From an uncultured Eubacteriales bacterium (GTDB taxonomy: Bacteria > Bacillota > Clostridia > Christensenellales > Borkfalkiaceae): a stretch of DNA of 64,000 nt. Made by a program: the position numbers and the translations under genes. The stretch lies in NCBI GenBank assembly GCA_900540805.1, contig UQHL01000004.1, forward strand, positions 101,323 through 165,322, in the 5' to 3' direction. This document shows positions 1 to 64,000 of this stretch, in pieces (positions within the stretch are counted from its first letter, which is position 1; each line of letters opens with the position of its first letter). Below the pieces are notes generated by a model. It saw nothing but the letters and a program-made list of their open reading frames with translations, was not told the DNA's origin and searched no databases.

Positions 1-222
1 AACGAGCACCGCGTCGATACTTTTGTCCTTCAGCAGCTCGCGGTAATCGGTATATACCTTATCCTCGGGTTTGCCGTAATCGGCGCGGGCTTTAACCGCC
101 CTTTCCTCGATCAGATCGCAGAACGCGACCATCTCCGCCGCGGGATTTCTCTTTTCCGCAGGCATGTGCTTGCCGTTGGCGATACCGCCGCAGCCGATAA
201 CGCCGATCCTTACTTTGTCCAT
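1..222 (-). CDS. Gfo/Idh/MocA family oxidoreductase, N-terminal part (gene runs off window start)
   Basis: rc translation from ATG (222..220) gives MDKVRIGVIGCGGIANGKHMPA..., a Rossmann GxGxxG N-terminus typical of the family. No stop codon before the window edge. Confidence 0.65.
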   Translation of the reverse strand, partial: MDKVRIGVIGCGGIANGKHMPAEKRNPAAEMVAFCDLIEERAVKARADYGKPEDKVYTDYRELLKDKSIDAVLV

Positions 223-274
223 GTTTCTTTTCTCCTTGTTTTTTATTGCCGCACGGGCCGAAACGCCGCGCCGT

Positions 275-1006
275 TCAGTTTCCCAGCTTCTTCATGTTTT
301 CAAAACTGCGGCTGAGATATTCCTGCTCGCCGCAGGGGAATTTCTCCACCTCTAAAACCGCCCATTCGATGCCTTGCCGCTTTGCCTCCGCGAATACGGC
401 GGGCATACCCACCGCGCCTTCGCCCACGACGGGCTGAGCCGCTTCCCGCGCGTTTTCCTTCGCCGCTTCCTTGATATGCACAAACGCGAGCTTTCCCTCG
501 AGTTCCTTCATTTTTCCGACGGCGTCCAGCCCCGCGACCGTCGCCCAAAATACGTCCAGCTCCGCTTTCAGGCCCGCGACGTCGTCCGTGATTTTTTTGA
601 GATAATCTTTTCCGTTTTCAAACTCGTGCGCGTGGTTATGATAGCCGAACCCCACGCCGCGCGCGTCGAGAAGCGCCTTTGCTTTTTTCGTTTCGGACAA
701 AAACTTTGCGTACTTTTCCGCCGACTCGAATTCCTCCGCTCCCGCCCAGGGAATAAATACGTATTTGATCCCCAAAGCGTCGATATAGGGAAGATTTTCT
801 TCCACCGCCTCGGGACGGATATGCGCCGAAATCCCGACAAGCTTGTATTTTTTCAACAGCTCTTTCATTTCTTCGGGCGTCCTGCCGTAAAAGCCTGCAA
901 ACTCCACGCCGTCGTAGCCCGCCTCGGATACCATCTGAAGTATCTTTTCCGCGCCCTCGCGCTCCGCCGTCTCCCTGAGGCTATATAATTGAACTCCGTA
1001 TTTCAT
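275..1006 (-). CDS. sugar phosphate isomerase/epimerase (xylose-isomerase-like TIM barrel)
   Basis: 243-aa ORF MKYGVQLYSLRE...GYDGVEF...HNHAHEFE. Characteristic TIM-barrel sugar isomerase motifs. Same strand as neighbours and tightly spaced. Confidence 0.75.
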   Translation of the reverse strand: MKYGVQLYSLRETAEREGAEKILQMVSEAGYDGVEFAGFYGRTPEEMKELLKKYKLVGISAHIRPEAVEENLPYIDALGIKYVFIPWAGAEEFESAEKYAKFLSETKKAKALLDARGVGFGYHNHAHEFENGKDYLKKITDDVAGLKAELDVFWATVAGLDAVGKMKELEGKLAFVHIKEAAKENAREAAQPVVGEGAVGMPAVFAEAKRQGIEWAVLEVEKFPCGEQEYLSRSFENMKKLGN

Positions 1007-1009
1007 GAT

Positions 1010-1981
1010 TTATGCCCACCACATATTTCCGTTGTTTTCGGTGATAATGCTCTCTTTCACCAGCCTGACCGCCTTTTCCAGCCCTTCCTTCGGGGACATC
1101 AGTCCGTCCTCGTGCTCGATCGAGATCGAATCGTCGTAGCCCGCCACCTTCAGCGCGGAGAAGATCTGTTTCCAAAGCCCGATATCGTGCCCGTAACCGA
1201 GGGTACGGAACGACCAGGCGCGGCCCGCCGCGTCGGTAAACGATTTGGTGTCCAAAACTCCGTTTTTGCGGATATTATGCTCGATGAGCTGGGTATCCTT
1301 CGCATGGAAATAATGAATGGCGTTCGCGGCGCCGAGGTCGCGTATGACCTCGAGAATGTCCATACCCTGCCAGAACAGGTGGGAAGGGTCGATGTTTGCG
1401 CCGACCATGTCGCCCGCCGCCGAACGCAGACGGAGCAAGGTTGCGGGATTATAGACGCAGAACCCGGGATGCAATTCGAGCGCGATCTTTTTCACGCCGT
1501 TGTCCGCCGCGAATTTCACCGCCTTTTTCCAATAGGGAATAAGCACCTCGTTCCACTGCCATTCCAGCACCCTCGGATAATCGGGCGGCCAGGCGCAGGT
1601 TACCCAGGAAGGTTCCTTGGCGTCGGGGTCCGACCCGGGACAGCCCGAAAAGGTGACCAGCCGATCGACGCCGAGCTGCCCAGCCAAAACGCACGCAGCC
1701 TCGAAATCGGCCTCGAATTTTTCCGCCGTAGCCTTGTCGGGGTGCACGCAGTTGCCGTGCACCGCAAGTGCGGAAATGCCCATATTGTAGCGTTTGAAGG
1801 TGTCCAACAATTCCTCGCGCGCCTTCTTGTCCTTGCTCAAGACAAGCGCGTCGGCATGCGCTTTTCCGGGATAGCCGCCCACCCCGAGTTCGAATTGATC
1901 CACGCCCAAAGACGAAAGATATTTCAGGCTTTCGTCCAGGGTGTAATCTCCGAGAATACCGCTTACTACGCTGATTTTCAT
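1010..1981 (-). CDS. sugar phosphate isomerase/epimerase family protein
   Basis: 323-aa ORF with xylose-isomerase-like TIM barrel features (VDQFELGVGGY..., IEHED...). Lies 4 nt after the upstream gene. Confidence 0.75.
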   Translation of the reverse strand: MKISVVSGILGDYTLDESLKYLSSLGVDQFELGVGGYPGKAHADALVLSKDKKAREELLDTFKRYNMGISALAVHGNCVHPDKATAEKFEADFEAACVLAGQLGVDRLVTFSGCPGSDPDAKEPSWVTCAWPPDYPRVLEWQWNEVLIPYWKKAVKFAADNGVKKIALELHPGFCVYNPATLLRLRSAAGDMVGANIDPSHLFWQGMDILEVIRDLGAANAIHYFHAKDTQLIEHNIRKNGVLDTKSFTDAAGRAWSFRTLGYGHDIGLWKQIFSALKVAGYDDSISIEHEDGLMSPKEGLEKAVRLVKESIITENNGNMWWA

Positions 1982-2001
1982 ACTTTAAGTACCCCTTTAT
2001 A

Positions 2002-3060
2002 TTAGATTTTTTCTTTAATGACGATATTTTCCGCCGCGGAACGCGCCGCCGCTTCCATAAGCTTATAGACGCGCACCACTTCTTCGCGTTTGATTGCTTT
2101 TTCCGCTTTGCCCGCACAGGCCGCCGCAAAATTTTTATAGAACGCGAACGGCTCCGCATGTACGAGCGGAAGAGGCTTTTCCTCCACCGAATCCCCCTCG
2201 CGCGGGGCCATGGTGCGGGTGAAGCCGTTTCCCGCCTTTATCCCCGCAGGCATGTCGCCCTCTTTCACCAAAACGCGGGTGATCCCGCCCGACAAATCCC
2301 AATCCGCCACGGTCGCCGTGCCTTTCGTGCCATAGACCTGCCAGCGGGGCAGGTTGCGGAAGCAGTCGGTCGCCACGACGATACGGTATTTGACGCCGTT
2401 TTCGAAATCGGCGGTGAGGCTGAACCCGTCGTCCACTTCCTCGCCGTAAATGTAGCTGTATTCGCAGTAAAGGCTCTTTACGGGCGATTTGATCATCAGA
2501 AGCATCTGATCGATCAGATGCACCCCCCAATCCAGCATCATGCCGCCGCCCCTTGCCCTTTCCTTGCGCCACGCGCCGGGAATGCCGTTGCCGCCCATGA
2601 CGCGGGATTCGATGAGATACGCCTCGCCCGCCAGCTCGTTATCTACGATGTTTTTGACGGTGAGATAATCGTCGTCCCAGCGGCGGTTTTGATGAACCTC
2701 GAAAACCACGCCCGCTTTTTCCGCCGCGTCGTACATTTCCTCCGCTTCTTTGACGCTCATGCCGATCGGCTTTTCGCAAATAATGTGTTTGCCCGCTTTG
2801 GCGGCCGCCTCCACGTACGCCGCGTGCACGTCGTTGGGCGTTGCGATCAGCACCGCGTCCACCGCTTTGTCCGCCCAGATCTCTTCGGGGCTTTTATAGG
2901 CCTTGTACCCCGCTTTTTCCCCGGCTGCGGCGCGTTCCGGGTCGATATCGTAAACCCCGACAACCTCGACGGGGGCCTCGGGAGCGCTTTCGGAATAGCT
3001 CTTCAAACACCCTGCATGATATCCGCCCATGCCGCCGTAACCGATAATGACAATCTTCAT
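2002..3060 (-). CDS. Gfo/Idh/MocA family oxidoreductase
   Basis: MKIVIIGYGGMGGYHAG... Rossmann N-terminus. C-terminal GFO_IDH_MocA_C-like region. RBS precedes the ATG at 3060. Confidence 0.85.
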   Translation of the reverse strand: MKIVIIGYGGMGGYHAGCLKSYSESAPEAPVEVVGVYDIDPERAAAGEKAGYKAYKSPEEIWADKAVDAVLIATPNDVHAAYVEAAAKAGKHIICEKPIGMSVKEAEEMYDAAEKAGVVFEVHQNRRWDDDYLTVKNIVDNELAGEAYLIESRVMGGNGIPGAWRKERARGGGMMLDWGVHLIDQMLLMIKSPVKSLYCEYSYIYGEEVDDGFSLTADFENGVKYRIVVATDCFRNLPRWQVYGTKGTATVADWDLSGGITRVLVKEGDMPAGIKAGNGFTRTMAPREGDSVEEKPLPLVHAEPFAFYKNFAAACAGKAEKAIKREEVVRVYKLMEAAARSAAENIVIKEKI

Positions 3061-3082
3061 AATGAAAATCTCCGTACATATA

Positions 3083-3116
3083 TTGACATTTTTGTCTTAT
3101 AGTGATATAATATCAC
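3083..3116 (+). promoter_or_regulatory. sigma-A-type promoter (TTGACA-17-TATAAT) overlapped by perfect 9-bp inverted repeat TAGTGATAT/ATATCACTA
   Basis: -35 at 3083-3088 and -10 at 3106-3111. The palindrome 3098-3116 spans the -10, i.e. a candidate operator. Divergent region between the oxidoreductase operon and the AraC gene. Confidence 0.5.
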
Positions 3117-3173
3117 TAAATATTGCGGATTTCCACTCAATTTTTCAGAAACATCTACCGAATATTGACATCT

Positions 3174-3968
3174 ATGAAAAAAGACATCTTTTACGAAGCA
3201 TTTCACGACAAAACGGATAAAGTAGAATTTTTCCAAAGCGCGCACGACGACACCTTCGTGCATTTTCACCGTTGCATCGAACTGATCTACGTCACCGACG
3301 GAGCGATCGACTGCGAAGTGGGCGAGGAAAAATTCCGCGCAAAAAAAGACGAGCTGATCTTTGCCAGAAAATGCGCCCCGCACGCCCTCGCAGCCGCGCC
3401 CGATTTCGTCAACTACGTGTTGATTATCGGCCAGAGGTATTCCGACGACTTTCTGGGCATCTTCCAGACGGAAACCCTGCCCGCGCACCTCGACGACGCA
3501 GAGTTCAACCGCAGCTTGCTCCCCCATTTCGAGGCGCTCAATCATTTGCGCGACACCGATTCGGAGCTGGTTAAAAAGGGCTATATCAATATCATTATCG
3601 GCAGCCTTCTGGCGCATTACAAGCGTATTCCCGTCCCTGCCACGCCGCAGATGGGCGTCGTTTTGGGCGCGCTGAATTATATTGACGAGCATTTTGCCGA
3701 GCCTATTTCCCTCGACTCAATTTCGTCGGTATTCGGCTACAACAAATATTACTTTTCCAGGCTGTTCAATACGTATATCGGGGAAAACCTGAATAATTAT
3801 ATCAATACGGTACGGATCAGAAATCTTGTCTCCGCCGCAAAAAAGACGGATAACCCCAACCTTTCGGAGTTGGTGTTTGGAAGCGGATTCGATTCGATGA
3901 CCACCTTTTACCGCAGCTTTTCAAGACTGTACGACCGACCGCCCACAGAGGTGTTTAAGAAGGACTAA
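3174..3968 (+). CDS. AraC family transcriptional regulator (cupin-like N-terminus + C-terminal HTH)
   Basis: C-terminal ...YYFSRLFNTYIGENLNNYINTVRIRN... AraC HTH signature. ATG at 3174 chosen because the track start at 3123 is a TTG. Exact start uncertain (no clear SD). Confidence 0.8.
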   Translation: MKKDIFYEAFHDKTDKVEFFQSAHDDTFVHFHRCIELIYVTDGAIDCEVGEEKFRAKKDELIFARKCAPHALAAAPDFVNYVLIIGQRYSDDFLGIFQTETLPAHLDDAEFNRSLLPHFEALNHLRDTDSELVKKGYINIIIGSLLAHYKRIPVPATPQMGVVLGALNYIDEHFAEPISLDSISSVFGYNKYYFSRLFNTYIGENLNNYINTVRIRNLVSAAKKTDNPNLSELVFGSGFDSMTTFYRSFSRLYDRPPTEVFKKD

Positions 3969-4085
3969 AATGAAACCGATGTGCGAGATTATGTCGGCGT
4001 TAAGGGATTTATGAAGGACTAAAATGAAACCGATGGCGAGATTATGTCGGCAGTAAGGGATTTATGAAGGATTAAAATCGAATGC
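3953..4085. repeat. tandem duplication (~55 bp x 2.4) of the 3' end of the AraC gene
   Basis: Unit aaggactaaaatgaaaccgatg(t)gcgagattatgtcggc(g/a)gtaagggatttatg is repeated head-to-tail starting inside the last codons of the AraC CDS. Confidence 0.6.
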
Positions 4086-4118
4086 CCCCCGAAGCAAAAA
4101 ACGCTTCGGGGGGCAATT
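4083..4118. terminator. rho-independent terminator (bidirectional)
   Basis: Perfect hairpin ccccccgaagc-aaaaaac-gcttcgggggg followed by a T-run. A-run on the other side. Confidence 0.7.
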
Positions 4119-4191
4119 TTAATGGAGAGGATAAGTGAAATAAAACGGCGGATCAGCCCGCGAAAACTATGCGCCCGCGCAACGGAAACCG

Positions 4192-5148
4192 TCAGCCCGC
4201 GACGACGGGAGCTGCCGTTTTCATACGGTTCATGTACTTCAGCCGTTCTTCGATGTCCGTCGCCAGACGAGATACCTCCTCGCCCGATACAAGCTCGGGA
4301 TTTTCCTCAGCAATGGCCTGTTTGTAGATTTCGAGGAAGCGCAGCGCACTGTGCCACGCGCCCGCCATTGCTTCCGAACGCCGAAGCGAGCCGAATATGT
4401 AACCGCATTGCGTCGCAAGTATGCAGAAAAAGTTAGTATATTTTATCGTGAACGCGTCCCACTTTTTCAGATCCTCAAGAGTCCAGGGTCTGTCGAGGAA
4501 CATGCGATAGAAAGACGCATACTGCGCGTAGTTTCTGTCGAAGAAAGATTCCTTCAGCTTGTTGAGGACGTCCGACTTACGGGAAAGAGAAACGTTTTCG
4601 ACGGGTTCCACCATGACGGCCGTCACCGCGTCGTTTTCGTGGCGCGCGCAATACCCATCGAAGGCGGCTTTGACTGTGGAGAAAGGCAGAGCCATTTCTT
4701 CAAAATTGAAAAGCGTGGTGCCCGTATCGCCGCTGAGATACACAATCTCCTTTTGGGGATCTACGCCGTAAATGAGCACGAAGTTGTCGGAATGCTTTTT
4801 ATTGAACTGTTTTCTGCGGAAAGGCAGATAAAACGCGTCCTGCCCGATAATCAAAGGAAACTCCGAACGGATACAGGTGGTAATACGCTTCCACAAATCG
4901 TCGGGACGCAGACTTCTGGGGCGCGCGCCCGTCAGCGCACGAAATTCTCCGTCGGTGAGAATCTCATGCTCGGAATAGACAATGTCTTTTCCAAGCTCAT
5001 AAGGCTCGACGTCTATAATGTAATTGCAAACGACATATTCCGCGGGAACGCCAAAAAAGCTGTACGCCGCGAGTAAGTGATGATAAAATTCATCTCTGAA
5101 CCAGCAAGTGTGATATTGACGAATGTTTTTTAATACTTTTTTCTGCAT
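4192..5148 (-). CDS. hypothetical protein, possibly BtrH_N/DUF4872-like (C39-fold) protein
   Basis: 318-aa ORF with an N-terminal Cys-containing segment (QYHTCW). The family guess is from recollection of BtrH_N/DUF4872 architecture, not from a search. 50 nt downstream of the anti-sigma-like gene. Confidence 0.55.
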   Translation of the reverse strand: MQKKVLKNIRQYHTCWFRDEFYHHLLAAYSFFGVPAEYVVCNYIIDVEPYELGKDIVYSEHEILTDGEFRALTGARPRSLRPDDLWKRITTCIRSEFPLIIGQDAFYLPFRRKQFNKKHSDNFVLIYGVDPQKEIVYLSGDTGTTLFNFEEMALPFSTVKAAFDGYCARHENDAVTAVMVEPVENVSLSRKSDVLNKLKESFFDRNYAQYASFYRMFLDRPWTLEDLKKWDAFTIKYTNFFCILATQCGYIFGSLRRSEAMAGAWHSALRFLEIYKQAIAEENPELVSGEEVSRLATDIEERLKYMNRMKTAAPVVAG

Positions 5149-5197
5149 AGTTTTCTCTTTGAGGTTTCCCCCATTTTTCCTTTCGTTTTATTTCTCT

Positions 5198-5884
5198 TTA
5201 ATTTTGTTGTGAGATCAACATGTTTACATATTTTTCGATTTTGCCCGTAGCGTCTTCCGTTTTTATCTCTAAATAATACGGAAAACCTTCATAGACAAAT
5301 TTTGCTTTTACCCTTTTTTCTTCTTGTTGAATAGAGTATTGAATAGCGATATCCGATACCGACATAGTCTCTGACAATGTTTCGTAAGGATCAAATGTTT
5401 CAAATCTGTCGTTTGGTTTCAACGATACCATTAAATTGACTGTATCCCAAGTATCGAAGCAGAACATACTCTGATAAATAATTGCCAATTCGTCTGTATC
5501 CTTTATTTTCCAAATTTGAGAGGTTACGGTTTCGTCATTATAATATTTTATCTGTAAATGGTTGGCTTCCACTACTTCGATAATATCGGCGTTTTCTTTG
5601 ATTATACTTCCATCATCGAAATACCTTTCTTCAGTGGAACTCGACGAACTATCGGGCGGAGTAATCGGACCGTTGCCGAGAGAACGAAAAGCAGGAATCA
5701 TAATCAACAACAAGCAACACGCGGCCAAGCTGCCCGCCACCGTTTGCCAGACGTGCACGTTGCGGCGGTGTGTCCTGCGCTCCTGCCGCATTGCGCTTTC
5801 GGCCTTTTTAATCAAATCGGGATTGACCTCATAATCCTGCGGGATTTCCGTTAGCTGTTCCCATTTATCCTTTTTTTCGTTCAT
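5198..5884 (-). CDS. anti-sigma-factor-like membrane protein (cytoplasmic N-terminus, single TM, extracytoplasmic domain)
   Basis: N-terminal charged segment, then hydrophobic AGSLAACCLLLIMIPAF, then a ~150-aa external domain. Follows the sigma factor and peptidase genes on the same strand. Confidence 0.5.
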   Translation of the reverse strand: MNEKKDKWEQLTEIPQDYEVNPDLIKKAESAMRQERRTHRRNVHVWQTVAGSLAACCLLLIMIPAFRSLGNGPITPPDSSSSSTEERYFDDGSIIKENADIIEVVEANHLQIKYYNDETVTSQIWKIKDTDELAIIYQSMFCFDTWDTVNLMVSLKPNDRFETFDPYETLSETMSVSDIAIQYSIQQEEKRVKAKFVYEGFPYYLEIKTEDATGKIEKYVNMLISQQN

Positions 5885-5915
5885 AGTACCTCCTCACTAT
5901 CTGAGAATTTTTTTG

Positions 5916-6830
5916 TTAAGCTATGGTCATCACCAAAGCATTGTTTATCTGCGAATAATCGTTCAACTGCATATATCCAGTCTCAGCGGCACCATATCCA
6001 CTGCATGTATAAAGGAAGGTATCCGTCTGGAAATTGACGCCGTCTTTATAATAGGCGATTGTTTTATAACCGTACACCATCATCATGTGGCCTGCGTCTC
6101 CGTTTTCTTTCGATACCCGTGTATAACCGTCATAATGCATAAGAGCATATACAAAATTGTATTTACTGCACATAACAAGGCCCACTTTGCCCGCATTGAT
6201 CGCGGTTTTCAATTTCGGCAGATCCACCATAGTAGCATTTTGATGAAAGGAGGTATAGGAAAGGCTGTAGCCCGCATTGGTGACGTATGTAGTTAACCCG
6301 CTCATAAATTCCGTTTCGGAAGTGCCGCCGCCGTTTACGTTGGTTTGCATTAAATTATACAAGCTTGCTATGGTGTTTTTTACAGGTTCGCGCGACATAT
6401 CGGGGTAGTACCTATAATTTCCCGATACCATTGCCCCAGGGGTATAATCGGGAATTAAATTGGGAGACCAGCGATCGTAATAGCCGACAATGTTCGTTCC
6501 CGCAACAGGCGCGCAAGTATTTGTCATACTGCTATCTCCGTTTCCGAAGGAAGGAACGCTGTAAAGAGAAACGTCCTCGACAATCGTTTTATAATCGTAA
6601 TAGACATCGTAGCTTGCCCCTACGATACCGCCCTGCCCGTCGTACGAAGGCTCGTCCCCCTCGTCCAGATACCGAGCTTCCCCTTCCGCGCAATAACGCG
6701 CTTCGGGCACGGGAGCCTCCGCTTTTGCCGCGGTCACCGAAAGGGAACCGAAGTTAATGAGCGCGAGAACGCCGCACAGTACAGGAACCGTAATTTTAGT
6801 AAAAAAGTTAACCTTATGTGCATTTTCCAT
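5916..6830 (-). CDS. secreted papain-like cysteine peptidase, C39-like (Peptidase_C39_2-type)
   Basis: Signal peptide (VPVLCGVLALINFGSLSVTAAKA). NTCAPVAGTNIVGYY (Cys motif) and GHMMMVYGY (His motif) resemble the catalytic dyad context of C39-like domains. Confidence 0.5.
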   Translation of the reverse strand: MENAHKVNFFTKITVPVLCGVLALINFGSLSVTAAKAEAPVPEARYCAEGEARYLDEGDEPSYDGQGGIVGASYDVYYDYKTIVEDVSLYSVPSFGNGDSSMTNTCAPVAGTNIVGYYDRWSPNLIPDYTPGAMVSGNYRYYPDMSREPVKNTIASLYNLMQTNVNGGGTSETEFMSGLTTYVTNAGYSLSYTSFHQNATMVDLPKLKTAINAGKVGLVMCSKYNFVYALMHYDGYTRVSKENGDAGHMMMVYGYKTIAYYKDGVNFQTDTFLYTCSGYGAAETGYMQLNDYSQINNALVMTIA

Positions 6831-6902
6831 AGAAATGCAACCTCCTTTGTAAATGCTTACATATATATAACATTTGAAAACGCCATTCGTACGAAATTTT
6901 TT

Positions 6903-7448
6903 TTATTTTATTCCTAAAATTTTTCTTCCACGGCGTTCGACCCTCTCGATTTGGCTTTGAATAGTACTTTTCGGCTTATTGTAAAGCAGAGCAATCTCGC
7001 CAAACGAATTATCAAACCACCAATGCAACATTACCAGATCTCTGTCGTAATCGTTGAGATGTTCAAATACTTTTCTTGTCAAAAGATAGTTTTCGATATA
7101 TTCTTCGCTCCCGCGCGAACTGTACATGCCCCTCCTTTCCAAACGGGCGTCTTCCATGCTCACTTCCCGCTTCTGTTTCTTCAATTTGGTAAAGATAATG
7201 CTTTTCAAAATACGAATAATCCAAGCGGAAGGATTTTCGTCCCGCTTATACGTATGTATCTCCAATACAATCCTTAAATAAGTATCTTCTAAAATGTCTT
7301 CCCGATCGGCTTCCTGCAAAAAGAAACCGCTTATTACCTTGCTCAGTCGGGACTCCAGCAGTAGCTGTATTCCGCCCAAAGCCTTCGCGTGTCCCTTTTT
7401 AATTTCCCCTAACAGCCTGCTTAACTGTTTGTTTATACTTTCTTCCAT
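6903..7448 (-). CDS. RNA polymerase sigma-70 family (ECF-type) sigma factor
   Basis: 181-aa ORF with region-2-like DILEDTYLRIV and a region-4 HTH (GEIALLYNKPKSTIQSQIERVERRGRKIL). Confidence 0.8.
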   Translation of the reverse strand: MEESINKQLSRLLGEIKKGHAKALGGIQLLLESRLSKVISGFFLQEADREDILEDTYLRIVLEIHTYKRDENPSAWIIRILKSIIFTKLKKQKREVSMEDARLERRGMYSSRGSEEYIENYLLTRKVFEHLNDYDRDLVMLHWWFDNSFGEIALLYNKPKSTIQSQIERVERRGRKILGIK

Positions 7449-7954
7449 TTTTTCGCCTTTGTATTCCTTATCCCAATATATTTTATTTCACGGCGTTTGC
7501 CGAGTCAAAATTTACATAATTTTATTAAGCATTAAAAATTATATCTATATCTTCCTTTTCCACTAAAAAATAGACTGTTTTTTTCGATTTTTCGAAGTGT
7601 CGGAATATTTCTACCTGCAATATTATTTTATCTGTTTTATATTATAACATATTCTTCACACAAGTCAACGCAATTTGACTTTCATTCGTTATTTTTTTCC
7701 AAATTTTTCCATTTATTCTTAAACCGAGTTCCCGATTTGCAGCGATGGAAGCAAAAAACAAAAAAATCGCCGCATATGCGACGATTTTCTATCTTGGGCT
7801 ATTTATACTTTTATTCTGCAAGTAATCCGTTCGCCTTTTCGCAGGTTTCGTACCTTGCGTCATATTTCCGTTCGGTCACGGGGTCGAGTTTCGCAGTTAT
7901 GGCCACCGTATAGCGCTGCGGCATTTACAAATTGTTAATTTTAAGCTTTTCGAT

Positions 7955-7995
7955 AAAAAAGAAGGGCTCCCTTTTAAGGAAGTCCTTCTTTTTGA
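7955..7995. terminator. hairpin + T-run, likely terminator of the DUF378 gene
   Basis: aaaagaagggctccctttt-aaggaagtccttcttttt, an imperfect stem flanked by A/T runs. Confidence 0.45.
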
Positions 7996-8008
7996 CGCCC
8001 GCGGCAAT

Positions 8009-8242
8009 TTAGTCGCCGTCAGAGCCTCTGTGTCCCATAAATAAGTTTCCGCGCGTTAAGAACGGGGAAATGATCAGCCAAATGGCCGCCGCCGTAATCA
8101 ACGTGTAGATGATGATGGAACCGATGCTCCGCGCGCCCGCAAAAATAGCGGAAACGAGGTTGAAATTGAAAATCCCGAAAAGACCCCAATTCACCGCGCC
8201 CAGCAAAACCAATATATAAGATAAAATATTGATAAAACGCAT
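8009..8242 (-). CDS. DUF378 family small membrane protein
   Basis: 77-aa ORF ...LVLLGAVNWGLFGIFNFNLVSAIFAG..., the characteristic DUF378 motif. AGGAGG RBS 6 nt upstream. Confidence 0.8.
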   Translation of the reverse strand: MRFINILSYILVLLGAVNWGLFGIFNFNLVSAIFAGARSIGSIIIYTLITAAAIWLIISPFLTRGNLFMGHRGSDGD

Positions 8243-8341
8243 GTTCTTTCCTCCTATTGACAGTATGGCTTCCCCTTCAAAAAATTATACATAAAAAATA
8301 TCCCCGCGGCCACATGCCGCGGGGATAAGCCGAATTTGGGA

Positions 8342-8863
8342 TTATTTCTTATACGCAGCCAGCGCAGGCAGGCCGGAAAGAAATCCGCCGATCACCATGA
8401 GAATGGGGCCGACCGACCAGCCGAATTTTCCGTCCGCAAGGTTGACGCCCGCAATCGAGAAAGAGAAGCCCGCGTTTTTGGAGCAGAACATGCACACGAA
8501 AACGATCAAAAGAATGGTGGAAAGGATCGTCAGAAGCCCCGCAAGCGCCGCCACCGGCTTTATGAGCTTCATGTTCAAAAATTTAGCCAGCGCAACCGAA
8601 GCAAATGACACAAGCGCCAGGATCATTGTGATATAGGCAAACGCATTCATTGCCCCGAACATCTTAAATCCGTTATCGCCCAAATTAGAATTGGTTTCCG
8701 CAAGGTCTTTCAGCGTGTATTGATACTCTTTATTAAGTAAAACCGATTCTACGCTGTATTTCGTCCAGTTGAGGAACAATCCCGTGATCGTCAACACCGC
8801 ACCCACAAGTGCAATCGCCGTTAAAATAATCGCACCTAAAGAAATCGACTTCTTTTTTGCCAT
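8342..8863 (-). CDS. hypothetical polytopic membrane protein
   Basis: 173 aa with 4-5 predicted TM helices. AGGAGG 4 nt upstream of the ATG. Confidence 0.7.
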   Translation of the reverse strand: MAKKKSISLGAIILTAIALVGAVLTITGLFLNWTKYSVESVLLNKEYQYTLKDLAETNSNLGDNGFKMFGAMNAFAYITMILALVSFASVALAKFLNMKLIKPVAALAGLLTILSTILLIVFVCMFCSKNAGFSFSIAGVNLADGKFGWSVGPILMVIGGFLSGLPALAAYKK

Positions 8864-8970
8864 ACATCCTCCTACGGAAAAAGTAATTTTTACAGCGCTC
8901 TGCGCCGCGTTTTTTCCGTTTCTGTCCTCTTTATTATACGATATACCTCGTATTTTGTCAACGGTTTACG

Positions 8971-9012
8971 CAAAAAAAGTCAGGTGTTTTTGTTACTAAA
9001 CAAAAACACCTG
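8971..9012 (-). terminator. rho-independent terminator of the alpha/beta hydrolase gene
   Basis: 12-bp perfect stem caggtgtttttg/caaaaacacctg followed (minus strand) by a U-run. Confidence 0.6.
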
Positions 9013-9062
9013 CAAAGGAGTTGGAAAAAATATATCGCGCTATAAAACAGGCAAACGAAAGT

Positions 9063-9980
9063 TCAGAGAGTGCGTGTAGAAAAGGCGAGCAGATCGCCGT
9101 AAACCTCTTCCTTATCTATCTCGTTTAATATTTCATGCCGCATCTGATGATAGAGTTTGCCCGAAACATTGCGGTAGCCGACGTCGCGCAGAAGCTGCTG
9201 TGCTTTCTGCCATTTATCTTCGTCGATCAGCACGGGATCGTCGCTGCCCGAAACGAAGAAAACGGGGAGCATGGGCTTCTTTACAAAATATCCGTTTTTA
9301 TCGTATGTCTTTTGCATGAGGCGGAAAAGGTTTTCAAAGCCGTTGCAGGTAAATGTAAAATTGCAGTGCGGATCGGCGTTATACGCTTCGACAACCGATT
9401 TATTGCGCGTCAGCCAGGCGCCCTTTCCTTCGCCGGGGAATTTCTTATCCCCGTTGCCCGTCGAAAGCTGTGCCAGGGTATCGCTTCTGTGCCGCTCACC
9501 CTTGACCAAAGCCACGCTTTTGGCCATTGCCACGCCCGCGGCCGCAAACGGATTTTTACTGGGCGAGCCGCACACGATCAGCCTGTCGATCTCGTCGTCA
9601 TAATTCTGGATATAGCAGCGCACCACCATAGAGCCCATGCTATGGCCGAATAAGGTGACGGGGAGGTTCGGATACCGTTCCTTGAGCTTTCGCGTCACCA
9701 GCACGGCGTCCTCGACGACCGCGCGGGCCTTTTTATCCCCAAACCAGCCGAGATCGGCTTCCTCCTTGACGCTTTTTCCGTGGCCGCGGTGATCGTGGGC
9801 CGCCGCTATAAGGCCGTTCTCCGCAAGAAAACGCATAAAGTCGTCGTAGCGTTCCTTATATTCGCACATGCCGTGAACAATCTGGAAAATCCCTTTCGGC
9901 TCGCCCTCGGGAAGATACGCACAGCAGGAAAGAGGCAGACTGTCATACAAAGAATTAAGGGTAAATTTTTCGATTTTCAT
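9063..9980 (-). CDS. alpha/beta hydrolase (lysophospholipase/monoacylglycerol lipase-like)
   Basis: GHSMGS nucleophile-elbow motif. HGMCEY...RGHGKS N-terminal lipase-like context. Good RBS. Confidence 0.85.
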   Translation of the reverse strand: MKIEKFTLNSLYDSLPLSCCAYLPEGEPKGIFQIVHGMCEYKERYDDFMRFLAENGLIAAAHDHRGHGKSVKEEADLGWFGDKKARAVVEDAVLVTRKLKERYPNLPVTLFGHSMGSMVVRCYIQNYDDEIDRLIVCGSPSKNPFAAAGVAMAKSVALVKGERHRSDTLAQLSTGNGDKKFPGEGKGAWLTRNKSVVEAYNADPHCNFTFTCNGFENLFRLMQKTYDKNGYFVKKPMLPVFFVSGSDDPVLIDEDKWQKAQQLLRDVGYRNVSGKLYHQMRHEILNEIDKEEVYGDLLAFSTRTL

Positions 9981-10136
9981 TTTTTCTCCTCATCGCCTTC
10001 GTTTTTCGGCCTCCGAAAGCTGTTTTCCATATAAAATTTTATACCCGAAACGGCGGCGTTTCAACCGCTTTTTCGTAAATTCGTTTTTTACGCAAAAAAG
10101 ACGCCGTTTTTAACGGCGTCCGCTATGACAACTTTT

Positions 10137-10367
10137 TTACGCTTTCGCAAAGATCAGATGCTTGAACAGCAGGCACCAAATCAGGTCTAACCAACCGAAC
10201 GCAAAGCCCGCAAACGTAACGAGAATCGCAAAAAGCAACGTCACAAGGCTTTTCGTATGCAAAAACGCCGACCAGCGAATGAGTATCTCCACTACCCAAT
10301 TGACGCCGGGAATGAGGAGCAGAAGGATCTGCACCAAACGGCTCTGCTTGTTGAACCAGACTGCCAT
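10137..10367 (-). CDS. small hydrophobic membrane protein (2 TM)
   Basis: 76-aa ORF. Terminator-like hairpin at 10093-10120 downstream. Confidence 0.5.
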   Translation of the reverse strand: MAVWFNKQSRLVQILLLLIPGVNWVVEILIRWSAFLHTKSLVTLLFAILVTFAGFAFGWLDLIWCLLFKHLIFAKA

Positions 10368-10411
10368 AACAAACCTCCTAAAGTAAAAATTATGCCGAAC
10401 GCAGACATGCG

Positions 10412-11116
10412 TTACTCGCCTTTGGTTATTTTACCGACCCCCGCGCCCTTTTTCTCCAAAAGGCAATCGCCGTAATAGGTTCCCTCATACGTTCCGTCGC
10501 AGGTGACGTCGAGCAGGGCGTTGCAGGTGACTTCAAACTTCAAAACGCCGTCGCAGTCGATGCGCACCGTGTCCGCCGCAAAACGTTTGCTGCCAAATCT
10601 CAAGGTACCGTCGCAATCGATTGTAAGCTGATCCGCAGAGCCTGAAAAGGACCCCTTCATATCCCCATCCACATCGAAAGCCAACAAACCGTACTCGCCC
10701 TGAAGGGTACAATCGATCTGCCCCTCTATATCCGCCGTAAGAGAGGCTATTTTATTTGCCGCAGGCACGACGATGTTTAAGGCCTTGCTCTTATAGTCGA
10801 GCAACGAACCGATCGTACGCCTCTGAACGACTACCAGGGTTTCGTCTTCGACGGAAAAGGTAAACTTCTCCTGCTCGCTCTCCGCATAGCTTACGGAAAA
10901 ATCGCCGCCGTAAGAAATAGATAAAGCGATCCCGCCTTTGGCGTCTATGCGTATTTTTGAAAATTCCGCCTCGACAGCGTACAGCTGCCCTTCGGTATAG
11001 CCCGCCTCCTTCTCCATACTGATATCGCAGGAGGAAAGCGCCGCCGCGGCGCTCAACGCGGACATGCCTGCTATTGCGCAGGCGGCAAAATGTTTTATTT
11101 GCCCTTTTTTAGCCAT
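10412..11116 (-). CDS. lipoprotein with DUF4097-like (putative adhesin) beta repeats
   Basis: Signal peptide + lipobox (AALSSC). Repetitive D/T/G-rich beta-strand repeats (TIDCDGTLRF, RIDCDGVLKF, DVTCDGTYEG). Start moved to MAKKG (GGAGA RBS 6 nt upstream). Confidence 0.7.
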   Translation of the reverse strand: MAKKGQIKHFAACAIAGMSALSAAAALSSCDISMEKEAGYTEGQLYAVEAEFSKIRIDAKGGIALSISYGGDFSVSYAESEQEKFTFSVEDETLVVVQRRTIGSLLDYKSKALNIVVPAANKIASLTADIEGQIDCTLQGEYGLLAFDVDGDMKGSFSGSADQLTIDCDGTLRFGSKRFAADTVRIDCDGVLKFEVTCNALLDVTCDGTYEGTYYGDCLLEKKGAGVGKITKGE

Positions 11117-11282
11117 ATTTTTCTCCAAGGTTCTTTAGATACCTGTTCATTGTACACTTTTTCAGATACCTTGTCAAGCCTTTTTTATGAAAAGAGCAAT
11201 TTCCCTTTATATTCAATCCATTGAATATGAACAAGTTAAGCGTTCAACGCGACCCGTCCCCCGCTATTTTCCATTTTTTTCC

Positions 11283-12698
11283 TTATTTTTTCCCGCCTTC
11301 TTTTTCAGAAAAATCCCTGTCCGCCCTCTCGAGCACTCCCTTTAGATATTCCGCTGTTTCCCGACAGAGCTTTTCGTCCTCCGACTCCGTCAAAATCCGA
11401 ACCACGGATTCGGTTCCCGAGGGGCGCAGAAGGAGCCGCCCGCCCTTTTCCTTTAAGCATTCCTCCGCGTCCGCCGCGGCAAAAGCGACCGCCAGCGAAT
11501 TGAGCGCGCCCGTTTTGTTTTTCACTTTTACATTGACGACCGCCTGCGGATAGCTCTCCATGCCTTCAAACAACAAAGAAAATTTGCACTTATTTTCCAC
11601 CGCCATTTCGGTCAGCTTGATCGCGGTGAGGATACCGTCTCCCGTCGTGGCATATCTGGAAAAAATAATATGCCCCGAGGGTTCCCCGCCCAGCGTCGCG
11701 CCCGTCTCCAGCATTTTTTCATACACAAAGCGGTCGCCCACGCGCGTCTTTTCGCCGTTCACGCCCAAGTTTTGCAGGGAGGAAAACAGTCCGCCGTTGG
11801 ACATCACCGTGGCGACTATCGTGTTTTTATCCAGCTCGCCCCGCGGCGAGAGATAGCGCGCGCAGGCATACAGAATATGGTCGCCGCTTAAAATCCTGCC
11901 CGTTTCGTCCACGCAGACGCACCGATCGCCGTCCCCGTCGAAGGCGAAGCCCATATCCAGCCCGTTCTCCGTTACGCACCGCGCCAGCGCTTCGGGGTGG
12001 ACGGAGCCGCAGCCCAGATTGATATTCCGGCCGTCGGGAGAGGCGTGAATGGCTTTCGTTGCGGCGCCGAGCGTATCGAATACGCTTTTTGCAATAAAAA
12101 AGGCGCTACCGTCCGCGCAGTCCAAGCCGATTTTCAGACCGCGGAAGGAGACCCTCGAAAGGGAAACGAGGTAGCCGATATAACGGTTGCGCCCGGCAAT
12201 AAAATCTACCGTGCGGCCGACGCTTCCGCCAGTCGCGTAGGGAAGCTCCGCCCGCCGTTGGTCGGCATCCACGGCGGCCAAATGCGTTTCGATGAGATCG
12301 ATCAGCCGTTCGTCCGCCTTGCCGCCCAACGCGTCAAAAATTTTAATTCCGTTGTCCGTATAGGGATTATGGCTGGCCGAAATCATGATTCCGCAATCAA
12401 AATCCTCCGTCCTGGTAACGTATGACACGGAAGGCGTGGTAGTGACGTGAAGCAGGCAGGCGTCCGCACCCGAAGCGGTCAGCCCTGCGCTCAACGCATA
12501 TTCGTACATATAGGACGACAGGCGGGGGTCCTTTCCGATCACTACCCGACTGCGTATCTCCCCGTCTTCGTTTTTTACGCCCCTGCGCTTTTTCGTAAAG
12601 TACCAGCCGATAAAACGGCCGATCTCATAGGCGTGGCGCGCCGTCAATGCGACGTTTACTTCGCCGCGGAATCCGTCCGTTCCGAAATATTTTCCCAT
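11283..12698 (-). CDS. glmM: phosphoglucosamine mutase (phosphohexomutase family)
   Basis: MGKYFGTDGFRGEVN... N-terminus and the SASHNP phosphoserine loop (ISASHNPYTDNGIK). Start set at MGKYF with AGAGGGA RBS. Confidence 0.8.
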   Translation of the reverse strand: MGKYFGTDGFRGEVNVALTARHAYEIGRFIGWYFTKKRRGVKNEDGEIRSRVVIGKDPRLSSYMYEYALSAGLTASGADACLLHVTTTPSVSYVTRTEDFDCGIMISASHNPYTDNGIKIFDALGGKADERLIDLIETHLAAVDADQRRAELPYATGGSVGRTVDFIAGRNRYIGYLVSLSRVSFRGLKIGLDCADGSAFFIAKSVFDTLGAATKAIHASPDGRNINLGCGSVHPEALARCVTENGLDMGFAFDGDGDRCVCVDETGRILSGDHILYACARYLSPRGELDKNTIVATVMSNGGLFSSLQNLGVNGEKTRVGDRFVYEKMLETGATLGGEPSGHIIFSRYATTGDGILTAIKLTEMAVENKCKFSLLFEGMESYPQAVVNVKVKNKTGALNSLAVAFAAADAEECLKEKGGRLLLRPSGTESVVRILTESEDEKLCRETAEYLKGVLERADRDFSEKEGGKK

Positions 12699-12708
12699 AG
12701 CCGTCCCT

Positions 12709-13464
12709 CTATTTTTCTTCGCGCGGACGCGCACGCTGCATTTCATTTTCGACGCCGTGTGTCGCTCCGCACTCTCTTTGAGCGGGGACCTTGGCGCCGT
12801 TTATGCCGCTTGCGCCCTCGATTCGGCTGTAAGCGCCCGCCACGCTGCCCGCCGTGAGACGGACAAAGGGCCCGACGTCGGCAAAGGCCTCCACGGCGCT
12901 TTCCTCGATCAGCGTATAGGGACGGATACGCGCCCCGCTTTTAACCACGCTTCTGCCCGAAATCGTCACGTCGTGAGAAAGAACGGCGCCGCTTTCCACA
13001 AACGCCGTGGCATCCACATAGACGCCGTCCGTATTTTCAATGATTACGCCGTGGCGGAGCAATTTTTTAAGTATCTCGTGCCGCAGACATTCCGCCACGA
13101 AAGGATAATCCGCGGACGAAAGCAACGCCGCGCCCGCCTTCAGAGGCACATATTTTGCCTCCGATTTATCTTCGCCGTTTACAAGCACCCAACCCGCGCC
13201 GAAAAAAATATTTTTCTTTTCCGATTCCGCACGCCATACCAACGCTTCCACAGCCGACCTCGGCAGGCAGGTATGAGACGAACGTAAAACCACCAAGGTC
13301 TCCCCTTCGGCATAGTCGGGAAAAGCTTCCACGATATCCGCCTCAAATTTTTCGGCCGTGTGTTCGGCAACCGTTCTGCCGAGAATCTTCCATTCGCAGT
13401 CGGGGATGCCCGCCGCCGTAAACAGCCTCTCTTTCCATACGTACCAACGCACTGCTTTCCGCAT
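12709..13464 (-). CDS. GlmU-like fragment (partial pyrophosphorylase fold + first turns of a left-handed beta-helix); possible remnant
   Basis: Aligns by eye to the middle of GlmU (ETLVVLRSS...; hexapeptide-like turns VESGAVLSHDVTISGRSVVKSGARI). Lacks the N-terminal LAAGxGTRM loop and the C-terminal acetyltransferase end. Overlaps glmM by ~38 nt. Confidence 0.45.
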   Translation of the reverse strand: MRKAVRWYVWKERLFTAAGIPDCEWKILGRTVAEHTAEKFEADIVEAFPDYAEGETLVVLRSSHTCLPRSAVEALVWRAESEKKNIFFGAGWVLVNGEDKSEAKYVPLKAGAALLSSADYPFVAECLRHEILKKLLRHGVIIENTDGVYVDATAFVESGAVLSHDVTISGRSVVKSGARIRPYTLIEESAVEAFADVGPFVRLTAGSVAGAYSRIEGASGINGAKVPAQRECGATHGVENEMQRARPREEK

Positions 13465-13575
13465 ACTTTTTACTCTCCGATTTTTTCGCTCCCTATAGTT
13501 TATGCCCCGCCCTCTTTCGTTGTTCACGTCGTTTTTTTGAAAATTTTTCAAATTCTCTTGCAAACGCCGCCAAGG

Positions 13576-13650
13576 TGTGTTATAATAAAAGCGGAAATGC
13601 GTAAGCACGAAGTATTTACAGGTATTTCCGCGCCTTATTCAAACATAACG
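13576..13650 (+). promoter_or_regulatory. recurrent promoter(-10 GTTATAATA)+stem-loop cassette, copy 1, reading toward the LRR lipoprotein gene
   Basis: TATAAT at 13581-13586, then hairpin GCGGAAATGC-N21-GtATTTCCGC at 13591-13631. Near-identical cores at 19405-19500 and 43167-43450. Confidence 0.45.
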
Positions 13651-13697
13651 CAAGTTATGTTATAATAAATATAGTTTATCATAGAGGAGAAAATGAT

Positions 13698-14531
13698 ATG
13701 AAAAAAAGCTTTCCTTTACTGATTGCGGGTTGCCTGATTTTCGTCTCCCTGTTCGGAGCGGCCGCCTGTTCCAAAGACGAGGACGCCGACCTGAAAAAGG
13801 ACGCGCACAAGATTTCCGCTTCCGCCGAAGACAATATTTGCGAACACTGCGGCAAAAAGCTTTACGAGGGAGAAATCGAATACACGCTTTCCGACAATCA
13901 AAAATATTATATCGCAGAAATCTCCAGAGCCGACGGCGACGTTATCGTTCCGGGATATTACAAAGACCTCGGCGAGGAAGACTATTTGCCTGTGCTGGAA
14001 GTAGCCGTACCCGAAAACTATGCTTCTTCTGCCTGTTCTTTCGACTCATTGGAATTTTCCGCCACCGTTGAACATATTTCAATCGTTCACCTGAGCGGAA
14101 ATTTTGCGGGAGAAATCAAAGTTCCCGAAAAAAACAAACATTATAAAAGTATAGACGGCGTATTGTTCAATAAAGCGGGAACGAAGCTTGTATATTATCC
14201 CTCGAATCTCGAACAAACGAGTTACACCGTGCCCGCAAGCGTGGAAGAAATCGGCAAGCTCGCTTTTTCCAGACCTGATAATTTGAAAAAGATCCAACTG
14301 TCCGAAAACGGTAATCTCAAAAAGATTTCTTCTCAAGCCTTTTACAGATGTGAAAAAGTCGAATCCATCATTATCCCGAAAAGTGTGGAAACTATAGAAA
14401 ACGAAGCATTCGCAACGTGGAGTTGGACTGTTTATGTACGCTTTAAGGAAAACGAAATTCCCGATGGCTGGGGAAACGTTTTCATTAACGGAAGCAATAC
14501 GAAAATCGTTTACGGATATACGGGAGAATGA
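13698..14531 (+). CDS. leucine-rich repeat (BspA/LRR_5-type) lipoprotein
   Basis: Signal peptide + lipobox (FGAAACS). Repeated xIPxSVxxIGxxAF motifs (SVEEIGKLAFS, SVETIENEAFA). Confidence 0.75.
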   Translation: MKKSFPLLIAGCLIFVSLFGAAACSKDEDADLKKDAHKISASAEDNICEHCGKKLYEGEIEYTLSDNQKYYIAEISRADGDVIVPGYYKDLGEEDYLPVLEVAVPENYASSACSFDSLEFSATVEHISIVHLSGNFAGEIKVPEKNKHYKSIDGVLFNKAGTKLVYYPSNLEQTSYTVPASVEEIGKLAFSRPDNLKKIQLSENGNLKKISSQAFYRCEKVESIIIPKSVETIENEAFATWSWTVYVRFKENEIPDGWGNVFINGSNTKIVYGYTGE

Positions 14532-14545
14532 CGGTTTCAAAAGTA

Positions 14546-14576
14546 AAACGCGGACTTTTCGTCCGCGTTTTTTATT
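14546..14576. terminator. rho-independent terminator (bidirectional)
   Basis: aaacgcggac-ttttc-gtccgcgttt stem followed by TTTTATT. Confidence 0.7.
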
Positions 14577-14583
14577 CGGCTTT

Positions 14584-15258
14584 TTAACTCAGCAATACGG
14601 AAAGCAGTTTTTCGCGCTCTTTACAGGGCGACGCATAGGGAGAAGGAAATTCCCGACGGTGAAGGGACACGTCGGCGGCAATTTTTCCCTTTTTCAAAAC
14701 GACGATCCTGTCCGCCAGCATTAAGGCCTCCTCGAGATCGTGCGTCACAAATATTGCCGTCCGCTTCTCCTCGGCCGAAGTCGTCCAAAGCTGTGCAAAC
14801 ACACCCATCAGGCGTATCTTCAAAGCCGTATCCAGCGAAGAAAACGGCTCGTCCATCAAGAGCAGCCGAGCCGGCGCCAAAAAGGCGCGGGCAATGGCCG
14901 CCCTTTGTTTTTCTCCGCCCGAAAGAGCGTCCGGACGTTTATCCGCGCACGCCGAAAGCTCCGTCCTTTCGAGAATTTCCCCGATTTTCTCGTGTCTGCC
15001 CGCGGCATACTCGAGATTTTGCCTTACCGTCAGATTGGGCAGGAGCCGCGCTTCCTGAAAAATATACGCCGCACGAGCGGGAACACCCGAAAGAGTACCC
15101 GAAAAATCCGTAAGTCCCGCCAGAATATTGAGCAGCGTGGTCTTTCCCCCGCCCGACTCTCCCAACACGCATAAAATTTTGCCCGTTTCGATTTCGAGCG
15201 TAAAATTTTCGAATATCCGCTGGTTTCCGTAAGCTTTAGAGATATTTTCCAGTTTCAT
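14584..15258 (-). CDS. ABC transporter ATP-binding protein (NitT/TauT family)
   Basis: Walker A GESGGGKTT, signature LSGGEKQR, Walker B LLLMDEP. Confidence 0.85.
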   Translation of the reverse strand: MKLENISKAYGNQRIFENFTLEIETGKILCVLGESGGGKTTLLNILAGLTDFSGTLSGVPARAAYIFQEARLLPNLTVRQNLEYAAGRHEKIGEILERTELSACADKRPDALSGGEKQRAAIARAFLAPARLLLMDEPFSSLDTALKIRLMGVFAQLWTTSAEEKRTAIFVTHDLEEALMLADRIVVLKKGKIAADVSLHRREFPSPYASPCKEREKLLSVLLS

Positions 15259-16037
15259 TACCGCCGCCCTCCCGCCAGCCTCGCCGCAAACGAACCCAGC
15301 CCCTCCAGCAGAAAGCCCGTCGCCAGCACGAGAATGGTGAGCGCGAACAGAGAGGGCATTTCCACGTACAGCTTTGCCTCCTGCAACATGCCGCCGAGGC
15401 TTTGATAGGTATTGGCCAGCACTTCGGCGGACACCGTCAGTTTAAGGGAAAAGGACAGCGCGGCCGACGCTTCGCGCAAGGCATAGGGCGCGGCCGAGGG
15501 AAGATACAGCCCGAAGATACGTTTACGGACAGGCACGCGGTAAACCCTGCTCATCTCCACAAGCTTGGGATCTACCGAAGCGAGCGCCGCGGAAATCCCC
15601 GCATAAAGCATGGGAAAAAGCGCAAGGAACGCAACGACGACGGGCGCCGTTTTCGGGGTGGTCCATACGAGAATAATGAGGATCACGGCCATCGTCGGCA
15701 GACTTCTCAAAACGGAGACGAGAGGGGCCAAAAATCGACCGACAGGCGGCACCAAGTATGCGACTACCGCCAAAACGGAAGCCCCGATAAAGGAAAGGAA
15801 AAACGCTGCGAGCGTGCGCAGAAACGTTCCTGAAAAGGCATGCCAAAAGTCTTTATCCATCAAAAGCCGCCCCGCTTCTCGCATGGAATCGCCGAACGAC
15901 GGAAAAAGGTAATCGTTTTTCACCAGCGCGTGAACCGCCAGCCACGCCGCCCACAAAAAAGCGACCGCGGCCAAAGACCAAAATAAATTTTTTACGAAAG
16001 GCGGAAACCTTTTCGCCGCCCGACGCCCGTCAGGCAT
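15258..16037 (-). CDS. ABC transporter permease (NitT/TauT family)
   Basis: Polytopic protein with BPD_transp_1-like loop. Start set at ATG 16037 (MPDGRR...), 2 nt after the stop of the binding-protein gene. Confidence 0.75.
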   Translation of the reverse strand: MPDGRRAAKRFPPFVKNLFWSLAAVAFLWAAWLAVHALVKNDYLFPSFGDSMREAGRLLMDKDFWHAFSGTFLRTLAAFFLSFIGASVLAVVAYLVPPVGRFLAPLVSVLRSLPTMAVILIILVWTTPKTAPVVVAFLALFPMLYAGISAALASVDPKLVEMSRVYRVPVRKRIFGLYLPSAAPYALREASAALSFSLKLTVSAEVLANTYQSLGGMLQEAKLYVEMPSLFALTILVLATGFLLEGLGSFAARLAGGRR

Positions 16038-17070
16038 GGTAATAAAACCCCTCGGCAACCTTCGCTGCGGAAACGGGACTGACGGCAATCATTTTATCGA
16101 GAAAAGCGTTGACTTCCGTCTTATAGCCCGCCGCCGTTTCAAAGCGTATCCCACAGTGGGAAATGACCGCTTGGGAAAGATTTTTTTCGGTGAAAGCGGG
16201 AGTCATTCCCTCGGTGAGATGTCGGGAAACAGCCGAAACGATCAGCGAAGGCTCCGCTGTCTTCAGCCATTCAGCCGCCCCCTCCATCTCCGATATAAAG
16301 CTGTTTATCCATTCCCCGTTTCCCTGTATAAAGCTCTTTTTCGCCACCAGAACCGCCTGGGGATATCCTTTCTCCCCGCCGTACAGCTTTTGAAGATCCC
16401 CCACGAAGCTCAAAGGCTTGGGGGCGTTCGCCGTCGCCGTTACTTTGAGGCTGGCCGCGGGTTCGGGCACCACGTAACAATCGAGCCCCGTTGAGGGCGC
16501 GACCTGGTTGGGATCGACCGCCTTCAGATTTACCTTATCCGCCGCAGGCGAAGCAGAATTTCCCAGCTCCTGCCAGGGAACATTGTTTTCCTCGAGTATC
16601 ACCTTAAACGTGAGGCCGGGAACATTGGGAAGCTGAACCACGCCCACCGTTTTCCCCTTAAGGGCCTCTAAATTTTCGGCCGTATATTGCAGGGAAGCGT
16701 CGGTGGAAAGCATAAACAGATTTCCGTGCGTCACCGTCCCCAGCATTTGGTAGGTCTCCCCCGTCCCCAGCAATTTGGAGGCAAGGTTCAAAGGCAAAAC
16801 GCAAAGGTCTGCTTTGGGAGCTTCGCCCGTGACATACGTCTGGATCGTCTGCGCATTTACAACGTAATAGTGTTTCGAGTCCCCTTCCCGGTCCCAATGG
16901 AGCTGTTCGGCCATCGCCAAAGCGGGCGCGCCGTCGGGCAGATAAATTTCCACATTCGACGGGCCAATGACCGAGGGGTCGGAAGACGACTCCTTTTCAC
17001 GGGAAACACAGCCCGTAGCCATAAATACGGCGCTCAAAACGGCGCAAAGTGCCAATGCGATCTTTTTCAT
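16030..17070 (-). CDS. ABC transporter substrate-binding lipoprotein (NMT1/sulfonate-nitrate-type)
   Basis: MKKIALALCAVLSAVFMATGC lipoprotein signal. Start at 17070 with AAGGAGA RBS. Confidence 0.75.
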   Translation of the reverse strand: MKKIALALCAVLSAVFMATGCVSREKESSSDPSVIGPSNVEIYLPDGAPALAMAEQLHWDREGDSKHYYVVNAQTIQTYVTGEAPKADLCVLPLNLASKLLGTGETYQMLGTVTHGNLFMLSTDASLQYTAENLEALKGKTVGVVQLPNVPGLTFKVILEENNVPWQELGNSASPAADKVNLKAVDPNQVAPSTGLDCYVVPEPAASLKVTATANAPKPLSFVGDLQKLYGGEKGYPQAVLVAKKSFIQGNGEWINSFISEMEGAAEWLKTAEPSLIVSAVSRHLTEGMTPAFTEKNLSQAVISHCGIRFETAAGYKTEVNAFLDKMIAVSPVSAAKVAEGFYYHA

Positions 17071-17104
17071 AAAAATTTTTTCTCCTTTTTTGCGCCTTGC
17101 TCTC

Positions 17105-17353
17105 TCATATTTTCCCGAACAGCGCCTTGACGGCGACATTTTCCAATTTTCCCAGCCTGCCCGTCAAAGCGTTGGTGATCTCCACGGGTGCGTCAAGGAC
17201 GACGGAAAGGACGGAGATATTCTTTTCCCGATAGGGTATCCCCATTCTTCCCAAAATATATTCGCCGTAGCGGGAAAGCAATTCGTTGATGCTTTCGCTG
17301 GCCGAGCGGTCGGATACGAGAATGCTGACAACGGCGATGCGTTTTTCGCTCAT
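17105..17353 (-). CDS. small ACT/NikR-C-like regulator, resembling the 'putative iron-only hydrogenase system regulator' family (TM1266-like)
   Basis: 82-aa ORF MSEKRIAVVSILVSD...VLSVVLDAPVEITNALTGRLGKL. AAAGGAG RBS. Family assignment from memory of TIGR03959-type proteins, not verified. Confidence 0.5.
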   Translation of the reverse strand: MSEKRIAVVSILVSDRSASESINELLSRYGEYILGRMGIPYREKNISVLSVVLDAPVEITNALTGRLGKLENVAVKALFGKI

Positions 17354-17558
17354 AAAAAAACTCCTTTGCCGAAAGCAAAAGAGTTTTGTCCCGCGCCTGC
17401 CGCGCGAAACCGTTTATTCCGATACAATCGTATGCTCCGCATCGGGGTAGGACTTCTCCTTCCTCTTTGCCGAATAATAGGTAATCTCGGATATTCTCTT
17501 TTGCCGTCGGAAATTTTCTTTCGGTTCAAGTTTTATTTTGACAATTCGGCGCTTTGTT

Positions 17559-19334
17559 TCAGCGTCTGAATTTTTTCATTCTTTTCAGCTTTCTGCGCTC
17601 CTTGCGGGAAAGCGTTTTGTGATAGGGCTCTGCCTCGCCGTCGGTTTCGTCTTCTGCGCCGACGTCTTCCGCTTCCGCGTTTTCCGTTTCGCCGTCGGAA
17701 GCGTTTTCTTCTCCCTCCTCCGAAATTTCCGATTTCGTTTCCGCAAGCGCAATTTCTTCCTCGGATTGGGCTACGGGCTCCTCCATGACGGCTTCGGCCG
17801 TCGTTTCTTCAAGGGTGCCTTCTTCGGGCGCAATTTCCTCGGAAACTGTTTCTTCGGCGTTATTTTCTTCGGACGCGGATTCTTCGGGAATTACTTTCTC
17901 GGACGAAACAACTTCTTCCGAAACGGCCTCTTCCGTTTCGGAAACGGGCTCTTCGCAAACCGCCTCTTCCTCAAACAGCTCCTCCAACGGTTCTTCCTCC
18001 GCGGCGAGATCTTCCGCGATATCCTCCGCGGCAAGCTCGATTTCCGTCTCATTTACGGAAAGCGCATCGCCGTTCGGTGCGGACAGTTCTTCCTCGGCCT
18101 CTTCCGCCGTCTCCACGGGAGCGTAAGGCTCCTCCGCCGCGGCTGTTTCCGTCTCTTCCTCGACAAGCGTTTCTTCCGTTTCTGCGGCTTGGGAAAGTTC
18201 CTCTGCGACGGGACATTCTTCGCTTTCGCAGGCTTCTTCTGTTTCCGTTGCGGCGGGAGGACAGAAAAACTTATTCGCCTCCTCGTTCAACTCGGGAGAG
18301 GTTATTTTGCAGCATTGATCGGCATAATAAAGCCCCGCGGCGCGCAGTTTCTCGGTTTCAACGTCGAGACAGGGCTGACCGCCGCCCGACACGCACCCGT
18401 CGGGACAAGCCGTCACTTCCACAAAGTCGTATTTCGCTTCGCCCGCGGCAATTTTCTCCGCCAGCTCGCCCGCGGCCTTTAAGCCGTAAACCACCGCGAT
18501 TTTCGCCCTCGTCTCCCCGACGGAGATCTCCGCTTCGCGCAGTTCCTTCGGGCCGCGGATGCCGCTGTAACGGAGCTTCGCCAGCGCGTCCTCCGATTTA
18601 TCGTCCGACAGCCGCCGCGCCGCCGCTTCCGCCACGCCGCCCGATACGCCCGTGAGAATGCCCGCGCCCGTATAATGTCCGAAAGGCTCGTCGGGAGCCT
18701 CCGCGGCGAGAAGACGCAGATTGAGTTCCGCTTTTTTGAACATTTCCGCAAGCTCGTCCGTCGTGAGCACGAGATCGACGGCAGGCGCGCCGTCGGAGGG
18801 AATTTCTTCACACTTTTCCGCCGCGCAGGGCATCAGCGCGATCACTTTCGTCTCTTTACCGTCCCCCAGCGCGTCGAAATGCGCTTTAAGCGCTTCTCCG
18901 AACGTACGCATGGGAGAGAGGCAAGACGAAAACGCCGCGGCGAGATCGGGATATTTACGCTGAACATAATGTACCCAAGCGGGACAGAAGGAGGAAAACA
19001 AGGGCAGATTTTCGCCCGTTTCCAGCCTTTCCTTCAGCTCGTCCGCTTCCCGCGCGACGAGGAAATCCGCGGCGAACGCTCCGTCCGCCACGATATCCGC
19101 ACCCAGCGTTTTGAGCCCCGCAACGATTTTTCCCATTGCGTTTTCTCCGCGCGCCATGCCGAATTTTTCGCCCAAAGCCACGCGGACGGCGGGCGCCACC
19201 TCGACGACCACGCGGGTCGTCTCTTTGTCCGATTGGAAAATCTCCCGCGCCTTGTCCGTTTCGTCCTTAATCGTCACGGCTCCCGTCGGGCAGACCGCCT
19301 CGCAGGTATCGCCGTCAATCACTATGTAACTCAC
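17559..19334 (-). CDS. [FeFe]-hydrogenase H-domain protein with degenerate L1 motif and a long polyacidic C-terminal tail (putative sensory/non-canonical)
   Basis: L1 FSSFCPAW (canonical TSCCPxW), L2 MPCAAEKCEE, L3 EVTACPDGCVSGGGQP. N-terminal CEAVCP remnant. ~230-aa E/A/T/S-rich tail ending KERRKLKRMKKFRR. Start assigned to GTG 19334 with AAGGAGG 11 nt upstream. Confidence 0.75.
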   Translation of the reverse strand: MSYIVIDGDTCEAVCPTGAVTIKDETDKAREIFQSDKETTRVVVEVAPAVRVALGEKFGMARGENAMGKIVAGLKTLGADIVADGAFAADFLVAREADELKERLETGENLPLFSSFCPAWVHYVQRKYPDLAAAFSSCLSPMRTFGEALKAHFDALGDGKETKVIALMPCAAEKCEEIPSDGAPAVDLVLTTDELAEMFKKAELNLRLLAAEAPDEPFGHYTGAGILTGVSGGVAEAAARRLSDDKSEDALAKLRYSGIRGPKELREAEISVGETRAKIAVVYGLKAAGELAEKIAAGEAKYDFVEVTACPDGCVSGGGQPCLDVETEKLRAAGLYYADQCCKITSPELNEEANKFFCPPAATETEEACESEECPVAEELSQAAETEETLVEEETETAAAEEPYAPVETAEEAEEELSAPNGDALSVNETEIELAAEDIAEDLAAEEEPLEELFEEEAVCEEPVSETEEAVSEEVVSSEKVIPEESASEENNAEETVSEEIAPEEGTLEETTAEAVMEEPVAQSEEEIALAETKSEISEEGEENASDGETENAEAEDVGAEDETDGEAEPYHKTLSRKERRKLKRMKKFRR

Positions 19335-19404
19335 CTTTCCTGAATCCTCCTTAACGTTATACGGAAGTTTTGAAACGCCAGAAAGCCAAAACCTCACGTT
19401 CCGA

Positions 19405-19500
19405 TTTTACGCAATGCTTGAATAGGGCGCGGAAATGCCTGTAAATACTCCGTGCTTACGCATTTCCGCTTCTATTATAAAATCATTATACCATAACGAC
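19405..19500 (-). promoter_or_regulatory. recurrent promoter+stem-loop cassette, copy 2, in the 5' leader of the hydrogenase-like gene
   Basis: Minus-strand reading: GGTATAATGATTTTATAAT, then GCGGAAATGC-N21-GCATTTCCGC perfect 10-bp stem-loop, then ~90-nt leader to the GTG start. Confidence 0.45.
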
Positions 19501-19580
19501 AAAGTTTTTTCAATAGCCTGTCGAAAAATTTTTTGGGTTTTTTTAACTTTTTTCCGCATAAATCCACGGCGAAGAAACGC

Positions 19581-20207
19581 TTACAGCCTTTTTACGGCCT
19601 CTTTCACCTCGGATATGCTCTTTACCGTCGCCGCGGGATTTTCCGCTGTCCCAAACCCGTAGGCGGCCCAGATAAAAGGAATGCCCGCCTTTTTGCAGGC
19701 CGTCTCGTCCATGCGGGTATCGCCGACATAGACGGAGTTTTTAAGTCCGTTCTTTTTCATGAGCGTCAGAAGGTTGTCCCCCTTGCCCTGTCCCGTCATG
19801 CCCGCGCATAAAAAATCCCCGACAAACGCGCCCATTCCCGTACTGCTCAGCAAAGCCTCGATATAACCGCACTCGCAGTTGCTGACGATATATATGCCGT
19901 AATTCGAAGACAGCTCCTCTATCGTCTCCTTTACCATGGGATACAGCTTACCGCCCTCGCGCTGTAAAAGAGCGTTTTGCGTGGTAAGGCAATCGTCGAT
20001 AATCTCTTTCTTTTCCTGCGGCGGGGTATCGGAAAAAATTTTTTCTTCTATCTCCTCGAGGGTCATTCCCATACACTCGCTCACTTCTTTTTCGGAAAAG
20101 CGGCGGGTCAGGCCGCGACGTTCATAGACGATATTCCAAGCCCTTGCGACGACCTCCGCCGAATCCCACAACGTGCCGTCCACGTCGAAAATAATATTTT
20201 CCGTCAT
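19581..20207 (-). CDS. HAD-IA family hydrolase (beta-phosphoglucomutase/phosphatase-like)
   Basis: Motif I FDVDGTLWDS and C-terminal GD motif (VYVGDTRMDE). Confidence 0.8.
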   Translation of the reverse strand: MTENIIFDVDGTLWDSAEVVARAWNIVYERRGLTRRFSEKEVSECMGMTLEEIEEKIFSDTPPQEKKEIIDDCLTTQNALLQREGGKLYPMVKETIEELSSNYGIYIVSNCECGYIEALLSSTGMGAFVGDFLCAGMTGQGKGDNLLTLMKKNGLKNSVYVGDTRMDETACKKAGIPFIWAAYGFGTAENPAATVKSISEVKEAVKRL

Positions 20208-20926
20208 TGGTCCCTTAACCCTTCCTTTTTCACCGCTCCGTCCCCGAACACAGCTTCGACAAAATAGATCGGCAGCCCCGCCGCCGCGAATTTGCTTTCG
20301 TATTCGGTGACGATGTTCTCCTCGGGCTTTCCGTCACGATGCAGATCATAGGAAATGTCTTTGAGGCGAAAGCCGCACGCGCGGTATTCCTCCAAAGAAA
20401 ATTCGAAAAAATCCTTATTGTCCGTCTTTTGCAGAATATGCCCGCCTTTTTTCAGTAATTTCTTATATATTTCCAAAAAATTGCGGTGGGTCAGCCGCTG
20501 CGTCGCATAGCCCAGCTTGGGAAGCGGCGTCGAAAAGTTGAGGTATATCGCTTCGAGGGAATTTTCGGGGATATAACAGGGCAGGCATTCGGCGCGGATA
20601 TTGAGAAAACGGACGTTTCCCAGCCCCAGCTTTTTTACTTCCTCCATGGGCGTCAACACGACGTTGCTCATTTTCTCCAGCGCCAGATAATTGACGCCTT
20701 TGTTCCGCGCGGCAAGCTCGCAGATAAAGCCGCCTTTGCCGCAGCCGATTTCCAGCTCCACAGGACGATTATTTCCGAATACTTTTGAAAAATCGACGAG
20801 GTCGCGGTAGTTTTCCGCCGCCTCTTTCATGTTGAGTATGCCCCCCGCCCCGCGCGCCAGAAGCAGGTCTTTGCAGGCGTCCATCCGCGTTTCGAAGTTG
20901 CGTTTTTTTCTCATTCTCATGGACAT
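20204..20926 (-). CDS. trmB: tRNA (guanine46-N7)-methyltransferase
   Basis: ELEIGCGKGGF SAM motif, LNFSTP, TEYESKFAAAGLPIY. Close by-eye alignment with B. subtilis TrmB. Confidence 0.8.
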   Translation of the reverse strand: MSMRMRKKRNFETRMDACKDLLLARGAGGILNMKEAAENYRDLVDFSKVFGNNRPVELEIGCGKGGFICELAARNKGVNYLALEKMSNVVLTPMEEVKKLGLGNVRFLNIRAECLPCYIPENSLEAIYLNFSTPLPKLGYATQRLTHRNFLEIYKKLLKKGGHILQKTDNKDFFEFSLEEYRACGFRLKDISYDLHRDGKPEENIVTEYESKFAAAGLPIYFVEAVFGDGAVKKEGLRDQ

Positions 20927-20940
20927 ACGCGGCCCGCCTT

Positions 20941-21381
20941 TTACGCCTTGCCCGTACTGCCGAAGCCGCCGCTGCCGCGCACGGTGTCCGACAGCTCGTC
21001 CGCCTCTTCAAATTCCGCTTTGAGAAAAGGCGCGATCACCAGCTGTGCGATGCGTTCGCCGCAATCGATCTTCTGCGCTTGAGTCGAATGGTTGTGCAGC
21101 GCCACGAGGATTTCCCCGCGGTAATCGGCGTCGATGACCCCGACCTTGTTGGCGGGAGCCAGCCCCCGCTTGGAGGCGAGGCCGCTTCGCGCATACACCA
21201 GGCCCGCAAACCCTTCGGGAATCTCCATGGAAAGCCCCGTATGAATCAGCCGCGTTTCCCCGGGCGCAAAGACGACCTCCCCGTCCGTCACCGCGTACAG
21301 ATCGGCCCCCGCCGCATAAGCGGAACCGTATTTGGGAAGAACCGCGCGTTCGTCCAGCTTTTTCACCGATATCGTAGGCAT
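20941..21381 (-). CDS. dut: dUTP diphosphatase
   Basis: 146 aa with AGADLYA, GLVYARSGLA, RGSGGFGSTG dUTPase motifs. Confidence 0.9.
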   Translation of the reverse strand: MPTISVKKLDERAVLPKYGSAYAAGADLYAVTDGEVVFAPGETRLIHTGLSMEIPEGFAGLVYARSGLASKRGLAPANKVGVIDADYRGEILVALHNHSTQAQKIDCGERIAQLVIAPFLKAEFEEADELSDTVRGSGGFGSTGKA

Positions 21382-21485
21382 AATTTTTTTCTCCCGTAAA
21401 TTTTTTCTTCGGGATTTATTATACCAAAAAACGCGCGAAAAAGCAAACGAAAGAGAGGCGCCGTTTTAAGTAAAATTATGTTTCG

Positions 21486-22253
21486 TCATCCCAAAGCCGT
21501 ATCGAGAAACATCATCAGCGCAAAGCCCAGCATCAGCCCGATAAGCGCCAGCGGTTTGTTTTCGGAAAAGCTTTCCGGAATAAGTTCCGCCGCGGTCACC
21601 GCGACCATCGCCCCCGCCGCAAACGCCAGTGCCCAGGGCATCAGGCTGGAAATAAACGTCGCAGCCACGGCGCCAAGCACCGCCGCGGGAATTTCCACCG
21701 CACCCGAAAGCGAGGAGAGAAAAAAGCTCTTTTTGCGGCTCATGCCGCGGGCGCGCAAAGGACAGGCGACGCACAGCCCTTCGGGCACGTTCTGCACGCC
21801 GATCCCCAACGCCAGCATGAGGGCGGGAAGAAATCCGCCGCCCGCAAACGCCACGCCGACGGCCATGCCCTCGGGAATATTATGCAGCGTCACCGCCGCA
21901 TATAAAAGTCGGCTTTTCCGATCCCCCTTCTCGGACATGCGCGCGGAACGGGCGAACAAGCGGTCGGTAAGAATGATCACTCCCCCGCCGATACAAAAAC
22001 CCAGCGTCACCGCGACGTAGGGAGGGATTGCGCAAGGATACTCAAACGCGGGGCTCAACAGCGAAAAGAAGGAGGCCGCCAGCATGATTCCCGCGGCGGA
22101 GCTCTCCGCGATCACCGAAAAGCTCTTTTTAGGCTTATCGGTAAAAAAAATCACAAACGCGCCCGCAGTCGTCATCAGACAGGTGAACAGCGAGGCGATC
22201 GTCGCCTGCCAGACAGGCGAAAGGTTCTGCAAAAAATTCATCGGTAAATTCAT
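21486..22253 (-). CDS. zupT: ZIP family divalent metal (zinc) transporter
   Basis: HNIPEGMAVGVAF and QNVPEGLCVA signature motifs. 8 TM. Confidence 0.85.
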   Translation of the reverse strand: MNLPMNFLQNLSPVWQATIASLFTCLMTTAGAFVIFFTDKPKKSFSVIAESSAAGIMLAASFFSLLSPAFEYPCAIPPYVAVTLGFCIGGGVIILTDRLFARSARMSEKGDRKSRLLYAAVTLHNIPEGMAVGVAFAGGGFLPALMLALGIGVQNVPEGLCVACPLRARGMSRKKSFFLSSLSGAVEIPAAVLGAVAATFISSLMPWALAFAAGAMVAVTAAELIPESFSENKPLALIGLMLGFALMMFLDTALG

Positions 22254-22431
22254 TCCTTTTTCATCTTGTCAGCGTCTGCCGCCTAAAAACGGCGGGGCAT
22301 CGCTTATAAGCAGTATATTCCCCGCAGCGTTTTTTGTTTCCCGTATCTCCCTTGCCTTACTTTCATATCTTCCGCTTATTTCCCCTGTCTGTTTTCGCTT
22401 TACCTCCTCTCTGTATTCCCGCTTTTTCCGC

Positions 22432-22476
22432 ACGCAAAAACGCGCCCGCGGACCCGCCGCAGACGCGCTTTTTATT
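22432..22476 (-). terminator. rho-independent terminator downstream of trpS
   Basis: Minus-strand RNA cgcgucugcgg-cgggu-ccgcgggcgcg (11 bp incl. 2 G-U) followed by UUUUU. Confidence 0.55.
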
Positions 22477-22483
22477 TTGCCTT

Positions 22484-23542
22484 TTATACGTTTTCCCGAT
22501 CGGAAAAATAGTCTATCTTCATCGCCTTTTTCACGTTTGCCAGGGTATCCGCCGCCACGGCGCGCGCTTCCCTGCTCCCCTCGTACAGAATATCCCACAC
22601 CGCGGGAATATCCTCCGCCAGCTTTTCGCGGCGCAAACGGATAGGCTCCAGCGTTTCCTGCAAAACGGCGTTGAGAAACTTCTTCACCTTCATGTCGCCC
22701 AACCCGCCCCGCTCGTAATGCGCTTTCATTTCCGCAAGGCAGGCGTAATCGGGCAGATAGCGCCCGAAATGCTCGTCGCGGCAGAAGGCGTCGAGATAGA
22801 TAAACGTCGGATTGTGCTGCGTATCTCCGGGGTCCGTCACCTTGAGGTGATTGGGATCGGTGTACATGCCCATGACCTTGCGCTTGATTTCGTCCGCGGA
22901 ATCGGATAAATAAATACAGTTGCCCAGCGATTTGCTCATCTTCGCCATGCCGTCCGTTCCGGGCAGGCGCAGGCAGGATTTGTTTTCGGGCAATACCGCT
23001 TTCGGTTCCGTCAGCGTTTCTCCGTAAAGTCCGTTGAAGCTCCTCACAATCTCCCGGGCCTGCTCCAGCATGGGCAGCTGGTCTTCGCCCACGGGCACCG
23101 TGTCCGCCTTAAACGCCGTAATGTCCGCCGTCTGCGAAACGGGATACGTCAAAAAGCCCATGGGCAGGGACAGCTCGAAGTTTTTCTGCTTGATCTCCGC
23201 CTTTACCGTCGGATTGCGTTCCAGCCGTGCCAGCGTGACGAGGTTCATATAATAAAACGTCAGCTCGGTCAGTTCCGACACGTAGGACTGTACGAAAACG
23301 GTGGATTTTTTTGGATCGATGCCGCAGGCAAGATAATCCAGCGCAACCTCGGTGATGTTGGCGCGTACCTTTTCGGGGGAGTCGAAATTATCCGTCAGCG
23401 CCTGCGCGTCCGCGATCATAATATAAATTTTTTCAAATTTTCCGCTGTTTTGCAGCTCCACCCGACGCTTCAGCGAGCCGACGTAATGCCCGATATGCAG
23501 TTTTCCCGTAGGGCGGTCGCCCGTCAGAATGATATTTTTCAT
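22484..23542 (-). CDS. trpS: tryptophan--tRNA ligase
   Basis: HIGH-type [10 protein letters not shown] and KMSKS motifs. 352 aa. Confidence 0.9.
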
Positions 23543-23618
23543 AAGAAAGGTCCTTCGTTTTTTTCCTTTTGGATATGAGGGGATTATACCACGCGCGCGG
23601 CGCGGTTGTCAAGGGTTT

Positions 23619-24131
23619 TTATACGAAACCGCCCTCAACGACCCAAACGTAAAGCTGCAGCCTTATTCTGCCGCCATAGCTGATTCCGCCGCTGCCTTTT
23701 TGGAGAGTGTCTATATCCAGCAAATCGCTGTCCGTAAAAGCATATTCTCCCTTTTGCTGTAACGGCAAATTGTTTGTCTGACAGTCCGTCCAGCCTTCCT
23801 CCTCCCGTTCGCGGTAAAGGGGTTGCCCCGGCAAAAAGATGATGTCTTTTTGGGCGACTCCCCGATAGCAGGCCACCACGTCGAGTTGGAGGATTCGGCC
23901 CGTATAAGCATATTCTATTTCTACCTTTCCCTCATTTTCAACGATTTCTTTCAAATCGTATTCCAAAAACGAACTTTTATCCCGCAGCCAGGCGCCTCTG
24001 AAACACAACGTCCAACCGTCTAAATTTTCCTCTGAAAGTTTTGGCGCCTGAACGTTTCCCGAGGAGCACCCCGCGCAGCACAAAGCTGCGAAAACCGTGC
24101 ACAAAGCGAGCAGAATCTTTTTTATTTTCAT
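23619..24131 (-). CDS. hypothetical lipoprotein
   Basis: Signal peptide + lipobox (LCCAGCS). 170 aa. Confidence 0.6.
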   Translation of the reverse strand: MKIKKILLALCTVFAALCCAGCSSGNVQAPKLSEENLDGWTLCFRGAWLRDKSSFLEYDLKEIVENEGKVEIEYAYTGRILQLDVVACYRGVAQKDIIFLPGQPLYREREEEGWTDCQTNNLPLQQKGEYAFTDSDLLDIDTLQKGSGGISYGGRIRLQLYVWVVEGGFV

Positions 24132-24146
24132 ATTTATTTTCCCTTT

Positions 24147-25205
24147 TCACCTGCGGACGCCGAACGCATAACGGGCGGCGAAGCGATACGTTTCTCCCGC
24201 GGGGAGTATCGACGAACCGTAAGCGGCGTACGCCTCCACGTTGACGTTGTTGGGGATCGCCTGCGTCTCGAGACAAAGGCCTCCGCAGCGGCCGTAACGG
24301 TGACCCTTTTTGCCCGTCTGATCGAGGCCGTTCCCCGCATAAAACTGCACGGCGGGCATATCCGTGTAGCATTTCATTTCAATGCCGCTCCTCGGGCTGT
24401 ACAATACGCCGTAGGGCTTGGACTTGTCGCGCGCCTTATCGAATACAAAGCAATGGTCGTACCCCCCGCCGTAGGACAAATTGACCTCCGTCGTCCTCAT
24501 GCCGTCGTCTTTCCCTACCGTTTTCGGCTTCGTGAAGTCGAACGGCGTACCCGCGACGGAGAGAAATTCGCCGTGAGGAATCAGCTCGTTGTCGGTCGGG
24601 GTGATATACGGCGCGTCGAGAAACAGCTCGTGATCGAGGATCGTGCAGCCGTCGCTTTCGCCGCTTAGATTGAAATAGGCGTGATTGGTGAGATTGACCG
24701 CCGTCTTTTTATCCGCAACGGCCGTATATTCGATCCCCAGCTCGCCTTCGGCAAAAGTATAGACGACCGTCACGTCGAGATTTCCGGGATAATTTTCCTC
24801 GCCGTCGGGCGAAAAAAGGGAAAGCACAAGTTTTTCCCCGTCGATCTTCGCATTCCAGAGCTTTTTGTCAAAGCCCTCTTTCCCGCCGTGCAGGTGGTTG
24901 CTTCTGTCGTTGATATACAGCTGATAAGTATTTCCGTCGATCGTCAGGCGGCCCTTGTCGATACGGTTTCCGAAACGGCCGATGAGCGCGCACAGATATC
25001 CGCCGTTTTCGAGGTATTCCGCCACGGTATCGTAGCCGAGCAATACATCGACGGGGTTCCCGTCTTTGTCGGGCACGACCAAACTATGGATAATGCCCCC
25101 CAAAGAAAGCACCTCCATCTTTCTCTTTCCGTCCTCGAACGTAAAGACATATACTTCCCTGCCGTCGGGCATATTTCCGAATACGGACTTTGCAATTTTC
25201 GTCAT
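24147..25205 (-). CDS. galM: aldose 1-epimerase (galactose mutarotase)
   Basis: NHLHGG motif, NLTNHAYFNL, FCLETQ. 352 aa. Confidence 0.8.
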   Translation of the reverse strand: MTKIAKSVFGNMPDGREVYVFTFEDGKRKMEVLSLGGIIHSLVVPDKDGNPVDVLLGYDTVAEYLENGGYLCALIGRFGNRIDKGRLTIDGNTYQLYINDRSNHLHGGKEGFDKKLWNAKIDGEKLVLSLFSPDGEENYPGNLDVTVVYTFAEGELGIEYTAVADKKTAVNLTNHAYFNLSGESDGCTILDHELFLDAPYITPTDNELIPHGEFLSVAGTPFDFTKPKTVGKDDGMRTTEVNLSYGGGYDHCFVFDKARDKSKPYGVLYSPRSGIEMKCYTDMPAVQFYAGNGLDQTGKKGHRYGRCGGLCLETQAIPNNVNVEAYAAYGSSILPAGETYRFAARYAFGVRR

Positions 25206-25235
25206 AAACTTCTCCTTATTTGAAATTTTTATTTT

Positions 25236-26462
25236 TTACACATCGACGCGGGCGGTTCCCATGCGCCGCACGGAAGCGGTAAACACGTTTTCCCTTCCGA
25301 ATATGCGGGCCATCTCGCGGGTGTAATTTTCCCTTTCCGCTTCCGAAACGCAGGCGATCACCGTCCCCGCGAATCCGCCGCCGTGCAGACGGCAGCCGCC
25401 CTGTTTCAATATTCTTTCCGAAAGCTTCAGCGCCAGGGAAACGGGCTGGACGGCGCTGCCCGGCACAAAACAGTTTTGCAGATACTTTTGACTGCTCTCC
25501 CCGCTCTCCTTCAGGCATTTCAAAAACGCAGGCATGTCCGAACGCTTTAGCGCCTCCGCCGCTCTGTCCACGCGGGCGTTTTCCTCAAAGAAATGAACGG
25601 ACCGCAGTATCGCCCGTTCGCTCACCCGTTTTTTAAGCGACGGAAAGGAACGAAAAAATTCGCTTTCGTTGACTTCGCGCAGAAACTTTTTTCCGAAAAA
25701 AGCCGCAACGGCCGCCATATCCTCGCGTATGGCCGTGTAATGCTGGGTAAGGCCCGAATGGGAGCCGCCCGTATTGGTGATGACCAGCGAATACCCTTTC
25801 GGTACGGGCAAGGGAGAGACGACGGGCGCGTCGGGCGTTTTGAAATCGATTTTGTTGAGGCCGCCGCAGGCGACGCCCGACTGGTCGAGCAGGCCGCAGG
25901 GCTTGCCGAAATATTCGTTTTCGGCAAAATGGCCGACCGCCGCCTTGTCTTTCGCCGTCAACCTTCCGCCCAGCCACAGATCGTTGAAGATCTCCGCGAT
26001 CAGCACCTCGAACGCGGCGGACGAGGACACGCCCGCGCCGCGGAACACCGTGCTTTCCGTATAGGCGGTAAATCCGCCGAAGCCTTTCAGGGAAAAACCC
26101 TTTTTTTCCAGCCCCGCCGCCACGCCGCGCGCAAGCGACGCGCTCCGCCCCGCCTCGTGACGTTTCGGCGCGGTATCCGCGATCCTGAACCGCACGGGGC
26201 GAAACCCCTTGGAGACGATCTCCGCAAGCCCGTCCGCCCGCCTCCCCACCGCCGCGACGATATCGCAGGAAACGGCCGCCACGATCACTTTGCCTAAATT
26301 GTGATCGGTATGGTTTCCGACGATCTCCGCACGTCCGGGCGAAGAATAAAAAACCTCCGGCGCTTTTCCGTTTAAAGCGCGAAAGCCTCCGCCGATCGAG
26401 CGATACCGCTCGAGGGGTTCCCGTTCGTCGGCCGTTTCCCCGTAAAGAGCGCGATAATCCAT
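25236..26462 (-). CDS. galK: galactokinase (GHMP kinase)
   Basis: GalK signature GRAEIVGNHTDHN. GHMP ATP loop (GAGVSSSAAFE). Confidence 0.8.
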   Translation of the reverse strand: MDYRALYGETADEREPLERYRSIGGGFRALNGKAPEVFYSSPGRAEIVGNHTDHNLGKVIVAAVSCDIVAAVGRRADGLAEIVSKGFRPVRFRIADTAPKRHEAGRSASLARGVAAGLEKKGFSLKGFGGFTAYTESTVFRGAGVSSSAAFEVLIAEIFNDLWLGGRLTAKDKAAVGHFAENEYFGKPCGLLDQSGVACGGLNKIDFKTPDAPVVSPLPVPKGYSLVITNTGGSHSGLTQHYTAIREDMAAVAAFFGKKFLREVNESEFFRSFPSLKKRVSERAILRSVHFFEENARVDRAAEALKRSDMPAFLKCLKESGESSQKYLQNCFVPGSAVQPVSLALKLSERILKQGGCRLHGGGFAGTVIACVSEAERENYTREMARIFGRENVFTASVRRMGTARVDV

Positions 26463-26696
26463 TTCCTTTTCTTCCTTTTTTATTATTATATCACACTTTT
26501 GAAGTTTTGTAAATATCGCGGAGAGATTTTACACAAAATATTTGTATGAAAAAGAATTTACTGCCCTTTGCGGCCTTTATGTTTTTATGCGCAGTATTTT
26601 TCGTGGCGGCGGGCGCGCTCCTGCTGTTTCCTCACCTTCCCGTCTCCGACCTTCCCGCCGTCCCCGCCTTTCTTCCCTTTCCGCCCTTCAACTAAA

Positions 26697-26757
26697 AAAA
26701 ACGGGCATACCGCAAAAAAGCCGATCGCTCTTTCGCGGTATGCCCGTGTGCTTTTCC
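26697..26757 (-). terminator. rho-independent terminator of the pyr operon
   Basis: 12-bp perfect stem cgggcataccgc/gcggtatgcccg. On the minus strand it is followed by an 8-nt U-run directly after the pyrE stop. Confidence 0.75.
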
Positions 26758-26759
26758 GC

Positions 26760-27422
26760 TTACTCCACGCCGTAGGTTTTGCGGTAGGCGTACATAGCGG
26801 GAAGATACTCCTTTCCCTCGATCACGCCCTTTTCAATCGCCCCGATGATGTCCGCCATCGTGACGATGGAATACACCTTTACGCCGAACTCCGCGTATGC
26901 TTCCTGCACGGCGGAGCGTTCGCTCTGCAAGCCCTTTTCCATTCTATCTACGGAGATGACCATTCCCGCGACCTCGACGTCGGCAGTCTCCTTCAGCTTG
27001 GGCAAAATTTCCCGAAGCGCCTTGCCCGAGGTCATCACGTCCTCGACGATAATCACCCGCTCGCCCGCTTCGAGAGCCTTTCCGACAAACAGTCCGCCTT
27101 CGCCGTGATCCTTGGCCTCTTTCCGATCGAAGCAGTAATTCATGTCCGCGCCGTACCTTTCATAAAGCGCGATCGCGGTGGTGACGGCGAGGGGAATCCC
27201 CTTGTAGGCGGGCCCGACGAGGGTATCCGCCTCTATGCCGTTATCGTGGATACAGGCCGCGTAATACTCTCCCAGCTTCGCCAGCTGCGCGCCCGTCTTA
27301 TAGTTGCCCGTATTGATGAAATAGGGAGCCTTCCGACCGCTCTTCAACGTAAATTCACCGAAGCGCAAAACGCCGTTTTCCACCATGAAACGGATAAACT
27401 TTTCCTTATAATTGAGTTCCAT
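26760..27422 (-). CDS. pyrE: orotate phosphoribosyltransferase
   Basis: FGEFTLKSGRKAPYFIN and the PRPP loop VIIVEDVMTSG. Confidence 0.9.
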   Translation of the reverse strand: MELNYKEKFIRFMVENGVLRFGEFTLKSGRKAPYFINTGNYKTGAQLAKLGEYYAACIHDNGIEADTLVGPAYKGIPLAVTTAIALYERYGADMNYCFDRKEAKDHGEGGLFVGKALEAGERVIIVEDVMTSGKALREILPKLKETADVEVAGMVISVDRMEKGLQSERSAVQEAYAEFGVKVYSIVTMADIIGAIEKGVIEGKEYLPAMYAYRKTYGVE

Positions 27423-27441
27423 TTTTTCTGTCCTCCCGAAT

Positions 27442-28353
27442 TTAATTGAGTTTGAGCGCGCCCGTCAGCTCGCCGATGTTCTTTACGCCGTGCGCGTCGC
27501 ACCAGGCGTCGAGTCCGTCGATGATCTTCGGACACGCGGACGTATCCGTGAAATTGGCCGTACCCACCTGAACGGCGACGGCGCCCGCCAGAAGAAACTC
27601 CACGGCGTCCTCCGCGCAGGTGATACCGCCCATGCCCACGACGGGGATCTTTACCGCATGCGCCGCCTCGAACACCATGCGCACCGCAATCGGCTTAATC
27701 CCCGCGCCCGATACGCCGCCCGTATTGTTGGCCAGCACGGGACGGCGGCGTTCGATATCGATCGCCATGCCCGTAAAGGTATTGACGAGGGAAACCGCGT
27801 CCGCGCCGCCCTCTTCCGCCGCCCGCGCGTTGGCGGCGACGCTTTCGACGTTTGGCGAAAGCTTGACCATCAAAGGCGTTTTTTTCAGCGCGGCCTTGGA
27901 TACGCGCGTCACTTCCCTTACGCTTTCGGGACGAATTCCGAACGCCATGCCGCCGCAGCGGACATTGGGGCAGGAGATATTCAGCTCGATCATGTCCGCA
28001 AGCCCGTCCAGCCGCGCGCAGATCGCCGCGTACTCCTCGAGCGTCTTGCCCGCGACGTTGGCGATCACCGCCGTGCCCGTCCCCTTCAGCCACTCGAGAT
28101 CGTGCGCGATAAAATGCTCCGCTCCGGGGTTTTGCAGGCCGACGGCGTTGAGAATGACGCCGCGGGATTCCGCGATACGGGGCGTGGGATTGCCGAGACG
28201 CGGCTCCAGAGTAAGCCCTTTCGTCGATACGCCGCCGAGGCGGCCGATATCGTACAGCTCGTTATATTCGCGGCCGAAGCCGAAGGTACCCGACGCGGCG
28301 ACGACGGGATTTTTCAGCGTCACGCCGCAAAGATTTACCGATAAATTGGCCAT
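27442..28353 (-). CDS. pyrD: dihydroorotate dehydrogenase catalytic subunit (class 1B)
   Basis: NPVVAASGTFGFG, ELNISCPN, GGI motifs. Followed by pyrE and preceded by pyrK. Confidence 0.9.
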   Translation of the reverse strand: MANLSVNLCGVTLKNPVVAASGTFGFGREYNELYDIGRLGGVSTKGLTLEPRLGNPTPRIAESRGVILNAVGLQNPGAEHFIAHDLEWLKGTGTAVIANVAGKTLEEYAAICARLDGLADMIELNISCPNVRCGGMAFGIRPESVREVTRVSKAALKKTPLMVKLSPNVESVAANARAAEEGGADAVSLVNTFTGMAIDIERRRPVLANNTGGVSGAGIKPIAVRMVFEAAHAVKIPVVGMGGITCAEDAVEFLLAGAVAVQVGTANFTDTSACPKIIDGLDAWCDAHGVKNIGELTGALKLN

Positions 28354-28437
28354 GATGTTTTTCCTTATTGTCTTTCTAAAGCTTGCCTTGCAAAACCGTT
28401 TTTAAGGTCTTTTCCTTATCTTACGCTTAAAATTCCG

Positions 28438-29193
28438 TTATAAAACCACTTCCCCGATCCCGAACACGGGGCCGTCCTTACAGACGCGGGCGTGTTCGCC
28501 GTTCGTCTTCTCGCACACGCAGACGAGGCAGGCGCCGATCCCGCACCCCATGCGTTCCTCCAAAGAAACATAACAGGGAATATCCCTGCCCTCGAGCACC
28601 GTTTTCAGAGCCCGAAGCATGGGCAGCGGCCCGCAGGAAAGCACGACGTCGGGGCGTTCTCCCGCCTCTAAATCCGCGGCGAAGGCCTGCACGGCGTTCA
28701 TTTTTTCCCCGAAACTTCCGTCGTCCGTCACGGCGGTCAGCTTTTTCGCCCGTTTAAGTTCCTCAAGCCCGCATACCGCGCCTTTGTTGCGGAACCCGAT
28801 ATAGGCGGAAATTTCCTTTTCCGCCGCGTATTCCCCGATGACGGAAATCATGGGGAAGATCCCTACGCCGCCGCCCACGAGGGCGATCTTTTTTTCGTTT
28901 TCTTTGAGATAAAAGCCGTTGCCGAGAGGCAGGAGCGCGTCGAGCGTTTCCCCCGCCTTCCTTTCGGACAGCAGCTTTGTGCCCTCGCCCCTGATCTGAT
29001 AACAGACCGTGACTTTTTCCCCGTCCGCTTTGCATACCGCCAGAGGACGCTTCAAAAGGTGCGCCCCGCCCACCGAAAGGTCGGCAAACTGCCCCGCGCG
29101 TATCTTCACCGCCTCGGGAAGCGCCAATGTCAAAGAATAGATATTTTCCGCCGCGGGCTTATTTTCGAGAATCGTCGCTTGGTATTCCCTCAT
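28438..29193 (-). CDS. pyrK: dihydroorotate dehydrogenase electron-transfer subunit
   Basis: FAD/NAD-binding fold plus C-terminal 2Fe-2S Cys cluster (CGIGACLVCVC). Confidence 0.85.
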   Translation of the reverse strand: MREYQATILENKPAAENIYSLTLALPEAVKIRAGQFADLSVGGAHLLKRPLAVCKADGEKVTVCYQIRGEGTKLLSERKAGETLDALLPLGNGFYLKENEKKIALVGGGVGIFPMISVIGEYAAEKEISAYIGFRNKGAVCGLEELKRAKKLTAVTDDGSFGEKMNAVQAFAADLEAGERPDVVLSCGPLPMLRALKTVLEGRDIPCYVSLEERMGCGIGACLVCVCEKTNGEHARVCKDGPVFGIGEVVL

Positions 29194-29197
29194 GATT

Positions 29198-30106
29198 TCA
29201 CTTCCCCATTCTGCCGATGGTTTCGGACAGGTCCTTTTTCATGGCGAGCGCCGCCGCGCGCGCCGCTTCGTAATAGGTTCCGCCCGTTTTCTTATAGGCG
29301 CATATGATCCCGCGCGAATTGTTGACCACGCCGCCGAGACCGTTTTTCCCGAAACAGCATTTCAGCATTTCGGCGTTTGCGCCCTGCGCGCCGTAGCCGG
29401 GAATGAGGAAAAAGGTATGCGGCAGCTTTGCCCGCAGGGAAGCCGCTTCCGCGGGATGCGTGGCGCCCACCACCGCGCCCACCGCCGAATAGCCGTATCT
29501 GCCCGCCGTAGGCTCGCCCCACTTTTCCACGAGGCCGCCCATGTATTCATAAACGGGCGTTCCGTTTTCGAGCAGGAGGTTCTGCAGCTCGCCGCTCGAG
29601 GGATTGGAGGTTTTGACCAGCACAAAAATCCCCTTGCCGCGCTTCGCGCAGTCCTCGACGAAGGGCGCAATTCCGTCCGTGCCGAGATACCCGTTGACGG
29701 TCAGAAAATCGGACGGAAACGCGGAAAACCGCGCGCCGTTCACCTCCGTTTCGCCGAGAAAGGCTTTCGAATAGCAGGCCGCAGTGGAACCGATGTCGTT
29801 GCGTTTTGCGTCCGCGATGACGACGAGGCCCTTTTCCGCGGCGTATTTCAGGGTAGCCTCGTAGGCTTTCAGCCCCTCCGCGCCGTACATTTCGTAATAG
29901 GCGATCTGCACTTTTACGGACGGAACGACGTCGTAAAGCGTGTCGATGAGTTTTTTATTGAAATCGAAAATGCGCTCCGCGACGTCGGAAAAATTTTTCG
30001 CGCCCGCGCGCATATCGTCGGGAAGATAGTCGAAAGAGGTGTCCAGCCCCACGCAGGTGGGATTTTGCAGCTCGATAATGCGTTCGATCAGCCGATCCGT
30101 AATCAT
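29198..30106 (-). CDS. pyrF: orotidine-5'-phosphate decarboxylase (type 2, long form)
   Basis: CVGLDTS...ADAKRNDIGST motifs. Confidence 0.85.
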   Translation of the reverse strand: MITDRLIERIIELQNPTCVGLDTSFDYLPDDMRAGAKNFSDVAERIFDFNKKLIDTLYDVVPSVKVQIAYYEMYGAEGLKAYEATLKYAAEKGLVVIADAKRNDIGSTAACYSKAFLGETEVNGARFSAFPSDFLTVNGYLGTDGIAPFVEDCAKRGKGIFVLVKTSNPSSGELQNLLLENGTPVYEYMGGLVEKWGEPTAGRYGYSAVGAVVGATHPAEAASLRAKLPHTFFLIPGYGAQGANAEMLKCCFGKNGLGGVVNNSRGIICAYKKTGGTYYEAARAAALAMKKDLSETIGRMGK

Positions 30107-30120
30107 GTCCGTTTCTCCTT

Positions 30121-31386
30121 TTACGCTTTGTATTTCACGTCGCCGTCAACCAGCGTGTATTTCACGACGCCCGAAAGCCTGCGGCCGTTGAAGGGCGTGT
30201 TTTTGCCCTTGGAAACAAATTTTGCGGAATCGACGACAAATTCCTCGTTCAGGTCCGCAATCGTGAGGTCGGCCGCCCCGCCCGCCTCGATCTTCCCGCC
30301 GCCTAAATTTAATATATCGGAGGGATTGCGGCTCATTTTGTCCGCGATTTCGCTGAGCGTCAAGGCGCCCGCCTTATATAAATAAGTGATTGCAAAGGCG
30401 AAGGAGGTCTCGATTCCGCTGATTCCGAACGCCGCCAAATTGTATTCCACATCCTTGTCGTTGGCGTGATGCGGCGCGTGGTCGGTGACGATTGCGTCCA
30501 GCGTTCCATCCTTCAATCCTTCGATAATCGCAACCCTGTCCCGCTCCTCGCGGATCGGCGGGTTGACTTTGGTATTGGTGTCGAAGCCCGTGATGAGATC
30601 GTCCGTCGCGGCGAAATAGTGCGGGCAGGTCTCCGCCGTTACCTTGACGCCCGCGCGTTTGGCGTCGCGGATCAGCCGCACGCCGCTGTACGTCGAAACG
30701 TGACAGATATGCACGGGCACGCCGAGGCTTTCGGCAAGGCAAAGCTCGCGCGCGATGCTCACGTCCTCCGCCGCGCGGGGAATCCCTTTCAGCCCCGCCA
30801 GCGTGGAATTGTAGCCCTCGTTGACCACGCCGCCGTCGGCCAGCTCCTTATCCTCGCAGTGGCAAAGGCATTTCATACCGAAGCCGCTCGCGTATTCCAT
30901 CGCCAGGCGCATGAGGCGGGAGCTCGCCACCGCTTTTCCGTCGTCGGAGATCGCCACCGCGCCCGCCTTTTTCATCTCTCCGATGTCCGCCAGCTGTTCG
31001 CCGTTTTCCCCTTTGGTGATCGCGCCGATCGGGCGGATTTTGCACAGCCCCGCCTCTTCGCCGCGATGGCGGATATAGCTGATCACCACCTTATTGTCCG
31101 CGACGGGCTGCGTGTTGGGCATGCAGCAAACCTGCGTGAAGCCCCCTTTCACCGCCGCCCTCGAACCGCTTTCGATGTCCTCTTTGTACTCGAAGCCCGG
31201 TTCTCTCAGATGTACGTGCATGTCGATCAGCCCGGGAAACACGTGCAGCCCCGCCGCGTCGATCACAGCCTCGCCCTTTTCGGGCGCAATCGTCTCTGCG
31301 ATTTTTTCGATTTTTCCGTCCGCGATACGAATGTCCTTTTTCTCCACCGTGTCCTTAAAAACCACGTTTCCGTTTTGGATAATCAT
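30121..31386 (-). CDS. pyrC: dihydroorotase
   Basis: DMHVHLREPG metal-binding motif. 421 aa. Confidence 0.9.
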   Translation of the reverse strand: MIIQNGNVVFKDTVEKKDIRIADGKIEKIAETIAPEKGEAVIDAAGLHVFPGLIDMHVHLREPGFEYKEDIESGSRAAVKGGFTQVCCMPNTQPVADNKVVISYIRHRGEEAGLCKIRPIGAITKGENGEQLADIGEMKKAGAVAISDDGKAVASSRLMRLAMEYASGFGMKCLCHCEDKELADGGVVNEGYNSTLAGLKGIPRAAEDVSIARELCLAESLGVPVHICHVSTYSGVRLIRDAKRAGVKVTAETCPHYFAATDDLITGFDTNTKVNPPIREERDRVAIIEGLKDGTLDAIVTDHAPHHANDKDVEYNLAAFGISGIETSFAFAITYLYKAGALTLSEIADKMSRNPSDILNLGGGKIEAGGAADLTIADLNEEFVVDSAKFVSKGKNTPFNGRRLSGVVKYTLVDGDVKYKA

Positions 31387-31402
31387 TTTCTTTACACCTC
31401 GC

Positions 31403-32332
31403 TTATTTACCCGATTTTCTGAATTGTTCCAACAGGAACAAAAGCGCCATTCTCACCGCCACGCCCGACAGCACCTGATCCTCGATACGGCTTTTCCCGT
31501 CGTCTATCACCGCGCTCGTCAGCTCCACGCCGCGGTTTACGGGGCCGGGGTGCATGACGATCGCGTCCGGCGAAGCCAGGGACAGCACCTTTTCGTTTAC
31601 GCCGTAAAATTCCGCGTACTCGTTGAGGGAGGGGAAGTTGCCCGCCTGCTGACGCTCCAGCTGAATGCGCAGCCCCATGACGACGTCCGCGCCCTCCACC
31701 GCCTCCTCACGGGAGGCGCACAGCTTCGCGCCCAATCGGTCGATCCCTTTCGGAATCAGCGTTTCGGGCGCGAACATTTTGACCTCCGCGCCCAATTTCG
31801 TCAGGCCGAACAGATCCGATTTCGCCACGCGGGAATGCTTGATATCCCCGAGAATCGCCACCTTCAGTCCCTCTATCTTCCCGAACCGCTCCCGCATGGT
31901 GCACATGTCGAGGAGCGCCTGCGTGGGGTGCTCGTTCATGCCGTCGCCCGCGTTCAGAACGCTCGCCTTCACCGTTTTTGCAAGCAGATAGGGCGCGCCG
32001 CCCATGGGGTGGCGAATGATGATGAAGTCGTTTTTCATGGCGTCCAGCGTCTTTCCCGTATCGACGAGCGTTTCGCCCTTGGCTACGGAGGAGGAGCTTG
32101 CGGCGATGTTGATCGTGCTCGCGCCCATATACTTCGCCGCCAGCTCGAAGCTGGTGCGCGTGCGCGTGCTGTTTTCATAAAAGAGAATGGTCGCCGTACA
32201 GCCCTCGAGGTGGGGTAGTTTTTTAATCCCCTGCTTCAGCAGCTTTTTCATGTTCGCGGCGGTGTCGAGAATCTCGCTGATCTCTTCCGCCGTCGCGTCG
32301 ATCAGCCCCAGCATGTCCTTTCTTTTAATCAT
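31403..32332 (-). CDS. pyrB: aspartate carbamoyltransferase catalytic subunit
   Basis: STRTR and HPxQ-type motifs (ENSTRTRTSFE, HPGPVNRG). Confidence 0.9.
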   Translation of the reverse strand: MIKRKDMLGLIDATAEEISEILDTAANMKKLLKQGIKKLPHLEGCTATILFYENSTRTRTSFELAAKYMGASTINIAASSSSVAKGETLVDTGKTLDAMKNDFIIIRHPMGGAPYLLAKTVKASVLNAGDGMNEHPTQALLDMCTMRERFGKIEGLKVAILGDIKHSRVAKSDLFGLTKLGAEVKMFAPETLIPKGIDRLGAKLCASREEAVEGADVVMGLRIQLERQQAGNFPSLNEYAEFYGVNEKVLSLASPDAIVMHPGPVNRGVELTSAVIDDGKSRIEDQVLSGVAVRMALLFLLEQFRKSGK

Positions 32333-32873
32333 TTGCGTCCTCCTTTCCGATCACGATCCTGTCCTCCGCCGCGCCCAGCTCGGTAAAATACGCTTCGACG
32401 TATTCGCTGCGGGAAGTGGGGACGTTTTTGCCCACGAAATCGGCGCGGATCGGCAATTCCCTGCCCCCGCGGTCGATCAGCTCGAGCAGCTGTATTTCCC
32501 GCGGCCGTCCGATTTTGAAGATCGCTTCGAGCGCCGCGCGCACGCTTCGGCCCGTGTTCAGCACGTCGTCGCACAGCACCGCAATTTTGTTTTCTATCGA
32601 AAAATCGGGCCGCTCCGCCGTATAGTCGGGCACAAAAAAAGCGGAAACCAGGTCGTCGCGCTGCATACCGATATCTATCCCGAAGGAAGGCACGGCGATC
32701 CCTTCCGCCTCGGAAAGACGCTCCCGTATGCGGTCCGCCACAACCTCGCCGCCGCGCTTGATGCCCAAAAGCACTACGTCGTTTAAGTTTTCGTTTCGCT
32801 CCGCGATTTCGTGCGCCAGACGGACGAGCGTCCGACGCATGCCGCCTGCGTCCATGATAACGTGTTCTGCCAT
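32325..32873 (-). CDS. pyrR: bifunctional pyrimidine operon regulator/uracil phosphoribosyltransferase PyrR
   Basis: Start set at MAEHVIMDAGG (GGAGA RBS). PRTase loop VLCDDVLNTGRS. Overlaps pyrB start. Confidence 0.85.
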   Translation of the reverse strand: MAEHVIMDAGGMRRTLVRLAHEIAERNENLNDVVLLGIKRGGEVVADRIRERLSEAEGIAVPSFGIDIGMQRDDLVSAFFVPDYTAERPDFSIENKIAVLCDDVLNTGRSVRAALEAIFKIGRPREIQLLELIDRGGRELPIRADFVGKNVPTSRSEYVEAYFTELGAAEDRIVIGKEDAND

Positions 32874-32887
32874 GCGTTTTTTCTCCG

Positions 32888-33065
32888 AAAATAAAAAGCG
32901 GCCTCGGACCGTCGCCCAAGACCGCAAATGCTTTCTCTGTTCTCCTCCCCCGCAAAAGGCGTGCGGAAAAGTCCGAAGAATATTCGTTTGCTTTATCGTC
33001 TTGTCGGCATCACGGTACCGCTCTTAAAGATACTTCAATTATAGCACACTCTTTTCCGCTTGTAA
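32888..33065 (-). promoter_or_regulatory. pyr operon promoter (TTACAA-16-TATAAT) and leader with intrinsic attenuator terminator just upstream of pyrR
   Basis: Minus-strand -35/-10 at 33060-33065/33038-33043. Terminator gcggucuugg-gcgacggu-ccgaggccgc + UUUUUAUUUU at 32888-32925. A clear PyrR box (ARUCCNGNGAGG) was not recognised by eye. Confidence 0.5.
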
Positions 33066-33095
33066 AGGGATCGGGAGGCGTTTTCCGATATTTTT

Positions 33096-33791
33096 TCAAT
33101 AGATTTTCACCAGCTTGAAATCCGTCTTATCGCAGGAGGTGAGGTGATATTCCACGCCGTTTTTTTCGGAAGAGAGAGGGAAAAACACGGGGCCGTGCAG
33201 ATGTCCGAAGATTACTTTATCCACGCCGTTGTTTTCGAAAAGCGAGGTAAACAGGCTGTCCTCGCGCTTGAGGTTGAAGGGCGGATAATGGATCAGCGCA
33301 ATCGTTTTGTCCCCCTCCTGCCGCAGCGGCTTCACCGTTTCGAAAGCGAGGCGGAAGCGCTCCGCTTCGCGAAGGTACAGCTTTTGGTCCTGTTCGGTGT
33401 AATCGGGGCTGCCCGGACACGTCCACCCGCGGGAACCGACGATCACGTATTCCCCGAGCCGCACTCCGTCCGTCTGTAAAAAGAAAAACGAGGGATCGGG
33501 CGCGCGGTCGCGCAGACGGGTAATCCCGTTCCACCAATAGTCGTGATTGCCGCGGATAAACACCTTTTTTCCGGGCAAGGGGGAAAGCGAACGCAAATCC
33601 TCCATCGCGCCGTCCATCTTCATCGCCCAGCTGATGTCTCCCGCAATGAGAACCGCGTCCTCCTCCGTCACCTTTTCCCGCCAGTCGGCTTTTATTTTTT
33701 CGAAATGCCCCTCCCAGTTTCCGCCGAATACGTCCATGGGCTTTTCGGCGTTTGCGGAAAGGTGCAGATCGCTGATCGCGTAAATATTCAT
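33096..33791 (-). CDS. metallophosphoesterase (calcineurin-like)
   Basis: DLHL, GDIS, GNHDYW motif series. Confidence 0.8.
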   Translation of the reverse strand: MNIYAISDLHLSANAEKPMDVFGGNWEGHFEKIKADWREKVTEEDAVLIAGDISWAMKMDGAMEDLRSLSPLPGKKVFIRGNHDYWWNGITRLRDRAPDPSFFFLQTDGVRLGEYVIVGSRGWTCPGSPDYTEQDQKLYLREAERFRLAFETVKPLRQEGDKTIALIHYPPFNLKREDSLFTSLFENNGVDKVIFGHLHGPVFFPLSSEKNGVEYHLTSCDKTDFKLVKIY

Positions 33792-33891
33792 GCCAACAGT
33801 ATAGCAGATTTTTCCCGAAAAGGCAAGATTTTCATGCCGTTTCGGCCGAAAGATAAATTTTTAATAATGAGCCCGAAAGCGATTAAATTTT

Positions 33892-34224
33892 TTATTCTTT
33901 TCGGTCGTCTCGATCTTCCTCATCAATTTTATTTATAAATATTTGCATGCGTTTACGTATGAAAATGGAAAATGGAACCCACATAATTCCCACAAGTATA
34001 AGAATAATTCCGATACCTATAAATTGCAGATTATGATGATACTCAATAAGCGAATATATCCCCAAAGCTACAAATATAGGCAAAAAAATAATCGGCAATG
34101 CTATTGCAGCGTGATAAGTAAACTTATAACCTTTTTTCAAGTCTTCTTTAAATTTTTTATTCATAACTTCCTCAGCTAGTATTATATTATACTTTTTATA
34201 ACTTAGCAAGTCTTTTTCGAGCAA
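33892..34224 (-). CDS. small membrane protein in an AT-rich islet
   Basis: 110 aa with 2 TM and a K/E-rich tail. Local GC ~30% versus ~60% flanks. Confidence 0.5.
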   Translation of the reverse strand: MLEKDLLSYKKYNIILAEEVMNKKFKEDLKKGYKFTYHAAIALPIIFLPIFVALGIYSLIEYHHNLQFIGIGIILILVGIMWVPFSIFIRKRMQIFINKIDEEDRDDRKE

Positions 34225-34240
34225 ATATTAATAGGTTTTT

Positions 34241-34272
34241 ACAAAAAAATCCCTCCCGCGTTTCGCGGAAGG
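34241..34272 (-). terminator. terminator downstream of the Cys-rich protein gene
   Basis: ccuuccgcg-aaac-gcgggagg followed by a U-run on the minus strand. Confidence 0.5.
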
Positions 34273-34319
34273 AACTTTCGTTTATTTGGGAAACATATCC
34301 GGACGCGGAGCGGCGGACG

Positions 34320-34991
34320 TCAGCAGCGTCCCTCGCCGCCCTTGCAGGCGCAGGCCCGTGCCTGAGGATAAAGCGGAAGCTCGAAGAAGCCCGTGCAGAC
34401 CTCGCGGGAGTATTCCTGTGCGGGGGGAATGGCGCAATAGCCGTAGGACGGCACCAGCAATTCCACCTGCATGGCGATCTTGAGAATAACGGTAGTACAC
34501 ATGCTGACGGTAAACGTGTTGTTGGCCGCGTTGAAGGTGCCCTCGGGGGCCACGGCGCTGACCACGCCTTTCACCGTGAAGGGCATGATGGAAGGAGACG
34601 GAACGAAGAGGAGAACGTCCTCGTTCATCGTCACGGATGAGGTCGCCTTGCCTTCGACGCCCGCCGCGTCCATATACAACACCTCGACGGGTATCGTGAC
34701 GGACGCCTGAACGCGGGCGCACTGTTTGTCGGACTGGCGATCTATATTGAGATTGGAAACGGTCGCCTCGGAAGAGAGAGACCTCGCGCTGATAAACGTG
34801 AGCGGATATGTAGGATTTGCGGGAACGAAGTCGGTAAGTTCCAACGTATAGTTTTCAAGCTGCGTCTGCTTGATGCAGGCGTCGAATATCTTTTCCGCCT
34901 GAATGCATACCTTTTCCGTCAAGCCGTTCAACGGATTGCCCGTAATCGTTCCGGGACATTTATCCGATTGAAAATTAGAAAAAAACGACAT
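34320..34991 (-). CDS. hypothetical protein with Cys-rich termini (possible sporulation-associated)
   Basis: 223-aa ORF with a CPGT...C...C N-terminus and an ...ARACACKGGEGRC C-terminus. Sits next to LysM and SpoVB-like genes. No family recognised. Confidence 0.55.
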   Translation of the reverse strand: MSFFSNFQSDKCPGTITGNPLNGLTEKVCIQAEKIFDACIKQTQLENYTLELTDFVPANPTYPLTFISARSLSSEATVSNLNIDRQSDKQCARVQASVTIPVEVLYMDAAGVEGKATSSVTMNEDVLLFVPSPSIMPFTVKGVVSAVAPEGTFNAANNTFTVSMCTTVILKIAMQVELLVPSYGYCAIPPAQEYSREVCTGFFELPLYPQARACACKGGEGRC

Positions 34992-35048
34992 TTTTTACCT
35001 CCGTAATTAATTACTTATTATATCTTATGTTTTACCCTGCGCTTTTCG

Positions 35049-35336
35049 TTACGCCTGCAATAATACTTTCATGCCCGGATAGAGCAGAGAAGTCATATTT
35101 TTTTGCTCGAAGTTTTCCTCGCTCCCCGAAAGCAAGGTTTTGGTGTCTCCCGCGCGCACGGTATAAAGGTTTCCCCGAAGTTTCGGGATACGCAGGATCT
35201 GCCCTTCCCACAACTCCGTTTTCAGCGAGTTGAAGCCGACGATCGCACATTCGGGCAGGGAGAACGCCTCCGCGACGGCTCTCAGCGTCTGTCCGCGTTT
35301 GACCTTATAAAATTGAGGAATCACATTTTTTAACAT
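35049..35336 (-). CDS. LysM domain protein
   Basis: YKVKRGQTLRAVAEAF...GQILRIP and YTVRAGDT LysM motifs. Start set at MLKNV to leave a divergent promoter region for the neighbouring gene. Confidence 0.55.
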   Translation of the reverse strand: MLKNVIPQFYKVKRGQTLRAVAEAFSLPECAIVGFNSLKTELWEGQILRIPKLRGNLYTVRAGDTKTLLSGSEENFEQKNMTSLLYPGMKVLLQA

Positions 35337-35405
35337 CACTCCATTATATGCGGCGGGAAAAGAAATTATCCTCATAATTCCGCAGGAAGGCCCGTACAAT
35401 AAATT

Positions 35406-36905
35406 ATGAAAAAAAATATCTATCGCACCGCCGCCGTCGTAACGGGCCTCTCCATTGCGGAACGGGCACTCGGATTTTTATATCGCATCGTTTTGTCCCG
35501 TCTGATCGGCGCCGAAGGGCTGGGCCTCTATCAGGTGGCTCTGTCCGTATTCTCCGTCTTTATCACGCTGGGCACGGGCGGCATCCCCATCACCGTCTCC
35601 CGCCTCATCTCCAAAAACAAGGCGGGCGGCAGCGCCAAAGGCGAAAGCGGCGCCGTTACGGCGGGCCTGCTCGGCTCGCTCGCGCTCACCCTGCCCGTCT
35701 GCCTTATCTTCGTCCTTTTCGGGAGCAAATTCACCTTTCTCTTCTCCGACGAAAGGTGCTTAAGCCTCTTTTCCATTCTTTTGATCGGGCTGGTCTTTTC
35801 CTCGGTTTATGCCGTCGTAAGGGGCAGCTTCTGGGGCAACAAACAATTCCTCGCCCCCTCTATCCTCGAACTGGTGGAGGAGAGCGTCATGGTCATCGCG
35901 GGCGTCCTTCTCCTGCGCGGCGTCTCCGACGTGTTCGAAGGCGCGCGGCTCGCCTGTATCGCAGTCATCATCTCCTATTTCGTCTCCTTCTCCTCGTCCG
36001 CAATCTGTTTCTTCGCCCGCGGCGGCAGGCTCTCCTCCCCCCGCGGACAGCTAAAGCCGCTCTTTTCCTCCGCCATGCCCATCACGGCCGTGCGTGCGGG
36101 CGGGTCGCTCGTCGGCTCGGCCGTGGCGGTGCTTCTGCCCGCCATGCTTATCCGCGCGGGCGCCACGCGGACGCAGGCGCTCCAGATGTTCGGCGTCGTC
36201 TCGGGCATGGCGATCCCCATTCTTTCCATTCCCTCGACGATCATCGGCTCCATTTCCCTCGTCCTCGTCCCCGAACTGTCCGAGGACTTCTATCGCAAAC
36301 GCTTTAAGCATATGGCGAAAAATATCGAGCGGGGGCTTTCCACCACCGTTTTGATCGCCTGCACCCTCATCCCGCTGTTTTTCGTGCTCGGGGACGACGT
36401 CGGGCGGGTGCTGTATTCGGACGCCAGCGCGGGCGAAATGATACGCAAATGCTGCTTTATCCTGCTGCCGATGAGCCTGACCATGATCTCCACGGGCATA
36501 CTCAATTCGCTGAATTTCGAAAAGCAGACGCTCGTCTTTTATTTTATCGGCGCGGCGCTGATGCTGGGCGCGGTTCTCCTGCTGCCGAAATACATCGGGG
36601 TTTATGCCTATCCCGTCGGGCTCGCCTTAAGCTATCTGGTCTGTTCGGTGTGCAATCTCATATTTTTATGTAAAAAATGCCCCCTGCCTTCCTCCCTGCT
36701 GAAAAAGAGCCTCATCGTCTGCGCGCTGATGCTGCCGATCTCTCTGATCGGGCAATTTATCTGCGTGGCGCTGAAAAAATATCTCAGCGCGCTGGGCGCA
36801 ATGGGCCTCACTGCACTCGCCATGCTGGCAATCACTTTCGTTCTTTACTTTTTTTGTCACATTTTTTCCCCGAAGCCCTTCAAAAAGCTTTTATTTGAAA
36901 AATAG
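35406..36905 (+). CDS. MOP-superfamily flippase, SpoVB-like (stage V sporulation protein B family)
   Basis: 499 aa with ~14 TM. N-terminus TAAVVTGLSIAERALGFLYRIVLSRLIGAEGLGLYQVA typical of SpoVB/polysaccharide biosynthesis flippases. Confidence 0.75.
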   Translation: MKKNIYRTAAVVTGLSIAERALGFLYRIVLSRLIGAEGLGLYQVALSVFSVFITLGTGGIPITVSRLISKNKAGGSAKGESGAVTAGLLGSLALTLPVCLIFVLFGSKFTFLFSDERCLSLFSILLIGLVFSSVYAVVRGSFWGNKQFLAPSILELVEESVMVIAGVLLLRGVSDVFEGARLACIAVIISYFVSFSSSAICFFARGGRLSSPRGQLKPLFSSAMPITAVRAGGSLVGSAVAVLLPAMLIRAGATRTQALQMFGVVSGMAIPILSIPSTIIGSISLVLVPELSEDFYRKRFKHMAKNIERGLSTTVLIACTLIPLFFVLGDDVGRVLYSDASAGEMIRKCCFILLPMSLTMISTGILNSLNFEKQTLVFYFIGAALMLGAVLLLPKYIGVYAYPVGLALSYLVCSVCNLIFLCKKCPLPSSLLKKSLIVCALMLPISLIGQFICVALKKYLSALGAMGLTALAMLAITFVLYFFCHIFSPKPFKKLLFEK

Positions 36906-36926
36906 AGAGATTTCCCCCCGCAATCC

Positions 36927-36955
36927 TTGACAGAAGCTCTTTTTTGTTTTACAAT
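36927..36955 (+). promoter_or_regulatory. sigma-A promoter TTGACA-17-TACAAT upstream of pgi
   Basis: Consensus hexamers with 17-nt spacer, 37 nt upstream of the pgi ATG. Confidence 0.55.
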
Positions 36956-36991
36956 ATGAGTGCAAAAACTTTCTCATCGGAGGAATAGACA

Positions 36992-38425
36992 ATGGGCTAT
37001 AAAACCAAAGAATGGCGCGACAGCATGCGCGTTACGTTAGACTACAACAACATGACCGAAAAATTTCTCGGCGACAAGGGCTTCTCTCCCAAGAAGCTAA
37101 CTTCCTACAATGCGGTGGCCGCCGCGGCCTTCAATTACGTGAAGGAAAACAGGGGCAGGGACGACCTTTACATGGGTTGGACGGAGCTTCCTTACAATCA
37201 GAAAGAGATCGTTGCCGACATTGCGGCCACGGCGAGAAACGTGCGCAGAAAATTTCAGTATTTCGTCGTGCTCGGGATCGGCGGCAGCGCCCTCGGCCCC
37301 ATCATGGCGTTTAACGCGCTCTGCCATCTTCACTATAACGACCTCCCCAAATCGGTGAGAAAAGGCCCCAAATTTTACGTGGAGGACAACGTCGATCCCG
37401 TCAGAATGAGAGACCTTCTCGACGTAATCGACCCCGCCAAGACTTGCTTCAACGTCATTTCCAAATCGGGCGCCACCAGCGAGACGATGACGCAATACCT
37501 CATCATTCTCGACCTGCTGAAAAAAGCGGGCGTCAGCGTCAAGGACAACGTGATCTTCACCACGGACGCCGCAAAGGGAAACCTCAAAAAGATCTCCGAC
37601 GAGGAAGGCGGAATCAAGAGCTACGTGCTTCCCGACGGCGTCGGCGGAAGATTCTCCCAGCTCTGCCCCGTGGGGCTTCTCCCCGCGGCGGTGCTCGGCA
37701 TAGACATCAACGGCCTGCTCGCGGGCGCGGCGTATATGGATAACGTCTGCCGCTATCCTTCCCCCGCCAAAAACCCCGCCCTCATGTGCGCGGTGCTTCA
37801 GGTCGCGGCGATGGAACAGGGCAAAAATGTCGGCGTCATGATGCCCTACTCCGACAACCTCAAATATCTCGCGGATTGGTACTGCCAGCTTTGGGCGGAA
37901 TCTCTCGGCAAAAACGTCACACTCGACGGCAAGCCCTGCAACGTCGGCCAGACCCCCGTCAAATCGCTGGGCGTCACCGATCAGCATTCGCAGGTACAGC
38001 TCTATACGGAGGGGCCGTTCGATAAGGTGGTCACCTTCCTTTCCCTTAAAAAATACGCTTGCGAAATGCCCATTCCCCACGGCTGCGAAAACATTCCCGA
38101 CGTGGCGTTCCTCGGCGGACATACCATGCAGGAACTTATTCAGGCGGAAAACGAGGCCACCGCTTACGCGCTTACGAAGGCGGGCCGAATGAACTATACC
38201 CTCTGGATTCCCGAGCTCAACGCCTTCACCCTCGGCCAGTTGCTCTTTTTGTTCGAGCTTCAGACCGCCTACGCGGGCGCCATGCTGAACATCGACACTT
38301 TCAACCAGCCGGGCGTCGAAGAGGGCAAAAAGGCGACCTTCGCCCTGCTCGGCAAAGCGGGGTACGACTCCAAAAAAGCCGAACTCGACGCTCAACCTGC
38401 GAAAGACGGCAAATATATCATCTGA
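36992..38425 (+). CDS. pgi: glucose-6-phosphate isomerase
   Basis: PGI family motifs (VLGIGGSALGP, SKSGATSET, sugar-isomerase C-terminal region). GGAGG RBS. Confidence 0.85.
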   Translation: MGYKTKEWRDSMRVTLDYNNMTEKFLGDKGFSPKKLTSYNAVAAAAFNYVKENRGRDDLYMGWTELPYNQKEIVADIAATARNVRRKFQYFVVLGIGGSALGPIMAFNALCHLHYNDLPKSVRKGPKFYVEDNVDPVRMRDLLDVIDPAKTCFNVISKSGATSETMTQYLIILDLLKKAGVSVKDNVIFTTDAAKGNLKKISDEEGGIKSYVLPDGVGGRFSQLCPVGLLPAAVLGIDINGLLAGAAYMDNVCRYPSPAKNPALMCAVLQVAAMEQGKNVGVMMPYSDNLKYLADWYCQLWAESLGKNVTLDGKPCNVGQTPVKSLGVTDQHSQVQLYTEGPFDKVVTFLSLKKYACEMPIPHGCENIPDVAFLGGHTMQELIQAENEATAYALTKAGRMNYTLWIPELNAFTLGQLLFLFELQTAYAGAMLNIDTFNQPGVEEGKKATFALLGKAGYDSKKAELDAQPAKDGKYII

Positions 38426-38452
38426 CTTTCTCAATAAACGGAAAACGCGCTT

Positions 38453-38489
38453 CCCCTCGGGCCTCAAACGACCCGGGGGGAATTTTTTC
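38453..38489 (+). terminator. rho-independent terminator after pgi
   Basis: ccccucggg...cccgggggg (9 bp, 1 G-U) + AATTTTTT. Confidence 0.6.
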
Positions 38490-38543
38490 CAAAAAACGCG
38501 CGCGGCCTTGTATAAAACGCGGCCTCGGCGGGAATACTTCCTA

Positions 38544-38573
38544 TTGAACAGGAAAAGCTCGCCTTTACATATA
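38544..38573 (+). promoter_or_regulatory. candidate promoter (TTGAAC-18-TATAAT) for the mazF/ndoA gene
   Basis: Hexamers about 40 nt upstream of the ATG at 38615. Confidence 0.4.
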
Positions 38574-38614
38574 ATGCACTAAGGGAGTCTTTTCTTACGC
38601 AAGAGGTGTTTTAT

Positions 38615-38965
38615 ATGAATGTCAAACGAGGGGAACTTTACTACGCCGACTTATCGCCGGTGGTCGGCAGCGAACAGGGCGGCATACGTCCCGTTTTGGT
38701 GGTGCAGAACGATGTCGGGAACAAATACTCCCCCACCGTCATCGCCGCTGCCGTCACCAGTAAGATCAACAAAGCGAAGCTTCCCACTCACATAGAGCTG
38801 CCCTCCGCCTACGGGCTGGCCAAGGACAGCGTGATTCTTCTCGAGCAGATCCGTACCATCGACAAGCGCCGTCTCAAGGAGCGCATAGGCGAACTTCCGC
38901 CCTCCACGATGAATCGGGTCAATAAGGCGATTCTCATCAGCCTCGGCTTCACGCAGAATCCCTGA
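38615..38965 (+). CDS. mazF: type II toxin endoribonuclease MazF/PemK family (B. subtilis EndoA/NdoA-like)
   Basis: [61 protein letters not shown] is near-identical in pattern to B. subtilis EndoA. Start at MNVKRG. Confidence 0.85.
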
Positions 38966-39212
38966 ATTCCGTTTTTTGCCTATCCGATGTTTTTCATCAT
39001 CTTCCCCCCATACGGCCGCAGCGGCCTCGGAGCAGTCCGATCCCCTGCGACGCAGCAAAACGGCACGAGGCGTTTTTTGCCCCGCGCCGTTTTTGCCGTC
39101 TCGGGCGCGGTTTCGCGCGGGAAAGCCAAAATGACGCAAAATCAGCCAAATTCCGCGGCCGCGTTTTTGTTATAGTGATTTCCGAAAGACCTATAAGCCA
39201 TCGGAGGCTGCT

Positions 39213-41519
39213 ATGAACGAACGCAAAAAGTTCAATTTTTCCACCGTTCTCCTTTACATACTTCTCTTTATCGCCATGTTTGCGCTGTACTACGTCGGCG
39301 GAAACGGCGAGCCCTTTTCCCTCGCGCTCCTGTACGCCATGCTGGCGGCGGGGCTGAACCCCGTCGTGTCCTGCCTTTTGTACGCGCTTTCTGGGCTGTC
39401 GGGCTTTACCCTGCATTTCCTGCCCGTCTATGCGGGACAGGCGGCCATCCTCTGCATCGTCTTTTGCGTCTATGCGAAATTGAAGAAAAAGGCCTCCGTG
39501 CTTCCGCTCGCCTGCGTCGCCCTGTCGCTGGCGCTTTTCGTGGCCTTTTCGCCCTTCACCCCCTACAATATCCCGCTCAAGCTACCCTTCTCGTTGGGCG
39601 CAATCACGCAGAAAATCATTCTTTCGGGACTCATCCTGCTGCTTTCCGCCATGTTCACCGTGGCGCTTAAAGCCCTCTTGAACAAACTGCTCCGCTGTCG
39701 TCTCAAGGCGGAAGAGATTATCTTTTCCGTTCTCTTCTTCGTTCTCTGCGGCGTGGGTATCTGTCGTATCGCAAGCGTCACCGCTTACATGGGTATCGCG
39801 TTTCTCGTCCTGCTGCTCTTTGCCTGCGCGACGAAAGACGCCTCCGCCCTCGTGTGCGCCTTCGCGCTGAGTCTGCCGCCCGCCTTTGTCGGCGGCGTTT
39901 CGCCCGAACGCTTTTTTATCTATGGGATCGCCGTGGTCTTGTTTATCAAAATGGGCCGACTGCCCGCCGTGCTCGCGCTGTTAGCGGTATTTTTCGCCTA
40001 CGGCTATTTCGACGGCATCTACGCCTTAAAGACCTCCCTTCTCGTACAATCCATTCTTTCCGCGCTCATTCCCTCCCTTCTTTTTCTGCTCATTCCCTCT
40101 CCGTTGGTCAGAAAAATGGAAAACAAGCTTGTCTTTTATCGGGAAAAGCACCTTTCACGGATCGCCATCAATCGCAACCGCGCGGCCATCGGTGAACAGC
40201 TTTTCGAGATTTCGGGCGTATTCAGGGAGATACAGACCACTTTTGCCGCCCTGAGCACCAACGAGGCCGAGGAGGGCGCCAAGGAATACATACGCGGCTG
40301 CGTAATCGAAAGCGTCTGCAAATCGTGCGCCAACTACCGCACGTGTATGGCGCGAGGCTTGGAAAACGGCCTCAACAAGCTGATCGACGTCGGGTGCGCA
40401 AAAGGAAAAACAAGCCTCATAGATATTCCCTCCGATCTGGCCGAATCGTGCGTCAATCAAAGCGGCGTCTTATATGCGGTCAACCGACAGATCGGGGACT
40501 ATCGAAAATACATGCTGGAGACGGAAAACGCGGCTTCGGGCCGGCAACTGCTCGCCAACCAGGCGCAGGGCGTCAGCGAGATTCTCAAAAATATAGCACT
40601 CGAACAGAGCGAGCCTTTAACTATCTATTCCGAAAAAGAAAAACAGCTCAACGTCGCGCTTTTGAAGGCAGGAATCGTCTGCTCCGAGGTGCTGATCGCG
40701 GGCGACGAGGACAGCCTCACCCTCTCCCTCGTCACTTTCGGCAAAGCGGACGTAAAAAAGATAGCCGCAATCGCCTCCCACGTGCTCGCCGCGCCGTTGA
40801 TTATCTCCGAACGGCTGACGTTGAGCAAGGACAAGTTTTGCTGTATTCTGCACAGAAAACCCTATTTCGACGCGGCGTTCGGCGTGGCGACTCTCACCAA
40901 GACGGGCGAAATCGCCAGCGGCGACACGCATTCCGTCATCAAGATAGACGAAAGACGGTTTATGATCGCCCTTTCCGACGGCATGGGCAGCGGCGAATAC
41001 GCGCGCCGTATCTCCGAAAGCACGATATCCCTGCTGGAGAGCTTCTACCGCGCGAAAATGCCCTCCTCGCTTGTGCTTTCCACCATCAATAAGCTGCTGA
41101 CCTTCAGCCGCGAAGAAACCTTCGCCTGCGTGGATATCGCGGTGGTCGATCTCGACAACGGGGAGGCGGACATCGTAAAGATCGGCTCGCCCATGGGCTT
41201 CATTCTCTCGGGAAATGCTCTGCATATCCTCGAAAGCGCGTCTCTGCCGCTCGGTATCCTCGAATCCCTTCACCCCGACACCTCCTCCTATACCCTGCAG
41301 GAGGACGACGTACTTCTGTTTTTAAGCGACGGAATCACCTCCGCCTTCGGCTCCTCGTCGGATCTCTACGAGACACTGAAAAATATTCCCGCTTCCAATC
41401 CCCAGCAATTGGCGGACGCGCTGCTCGCCAAGGCGGTGGCGCTCTACGGCGGGACGGCAAAGGACGACATGACTGTACTGGCCGTAAGGCTGTTCAAAAG
41501 TCTTTCGGAAGCGGTATAA
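39213..41519 (+). CDS. spoIIE: stage II sporulation protein E (PP2C phosphatase with N-terminal polytopic membrane domain)
   Basis: ~10 N-terminal TM helices. C-terminal PP2C motifs (SDGMGSG, LSDG). 768 aa. Confidence 0.9.
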   Translation: MNERKKFNFSTVLLYILLFIAMFALYYVGGNGEPFSLALLYAMLAAGLNPVVSCLLYALSGLSGFTLHFLPVYAGQAAILCIVFCVYAKLKKKASVLPLACVALSLALFVAFSPFTPYNIPLKLPFSLGAITQKIILSGLILLLSAMFTVALKALLNKLLRCRLKAEEIIFSVLFFVLCGVGICRIASVTAYMGIAFLVLLLFACATKDASALVCAFALSLPPAFVGGVSPERFFIYGIAVVLFIKMGRLPAVLALLAVFFAYGYFDGIYALKTSLLVQSILSALIPSLLFLLIPSPLVRKMENKLVFYREKHLSRIAINRNRAAIGEQLFEISGVFREIQTTFAALSTNEAEEGAKEYIRGCVIESVCKSCANYRTCMARGLENGLNKLIDVGCAKGKTSLIDIPSDLAESCVNQSGVLYAVNRQIGDYRKYMLETENAASGRQLLANQAQGVSEILKNIALEQSEPLTIYSEKEKQLNVALLKAGIVCSEVLIAGDEDSLTLSLVTFGKADVKKIAAIASHVLAAPLIISERLTLSKDKFCCILHRKPYFDAAFGVATLTKTGEIASGDTHSVIKIDERRFMIALSDGMGSGEYARRISESTISLLESFYRAKMPSSLVLSTINKLLTFSREETFACVDIAVVDLDNGEADIVKIGSPMGFILSGNALHILESASLPLGILESLHPDTSSYTLQEDDVLLFLSDGITSAFGSSSDLYETLKNIPASNPQQLADALLAKAVALYGGTAKDDMTVLAVRLFKSLSEAV

Positions 41520-41584
41520 CGAAAAAATGTGAACAGTAAAATCGAAAAAGCCCTCCTGTTTTCGGAGAGCTTTTCTTTTTTTGT

Positions 41585-43012
41585 TTATAGAGCGGCGGCC
41601 AGAATCATCATCGCCAGCGAGTAATATACGCAAACGGCCACCATGTCGTTGATCGTCGTGATCAGCGGCCCCGAAGCGACGGCAGGATCGATCTTCATTT
41701 TTTTGAAGAGCATAGGGATAATCGTCCCGAAGAAGCTGGATACGACCATAGCCACGGCCATGGCGGCGGATATGCACAGCGCGGCAAGCAGCGGCTGAGG
41801 GGTGCTTTTCGCAATGAACAGATAGAGCGCGGAGGAAGCGAACGACAATGCGCCCACGATGAGGCCGTTAAAAAATCCGACGCGTATTTCCTTAAAGACG
41901 AGTTTCGCCATCGTCTTGCCGTCCACGTCGTCGGCCAGCACGCGGATCGTCACGGCCAGAGACTGGGTGCCCACGTTGCCCGCCATGTCGAGAATCATCG
42001 ATTGAAAGAAAACGAGATAGGCCAGCCTGTCGATCACGTGATCGAACAACCCGACCACCGTCGATACGCCCAGCCCCAAAAAGAGCAGAATAATCAGCCA
42101 GGGAAGCCGCTTGCGCACGGATTTTGCCGTGGATTCGGAAAGATCCTCCTCCTCGGTCAAGCCGCCGAGCTTTGCGTAATCCTCACCCATTTCCTCATCG
42201 ACCGCCTCGACAATATCCGCGCTGGTAATGACGCCGAGGATACGATTTTCGTTATCGAGAACGGGAATGGAATCCTCGGAATATTCCTTAAGCTTCTCGA
42301 TACAATCGGCGATATCCTCCGCCGCATAAACATACGGATAAGATTCGGTGATAATTTCTTTCAAATCCTGCGTGGAGCGGGCAATCACCAGGTCCCGCAA
42401 ATCGATAGCGCCGCGGAAAGCGCCCTGTTCGTCCGTCGCGTAAATGGTGGAGATGTTATCGTTTTCGGCCGCCTGATCGATAACGCTCTTCATCGCCTGT
42501 TTAACCGAATAGTTGTCGGGCACGGAAATGAAATTGGTGGTCATGCGGCTGCCGACCGTATTTTCGCCGTAGGAGGAGATCATTTCGATATCCTCCACGG
42601 CCTCGTCGTCCATGAGGTCGATGATCTCGTTTCGGGTGTCGTCCTCCAGCTCGTCGAGTACGTCCACCGCGTCGTCCGCGTCCATGCTTTCGATGATGTC
42701 GGCGGCCTTTTCCGCGTCCAGCTCGGCGATATAGTCCTCGACGTTGTCGAGATAGCTGAAGATATCGGAAATCTCGTCGTCGGACAGGATATGATAAAGC
42801 TTTCTGCGGTTGGCTTGCGTCAGCTCGCCGAACACCGAAGCGATATCGTTATCGTGATAATCGGTCAGCTTTTCGCGTATTTCCTCGGACGGGAGATCGC
42901 TTTGAATAATTGCAAGAAGCTCCTCCTCGTAATCGCGTTTGTTCGGTACGGAAAAATCATTCTCCTTCGGCGGCGTTTCCGCCGCGTTATTGCCTCTGTT
43001 TTTCTCTTCCAT
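41585..43012 (-). CDS. mgtE: magnesium transporter MgtE
   Basis: N-terminal MgtE_N acidic domain, tandem CBS domains, C-terminal 5-TM MgtE domain. Confidence 0.9.
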   Translation of the reverse strand: MEEKNRGNNAAETPPKENDFSVPNKRDYEEELLAIIQSDLPSEEIREKLTDYHDNDIASVFGELTQANRRKLYHILSDDEISDIFSYLDNVEDYIAELDAEKAADIIESMDADDAVDVLDELEDDTRNEIIDLMDDEAVEDIEMISSYGENTVGSRMTTNFISVPDNYSVKQAMKSVIDQAAENDNISTIYATDEQGAFRGAIDLRDLVIARSTQDLKEIITESYPYVYAAEDIADCIEKLKEYSEDSIPVLDNENRILGVITSADIVEAVDEEMGEDYAKLGGLTEEEDLSESTAKSVRKRLPWLIILLFLGLGVSTVVGLFDHVIDRLAYLVFFQSMILDMAGNVGTQSLAVTIRVLADDVDGKTMAKLVFKEIRVGFFNGLIVGALSFASSALYLFIAKSTPQPLLAALCISAAMAVAMVVSSFFGTIIPMLFKKMKIDPAVASGPLITTINDMVAVCVYYSLAMMILAAAL

Positions 43013-43140
43013 GGGCAGCTCTCCTTCGTTTGGAATTTTTAAGTATTTTCCGACCGATCAAAAAAGTTATCAACCGATATCCGTTTCCTCGTCTTCTAAA
43101 TTCTTACTTTACGGCTTCCGCCGTTTACTTACACGCCACT

Positions 43141-43166
43141 ATAGCATTGCAGCTGTAATGCTATAA
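43141..43166. promoter_or_regulatory. palindrome TATAGCATT-N8-AATGCTATA upstream of mgtE (candidate operator)
   Basis: Perfect 9-bp inverted arms around GCAGCTGT, ~130 nt upstream of the mgtE start. Adjacent to the tandem cassette array. Confidence 0.4.
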
Positions 43167-43450
43167 TATTGCGCAAAAATACTTGTACTTGCTTCAAGCT
43201 TCCGTGTTTTTCTTATAGTATAACTTAACCGACGTTATGTTTGAATAGGGTACAAAAATACTTGCTTCAAACTTCCGCATTTTCGCTTTTATGATAACAT
43301 GGACAAGCCATATTTTACGGCACAAAAATACACTCGAATACTTCGCGTTCCGTATTTTCGTTTGTATTATAACATAACTGACGTTATGTTTGAATACTGC
43401 GCAAAAATGCCTGTAAATACTCCGTGCTTCCGCACTTTTGCTTGTATTAT
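43167..43450 (-). repeat. four tandem degenerate copies (~70-85 bp) of the promoter+stem-loop cassette, upstream of mgtE
   Basis: Units each end in TAT(T/A)ATAAC and contain CTTCCG...TTTT cores. The last unit (43409-43450) is near-identical to the cores at 13591-13631 and 19427-19467. Confidence 0.6.
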
Positions 43451-43591
43451 AACACTTATCTCCTCATTTTTCAAGCCCCTGCCGCAGAAGAATTTTTCTG
43501 TTACTTTTTAACATTTTATTTTTCGGGACAAAAAATGAAAGGGCGCTTCCAAACGGAGACGCCCTTCCTTCAGAGTTGCTTCGGATATGCT

Positions 43592-45778
43592 TTATTTATT
43601 TTCTTCGGAAATCTGGTTCTGCTTCGATCTGAATATCTTGCGGAGCTGGAACACGCCGCCGCATTCGGGGCAGCGATAGGCAAACGCGCCTTCCTTCACC
43701 GTCAGCTTCGTCGCGCAGTCGGGACAGGTTACCGACCATTTCTTGGGCGGAAGAGGTTTGGAAAGGTCGTCCTCCGTCAAGTCGTCCGCTTCAGGATATG
43801 CAGGCAGTTTATTTTCCTTTCGGGGCTGCTGATAGGCATACGTCTCCATCACCGCTTCCCTGGGAAGAGGCTCTTGGGCGGGTGCGTAAGCGGGCACCAA
43901 AGCTTTGGTCTCCGCCTTCTCAGCGGACGTTTTTGCCTCCTCTGCGTGCACGGGCGCTTCGGCTGCCGTTTCAGCCGCAGGCGCGGGCATTACGGGCGTT
44001 TCAGCGGGCGCAGCAGCAGCCGCAATCCCCGTTTCTTCCGTCACGGGCTGTTTGGCCTTGCGCATCCACTTTTCCGCCAACGCTCTCTCCACGGCGGCCC
44101 GTTCTGCGGCCGTGCGGGTTTCTTTCTTCGCCATAGCCGCTTCCGCGCGGCGCGCTTTCTTATCCGCCGCAGGCGCTTTTACAGCCTCCTCGGTTTTCTT
44201 TTCCGCTTCGGACGAAGCGGACGCCGCCGCAGGTGCAACGGATTCCACAGTCGCGGCGGGTTCCTCCGTTTTCGCTTCCGTGACTATGGGCTCTTCCGTG
44301 GGTTCCTGAACATACTGATACGGGTTAAAGGGACGATACGGACGGCCGTTCACCCATTCCTGGTTGCCGTATCCGTAAGGATTGGGATAGGGATTCATAT
44401 AAGGATTGTTATAGGCATAGCCGTAAGCGGGCTGATTGCCGTCGGGCATGGCGTTTGCGGCAGGCATCGGCGCAGGCGGCATCATCTGCGGCCCTGCAAT
44501 CATAGGCATTACCATCACGGGCTGACCGTTCGGCTGCATAAATACCGCGGGCTGCGTGATGCACTGCAGAGGAACATGGTACATTGCAGGCACATTTGCA
44601 GGCGTTTCCTGCGCCGCTGCGGCGGGCGATTCCTCAACGCGATCCGCCGAAGCCATATTATACGAATCGGGATCGAAATCCAGCTCGTCTTCGTTCTCCG
44701 AAAGGGTCTCTCCGACGGGTTCCTCAACTTTGCCCTTGACGTTGGGCAAACGGCACATACAAAATTCTTCTATCATCGCCGCCAAAGCAATCACGGCGAT
44801 GTAAAGCGTACCCATCGAGGGCACGATGCCGTCGCGTTTCTTACTTGCCACGATCAAGAGAATAAACAGAGCAGCCGACGTAACGAGAAGGAAAATTGAG
44901 AAGATTCTGAAATTCTTCATGCCGTCTCCTTCCTTGCCGTAACGATTGAACTCGGTGTCGGCAGTGGCATGCTTCAACAGCACCAGCGTCCAGACGCAGG
45001 CGAGAAGCTGAACGAAAGGGATCACCCCGTAAACGAAAACGTCCATTTTCGCCTTGAACAATTCGGTGAAAGCGCCTTTTTCCATCCATTTCAACGCATT
45101 GAGCATAAGGTTTGTACGGGAGATAAAATACATGATCAGCCCGACGAACACCAGCTGGGCGAGATTGCGGAAGAAAGGCGCCCATCTGCCGACCAGTCTC
45201 TTTTCTTCCTCGAGCGTGTCGCCCGTGGTAAACCAGCTGACGTTTCCGCCGACGAGCCCGCACCAGAAATGGAAAATCAGCCCTATCGCCACGGCGATAT
45301 AAAACAGATTGGAGAAGCCCGCGCCCGAGATGAGATGAATCATAAACGGGAAGGCGATAAATACGCAATATGTACCCGAGAAAATTTTTCCCATCCGCTC
45401 CATCGCCAGCAGATTGCGGTTATATCCGTTTACCCGCGAAGCCTTTTTCTTGAACAGGCGGCTCAGACGGGACAGCGACTTGATTACGTTGATGACGAGG
45501 GTGAGAAGCATGACGGCGTAAATCAGCGCGACAAACACGTTGACGGAAACCGCGATCGGGGAGGCCTTGATATTTTTAAGCTCGAGAAAGGGCTTCCAAA
45601 AGGTCTTTACCCACATGTCTCCCACGGATGTCCCGTAGAGCATGGGAAAGAAAGCGACCGCAGCGAGAAAAATCGTGGCGATCAGATAGAGCATACCGAC
45701 AAATTCCGCTTTGGAATGTGTTCTGGCAATGCGTTTTTTCAGAGAGACGGGCTTCGTTTCTTTTATATTTTCTTTCAT
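43592..45778 (-). CDS. large membrane protein: N-terminal polytopic domain, P/A/Y/N-rich low-complexity linker, C-terminal CxxC...CxxC zinc ribbon
   Basis: 728 aa. ~9 TM in first 330 aa. Linker with NPYMNPYPNPYGYGN. C-terminal CPDCATKLTVKEGAFAYRCPECGG. Confidence 0.7.
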   Translation of the reverse strand: MKENIKETKPVSLKKRIARTHSKAEFVGMLYLIATIFLAAVAFFPMLYGTSVGDMWVKTFWKPFLELKNIKASPIAVSVNVFVALIYAVMLLTLVINVIKSLSRLSRLFKKKASRVNGYNRNLLAMERMGKIFSGTYCVFIAFPFMIHLISGAGFSNLFYIAVAIGLIFHFWCGLVGGNVSWFTTGDTLEEEKRLVGRWAPFFRNLAQLVFVGLIMYFISRTNLMLNALKWMEKGAFTELFKAKMDVFVYGVIPFVQLLACVWTLVLLKHATADTEFNRYGKEGDGMKNFRIFSIFLLVTSAALFILLIVASKKRDGIVPSMGTLYIAVIALAAMIEEFCMCRLPNVKGKVEEPVGETLSENEDELDFDPDSYNMASADRVEESPAAAAQETPANVPAMYHVPLQCITQPAVFMQPNGQPVMVMPMIAGPQMMPPAPMPAANAMPDGNQPAYGYAYNNPYMNPYPNPYGYGNQEWVNGRPYRPFNPYQYVQEPTEEPIVTEAKTEEPAATVESVAPAAASASSEAEKKTEEAVKAPAADKKARRAEAAMAKKETRTAAERAAVERALAEKWMRKAKQPVTEETGIAAAAAPAETPVMPAPAAETAAEAPVHAEEAKTSAEKAETKALVPAYAPAQEPLPREAVMETYAYQQPRKENKLPAYPEADDLTEDDLSKPLPPKKWSVTCPDCATKLTVKEGAFAYRCPECGGVFQLRKIFRSKQNQISEENK

Positions 45779-46665
45779 TATTTCGCCTCCATAGCCTTCT
45801 TCAGCGAATCGGGCAGGCTGACCTTGGTATTGTTCAGGTTAGAATAGGAAAATACGATAGTTTGCGTCATTTTCGATATCGGGGACGAAACATTCTTCGG
45901 ATCGGTCACGCTTGTCGTATAACGCACGGTCGGACGGCATCCCACCGTAAACCGACATTCGGCTTCGTATTTATCTGCGGCCTGGGCGGGGCCCTTAAAG
46001 CTATATTCCCCCGTCGCGCCGATCAATATCTTGTTTTCCGAAGCGCCGAACTCAAAGATTTCGGCCATGCCTCCAAATGCTTCATAGACCCCATATAAAA
46101 GCAGCTCCGTCCCGTCGATAACGTCGTCTTCGAAAGCCCTTTCAGTCCATTTCGCCTTGTCGCCGAGAACGGAATCGGAAGGATTCGACAAAGCCGTATA
46201 TGTATTCGAGCGGACGTAATATCGATCGCTTTTAGGCTTGGAAAAAGCGTATTCGGCAGCCGTTACCGAATAAGTACGCCCCGACAACGTCGTACTGCTT
46301 ATTTTGATATAGGAATAATCGGCGTCCGTATAAATCATGCCTTCGGTATTTACATCGCTTACCTCTTGTCCCGTTTCCGTTTTATACGTTATGGAATAAG
46401 AAGCATTAAAAGACAGCGTATAAGATTTATATTTTGCGTCTTTATTTGTCCCTTCAAACACCCCTTCCGTCTCATCGACCAGCTTTTTCGTCTCGTCAAA
46501 CCCCTTACGATTAAACACGCTGCCCGTCGTTGCGGCGCCGAAGGGCTTTTCCGCCTTTCCCACGGCGTTTTTGTCGAACATCGTGCCGTAAACCACGGTG
46601 CCGCCCGCCAGTGCGAGAGAAAGAATCAACCCGATCGTCCCGCAGATTCTGCCTTTCTTTTTCAT
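45778..46665 (-). CDS. membrane-anchored/secreted hypothetical beta-rich protein
   Basis: N-terminal signal/anchor MKKKGRICGTIGLILSLALAGG. AGGAGG RBS. Stop overlaps the start of the downstream gene (ATGA). Confidence 0.65.
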   Translation of the reverse strand: MKKKGRICGTIGLILSLALAGGTVVYGTMFDKNAVGKAEKPFGAATTGSVFNRKGFDETKKLVDETEGVFEGTNKDAKYKSYTLSFNASYSITYKTETGQEVSDVNTEGMIYTDADYSYIKISSTTLSGRTYSVTAAEYAFSKPKSDRYYVRSNTYTALSNPSDSVLGDKAKWTERAFEDDVIDGTELLLYGVYEAFGGMAEIFEFGASENKILIGATGEYSFKGPAQAADKYEAECRFTVGCRPTVRYTTSVTDPKNVSSPISKMTQTIVFSYSNLNNTKVSLPDSLKKAMEAK

Positions 46666-46856
46666 CCGAAGCCTCCTGATATTTTTTCATTTTTTATCGG
46701 TCTTATATTTATTTGAAACTTACAAATATTTACACCGATTTTTATTCCTTTCTATTATAACCTGTTTTTTCCATATTGTCAATATTCTTTTCCAAATTTT
46801 TCTCCGTAATTCCCCAATATTTTTTGTATTTTCGCTTTCGTCAACCCCGCGTTTAA

Positions 46857-47368
46857 TCATTCCGTTTTTATTTGGCACGAACGCATGGCTTTAATCGCCC
46901 TTTCGTGGCTTTCGGGGGTAACGCCCGCGCAACAGGAAGCGTCCACGGCGATCTCCGTTTCGGGACAAAATGCCTTCGCCAGCATGGCATTGGAAATCAC
47001 GCAGATATCGGTGCATACGCCGACAAATTCCACCCGTCCAAACTCTCCGTCCCGAATAAACTCCGCGAGAGAAAGGCTGCCGAAAGTCGGCTTATCAAAC
47101 ACCCTGTCCCCTTTCAGACAAAGCCCTTCGACGATTTGCCAGCCTTCTGTTCCGCGGATACAGTGAGGCACGGGCAAATTTCTCCCCTCCTGCGTCGAAA
47201 GATAATCGGCGCCGTGCGTGTCCCTCGTAAAAACAATGGTCTTTCCCGCCGTCCGCGCCCCGTCGATTTTTTGTTTTAGCTTCGGCAAAACCGCCCGTGC
47301 CTCGGCGCTTCCCAAAACGCCCGTCACGAAATCGTTCTGCATGTCCACCACGATAAGCAGCTCTTTCA
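46857..47368 (-). CDS. isochorismatase-family cysteine hydrolase (nicotinamidase-like)
   Basis: LLIVVDMQNDF motif and catalytic Cys context (VGVCTDICV). Start at MKELL with GGGAGGAAAAG RBS. Confidence 0.8.
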
Positions 47369-47517
47369 TTTTTTCTTTTCCTCCCGCTTTATATTCCATG
47401 CTCGGCCGCAGGCCTTTATGCCTTCTTCTACGCGCATATCATGTCGAATTTTAGATTAAATATCCTTCTTCAAAACGTATATTCCAAAGAATTTTATGCA
47501 GCTTTTCTAAATTTTAT

Positions 47518-48048
47518 TTACTTGCCGAACTTATCTTTATACATAGAAATACACTTGTTTATAATTTCCACGGCTTCGTCTCTATGACAGATTTCCTTAA
47601 CCGTCGTCTGTTTATGTTCGAGCGTTTTATAAACCTCGAAAAAGTGCATCATTTCGTCGAATACGTGATTGGGTAATTCATGGATATCGTAATAGCCGTT
47701 ATAGGTCGGGTCTTTGAAGGGAATGGCGATCACTTTCTCGTCCAGGGAACCGCCGTCGATCATTTTGATCACACCGATGGGATAACAGTTGATGAGGGTC
47801 ATGGGATAAATCGTTTCCCCGCAAAGCACCAACACGTCCAGCGGGTCGCCGTCCTCGGCAAGCGTTCGGGGAATAAAGCCATAATTGGCGGGATACACCG
47901 TAGAGGTATAGAGAACGCGGTCCAGCTTCAGAAGGCCCGTTTCCTTATCTAATTCGTACTTTACTTTACAGCCTTTCGGGATCTCGATCAGCGCCTCGAA
48001 GCTTTTCGCTTTTATCCGTTCTTCGGAAATATCGTGCCAGATATTCAT
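47518..48048 (-). CDS. ppa: inorganic pyrophosphatase (family I)
   Basis: EIPKGxKVKYE and DGDPLDVLV motifs. Start at MNIWHDI with AAAGGAG RBS. Confidence 0.85.
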
Positions 48049-48297
48049 AATTAAATCACTCCTTTGGGACGGTCCGTTTATTTGTCTTTTATAATAATAT
48101 TGTATCATACTTTCCGATTTTTCGCAAGAGTTGGAAATAAGCTTTCAAAAATTTCCCCGACGGATATCCCGAAAAAAGACTTTTATAGGTTTACCGTTTT
48201 ACGCGAAAAGGGCAAAAGGCTTTTAATCAGTTGTTTTTTTCAAAAAAACATGCTATAATGGGAACGCTTACCTTAAATCGTTTTTATCGGAGAAACT

Positions 48298-49569
48298 ATG
48301 CTGAAAGAGAAGATGAAAAATTTCGGAAGCAGTATAAAAAGTGCGGTTAAAAATTTCTTTAAGAGAAAAAATCCCGCCCAATTTTTTATCGCGATGATGG
48401 CGTTGAGCCTTATTATATGGCTCGTCAGTTCGCTCATCGTCGGAGAAAAATTTTTCACGGGAATCTTTTTTAATAACGGCACCGACCTTTTTATGGATTA
48501 TTTTAATTCGATCAGAGATGTTTTTCAGGGCATAGGCGTCTATACCGAACGACATGTTATCTATCCGCCTATGGCGAATCTGATTTTTCTTTTGTGCCTG
48601 CGTTTTGTCCCGGACGAATATGCCGCAACTTCTTTTAACGATCGTTATCTATGGGTCAATTATCCTTCGGCAATTTTGTCCTGTTTATTGTTTATACTTA
48701 TTTTTGCCGTTCTGTTTTTATTGCTTTGTCAACGGTATATGCGCTTTAACGGGAAAACAAAGCTCCTTTTTTCTTTTTTCCTGTTGGCCAACGTGCCCAT
48801 GCTTTACCTATTGGAGCGCGGAAATATTATTTTGATTTCCACCCTTTTTACAGGTATCTATATTTTTACTTATGACAGCAAAAGTAAGCTCGCCCGAGAA
48901 ATAGGGCTTTTCTCTCTTGCATTCGCCTTTTCCATTAAATTATACCCCGCCGCGTTAGGTTGGATGCTGATCGCAGATAAGCGCTATAAAGAGGCCTTAC
49001 GGTGCGTAATTTATGGAATTTTACTGCTGATTATCCCCTCGTTTTTTTTCGGTGGGCCGAAATGCCTTATTTGGATGATGGAAAATATATTTTCCTTTTC
49101 GTCGGGAAATAGTGGTTGGGACACAATTTCTCATGCAGTGCATATTCCCGTAATCGTTTTGAAAATAATATTTTATATCGGAATAGTAACCTGCATCGTC
49201 TTTTTTATTCTTTCGTCTTTTTTTCAAAAAGAGCGTTGGAAGGTCTGGACGTTTGCTTGTGCATTATTTATGGCCGCCCCGCCGTTGCATGCCGTTTACG
49301 GTTGGAATCTTTTTCTCATTCCCCTTATTTTACTTTGCAATGAAAAAACATTAAACGGAAAAAATCTTCTATATTTCCTTTTCATTGCTTTTCCGTTTTT
49401 ATTTATTCCCGGGGTCTTTCCTCCCGGCATCTCCAATTCGAATATCACAATAAATGAAGTCGTCATTCTTTTATGTCTTATCGCCCTTCTTATACTTTGC
49501 ATTGTCGATACGTTTTCGGCAATTACAATCAGGCAAAAAGAAAAAAATAATGTTTCCGCTGATTTTTAA
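48298..49569 (+). CDS. polytopic membrane protein, GT-C-like putative glycosyltransferase/polymerase
   Basis: 423 aa with ~11 TM. Loop with acidic residues (TDLFMDYFNS) after TM1. Low-GC. No family confidently recognised. Confidence 0.55.
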   Translation: MLKEKMKNFGSSIKSAVKNFFKRKNPAQFFIAMMALSLIIWLVSSLIVGEKFFTGIFFNNGTDLFMDYFNSIRDVFQGIGVYTERHVIYPPMANLIFLLCLRFVPDEYAATSFNDRYLWVNYPSAILSCLLFILIFAVLFLLLCQRYMRFNGKTKLLFSFFLLANVPMLYLLERGNIILISTLFTGIYIFTYDSKSKLAREIGLFSLAFAFSIKLYPAALGWMLIADKRYKEALRCVIYGILLLIIPSFFFGGPKCLIWMMENIFSFSSGNSGWDTISHAVHIPVIVLKIIFYIGIVTCIVFFILSSFFQKERWKVWTFACALFMAAPPLHAVYGWNLFLIPLILLCNEKTLNGKNLLYFLFIAFPFLFIPGVFPPGISNSNITINEVVILLCLIALLILCIVDTFSAITIRQKEKNNVSADF

Positions 49570-49603
49570 CTGAAGAAACAAACAAGGAAGTCAATTTTCT
49601 ATT

Positions 49604-50662
49604 ATGTACTATGTAAATGAAAATATTAAAAACACAAAAAGAATTTTTCCTCAACAGGGCAGATATGCGTATAAGAGATATGATATGAACGAAAATCCCG
49701 AGGGCCTTCCCAAAGCTTTTGTCGATTCAGTCCTCAAGGAAATCACGCCCGAATTTTTGTCCGTTTATCCCGAGCCTGACCGTTTTCTAAACAAATACGC
49801 TTCTTTTGTCGGGGTAAGCTACGACAATGTCCTTACGACAAACGGTTCCGACACGGCGATACGATATCTTCTCGAAACTTTCGGAGAAACGAAAAAAGAA
49901 GTTGTAACCGTCTCTCCTTCCTTTGAAATGTATGGGGTAAACTGTAACATACTCGGTTTGAAGCACGTCCCGGTCTCCTATGAAAAGGATCTGACGATAA
50001 ATATTGAAAATATTTTGCGCGCGATTACTTCCGATACCCGTGTTGTTGTTCTTTTGAACCCTAATAATCCAATAGGAAACGTTTATACCCGGGAAGAAGC
50101 GGAACAAGTGATTATCAAGGCACAACAAGTCGGAGCAATCGTTATTATAGATGAAGCTTATCACTACTTTTATAGACATACCTTTCTCGATTTTATCGAG
50201 CGCTATGACAACGTAGTTATTTTAAGAACTTTTTCAAAGCTTTTTTCGCTCGCCGCTTGTCGATTGGGGGTAATACTCGGCAATCCGGCGTTGATTTCTT
50301 ACGTAAAAAATGCCCGGTTGACATTTGACGTCAACTCCGTCGCTTTACTTTTCGGTGAACGGATTTTAGAGCGTCCCGAGTTGATTGAGTATTTAATAAA
50401 ACGGCAGGAAGAAGGAAAGAGTTACACGCTTAACCGCTTGAAGGAATATGGTTATGAATATCGGGACTGTAAAGGGAATTTTATCTTTATCAAGCCTTTG
50501 CATGACGCAAGGACTATCGCGGAAAAGCTGCGTGAAGAAAAAAAAGTTTTAGTCCACGCTTACGGCAATCCCCTATTAAAGGACTATATACGTGTTTCCG
50601 TCGGATCAATCGACGCAATGAAGATATTTCTAAATGCGTTCTTCGAGGTCGATCACAAATAG
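49604..50662 (+). CDS. class I/II PLP-dependent aminotransferase (histidinol-phosphate aminotransferase-like)
   Basis: LNPNNPIGN and the PLP-lysine context FSKLFSLAACRLG, characteristic of HisC/CobD-like enzymes. Confidence 0.8.
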   Translation: MYYVNENIKNTKRIFPQQGRYAYKRYDMNENPEGLPKAFVDSVLKEITPEFLSVYPEPDRFLNKYASFVGVSYDNVLTTNGSDTAIRYLLETFGETKKEVVTVSPSFEMYGVNCNILGLKHVPVSYEKDLTINIENILRAITSDTRVVVLLNPNNPIGNVYTREEAEQVIIKAQQVGAIVIIDEAYHYFYRHTFLDFIERYDNVVILRTFSKLFSLAACRLGVILGNPALISYVKNARLTFDVNSVALLFGERILERPELIEYLIKRQEEGKSYTLNRLKEYGYEYRDCKGNFIFIKPLHDARTIAEKLREEKKVLVHAYGNPLLKDYIRVSVGSIDAMKIFLNAFFEVDHK

Positions 50663-50692
50663 CTTTTGCTATAGGATAAGGGAAAACAAAAG

Positions 50693-52021
50693 ATGAAAAA
50701 AGTAATAACTTACGGTACGTTTGACATGCTTCATATTGGTCATATCCGTTTGCTGGAAAGAGCAAAGGCTTTAGGCGATTATCTGATTGTAGGGATTACG
50801 TCCGCAGGCTTCGATATGGCACGGGGAAAACTGAATGTCCGGCAAACTTTGACCGAGCGCATAAAAGCCGTTATGAATTTAGGAATAGCCGACGAAGTCA
50901 TTGCCGAAGAGTACGAAGGCCAAAAAATCGACGACATCAAACGCTATAACATTGATATTTTCGCTATCGGTTCCGATTGGGAAGGAAAATTTGATTATTT
51001 GAAAAACTATTGCGAAGTAGTGTATCTCGAAAGAACAAGGGGAATTTCAAGTACGGAAATCCGTTCCCGCAACGTTATACGAATGGGTATTGTAGGATAT
51101 TCTTCAATGTCGGAAAAATTTATTGAAGAATGCAAATATGTAAACGGCATAGAAGTACAGGCTATTTATACAAAATCTTACCCTCCTCCCGCTGCTTTGA
51201 GTTTTAAGGAGGCAAATGCCTGTTATCTCTTTGACGACTACGAAAAATTTCTTTCTGAAATTGACGCCGTCTATATCGTCTCCGATCCAAAGACGCGATA
51301 CGGCTACATTAAAAAAGCACTCATTGAGAAAAAGCACGTTTTGTGCGAATCTCCCGTTTCTTTAAGCCGTGAACAAACCATCGAACTGATCACGTTGGCA
51401 CAGTCGAAAAATCTCATTCTTTTTGAAGGCATAAAAACAGCCTACGTCCTTGCCTTCTCTCGACTTATTTCGCTTGTTCGCAGCGGAATTATAGGGGCAG
51501 TTAAATCCATCGATTCTACTTGCACCAGTTTAAGAAGCACTTCGGAAAATAACTGGGGAAGTCTGCTCGATTGGGGCGCGATCGCCATACTTCCGATTTT
51601 TGAAATTCTCGGTACGGAGTATATAAAAAAAGATATCATTTCCTATTTCGGCAATGCCGACGATATCGATCTGTTCACGAAAGTATCTTTTATTTATCCA
51701 AAAGCAACTGCGTCCTTAAAGGTCGGCATAGGCGTCAAATCGGAAGGAGAATTGGTTATTTCGGGAACGCGCGGTTATGTCTATGTTCCCGCTCCCTGGT
51801 GGAAAACGGAATATTTTGAAATCCGTTTTGAAAATCCTGCTGAAAACAAGAGATACTTCTATTCGCTGCATGGCGAAGGCATAAGATACGAGATATCCGC
51901 CTTTTCTGAAATCATTCAGAGAAAAACGGAAAATTATTATATTAATAACGATATTACCATTGCGATCAGCGGATTAATGGAAGATTACTGTAATAAAAAA
52001 GACGTAACGCTTATTTGCTAA
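50693..52021 (+). CDS. bifunctional protein: N-terminal TagD-like cytidylyltransferase fused to Gfo/Idh/MocA oxidoreductase
   Basis: N-terminus YGTFDMLHIGHIRLLERAK (HxGH nucleotidyltransferase motif). Residues ~130-440 carry a Gfo/Idh/MocA Rossmann + C-terminal fold. Confidence 0.75.
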   Translation: MKKVITYGTFDMLHIGHIRLLERAKALGDYLIVGITSAGFDMARGKLNVRQTLTERIKAVMNLGIADEVIAEEYEGQKIDDIKRYNIDIFAIGSDWEGKFDYLKNYCEVVYLERTRGISSTEIRSRNVIRMGIVGYSSMSEKFIEECKYVNGIEVQAIYTKSYPPPAALSFKEANACYLFDDYEKFLSEIDAVYIVSDPKTRYGYIKKALIEKKHVLCESPVSLSREQTIELITLAQSKNLILFEGIKTAYVLAFSRLISLVRSGIIGAVKSIDSTCTSLRSTSENNWGSLLDWGAIAILPIFEILGTEYIKKDIISYFGNADDIDLFTKVSFIYPKATASLKVGIGVKSEGELVISGTRGYVYVPAPWWKTEYFEIRFENPAENKRYFYSLHGEGIRYEISAFSEIIQRKTENYYINNDITIAISGLMEDYCNKKDVTLIC

Positions 52022-52067
52022 ATTGTTTGCCCTTCAATCGCACTGCGTTTTTTACAAAGGAGAAAGT

Positions 52068-52871
52068 ATGGAAAAGCTGGAAAAAATTCATTCGGTTCTT
52101 TTCGATATGTTGAGAGAAATCGCCTCTTTATGCGATAAATATGAGATCGAATATTTTTTAGATTCGGGGACGTTATTGGGTGCGGTAAGGCATCAGGATT
52201 TTATTCCTTGGGACGACGATGCCGATATCGCAATGAAAAGAAGCGAATATGAAAAATTTCTAAAGGTAGCGGACGAGCTTCCCAAGCCCTATCTTTTGAT
52301 TCAACCGCAAGATTATGGCGGATACTTTTTTGATTTTGCGCCGCGCGTCCTCAATATGGATGAACCTTTACATACGGAAACACACGAAGACATTGCACAA
52401 AATAACTATCAAAATCGTATGGCCGTCGATATTTTTTTATTGGACAATGCCCCTGATGACTTAAAAGCATTCCACAAGATGGTATTAAAGCAAAAAATCT
52501 TTTACGGATATGCAATGGCGCATCGTTTCAATAAAAAAATGCATTCGCATTCTTTAAGTGAAAAGCTGAAAATTTTTATTTTATCTTTTCTGGGAAAATT
52601 CCATTCTCTTAAAAACATTTTGAAAAAGCAAGAATGCTTAAGCACTGCTTACAACAAAAAAGACACCAACTACTATTGTTTTACAAACGTTATTCTTAAA
52701 GAAATCGGGAATCGTTATTCAAAAGAATGGTTTGATTCCTCCGTGAAGCTTCCTATACGCGACGCTCTCTTTACCTGTCCCGCGGGATACGATAAAACGC
52801 TGACTGCTTTATACGGCGACTATATGACGCCTCTGCCTCCGGAAGAACGCTATCCCTCTCATATCGATTAA
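52068..52871 (+). CDS. LicD family phospho-alcohol transferase (uses CDP-activated alcohols)
   Basis: FLDSGTLLGAVRHQDFIPWDDDADIAM, the hallmark LicD motif. AAGGAGA RBS. Confidence 0.8.
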   Translation: MEKLEKIHSVLFDMLREIASLCDKYEIEYFLDSGTLLGAVRHQDFIPWDDDADIAMKRSEYEKFLKVADELPKPYLLIQPQDYGGYFFDFAPRVLNMDEPLHTETHEDIAQNNYQNRMAVDIFLLDNAPDDLKAFHKMVLKQKIFYGYAMAHRFNKKMHSHSLSEKLKIFILSFLGKFHSLKNILKKQECLSTAYNKKDTNYYCFTNVILKEIGNRYSKEWFDSSVKLPIRDALFTCPAGYDKTLTALYGDYMTPLPPEERYPSHID

Positions 52872-52936
52872 ATTTAGATAAGGAAAAAACCGCTGCATTT
52901 TGCTATTATCAGCAGTAATTCAAAGGAGGAAATTAG

Positions 52937-53400
52937 TGGATAAAATCGCCGTGCTCGTTCCCTGCTACAACGAAAGCAACACGATCGAAAAGGTAGTAAA
53001 CGACTTCCGCCGCGTCCTTCCCGACGCGATCATTTACGTGTATGACAATAATTCCACCGACGACACCGCGGCCATTGCTCTTGCAGCCGGAGCGGTAGTT
53101 CTGCACGAATACATGCAGTGAACAGGAAACGTGATCCGAAGGATGTTTCGGGAAATCGACGCCGAATGCTATATTATGGTGGACGGAAACGATACGTATC
53201 CCGCGGAAGCCGCGCCCGAAATGGTGCGTAACGTTTTGGAAAAAAACAGCGATATGGTCGTCGGCGATCGCCCTGATCATGTGGTTCGGAGTAAATATCT
53301 GTCACGGAAATTATAAACTGATAAAAATCATTTCCACCGCCGTCGTTATGGTGTTCAACTTCGTCACAAAAAAATTGACTCTCTCTAAAAGATAAACTTT
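52937..53400 (+). pseudogene. family 2 glycosyltransferase (DPM1/GtrB-like), disrupted: in-frame TGA after ...VLHEYMQ plus internal deletion/frameshift
   Basis: 52937..53121 encodes VDKIAVLVPCYNESNTIEKVV...DNNSTDDT. An in-frame TGA is then followed by ...NVIRRMFREIDAECYIMVDGNDTYPAE... (53131..53316). A C-terminal TM remnant (ISTAVVMVFNFVTKK) sits in another frame. Confidence 0.6.
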
Positions 53401-53435
53401 TTCCAAAATTTCGGTAAAGGCCTCGTCGATTAAAT

Positions 53436-54686
53436 ATGAAATTTAACTCTCTGTTTGAAAAAGAAAATAGAAAAAAGATGGGCGACCTTTTTCTGAACAT
53501 CGGGGCGACCGCCCTGTTCAATCTCGTCATTCAGTTTGCTCTGTATCCCTATCTGAATAAAACGTTGGGAAAAGAAATGTACGGGACTGCGCTTTTTATG
53601 CTCTCTCTCGTCGCCATAGCCTCGGGCTCCTGCGGAACCGCGGCCAATTATTCGCGGTTAGTGAGCGAAAAAACGCTTCGTCCCTCCAACGGAGACTACA
53701 ATCTTTTTCTGCTTGTCGGCGGAATACTTTGCGCCGCAGTCGGTCTTTTTTATCTTTGGTGGATAAAGCTTCTCACCCCTATAACGGCAATTCTTTTCGC
53801 GGCGCTTCTCATCGTCACCGCTTTCCGTTATTATTCCGATGTGGAGTTTAAGTTAAAGACCTCTTTCGTCCGCTATTTTTTCTTTTATCTCGCCATTTCC
53901 GTCGGATATCTTCTCGGGCTTCTCGTCTATCGAAAGACAAATCAATGGATGACCGCCCTTCTGACGGGCGAAATTTTCGGCCTCGTCTATGCGGCCTTTG
54001 CAAGCAGGATCTACCGTCATCCCCTCTTGCGCCCCTCTCAAAGCTTCGGACTCGTCCTGAAAAGCATTTCTTTTCTTCTCCTTTCCAACCTTCTGGAAAA
54101 CCTCACGTTAAACGCCGACCGCCTGCTCCTATATTCTTTCGTGGACGGAACGGCGGTCTCCGTCTATTATACGGCGTCTCTTTTCGGAAAAGTCGTAGCG
54201 CTGCTCACCGTCCCCGTCAATTCGGTAATCATCAGCTATCTGATCCGCTACGACAAGGAGCTGTCGAAAAAAATGTGGAGCGTCTTTACCATCGGCGGAA
54301 TTGTCTGCGGCGCAATCTGTTTAGGCGCATGTCTCCTGTTTTCGGGGCTTATTCTGCCGCATTTCTACAACGACTTATACGCCGCCTCTAAGCCCTATCT
54401 GTTCCCCGCCATTCTCAGCCAGATTCTCTATTTCGTTTCGGGCGTGCTGTTGGTGGTGCTGCTGCGCTTCCGCGGCGAAAAGAAACAATTTTTTCTCAAT
54501 CTGGGCTATGCGATCGTATTTTTTGCGCTCACCTTAATCGCCACTTATCTTTTCGGCCTGAACGGCTTTGTGTGGGCCTCCCTGTTGGCTAACGCCCTCC
54601 GACTGGCCGTCGTCATTCCCTGGGGCTTTTTGCCGCCCCGCCGAAAGGCGGCTCCGCCTCCGCCGGAAGAAACCGAGCAATCTTAA
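53436..54686 (+). CDS. oligosaccharide flippase (Wzx/MOP family)
   Basis: 416 aa with ~12 TM. N-terminal GDLFLNIGATALFNLVIQFALYPYLNKTLGKEMYG typical of polysaccharide biosynthesis flippases. Start ambiguous (53436 or 53478). Confidence 0.7.
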   Translation: MKFNSLFEKENRKKMGDLFLNIGATALFNLVIQFALYPYLNKTLGKEMYGTALFMLSLVAIASGSCGTAANYSRLVSEKTLRPSNGDYNLFLLVGGILCAAVGLFYLWWIKLLTPITAILFAALLIVTAFRYYSDVEFKLKTSFVRYFFFYLAISVGYLLGLLVYRKTNQWMTALLTGEIFGLVYAAFASRIYRHPLLRPSQSFGLVLKSISFLLLSNLLENLTLNADRLLLYSFVDGTAVSVYYTASLFGKVVALLTVPVNSVIISYLIRYDKELSKKMWSVFTIGGIVCGAICLGACLLFSGLILPHFYNDLYAASKPYLFPAILSQILYFVSGVLLVVLLRFRGEKKQFFLNLGYAIVFFALTLIATYLFGLNGFVWASLLANALRLAVVIPWGFLPPRRKAAPPPPEETEQS

Positions 54687-54742
54687 AAAACGCCGCCCGA
54701 GCTTTTGGTTCTGGCGGTGTTGTTGCTTTATTTATACCAAAA

Positions 54743-54776
54743 GAGGATAAGCATACCGCTTACCCTCTTTTTTTAT
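54743..54776. terminator. rho-independent terminator (bidirectional) between the flippase and helicase genes
   Basis: agaggataagc-atac-gcttaccctct (11 bp, one mismatch) + TTTTTTT. Confidence 0.6.
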
Positions 54777-54842
54777 ACGCTAAAACAGCGGTCGGCCATT
54801 TGACGGTTCGATACAAGAAAGTTTTATTCTCTTTTTCTATCG

Positions 54843-57800
54843 TCAAAATAATGACAATTGCTGTGCCCACGGCTTTTCGAGTGCTTTTTCTCTCTTTACA
54901 TTCGAAGGCAATTCCGCAAGAAACGGCGAAGGATCGCCTCTGGTTGTCAAAACGAGCTCCTCTATTGCGCGGGTAATGCCCACGTAAAACAGGCGGCGTT
55001 CCTCTTCCTCGTCCGTTTCCCGCGAAGAAACGAGCGGCAGTACCTTTTCGGTAAGTCCGCAGAGGAATACGACGGGGAACTCCAACCCCTTGGCGCCGTG
55101 CAGCGTAGCCAGTCTCACGGCTCCCGCGGCCGCGTTTCCGCTGGGGAGCAAAACGTCGCCCTCCTTGCCCAGATACACCGCGTCGAGAAATTCGTCCATG
55201 GCCGCGTAATGCGCGGCTTTTATCAGTTCTTCAAATTCCGCGGAAGTTAAATGCAGATATTCCTTCCAGGCCGTCAAAATTTTTCTCGGTCTGCCTCCGA
55301 TAAGCGGCAGAAATTTTTCTTTCGCCGCTTCAAAATTTTCGCGCCCGCCCATAAATTCCAACGCCTGCGCTTCAGCCGCTTCGTTCTGCGCGAGCAGGGC
55401 GGCAAAAAACGCAAGGGTACCGCTCACCGCGGGCGCTTCGAGAAATTCCGTCTTACCCGAAACGACGCAGGGAATGTCGTCTCTCCTTAAACAATGCTCG
55501 ATTTGGGAAAGCTGGCGATGCGTGCGCGCAAGCACCGCAATCTCTCCAAATTCCCGCAGCCCTTCCTCCCTGCCTTTGCCGAGCATGTCCAGCCCGCCCG
55601 TCATGCGCGCGATTTCTTTGGCCACAAATATCCCCTCGGAAAGCTCCGAAGCGCAATCGACCAAACGAACGGCCGCCCCCGACGGCTTGCACGCCTCGAG
55701 CACGCGCGCGCCCGAATTATGCGAAACGACGTTCAGCGCGCAATCGATCACCTCGGGCGTCGAGCGGTAATTTTTCGTCAGCCGCACGGTAAGCGCGTCG
55801 GGATAATCCGCCGCCAGCATTGAAAAACAATCGGACGCGGCGCCGCGGAAGGAATAAATGGCCTGATCGGGATCGCCGATCGCAAACAGCCGCCCCTCTT
55901 CGCCCAGCCACAGGCGGATCAGCTCGTACTGCGCGGGATTGACGTCCTGAAATTCGTCCACGTGCAGATAACGGAATTGTTTTCCCTTTATCTTTCGCTT
56001 CAGCGCTTCGGAGATGAGATCGTCGTAATCCAGCATTCCCGCCGCCCTCAAGCGTCGGTTATATTCCGCCGCCGCGTCCGTTTCCGTCTCTTTGCCGTTT
56101 TTCACGGCGGATACATGATTCAAAAATTTGCGGGGAGCAAGCTTTATCCCGTATTCCGCGACGACCTCGGCCGCGGTTTTCAGCATAAAAGCAGGGTTCG
56201 CCAAAGCGAATTCGTCTTTCAAAAAGGAAAAACAAATTGAGTGAAAGGTGCCCACGGTAATCTTTTCCGCCGCTTTTTTCAACCGCGCCGAAAGCCTTTC
56301 GCGCATTTCGGCCGCGGCTTTGACCGTGAACGTCACCGCGGTAATCTCCGCAGGCTTCACGCCGCTTTCCACCAGGCGCACGATCCGCTCTACCAGCGTA
56401 AACGTCTTGCCCGTGCCGGGGCCGGCGACGACCGCCGTCACGCGCGCTTTGCTGTCCGCCGCGGCTTCCTGTTCGGCGTTTATTCCGCGAGGGTCTCTCT
56501 CCCCGCTTTCGTTTTCGTTTTTTTCTTCTTTCCCCTTTTTGAATTTTTCCCCACGGTCGGTTTCCCCGTCCCGCGCGGCCGCAAGGGGTAAGTCGCTTAA
56601 AAAAGACATCTGCCCGCTTGCGTTTTTCAGCTCGTCGGGGGTAAAGAGAGCTATTTTACCGTATTCTCCGTCATATCCCGCCGTTTTGATAACCCGTTCC
56701 TCGCGCAGCCGCCTTATGCCTTCGGCTATCCTCTCGCCGCCGGCCTTCTCAATATCGCCGAGCGAGCGGACGCGCAGGATTTCCGCCTCCGCCCCCAGCT
56801 TTGAAAGCAGCTTACAATATACCCGTTCCGCCTTATCGCCCGACGCGGAAATCCCCAGCGACGCGGCAATCACTTCGGGCAGGGGCATGAGATACTCGAA
56901 ACGTTTTTCTTTTTCGGAAATATATGTCTCGTCCCGTTCCGCCAACTGCTCCAGCCTGTTGAGTACCCCGATCGTGATTTTTTTACCGCAAACGGGACAT
57001 TTCCCCCCCAGCGCCCGCGTCTCCTGCGGGGTCAGTCTGAGATGACAGGCTCTGTGCCCGTCCAGATGGTATTTACCCTCCTCGGGAAAAAACTCGACGG
57101 TGCCGAGGAAGCCTTCCCCCGTATCGAGCGTCCGCTTAAGTGCGGGGTAGGAAAGCTCCGCATCTATCAGATTGCTTTCCCTGCCGAGCTTGGCGGGAGA
57201 ATGAGCGTCGGAATTGGAGACCAGCGTGTAGCGGTCCAACTGCGGAACGCGCCGATTCATGCGGGGATCGGAGGAAAGCCCCGTCTCCATGGCGCGGATA
57301 TGCGGCGCCAGGTCTCCGAAGCATTCTTCGACAGTATCGAAGCCCGAAAAAGCGCCGAACATAGAAAAATGCGGCGTCCAGATATGGGCGGGAATAAAGA
57401 TCGCTTCGGGGCATATTTCCAGCGTTATTGCGAGGAGGTCTTTCGACGACAACCCGAGTATCGGCCTCCCGTCCGAACGGATATTTCCGATAGTCTCCAG
57501 CTTCAGTGCCAGGCGTTCGGCGGCGTCGAGAGAGGGCAGCAGAATCAGATTATGAACCTTCCGCACCTTTCCGTCCTGCTTATAAATACAGCTGATCTCC
57601 CCCGATACCACGAAACGGGGTTCTATGGAAAAGTCGCAAAAATCCTTCAACCGTTTTTCAGGCTTGATACGATACAACCCCTCTTCCGCGGGTTCCAGCG
57701 TATCGGCCATCTCCCCGCGCCAGGCGGGATGCGTAAAATCGCCCGTTCCCACCAGCTCTATCCCTTTCCGACGCGCCCAAAAATCCAGATTGGGAATGTC

Positions 57801-57860
57801 TCCGTTTTTGCTTGTCGCTCTCGAATATTTCGAGTGAATGTGTAAGTCCGCTATATACAT
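54843..57860 (-). CDS. fusion protein: N-terminal EndoQ-like PHP-domain nuclease with zinc finger + C-terminal compact UvrD/PcrA-type SF1 helicase
   Basis: N-terminus MYIADLHIHSKYSRATSK..., SNSDAHSP, CPVCGKK (EndoQ/TIGR00375-like). C-terminus has Walker A AGPGTGKTF, DEFQD, YRST and GAKGLEFPVV helicase motifs. Start set at 57860 after promoter TTTACA-17-TATAAT. Confidence 0.75.
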   Translation of the reverse strand: MYIADLHIHSKYSRATSKNGDIPNLDFWARRKGIELVGTGDFTHPAWRGEMADTLEPAEEGLYRIKPEKRLKDFCDFSIEPRFVVSGEISCIYKQDGKVRKVHNLILLPSLDAAERLALKLETIGNIRSDGRPILGLSSKDLLAITLEICPEAIFIPAHIWTPHFSMFGAFSGFDTVEECFGDLAPHIRAMETGLSSDPRMNRRVPQLDRYTLVSNSDAHSPAKLGRESNLIDAELSYPALKRTLDTGEGFLGTVEFFPEEGKYHLDGHRACHLRLTPQETRALGGKCPVCGKKITIGVLNRLEQLAERDETYISEKEKRFEYLMPLPEVIAASLGISASGDKAERVYCKLLSKLGAEAEILRVRSLGDIEKAGGERIAEGIRRLREERVIKTAGYDGEYGKIALFTPDELKNASGQMSFLSDLPLAAARDGETDRGEKFKKGKEEKNENESGERDPRGINAEQEAAADSKARVTAVVAGPGTGKTFTLVERIVRLVESGVKPAEITAVTFTVKAAAEMRERLSARLKKAAEKITVGTFHSICFSFLKDEFALANPAFMLKTAAEVVAEYGIKLAPRKFLNHVSAVKNGKETETDAAAEYNRRLRAAGMLDYDDLISEALKRKIKGKQFRYLHVDEFQDVNPAQYELIRLWLGEEGRLFAIGDPDQAIYSFRGAASDCFSMLAADYPDALTVRLTKNYRSTPEVIDCALNVVSHNSGARVLEACKPSGAAVRLVDCASELSEGIFVAKEIARMTGGLDMLGKGREEGLREFGEIAVLARTHRQLSQIEHCLRRDDIPCVVSGKTEFLEAPAVSGTLAFFAALLAQNEAAEAQALEFMGGRENFEAAKEKFLPLIGGRPRKILTAWKEYLHLTSAEFEELIKAAHYAAMDEFLDAVYLGKEGDVLLPSGNAAAGAVRLATLHGAKGLEFPVVFLCGLTEKVLPLVSSRETDEEEERRLFYVGITRAIEELVLTTRGDPSPFLAELPSNVKREKALEKPWAQQLSLF

Positions 57861-57865
57861 ACTTT

Positions 57866-57894
57866 CATTATAACCTTGTTTTTCGGATTTGTAA
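57866..57894 (-). promoter_or_regulatory. promoter TTTACA-17-TATAAT for the nuclease-helicase gene
   Basis: Minus-strand hexamers immediately upstream of the ATG at 57860. Confidence 0.45.
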
Positions 57895-58062
57895 AGAATA
57901 CAAACGGTTTTCGGCAGGATTTTTTTAATAAATTTTATAAAACCGATCAAAAGTCAAAACCCCTTACCTCCCCTTCCGCAAATAACCCTATCCGTCGAAA
58001 AAATCAAAAGCCGACGACATACTTTTTCCAAAAAAACACCGACGTGAAAATTATTTTGTTGC

Positions 58063-58089
58063 ATGAAAATTTTTTCACAAAATTTTCAT
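58063..58089. promoter_or_regulatory. perfect 11-bp inverted repeat ATGAAAATTTT-TTCAC-AAAATTTTCAT (candidate operator)
   Basis: Exact palindrome in the AT-rich region at the left edge of the low-GC island. 18 nt upstream of a consensus promoter. Confidence 0.4.
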
Positions 58090-58106
58090 TTTTCTTAAAA
58101 ACCCGC

Positions 58107-58135
58107 TTGACAAATCTTTTAGAAAGGGATAGAAT
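58107..58135 (+). promoter_or_regulatory. consensus sigma-A promoter TTGACA-17-TAGAAT with no obvious sense-strand gene
   Basis: Would transcribe antisense through the 58241..58513 gene toward the XRE regulator. Target unclear. Confidence 0.4.
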
Positions 58136-58240
58136 AAATTCATAAAAATGTTTACACATCCAAATAAATTTTGTGAGAAGTCGTACTTCGCGAGAGGTAC
58201 GGCTTTTCTTTATGAGAGACAGTCTGCTTTGATGATAATT

Positions 58241-58513
58241 TTAATTTTCTTCATAGTCCGCGCCCTCCGCAGCCTCTAATCCCATAAGCAACCCAAATTT
58301 GAAGCCTTCCAAATAATGATTATCTTCCGCCTCACAATTCAAAAAGTCAAGAGCTGTGGTCGCGTTTTTGTATAAGTCCAATAAATGAGGAAATTCGGAA
58401 AGCTGCGCCCTCATTTCCTCGTCTTTTTTAACAAATTCCTCTAAAAGTCTGAAATATTCGTCGCTGCACGGCACCTTTTCAAAATTTCCTCTCTCCGTGT
58501 AGTACATTTGCAT
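58241..58513 (-). CDS. hypothetical small acidic protein (divergent partner of XRE regulator)
   Basis: ~90 aa starting MQMYYTERGNFEKV (AAAAGGAAA RBS). No recognisable family. Confidence 0.5.
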   Translation of the reverse strand: MQMYYTERGNFEKVPCSDEYFRLLEEFVKKDEEMRAQLSEFPHLLDLYKNATTALDFLNCEAEDNHYLEGFKFGLLMGLEAAEGADYEEN

Positions 58514-58641
58514 AATTGCCGATTTCCTTTTCATAAATTACCTCTTTACTTTATTTAATCACAATCGTGATTATTTATATTATAGCAACCGCGATTGGTG
58601 TTTGTCAAGCATTTTAATCACGTTTGTGGTAAAATAGTAAC

Positions 58642-58845
58642 ATGGAAAAATTTATCGAAAGATTAAAAGAGTTACGCGCTCAAAAAGGATTGTCTCAGGC
58701 ACAGCTTGCCAAAGCGACGGGGCTGAGCCAAAGCGCCATAACTTATTGGGAAACGGGAAAGAGAATCCCCAACGCATATGCAGTGATTATTCTTGCAAGA
58801 TTTTTTGATGTATCAACAGATTACCTATTGGGTGAAGAAGATTAA
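58642..58845 (+). CDS. XRE-family (Cro/C1-type HTH) transcriptional regulator
   Basis: 67 aa, LSQAQLAKATGLSQSAITYWETGKRIPN helix-turn-helix. Confidence 0.8.
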   Translation: MEKFIERLKELRAQKGLSQAQLAKATGLSQSAITYWETGKRIPNAYAVIILARFFDVSTDYLLGEED

Positions 58846-58888
58846 TTTTTCCGCTGCGGAATAACGAACGGGCTTTTTATACGCAAAA

Positions 58889-58931
58889 AAAGGACTTAGG
58901 CTGATGGTGTTCAACCTAAGTCCTTTTTTTG
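58889..58931 (+). terminator. rho-independent terminator after the XRE gene
   Basis: aaggacttagg...cctaagtcctt 11-bp stem + TTTTTTT. Confidence 0.65.
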
Positions 58932-59230
58932 TTCTGGCGCAGAAGGCGGGATTTTCTACAATACTATATATTGTGTTTATTTTGAGAATATAACCACTAT
59001 ATATTGTATATTTTTGCCTTTAGTAACATTTTAGTAATATATCAAATTGTTTTTACTCTAATATAGTGCGGTTCTACGGAGCCGCTTTTTCGTTAAAAAG
59101 AGGGCCGAACCTATAAAAGTCCGACCCTCTCTCCTTTGTTCTTAACCGCGTTTAACGAGATAATTATATCACTTTCATGTTGAGTTGACAAGCGTTTTTG
59201 CTGTTGAGGGGAAAAATTAGTCAAAAACAT

Positions 59231-59650
59231 CTATTTGCTCTCAGTTGGAGCATTATCAACTAAGGCATTTACATCAATAGGTTGGAGCAAAATAGGGGTT
59301 AAACCAGGTTGAGTAGTTAATAAAGAAACTTGGCTACGAATAAACGGCATCATAATTGCTACCGTATTCTTTTTTAAAATCTCATTAGCAATTTCTTCAC
59401 TAAAATTTTCTCTTTCCAGTCTAAAAAATCCTAAAGCAGTTAAACTTAAATCAAAATTTTTCTCTTCATCAAATATTGTTGTGACTATTTGAATTTTTAC
59501 TTGATTTCTATCATCATCTTTTTCCGCATAGTCAATATTATAAGTTGACAATAATTTTAACGGTTTACCGTTTCCTTTAAATTTGAAAGAATACGCCGGA
59601 AAATAGAAACTGATCATTTCCAGCTTACTCTTGAACTCATTATCACCCAT
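59231..59650 (-). CDS. SecB-like chaperone (third component of a toxin-antitoxin-chaperone module)
   Basis: C-terminal half VAIMMPFIRSQVSLLTTQPGLTPILLQPIDVNAL matches the SecB signature region (cf. E. coli ...LFPYARE...FPxLNLxPVNFDAL). Confidence 0.6.
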   Translation of the reverse strand: MGDNEFKSKLEMISFYFPAYSFKFKGNGKPLKLLSTYNIDYAEKDDDRNQVKIQIVTTIFDEEKNFDLSLTALGFFRLERENFSEEIANEILKKNTVAIMMPFIRSQVSLLTTQPGLTPILLQPIDVNALVDNAPTESK

Positions 59651-59674
59651 TATAAGGTCTCCTTTTTTGTAATT

Positions 59675-60076
59675 TTAGGCAGCCGTCTCAACCGTATCAA
59701 TGAGCGTATAACTCCCTGATAGGTCGTAACATCCCTTCATCTCTACCGGTAATTGCATCTTTATCGGCGAAAATGCAGTTTGAAAATCTTTCTCTTCTCC
59801 GTTTTTATCGACCACTGTTACTTTTCGAATTTTTTCTAACAACTCTGGATTCTCGGAAATAAGAGAAAACAAAACCGCGCTACTTCCAACAACCTTATTA
59901 GTCCCCTGTTCCCATTTTTCTACTGCTTTTTTAGTAACTCCCATCACGTTCGCTAAAGCAATCTGGGTTAATTTAAATTTCTTTCTGAAATCTTTAACAA
60001 ATTTACTGCTAATATCAATTTCAAGATAAGAAACAACCACCCGCTCACTGTTCATTAGTCCATTAATGTTGATCAC
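59675..60076 (-). CDS. HTH (XRE/HigA-MqsA-like) antitoxin with C-terminal extension (putative chaperone-addiction segment)
   Basis: LTQIALANVMGVTKKAVEKWEQG HTH. ~60 extra C-terminal residues. 4-nt overlap with the toxin gene. Confidence 0.6.
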   Translation of the reverse strand: MININGLMNSERVVVSYLEIDISSKFVKDFRKKFKLTQIALANVMGVTKKAVEKWEQGTNKVVGSSAVLFSLISENPELLEKIRKVTVVDKNGEEKDFQTAFSPIKMQLPVEMKGCYDLSGSYTLIDTVETAA

Positions 60077-60510
60077 TTTTGGCCTCCATTTAACTCTTTA
60101 ATATATTCATCCACAAGCTCTTTTAATTTATTCCGATCGCTTGCGGAAATATTCTCGTTTTCGCCGTGTCCATGTCTATATATATGTAAAAGATATCCGA
60201 AATGGTTAATGTTATCTACAAGGACTATACAACGATATCCGTATGATTTTCCTTCTCCTCTTTCTTTATCATCGCTTCTAAGCTTCGAATAGTTTGCCTT
60301 TCTTTCTTCCCCCCAATAAATAACTTGATAAGAAGGTCTGTTTTCTCCCATCTTTAATTCTTCAGCAATATTTTGCGCAATTCTTGCCAATTCCTCTTTC
60401 CGTAATTTCTGTCTTTTTATATCTTTGATTATATTATAGGGAGTAAAAGGTTTAAATTCTTCCTGTATTTCTTCAAAATTAAGGCTGACTTTATATTCTA
60501 CATACCCCAT
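60073..60510 (-). CDS. putative RelE/ParE-superfamily toxin (HigB/Gp49-like)
   Basis: C-terminal ...YGYRCIVLVDNINHFGYLLHIYRHGHGEN...RNKLKEL resembles HigB-type toxins (cf. M. tuberculosis HigB1 ...HEANNHFRVLFFRWG). First gene of the toxin-antitoxin-chaperone order. Confidence 0.45.
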   Translation of the reverse strand: MGYVEYKVSLNFEEIQEEFKPFTPYNIIKDIKRQKLRKEELARIAQNIAEELKMGENRPSYQVIYWGEERKANYSKLRSDDKERGEGKSYGYRCIVLVDNINHFGYLLHIYRHGHGENENISASDRNKLKELVDEYIKELNGGQK

Positions 60511-60828
60511 ATACTTCTCCCAATCTTTTGTACCCTACATAATAGGGTATATCCAATATACTACAAATTAATCTTTTTGTCAACAGTTTTGGTAAAAATA
60601 TTTTTTAAATCACTACATTGATTATTTGATTTCGTTTCAATAGCAAAAAACGGAATTGATAATATTATAGCCCATAAATAGCCTGTGTCAACCCTTTACT
60701 GCCAACTTTTTTCTAAAAAGCACAAAAAACCCCGACAAAGCAGTATTACCTGCCCTGTCGGGGTGTTCTTCAATCATCATAATCATGCGAAGCAAGCACG
60801 GCTACGAGCCAAATCAGAAATATCGTAA

Positions 60829-61743
60829 TCATGCGTTCTCCTTCGGATTCGCTTTGCACCACTTTTCGCACGCTTCGGCTTCAGAAGCTCTCAACTCGTT
60901 TCTCTTGATTTCTTTTCGAGAGATATTCCAGCCAAACGAGGTCTTGAATGCAATATAAATCATCATTGTAATAATCTTTATTACAGCCGCGATAATCACT
61001 TCTTTTGACAGATTTAGTACCACGTCCGAAACCAAAGAACACACGAACACTGAAGAGATAAGCGTCGTAAATATAGACTTCACCGTATCCAACCTATCCT
61101 CACGCTCTGTGTTATACATCTCCGACGGAGATTTGCTGCTGTCTATCTCGCTTTTGAATGAAAGGATAAAGTTCGGATCATATGGCTTTACGCGAATTTT
61201 ATCACACCTGCGAATTGCCTTATACTGCTTTTGGTTTATCTCTCCGTTTTTTATCAGGGCACGGAGTTCTCGGCTTTCCAAACCTATAAAACGTTTTTCA
61301 TAGTCCTGAACGGTCAATCCCACAACGCTTAAATACTGTGTCCGCGCTCGTCTTATCACTTTTTCCGTATATTCTTCGCAATACCGCGGCACCTGTCCCA
61401 CATACTCGGAATCGCTTAACTTCTTTATAGCCTCATTCGCCTTTTTATCTGCGTCGTTATATTCTTCCGTACTTCGTCCCTTATCTCTGGCTATCTTCTT
61501 CGTCAGCATTCCTACCGACACCGTACCCGCGGCAAACCACAACGTATTGAACGTAATTTCCTTAATGCTGAAGCTTCCCGACATATCAAATACGATCAGA
61601 TAGGACGCTATCAAGGCGGTAAAAATAATAACGTCTATGATAGTCAGCAAGCCGTCCACAAATGCATTTTCTTTCTTTTCCTTAATCCTCGGCGCGTAAA
61701 TAAAAGGCGCTTCTTCTTTCTTATCTTCTATTTTCTTCATCAT
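60829..61743 (-). CDS. hypothetical membrane protein (2+2 TM with large central cytoplasmic domain)
   Basis: 304 aa. Last gene of a 5-gene translationally coupled operon. Low-GC. Confidence 0.6.
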   Translation of the reverse strand: MMKKIEDKKEEAPFIYAPRIKEKKENAFVDGLLTIIDVIIFTALIASYLIVFDMSGSFSIKEITFNTLWFAAGTVSVGMLTKKIARDKGRSTEEYNDADKKANEAIKKLSDSEYVGQVPRYCEEYTEKVIRRARTQYLSVVGLTVQDYEKRFIGLESRELRALIKNGEINQKQYKAIRRCDKIRVKPYDPNFILSFKSEIDSSKSPSEMYNTEREDRLDTVKSIFTTLISSVFVCSLVSDVVLNLSKEVIIAAVIKIITMMIYIAFKTSFGWNISRKEIKRNELRASEAEACEKWCKANPKENA

Positions 61744-62189
61744 TTGCTTTCACCTCTCAATCGTTCGTTTACAACCTCCACCTGTCCACAGTGCCGCCAC
61801 AATTCCTCAAACTCTTTGGACAGCTTGAAGCAGATCGCCCCGAGCGTATTCCCGATCGCCGCAAACGCAAAGACGAACGTCAAGCCCTCTATCGTGGCTT
61901 TCTCCATGGAATTGACCAGCGCCATAAGTCCGAACAGTACCCAGCAGATCACCGCGGCGTTAGGGCTTTTCATGACCTTTATGAGCGCTTTATACAGCGG
62001 CAGCGCGGCGCATACCACGACGACCACGAACACCCCCGACAGTGTGCTGTCCGCGTCTTTAACCACGATTACGGGCAATTTCAATATCCCTGCTATTAAA
62101 GTAGGCACGACGCAAAACGCCATGCCCACCCAATACGCGATTAATCTTGCGTTGTAGTACCACTCTTTAGAGTGCTTGATCTTCTTCAT
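61740..62189 (-). CDS. hypothetical 4-TM membrane protein
   Basis: 149 aa. ATGA overlap with the downstream gene. Confidence 0.6.
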   Translation of the reverse strand: MKKIKHSKEWYYNARLIAYWVGMAFCVVPTLIAGILKLPVIVVKDADSTLSGVFVVVVVCAALPLYKALIKVMKSPNAAVICWVLFGLMALVNSMEKATIEGLTFVFAFAAIGNTLGAICFKLSKEFEELWRHCGQVEVVNERLRGESK

Positions 62190-62862
62190 CGGATTTCTCC
62201 TTTGTCTCGCCGTCTATCTCCCGGATCGCCGCGTTTAGATCGTGCTTGATCGCCTCTTTGCTTGCCGCTCCGATATTCGTTCGGTCGATAAACTGCATAA
62301 ACGCTTTCGCATGAAATACCATAGCTTTCGTCAGCGCTTCCACGTCCTTTTTCGTGCTATCGCCCGTCTGCCCGTTGTGGTTGCTCTCGTCTATTAAACC
62401 GTTGGTGCCTTTAAGCTGTAGATCCAGCTTCTCGGAAACTTCTTTGAGCTGCTTCTTCAGTTTCCCGTTCTTGACGTTGGTATAGATGAGATAAACGACG
62501 AACACGAGAAGTTGCGCCACGCTCGCCACGGTGGAGATCGTCACTTGCTTTTCGGAAGCGGCCGCTTTTATCGCCTCCACCGCTTTTGCGTATTCGCTCC
62601 CTATCCCCGCTTGGTCCGCGTACTTTTGGACCCAGGCGAGAAATGCGTCTAAATCGAACTCGGGGTCGGGCGCGGGTGTTTCCTCGACCGTTTCGCTATC
62701 GTCGCTTGTAGCCTCGTTTGCGCTGTCCTGCGGGGCTTCTATCGACGTTTCCTCTGCGGCTGCCGAATATGTACTCGTGCCAAAAATCAGACCTATACAC
62801 ACACTCAAAAGCGCGACTAAAATCACGACAATCAACACGTTTATAATCCTTTTCTTTTTCAT
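62167..62862 (-). CDS. hypothetical 2-TM membrane protein with acidic spacer and coiled-coil tail
   Basis: 231 aa. N-terminal TM IINVLIVVILVALLSVCIGLIF. Second TM ~100-125. Overlaps the neighbouring genes. Confidence 0.6.
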   Translation of the reverse strand: MKKKRIINVLIVVILVALLSVCIGLIFGTSTYSAAAEETSIEAPQDSANEATSDDSETVEETPAPDPEFDLDAFLAWVQKYADQAGIGSEYAKAVEAIKAAASEKQVTISTVASVAQLLVFVVYLIYTNVKNGKLKKQLKEVSEKLDLQLKGTNGLIDESNHNGQTGDSTKKDVEALTKAMVFHAKAFMQFIDRTNIGAASKEAIKHDLNAAIREIDGETKEKSDEEDQAL

Positions 62863-63515
62863 CTTTCCGTCTCCTTAAAAGTTACTTCTGCGCCGTTATC
62901 GACGTATTCTTGCATTTTTGCCAATACCCTATCCGATGTCGCGGAAACTTGTTCTAAATCTATTCGACAACTTTCCAACTCACCCGCCACACCGCTTTTG
63001 AAACTCTCTATCGTTTCATTAAAAGTAGATATACTTGTTTCTAATCTTTCCTCGAAGCCCGCCAAATCGCTCGCCACGGCGTTTCTGTGCGTGTCCAAGG
63101 CCTCGTTTAATTCTTCCCGTAACGCCGCCACTTTGTCTATCAGTTCCTGAATTATAGAAGTCACCGCGAAACAGCCTTCTTCCGCCGTCACTATGCACGG
63201 TTCGATCATATACCCGCCGTTAATGAGCTTCGTTCCCATATCGTTGTACTGCTTCAGCGAAAATTCCAGATACTCCGTCCCGCCCTGTTTCAACCACTCG
63301 CAAGGCAACGTCGCCACGGGTTCTTTCTGCGTAAACGCAAACGTATAGACAGGCGCGCCGCCGTGACGCACGAATAAACGGAATAACCCGCTCTTGTTTT
63401 TCAGCCCCGATAAATCGAGGGCGATTCTTAAATCCGAGTTCTCCGACAAAACAAATGACGGAACGTCTAACCGTCCCGTCATTCCTGTAAATGCTATCGT
63501 ACGTTGTTCCGTCAT
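62859..63515 (-). CDS. hypothetical soluble protein (beta-rich N-domain + coiled-coil C-terminus)
   Basis: 218 aa. ATGA overlaps on both sides. Confidence 0.6.
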   Translation of the reverse strand: MTEQRTIAFTGMTGRLDVPSFVLSENSDLRIALDLSGLKNKSGLFRLFVRHGGAPVYTFAFTQKEPVATLPCEWLKQGGTEYLEFSLKQYNDMGTKLINGGYMIEPCIVTAEEGCFAVTSIIQELIDKVAALREELNEALDTHRNAVASDLAGFEERLETSISTFNETIESFKSGVAGELESCRIDLEQVSATSDRVLAKMQEYVDNGAEVTFKETER

Positions 63516-63844
63516 AAGATCGCCTCCTGAAGTTTCGCTTCCAGGGCGTTTATCTCGTCACGCCAGGCCTGGCGCTGCGCTTTCGTCTCCGCGTATTCCG
63601 CTTCGCTCAAAAAGCCTTCCGCGTATTTTAGCGCCTTGTAATCCGTTTCTTTAAGCTTGTTTTTTAACTCGGATATCTTAAATACCGTCGTTTCCTGCTC
63701 CGTAGCCTCGACTTTCGTGCAATAGTAATTTTCGGGATCGTCGTCCATTATCATGTATTCGTTTTCGTTACACCATGCCGCCCATTCTGAATATTCTTGC
63801 GCTTTTTCTTCTTCTAAAGGCTTTGACATTCTTTTATTTTTCAT
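63512..63844 (-). CDS. hypothetical protein, possibly phage XkdX-like C-terminal segment
   Basis: 110 aa. AAGGAGG RBS. C-terminal ...TDYKALKYAEGFLSEAEYAETK... loosely reminiscent of small phage tail-region proteins. Confidence 0.5.
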   Translation of the reverse strand: MKNKRMSKPLEEEKAQEYSEWAAWCNENEYMIMDDDPENYYCTKVEATEQETTVFKISELKNKLKETDYKALKYAEGFLSEAEYAETKAQRQAWRDEINALEAKLQEAIL

Positions 63845-64000
63845 TTTTCAACCTCCTTAATATCCGATTGCAAACCAACAAAAAATTTCATCCGCATATG
63901 CGACTGCACCGGCGGAATTAGTATAACTACAATATGCCGTAAAACCTGTCGCTGACTTTGCGCTTGCCTTAAAACTTAAAAGCGTTGTTGTCGGTTGAGC

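Follow-up and report, generated by a model that had tools for sequence, protein, structure and literature searches.

Toxin-antitoxin-chaperone (TAC) systems with HigBA, MqsRA, HicAB and “MqsA-like” antitoxins have been catalogued in seven phyla and are described as horizontally transferred (PMC3581621; PMC5105189). The “MqsA-like” antitoxin class goes back to Sala et al. (2013; PMC3581621). In E. coli, the prophage systems HigBAC and CmdTAC act in anti-phage defence, set off by competition of a phage structural protein for the chaperone (bioRxiv 10.1101/2024.02.24.581848; PMC11618068). Published chaperone-addiction (ChAD) extensions have spaced aromatic anchors, and two antitoxins end in ClpX degrons, Val-Ala in Mycobacterium tuberculosis HigA1 and Ala-Ala in CmdA (bioRxiv 10.1101/2024.02.24.581848, section 7; PMC6377645). 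The HigBA2 pair of Vibrio cholerae was made chaperone-dependent only by artificial grafting of the M. tuberculosis ChAD (PMC5105189). The active site of its toxin, HigB2, is formed by R51, R64, Y82 and K84, and loss of K84 lowers activity 3000-fold (PMC5416850).

The locus considered here was found in the window, which is the whole 64,000-nt stretch of DNA that was analysed. It is very probably a self-contained TAC operon, a moron cassette located at the end of a temperate phage that has integrated into the genome of an uncultured Christensenellaceae bacterium of the human gut. An ORF check recovered the three minus-strand genes proposed in an earlier note on this DNA, with the toxin at 60073..60510, the antitoxin at 59675..60076, and the chaperone at 59231..59650. 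The toxin TGA stop codon and the antitoxin GTG start codon share 4 nt (GTGA), so these two genes are probably translationally coupled; a 24-nt spacer lies between the antitoxin stop codon and the chaperone gene, and each of the three genes has a ribosome-binding site ahead of it. All are co-oriented, with promoter-like sites upstream and a terminator downstream, as in the TAC gene order, and every TAC feature that can be judged from sequence is present at the locus. The mapped features are:

59066..60861, minus strand: the whole mobile cassette, 1.8 kb (terminator, promoters, operator, three genes, terminator)
60729..60764, minus strand: intrinsic terminator of the upstream prophage gene, with a T-run after a stem of 15 pairs, 9 of them G-C, inside a 99 %-conserved block
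60664..60691, minus strand: promoter-like sequence P1, TTGACA-16-TATAAT, 12/12 matches in a consensus scan (sigma-70-like)
60555..60583, minus strand: promoter-like sequence P2, TTGACA-17-TATATT, 11/12 matches (sigma-70-like), kept across lineages
60531..60549, no strand assigned: candidate operator, a perfect palindrome TACCCTA-ttatg-TAGGGTA
60073..60510, minus strand: toxin, 145 aa, ATG start; RelE fold, HigB2-type (a divergent PF06296 member), the helical region at the N-terminus being longer
59675..60076, minus strand: antitoxin, 133 aa, GTG start, GGAGG ribosome-binding site; conserved N-terminal segment (residues 1-22), MqsA/HigA2-type HTH (about 23-86) and disordered tail (87-133) ending in Ala-Ala
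59675..59818, minus strand: part coding for the putative ChAD tail, residues 87-133 plus the stop codon
59231..59650, minus strand: SecB-like chaperone, 139 aa, AGGAG ribosome-binding site
59095..59134, minus strand: intrinsic terminator at the end of the operon, in which U5 comes after a hairpin of -26.8 kcal/mol (z-score of -6.4 relative to shuffled sequences)

For P2, the TTnAC of the -35 element and the -10 columns are invariant in an alignment of ten lineages. The candidate operator starts 5 nt past the -10 box and ends 20 nt ahead of the toxin ATG; its sequence is TACCCTATTATGTAGGGTA. Between the -10 box and the ribosome-binding site, all ten lineages (10/10) have the palindrome TACCCTATT-n-AATAGGGTA; written as ACCCTAT-N3-ATAGGG, it keeps the same position in each of these diverged lineages, with variable flanking bases. 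The conserved palindrome is likely the autorepression operator, to which the HTH antitoxin would bind. On the upstream side, the terminator at 60729..60764 putatively insulates the cassette from phage late transcription. No RNA family was found by an Rfam search over positions 58000-61000.

GC content is 34.7 % in the cassette, 46.9 % in the phage part and 51.7 % in the host. The low-GC island reported earlier corresponds to the 1.8-kb cassette at the prophage end; the “unknown 5-gene operon” said to lie beside it turned out to consist of prophage late-region genes that follow a tail-fibre gene. A TAC in a low-GC island of a Clostridia genome, which the earlier note had thought unusual, is to be expected of a horizontally acquired segment, as TACs are reported from seven phyla, including a firmicute, with horizontal transfer (PMC3581621). 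Over the 7 kb compared, the window matches a metagenome contig at 100 % identity, and the genes lying upstream of the module there run on into a tail-fibre gene. A related locus carries an integrase and a Bro-N gene, and one IMG/VR viral contig bears the cassette; in the annotated phage collection there was only one partial match, to the chaperone. All three proteins are already in nr, from a Caudoviricetes sp. virome assembly, under the machine labels “Toxin HigB-2”, “YgiT family” and “SecB”. In five loci (L002, L005, L006, L007 and L027) the cassette is 99.0–99.6 % identical, while its flanks are phage genes that are 89–94 % identical or unrelated, and the host flanks differ.

Two neighbouring elements were considered as possible parts of the unit and set aside. 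An XRE gene at 58642-58845, a candidate regulator or component, is absent from loci where the cassette has other flanks. A functional link to the 5-gene operon was rejected because a strong terminator separates it from the module and because it is absent in L006.

What such a cassette does can be read in more than one way. It is possible, as a tentative proposal for the clade as a whole, that these loci are a natural, compact, chaperone-addicted form of HigBA2 with a His-variant active site and a minimal two-motif ChAD (38–57 aa), circulating as a phage plug-in cassette in uncultured gut Clostridia, and that the SecB-like protein senses the structural proteins of a competing phage. On this proposal, since the monoderm hosts are without a housekeeping SecB, the chaperone would be dedicated wholly to immunity. 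It is rather unlikely that the main role of the module is a selfish one, as an addiction or stabilisation element in which post-segregational killing retains the prophage or the module itself and the chaperone merely folds an unstable antitoxin without sensing any phage. A discrete mobile unit that is more conserved (99 %) than its flanks does have the look of a recently spreading element, several homologous TAC loci sit in ordinary chromosomal contexts without phage genes, and plasmids are stabilised by V. cholerae higBA2 (cited in PMC5105189). Against these points, both E. coli prophage TACs of one study protect against phages (bioRxiv 10.1101/2024.02.24.581848), PD-T4-9/CmdTAC and MqsRAC are also anti-phage (PMC9519451, as cited in that study), and the variable end of a prophage is a typical site for defence morons. 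The selfish and defence roles are not mutually exclusive and can coexist. By analogy, the TAC cassette probably has an anti-phage role; this step is drawn solely from the prophage location and the precedents of E. coli HigBAC and CmdTAC.

The toxin has only one Pfam match, to PF06296, at 18.8 bits (E 0.002), which does not reach the gathering threshold of 27. The Pfam search gave no match at E<=1 to PF05973, PF09907 or PF05015, and the toxin does not match MqsR. In a search of 1.84 billion representatives the toxin clade proved small, comprising 219 clusters at E<=1e-3, or 87 if the limit is set at E<=1e-10. Among ten distant relatives sampled, PF06296 was the only Pfam family in nine, one of them above threshold. 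Some members of the clade reach or pass the PF06296 threshold, unlike the window toxin. As a single-sequence query of the PDB the toxin returned nothing meaningful, and a family profile was needed; the profile of toxin homologues then matched V. cholerae HigB-2 chains only, at an E-value of about 0.09. The core GKSxGYRCIVLVD...LLHIYRHGHGE..NIS is invariant or nearly so among twelve toxin homologues.

The AlphaFold model of the toxin (pLDDT 88.2, pTM 0.84) shows a sheet of four strands and, at the C-terminus, a long helix (residues 123-142). A Foldseek search of the PDB with this model ranked HigB2 first (E 6.9e-4, probability 1.0), followed by RelE, YoeB and HigB toxins, with M. tuberculosis HigB1 only at rank 23 (E 0.15); the TM-scores to HigB2 are moderate (0.45–0.56). 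We class the toxin as a HigB2-type protein with a RelE fold, divergent in sequence and extended at its N-terminus. The earlier call of a RelE/ParE-like C-terminus resembling HigB-type toxins is upheld as to the fold: the model is confident, and the structures nearest to it in the PDB are those of HigB2 and RelE-family toxins. It does not hold for the families that had been named, PF05973 and PF09907, the type being HigB2/PF06296.

In the profile alignment, toxin residues R78, R93 and Y111 fall on the HigB2 active-site residues R51, R64 and Y82, and HigB2 K84 falls on the near-invariant His115. R78, R93, Y111, H109 and H115 are all invariant or nearly so across the clade. A catalytic His is used by other RelE-family RNases (YoeB, YafQ). 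With His in place of Lys84, which matters more for HigB2 catalysis than any other residue, the chemistry of the toxin may differ, or the alignment of this loop may be off by a few residues. An RNase activity would be expected of the toxin by analogy with its relatives. The alternative, that it is no ribosome-dependent mRNA endonuclease and, with its Lys84 to His change and longer N-terminal region, is inactive or has another target, is improbable. It would draw on the alignment of His115 with a lysine whose loss costs HigB2 3000-fold in activity (PMC5416850), on M. tuberculosis HigB2 and HigB3, RelE-fold “toxins” that can be non-toxic (PMC9098466), and on TM-scores that are no more than moderate. 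The near-invariance of the five residues argues instead for a preserved active site, and the strict retention of antitoxin and chaperone implies a toxic activity that needs neutralisation.

The antitoxin passes the thresholds of two HTH models, MqsA_antitoxin PF15731 (35.2 bits, threshold 30) and HTH_3 (24.9 bits, threshold 23). The PF15731 match covers the HTH half alone (profile positions 69-131); the zinc-binding N-terminal domain of MqsA (CxxCG twice) is absent, and the N-terminal region of the antitoxin has no cysteines. A profile of 27 antitoxin sequences matched the C-terminal domain of E. coli MqsA and V. cholerae HigA-2 about equally, and the modelled HTH is nearest to HigA2 (TM 0.89, rmsd 1.0 Å), with MqsA next. 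Both MqsA and HigA2 stop at profile position 84, which corresponds to about residue 86 of the antitoxin, and AlphaFold pLDDT is below 50 at residues 100-133. Because the matched proteins end at about residue 86 and the confidence beyond is low, residues 87-133 are taken as a 47-aa extension that is probably disordered. The XRE-type HTH of the original annotation stands, and the tail of about 60 aa given there is shortened to 47. The possibility raised with it, that the extension might be a folded domain shared with non-TAC HigA homologues, does not apply: the tail is predicted to be disordered, lies beyond the ends of MqsA and HigA2, and is missing in two HTH relatives without SecB.

Across lineages the tails vary in length (38–57 aa) and align poorly. 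Common to them are an acidic-aromatic motif 10–14 residues past the HTH (EKDF98 in the window) and an aliphatic C-terminus, which is ...PxVAxx in most relatives and ...ETAA in the window antitoxin. With this difference between the window tail and those of its relatives, the degron idea is not uniform across the family. Overall, the predicted features of the tail match those of published chaperone-addiction elements. Several points suggest a role as a ChAD: the tail is predicted to be disordered, chaperone-independent relatives lack it, it strictly co-occurs with SecB, and M. tuberculosis HigA1, E. coli HigA and CmdA offer analogies.

The product of the third gene matches SecB PF02556 at 38.1 bits (gathering score 26, E 1.7e-9) over residues 14-131; like the two HTH matches of the antitoxin, this lies far outside what chance would give. 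It also matches NCBIfam SecB models, including TIGR00809 (E 1.4e-9), with scores far below the equivalog cut-offs, so the protein is regarded as SecB-like and not as housekeeping SecB. The PADLOC model PD-T4-9_C, which represents CmdC, the CmdTAC chaperone, is matched at E 1e-10. As with the toxin, a single-sequence query of the PDB gave nothing meaningful and a family profile was needed; a profile from nine lineages found no PDB structures other than SecB of H. influenzae and E. coli, aligned end to end. The SecB signature noted from inspection alone in the C-terminal half of this ORF is in this way substantiated, by a score above the SecB threshold and by a family profile that finds only genuine SecB structures, over the whole length of these.

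The exact toxin sequence is listed in 458 blocks of a public assembly index, and in every locus read it is followed by the same antitoxin and chaperone. More distant toxin homologues (36–51 % identity) occur in other Clostridia, namely Acutalibacteraceae, Congzhengia and uncultured Clostridia/Clostridiales MAGs, and only five such loci were found among 185,579 species representatives. Wherever the contig reaches far enough, the genes come as toxin, antitoxin and chaperone, across ten lineages. Within these, the SecB gene begins 10–140 nt past the antitoxin gene or slightly overlaps it, and in the window there is no terminator between the two. Two HTH relatives that lack the tail (P0023 and P0028; 97 and 108 aa) adjoin neither a SecB gene nor this toxin; note that the tail-less side of this correlation consists of these n=2 relatives only, in quite different gene contexts. 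It is most improbable that the locus is an ordinary two-gene HigBA2-type pair whose antitoxin needs no chaperone and which lies by chance beside a phage SecB-like protein of unrelated function (in the folding of virion or secreted proteins, for example). Firmicutes do have scattered SecB homologues that lack toxin-antitoxin partners (PMC3581621). In all complete loci, however, with toxin identities as low as 36 % and non-phage sites included, a SecB gene comes after the antitoxin gene; it does so closely and without a terminator in the window gap, and the disordered extension is missing from chaperone-independent relatives, the tail-less ones having no SecB.

For the preferred reading, chaperone-addicted immunity on a phage-borne cassette, the following sequence of events can be envisaged. 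One sigma-70-type promoter would drive toxin, antitoxin and chaperone, and the antitoxin, through its MqsA/HigA2-type HTH, would bind the palindrome over the transcription start and so repress the operon. The HigB2-type toxin, by homology and from its modelled fold, most likely cleaves mRNA in the ribosomal A site, and would be neutralised by the conserved N-terminal segment of the antitoxin, as in V. cholerae HigA2. The 47-aa tail would be the chaperone-addiction element, making the antitoxin unstable or aggregation-prone unless it is held by the SecB-like tetramer, and the terminal Ala-Ala may serve as a ClpX-type degron. When another phage superinfects, its abundant structural protein would compete for the chaperone and the antitoxin would be lost; the freed toxin would then stop translation, aborting the infection. 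For this locus, toxicity, chaperone dependence and anti-phage function are inferred.

If so, phages of the abundant, uncultured Clostridia of the human gut (Christensenellaceae) would join E. coli and mycobacteria as carriers of chaperone-gated toxin-antitoxin immunity. The short natural ChAD and the clearly footprinted operator should make the system handy for dissecting chaperone addiction, and the swapping of the cassette between different prophages is useful for annotating the defence content of gut viromes. The current view of how TACs work is left unchanged. The locus is a further, well-supported example of an already known kind of TAC and not a new kind of system, and by its family matches it is not of the M. 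tuberculosis HigBA1 (Gp49), MqsRA or CmdTA type.

Among described systems, HigBAC of E. coli NT1F31 (Mets et al., 2024; bioRxiv 10.1101/2024.02.24.581848) is similar in being a prophage toxin-antitoxin-SecB operon with a RelE-superfamily translation toxin, an HTH antitoxin with a disordered C-terminal ChAD containing spaced aromatics, and chaperone competition as the proposed trigger. Its ChAD is longer, however, at 96 aa with four aromatic clusters, compared with 47 aa and two clusters in the window. The window unit also differs in being of HigBA2/PF06296 type and in having a monoderm gut Clostridia host.

With the HigBA1-SecB(TA) system of M. tuberculosis (Rv1955-Rv1957) the window locus shares gene order, logic and a SecB-like chaperone. 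The earlier comparison with Rv1955-Rv1956-Rv1957 is to this extent correct for the gene order; the toxin and antitoxin families are another matter, resembling V. cholerae HigBA2 (a PF06296 toxin paired with an MqsA/YiaG-type HTH) and not the Gp49-type HigBA1. HigB1 is Gp49-like, unlike the window toxin, and the antitoxin HTH families differ as well. The extension of HigA1 confers chaperone addiction and carries an aliphatic dipeptide degron, Val-Ala, where the window tail ends in Ala-Ala, a putative degron. The M. tuberculosis system is chromosomal and stress-linked, whereas the window TAC is phage-borne.

CmdTAC, or PD-T4-9, from the hypervariable region of a P2-like prophage in E. coli, resembles the window locus in its chaperone, in its position in a variable prophage region, and in the Ala-Ala end of its antitoxin, CmdA. 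It differs in its toxin, since CmdT is an mRNA ADP-ribosyltransferase; none of the PADLOC models, those for PD-T4-9 included, matches the window toxin or antitoxin, and PD-T4-9_C for the chaperone is the only match. The “MqsA-like” TAC antitoxins (PMC3581621) are similar in having a partial MqsA domain (the HTH half), with SecB after and an unclassified toxin before. In that description the toxin partner is left unclassified, whereas the toxin partner in the window can be classed as HigB2-type.

V. cholerae HigBA2 (PDB 5JAA, 8A0X) provides the nearest solved relatives of both the window toxin and the window antitoxin. The two share the toxin-first order, a neutralising segment N-terminal to the HTH, and equivalents of R51, R64 and Y82. 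The window toxin is 35 aa longer than HigB2 and has His instead of Lys84. A chaperone is absent from HigBA2, and the end of HigA2 coincides with the start of the window tail. The present clade looks like the natural counterpart of the ChAD-grafted V. cholerae pair.

The XRE repressor gene beside the toxin-antitoxin-chaperone cassette and its divergent DUF6809 partner form a small island of their own, separate from the cassette, judging from their distribution among the loci compared. The features concerned are:

54843-57950, minus strand: gene for a 1035-aa protein with a UvrD-type helicase region and a weak MJ0043_C match
58241-58845: divergent gene pair, XRE repressor (RstR/CapH-like) on the plus strand and DUF6809 gene on the minus strand

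The pair is missing from four loci (L002, L005, L006, and L027) in which the cassette flanks are different; in three others (L001, L003, and L004) it goes together with the helicase-side flank, and this distribution sets it apart from the cassette. It occupies a 35% GC segment with the cassette on one side and the host helicase on the other. The helicase gene is the host gene adjoining the integration of several different cassette-carrying prophages, and the N-terminus of its product could, as a guess from sequence, be PHP-like.

[quoted passage not shown]

60829-61743, immediately upstream of the cassette: membrane-protein gene, 304 aa

The related prophages L002 and L005 have counterparts of equal length with undetectable nucleotide similarity, while the genes flanking it match those prophages at 93% and 99%.

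In L006 (6431-9280), a different prophage, a HicA/HicB toxin-antitoxin pair adjoins the identical cassette, which suggests a toxin-antitoxin or defence hot-spot. In L004 (2169-9280) the cassette is part of a small element, consisting of an integrase, Bro-N, five small genes, and the cassette itself, between polyphosphate kinase and helicase genes. This may be a prophage remnant or satellite.

Two sites lie at the 3′ end of the cassette:

59163-59191, minus strand, within the conserved cassette: TG-extended promoter-like site, TTGTCA-17-TATAAT
59095-59134, minus strand, downstream of it: strong terminator

The promoter-like site is directly past the chaperone stop codon and ~25 nt ahead of the terminator, and a transcript of ~60 nt could arise from it. 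An Rfam search of this segment gave no family match (best, ar35, E 0.29).

Farther away is a second low-GC block:

48000-53000: four plus-strand genes of 282-442 aa

Its GC content is 38-41%, versus about 52%. A surface-polysaccharide cluster is a guess, made because LicD and glycosyltransferase genes are nearby on a matching contig.

Finally, close relatives of the antitoxin HTH that lack the C-terminal tail have different gene partners: in L026 (1143-2257) the partner is an RlaP nucleotidyltransferase gene, and in L019 (219-1539) the partners are genes for uncharacterised proteins of 122 and 211 aa. The HTH module thus appears to serve in further small systems as well.
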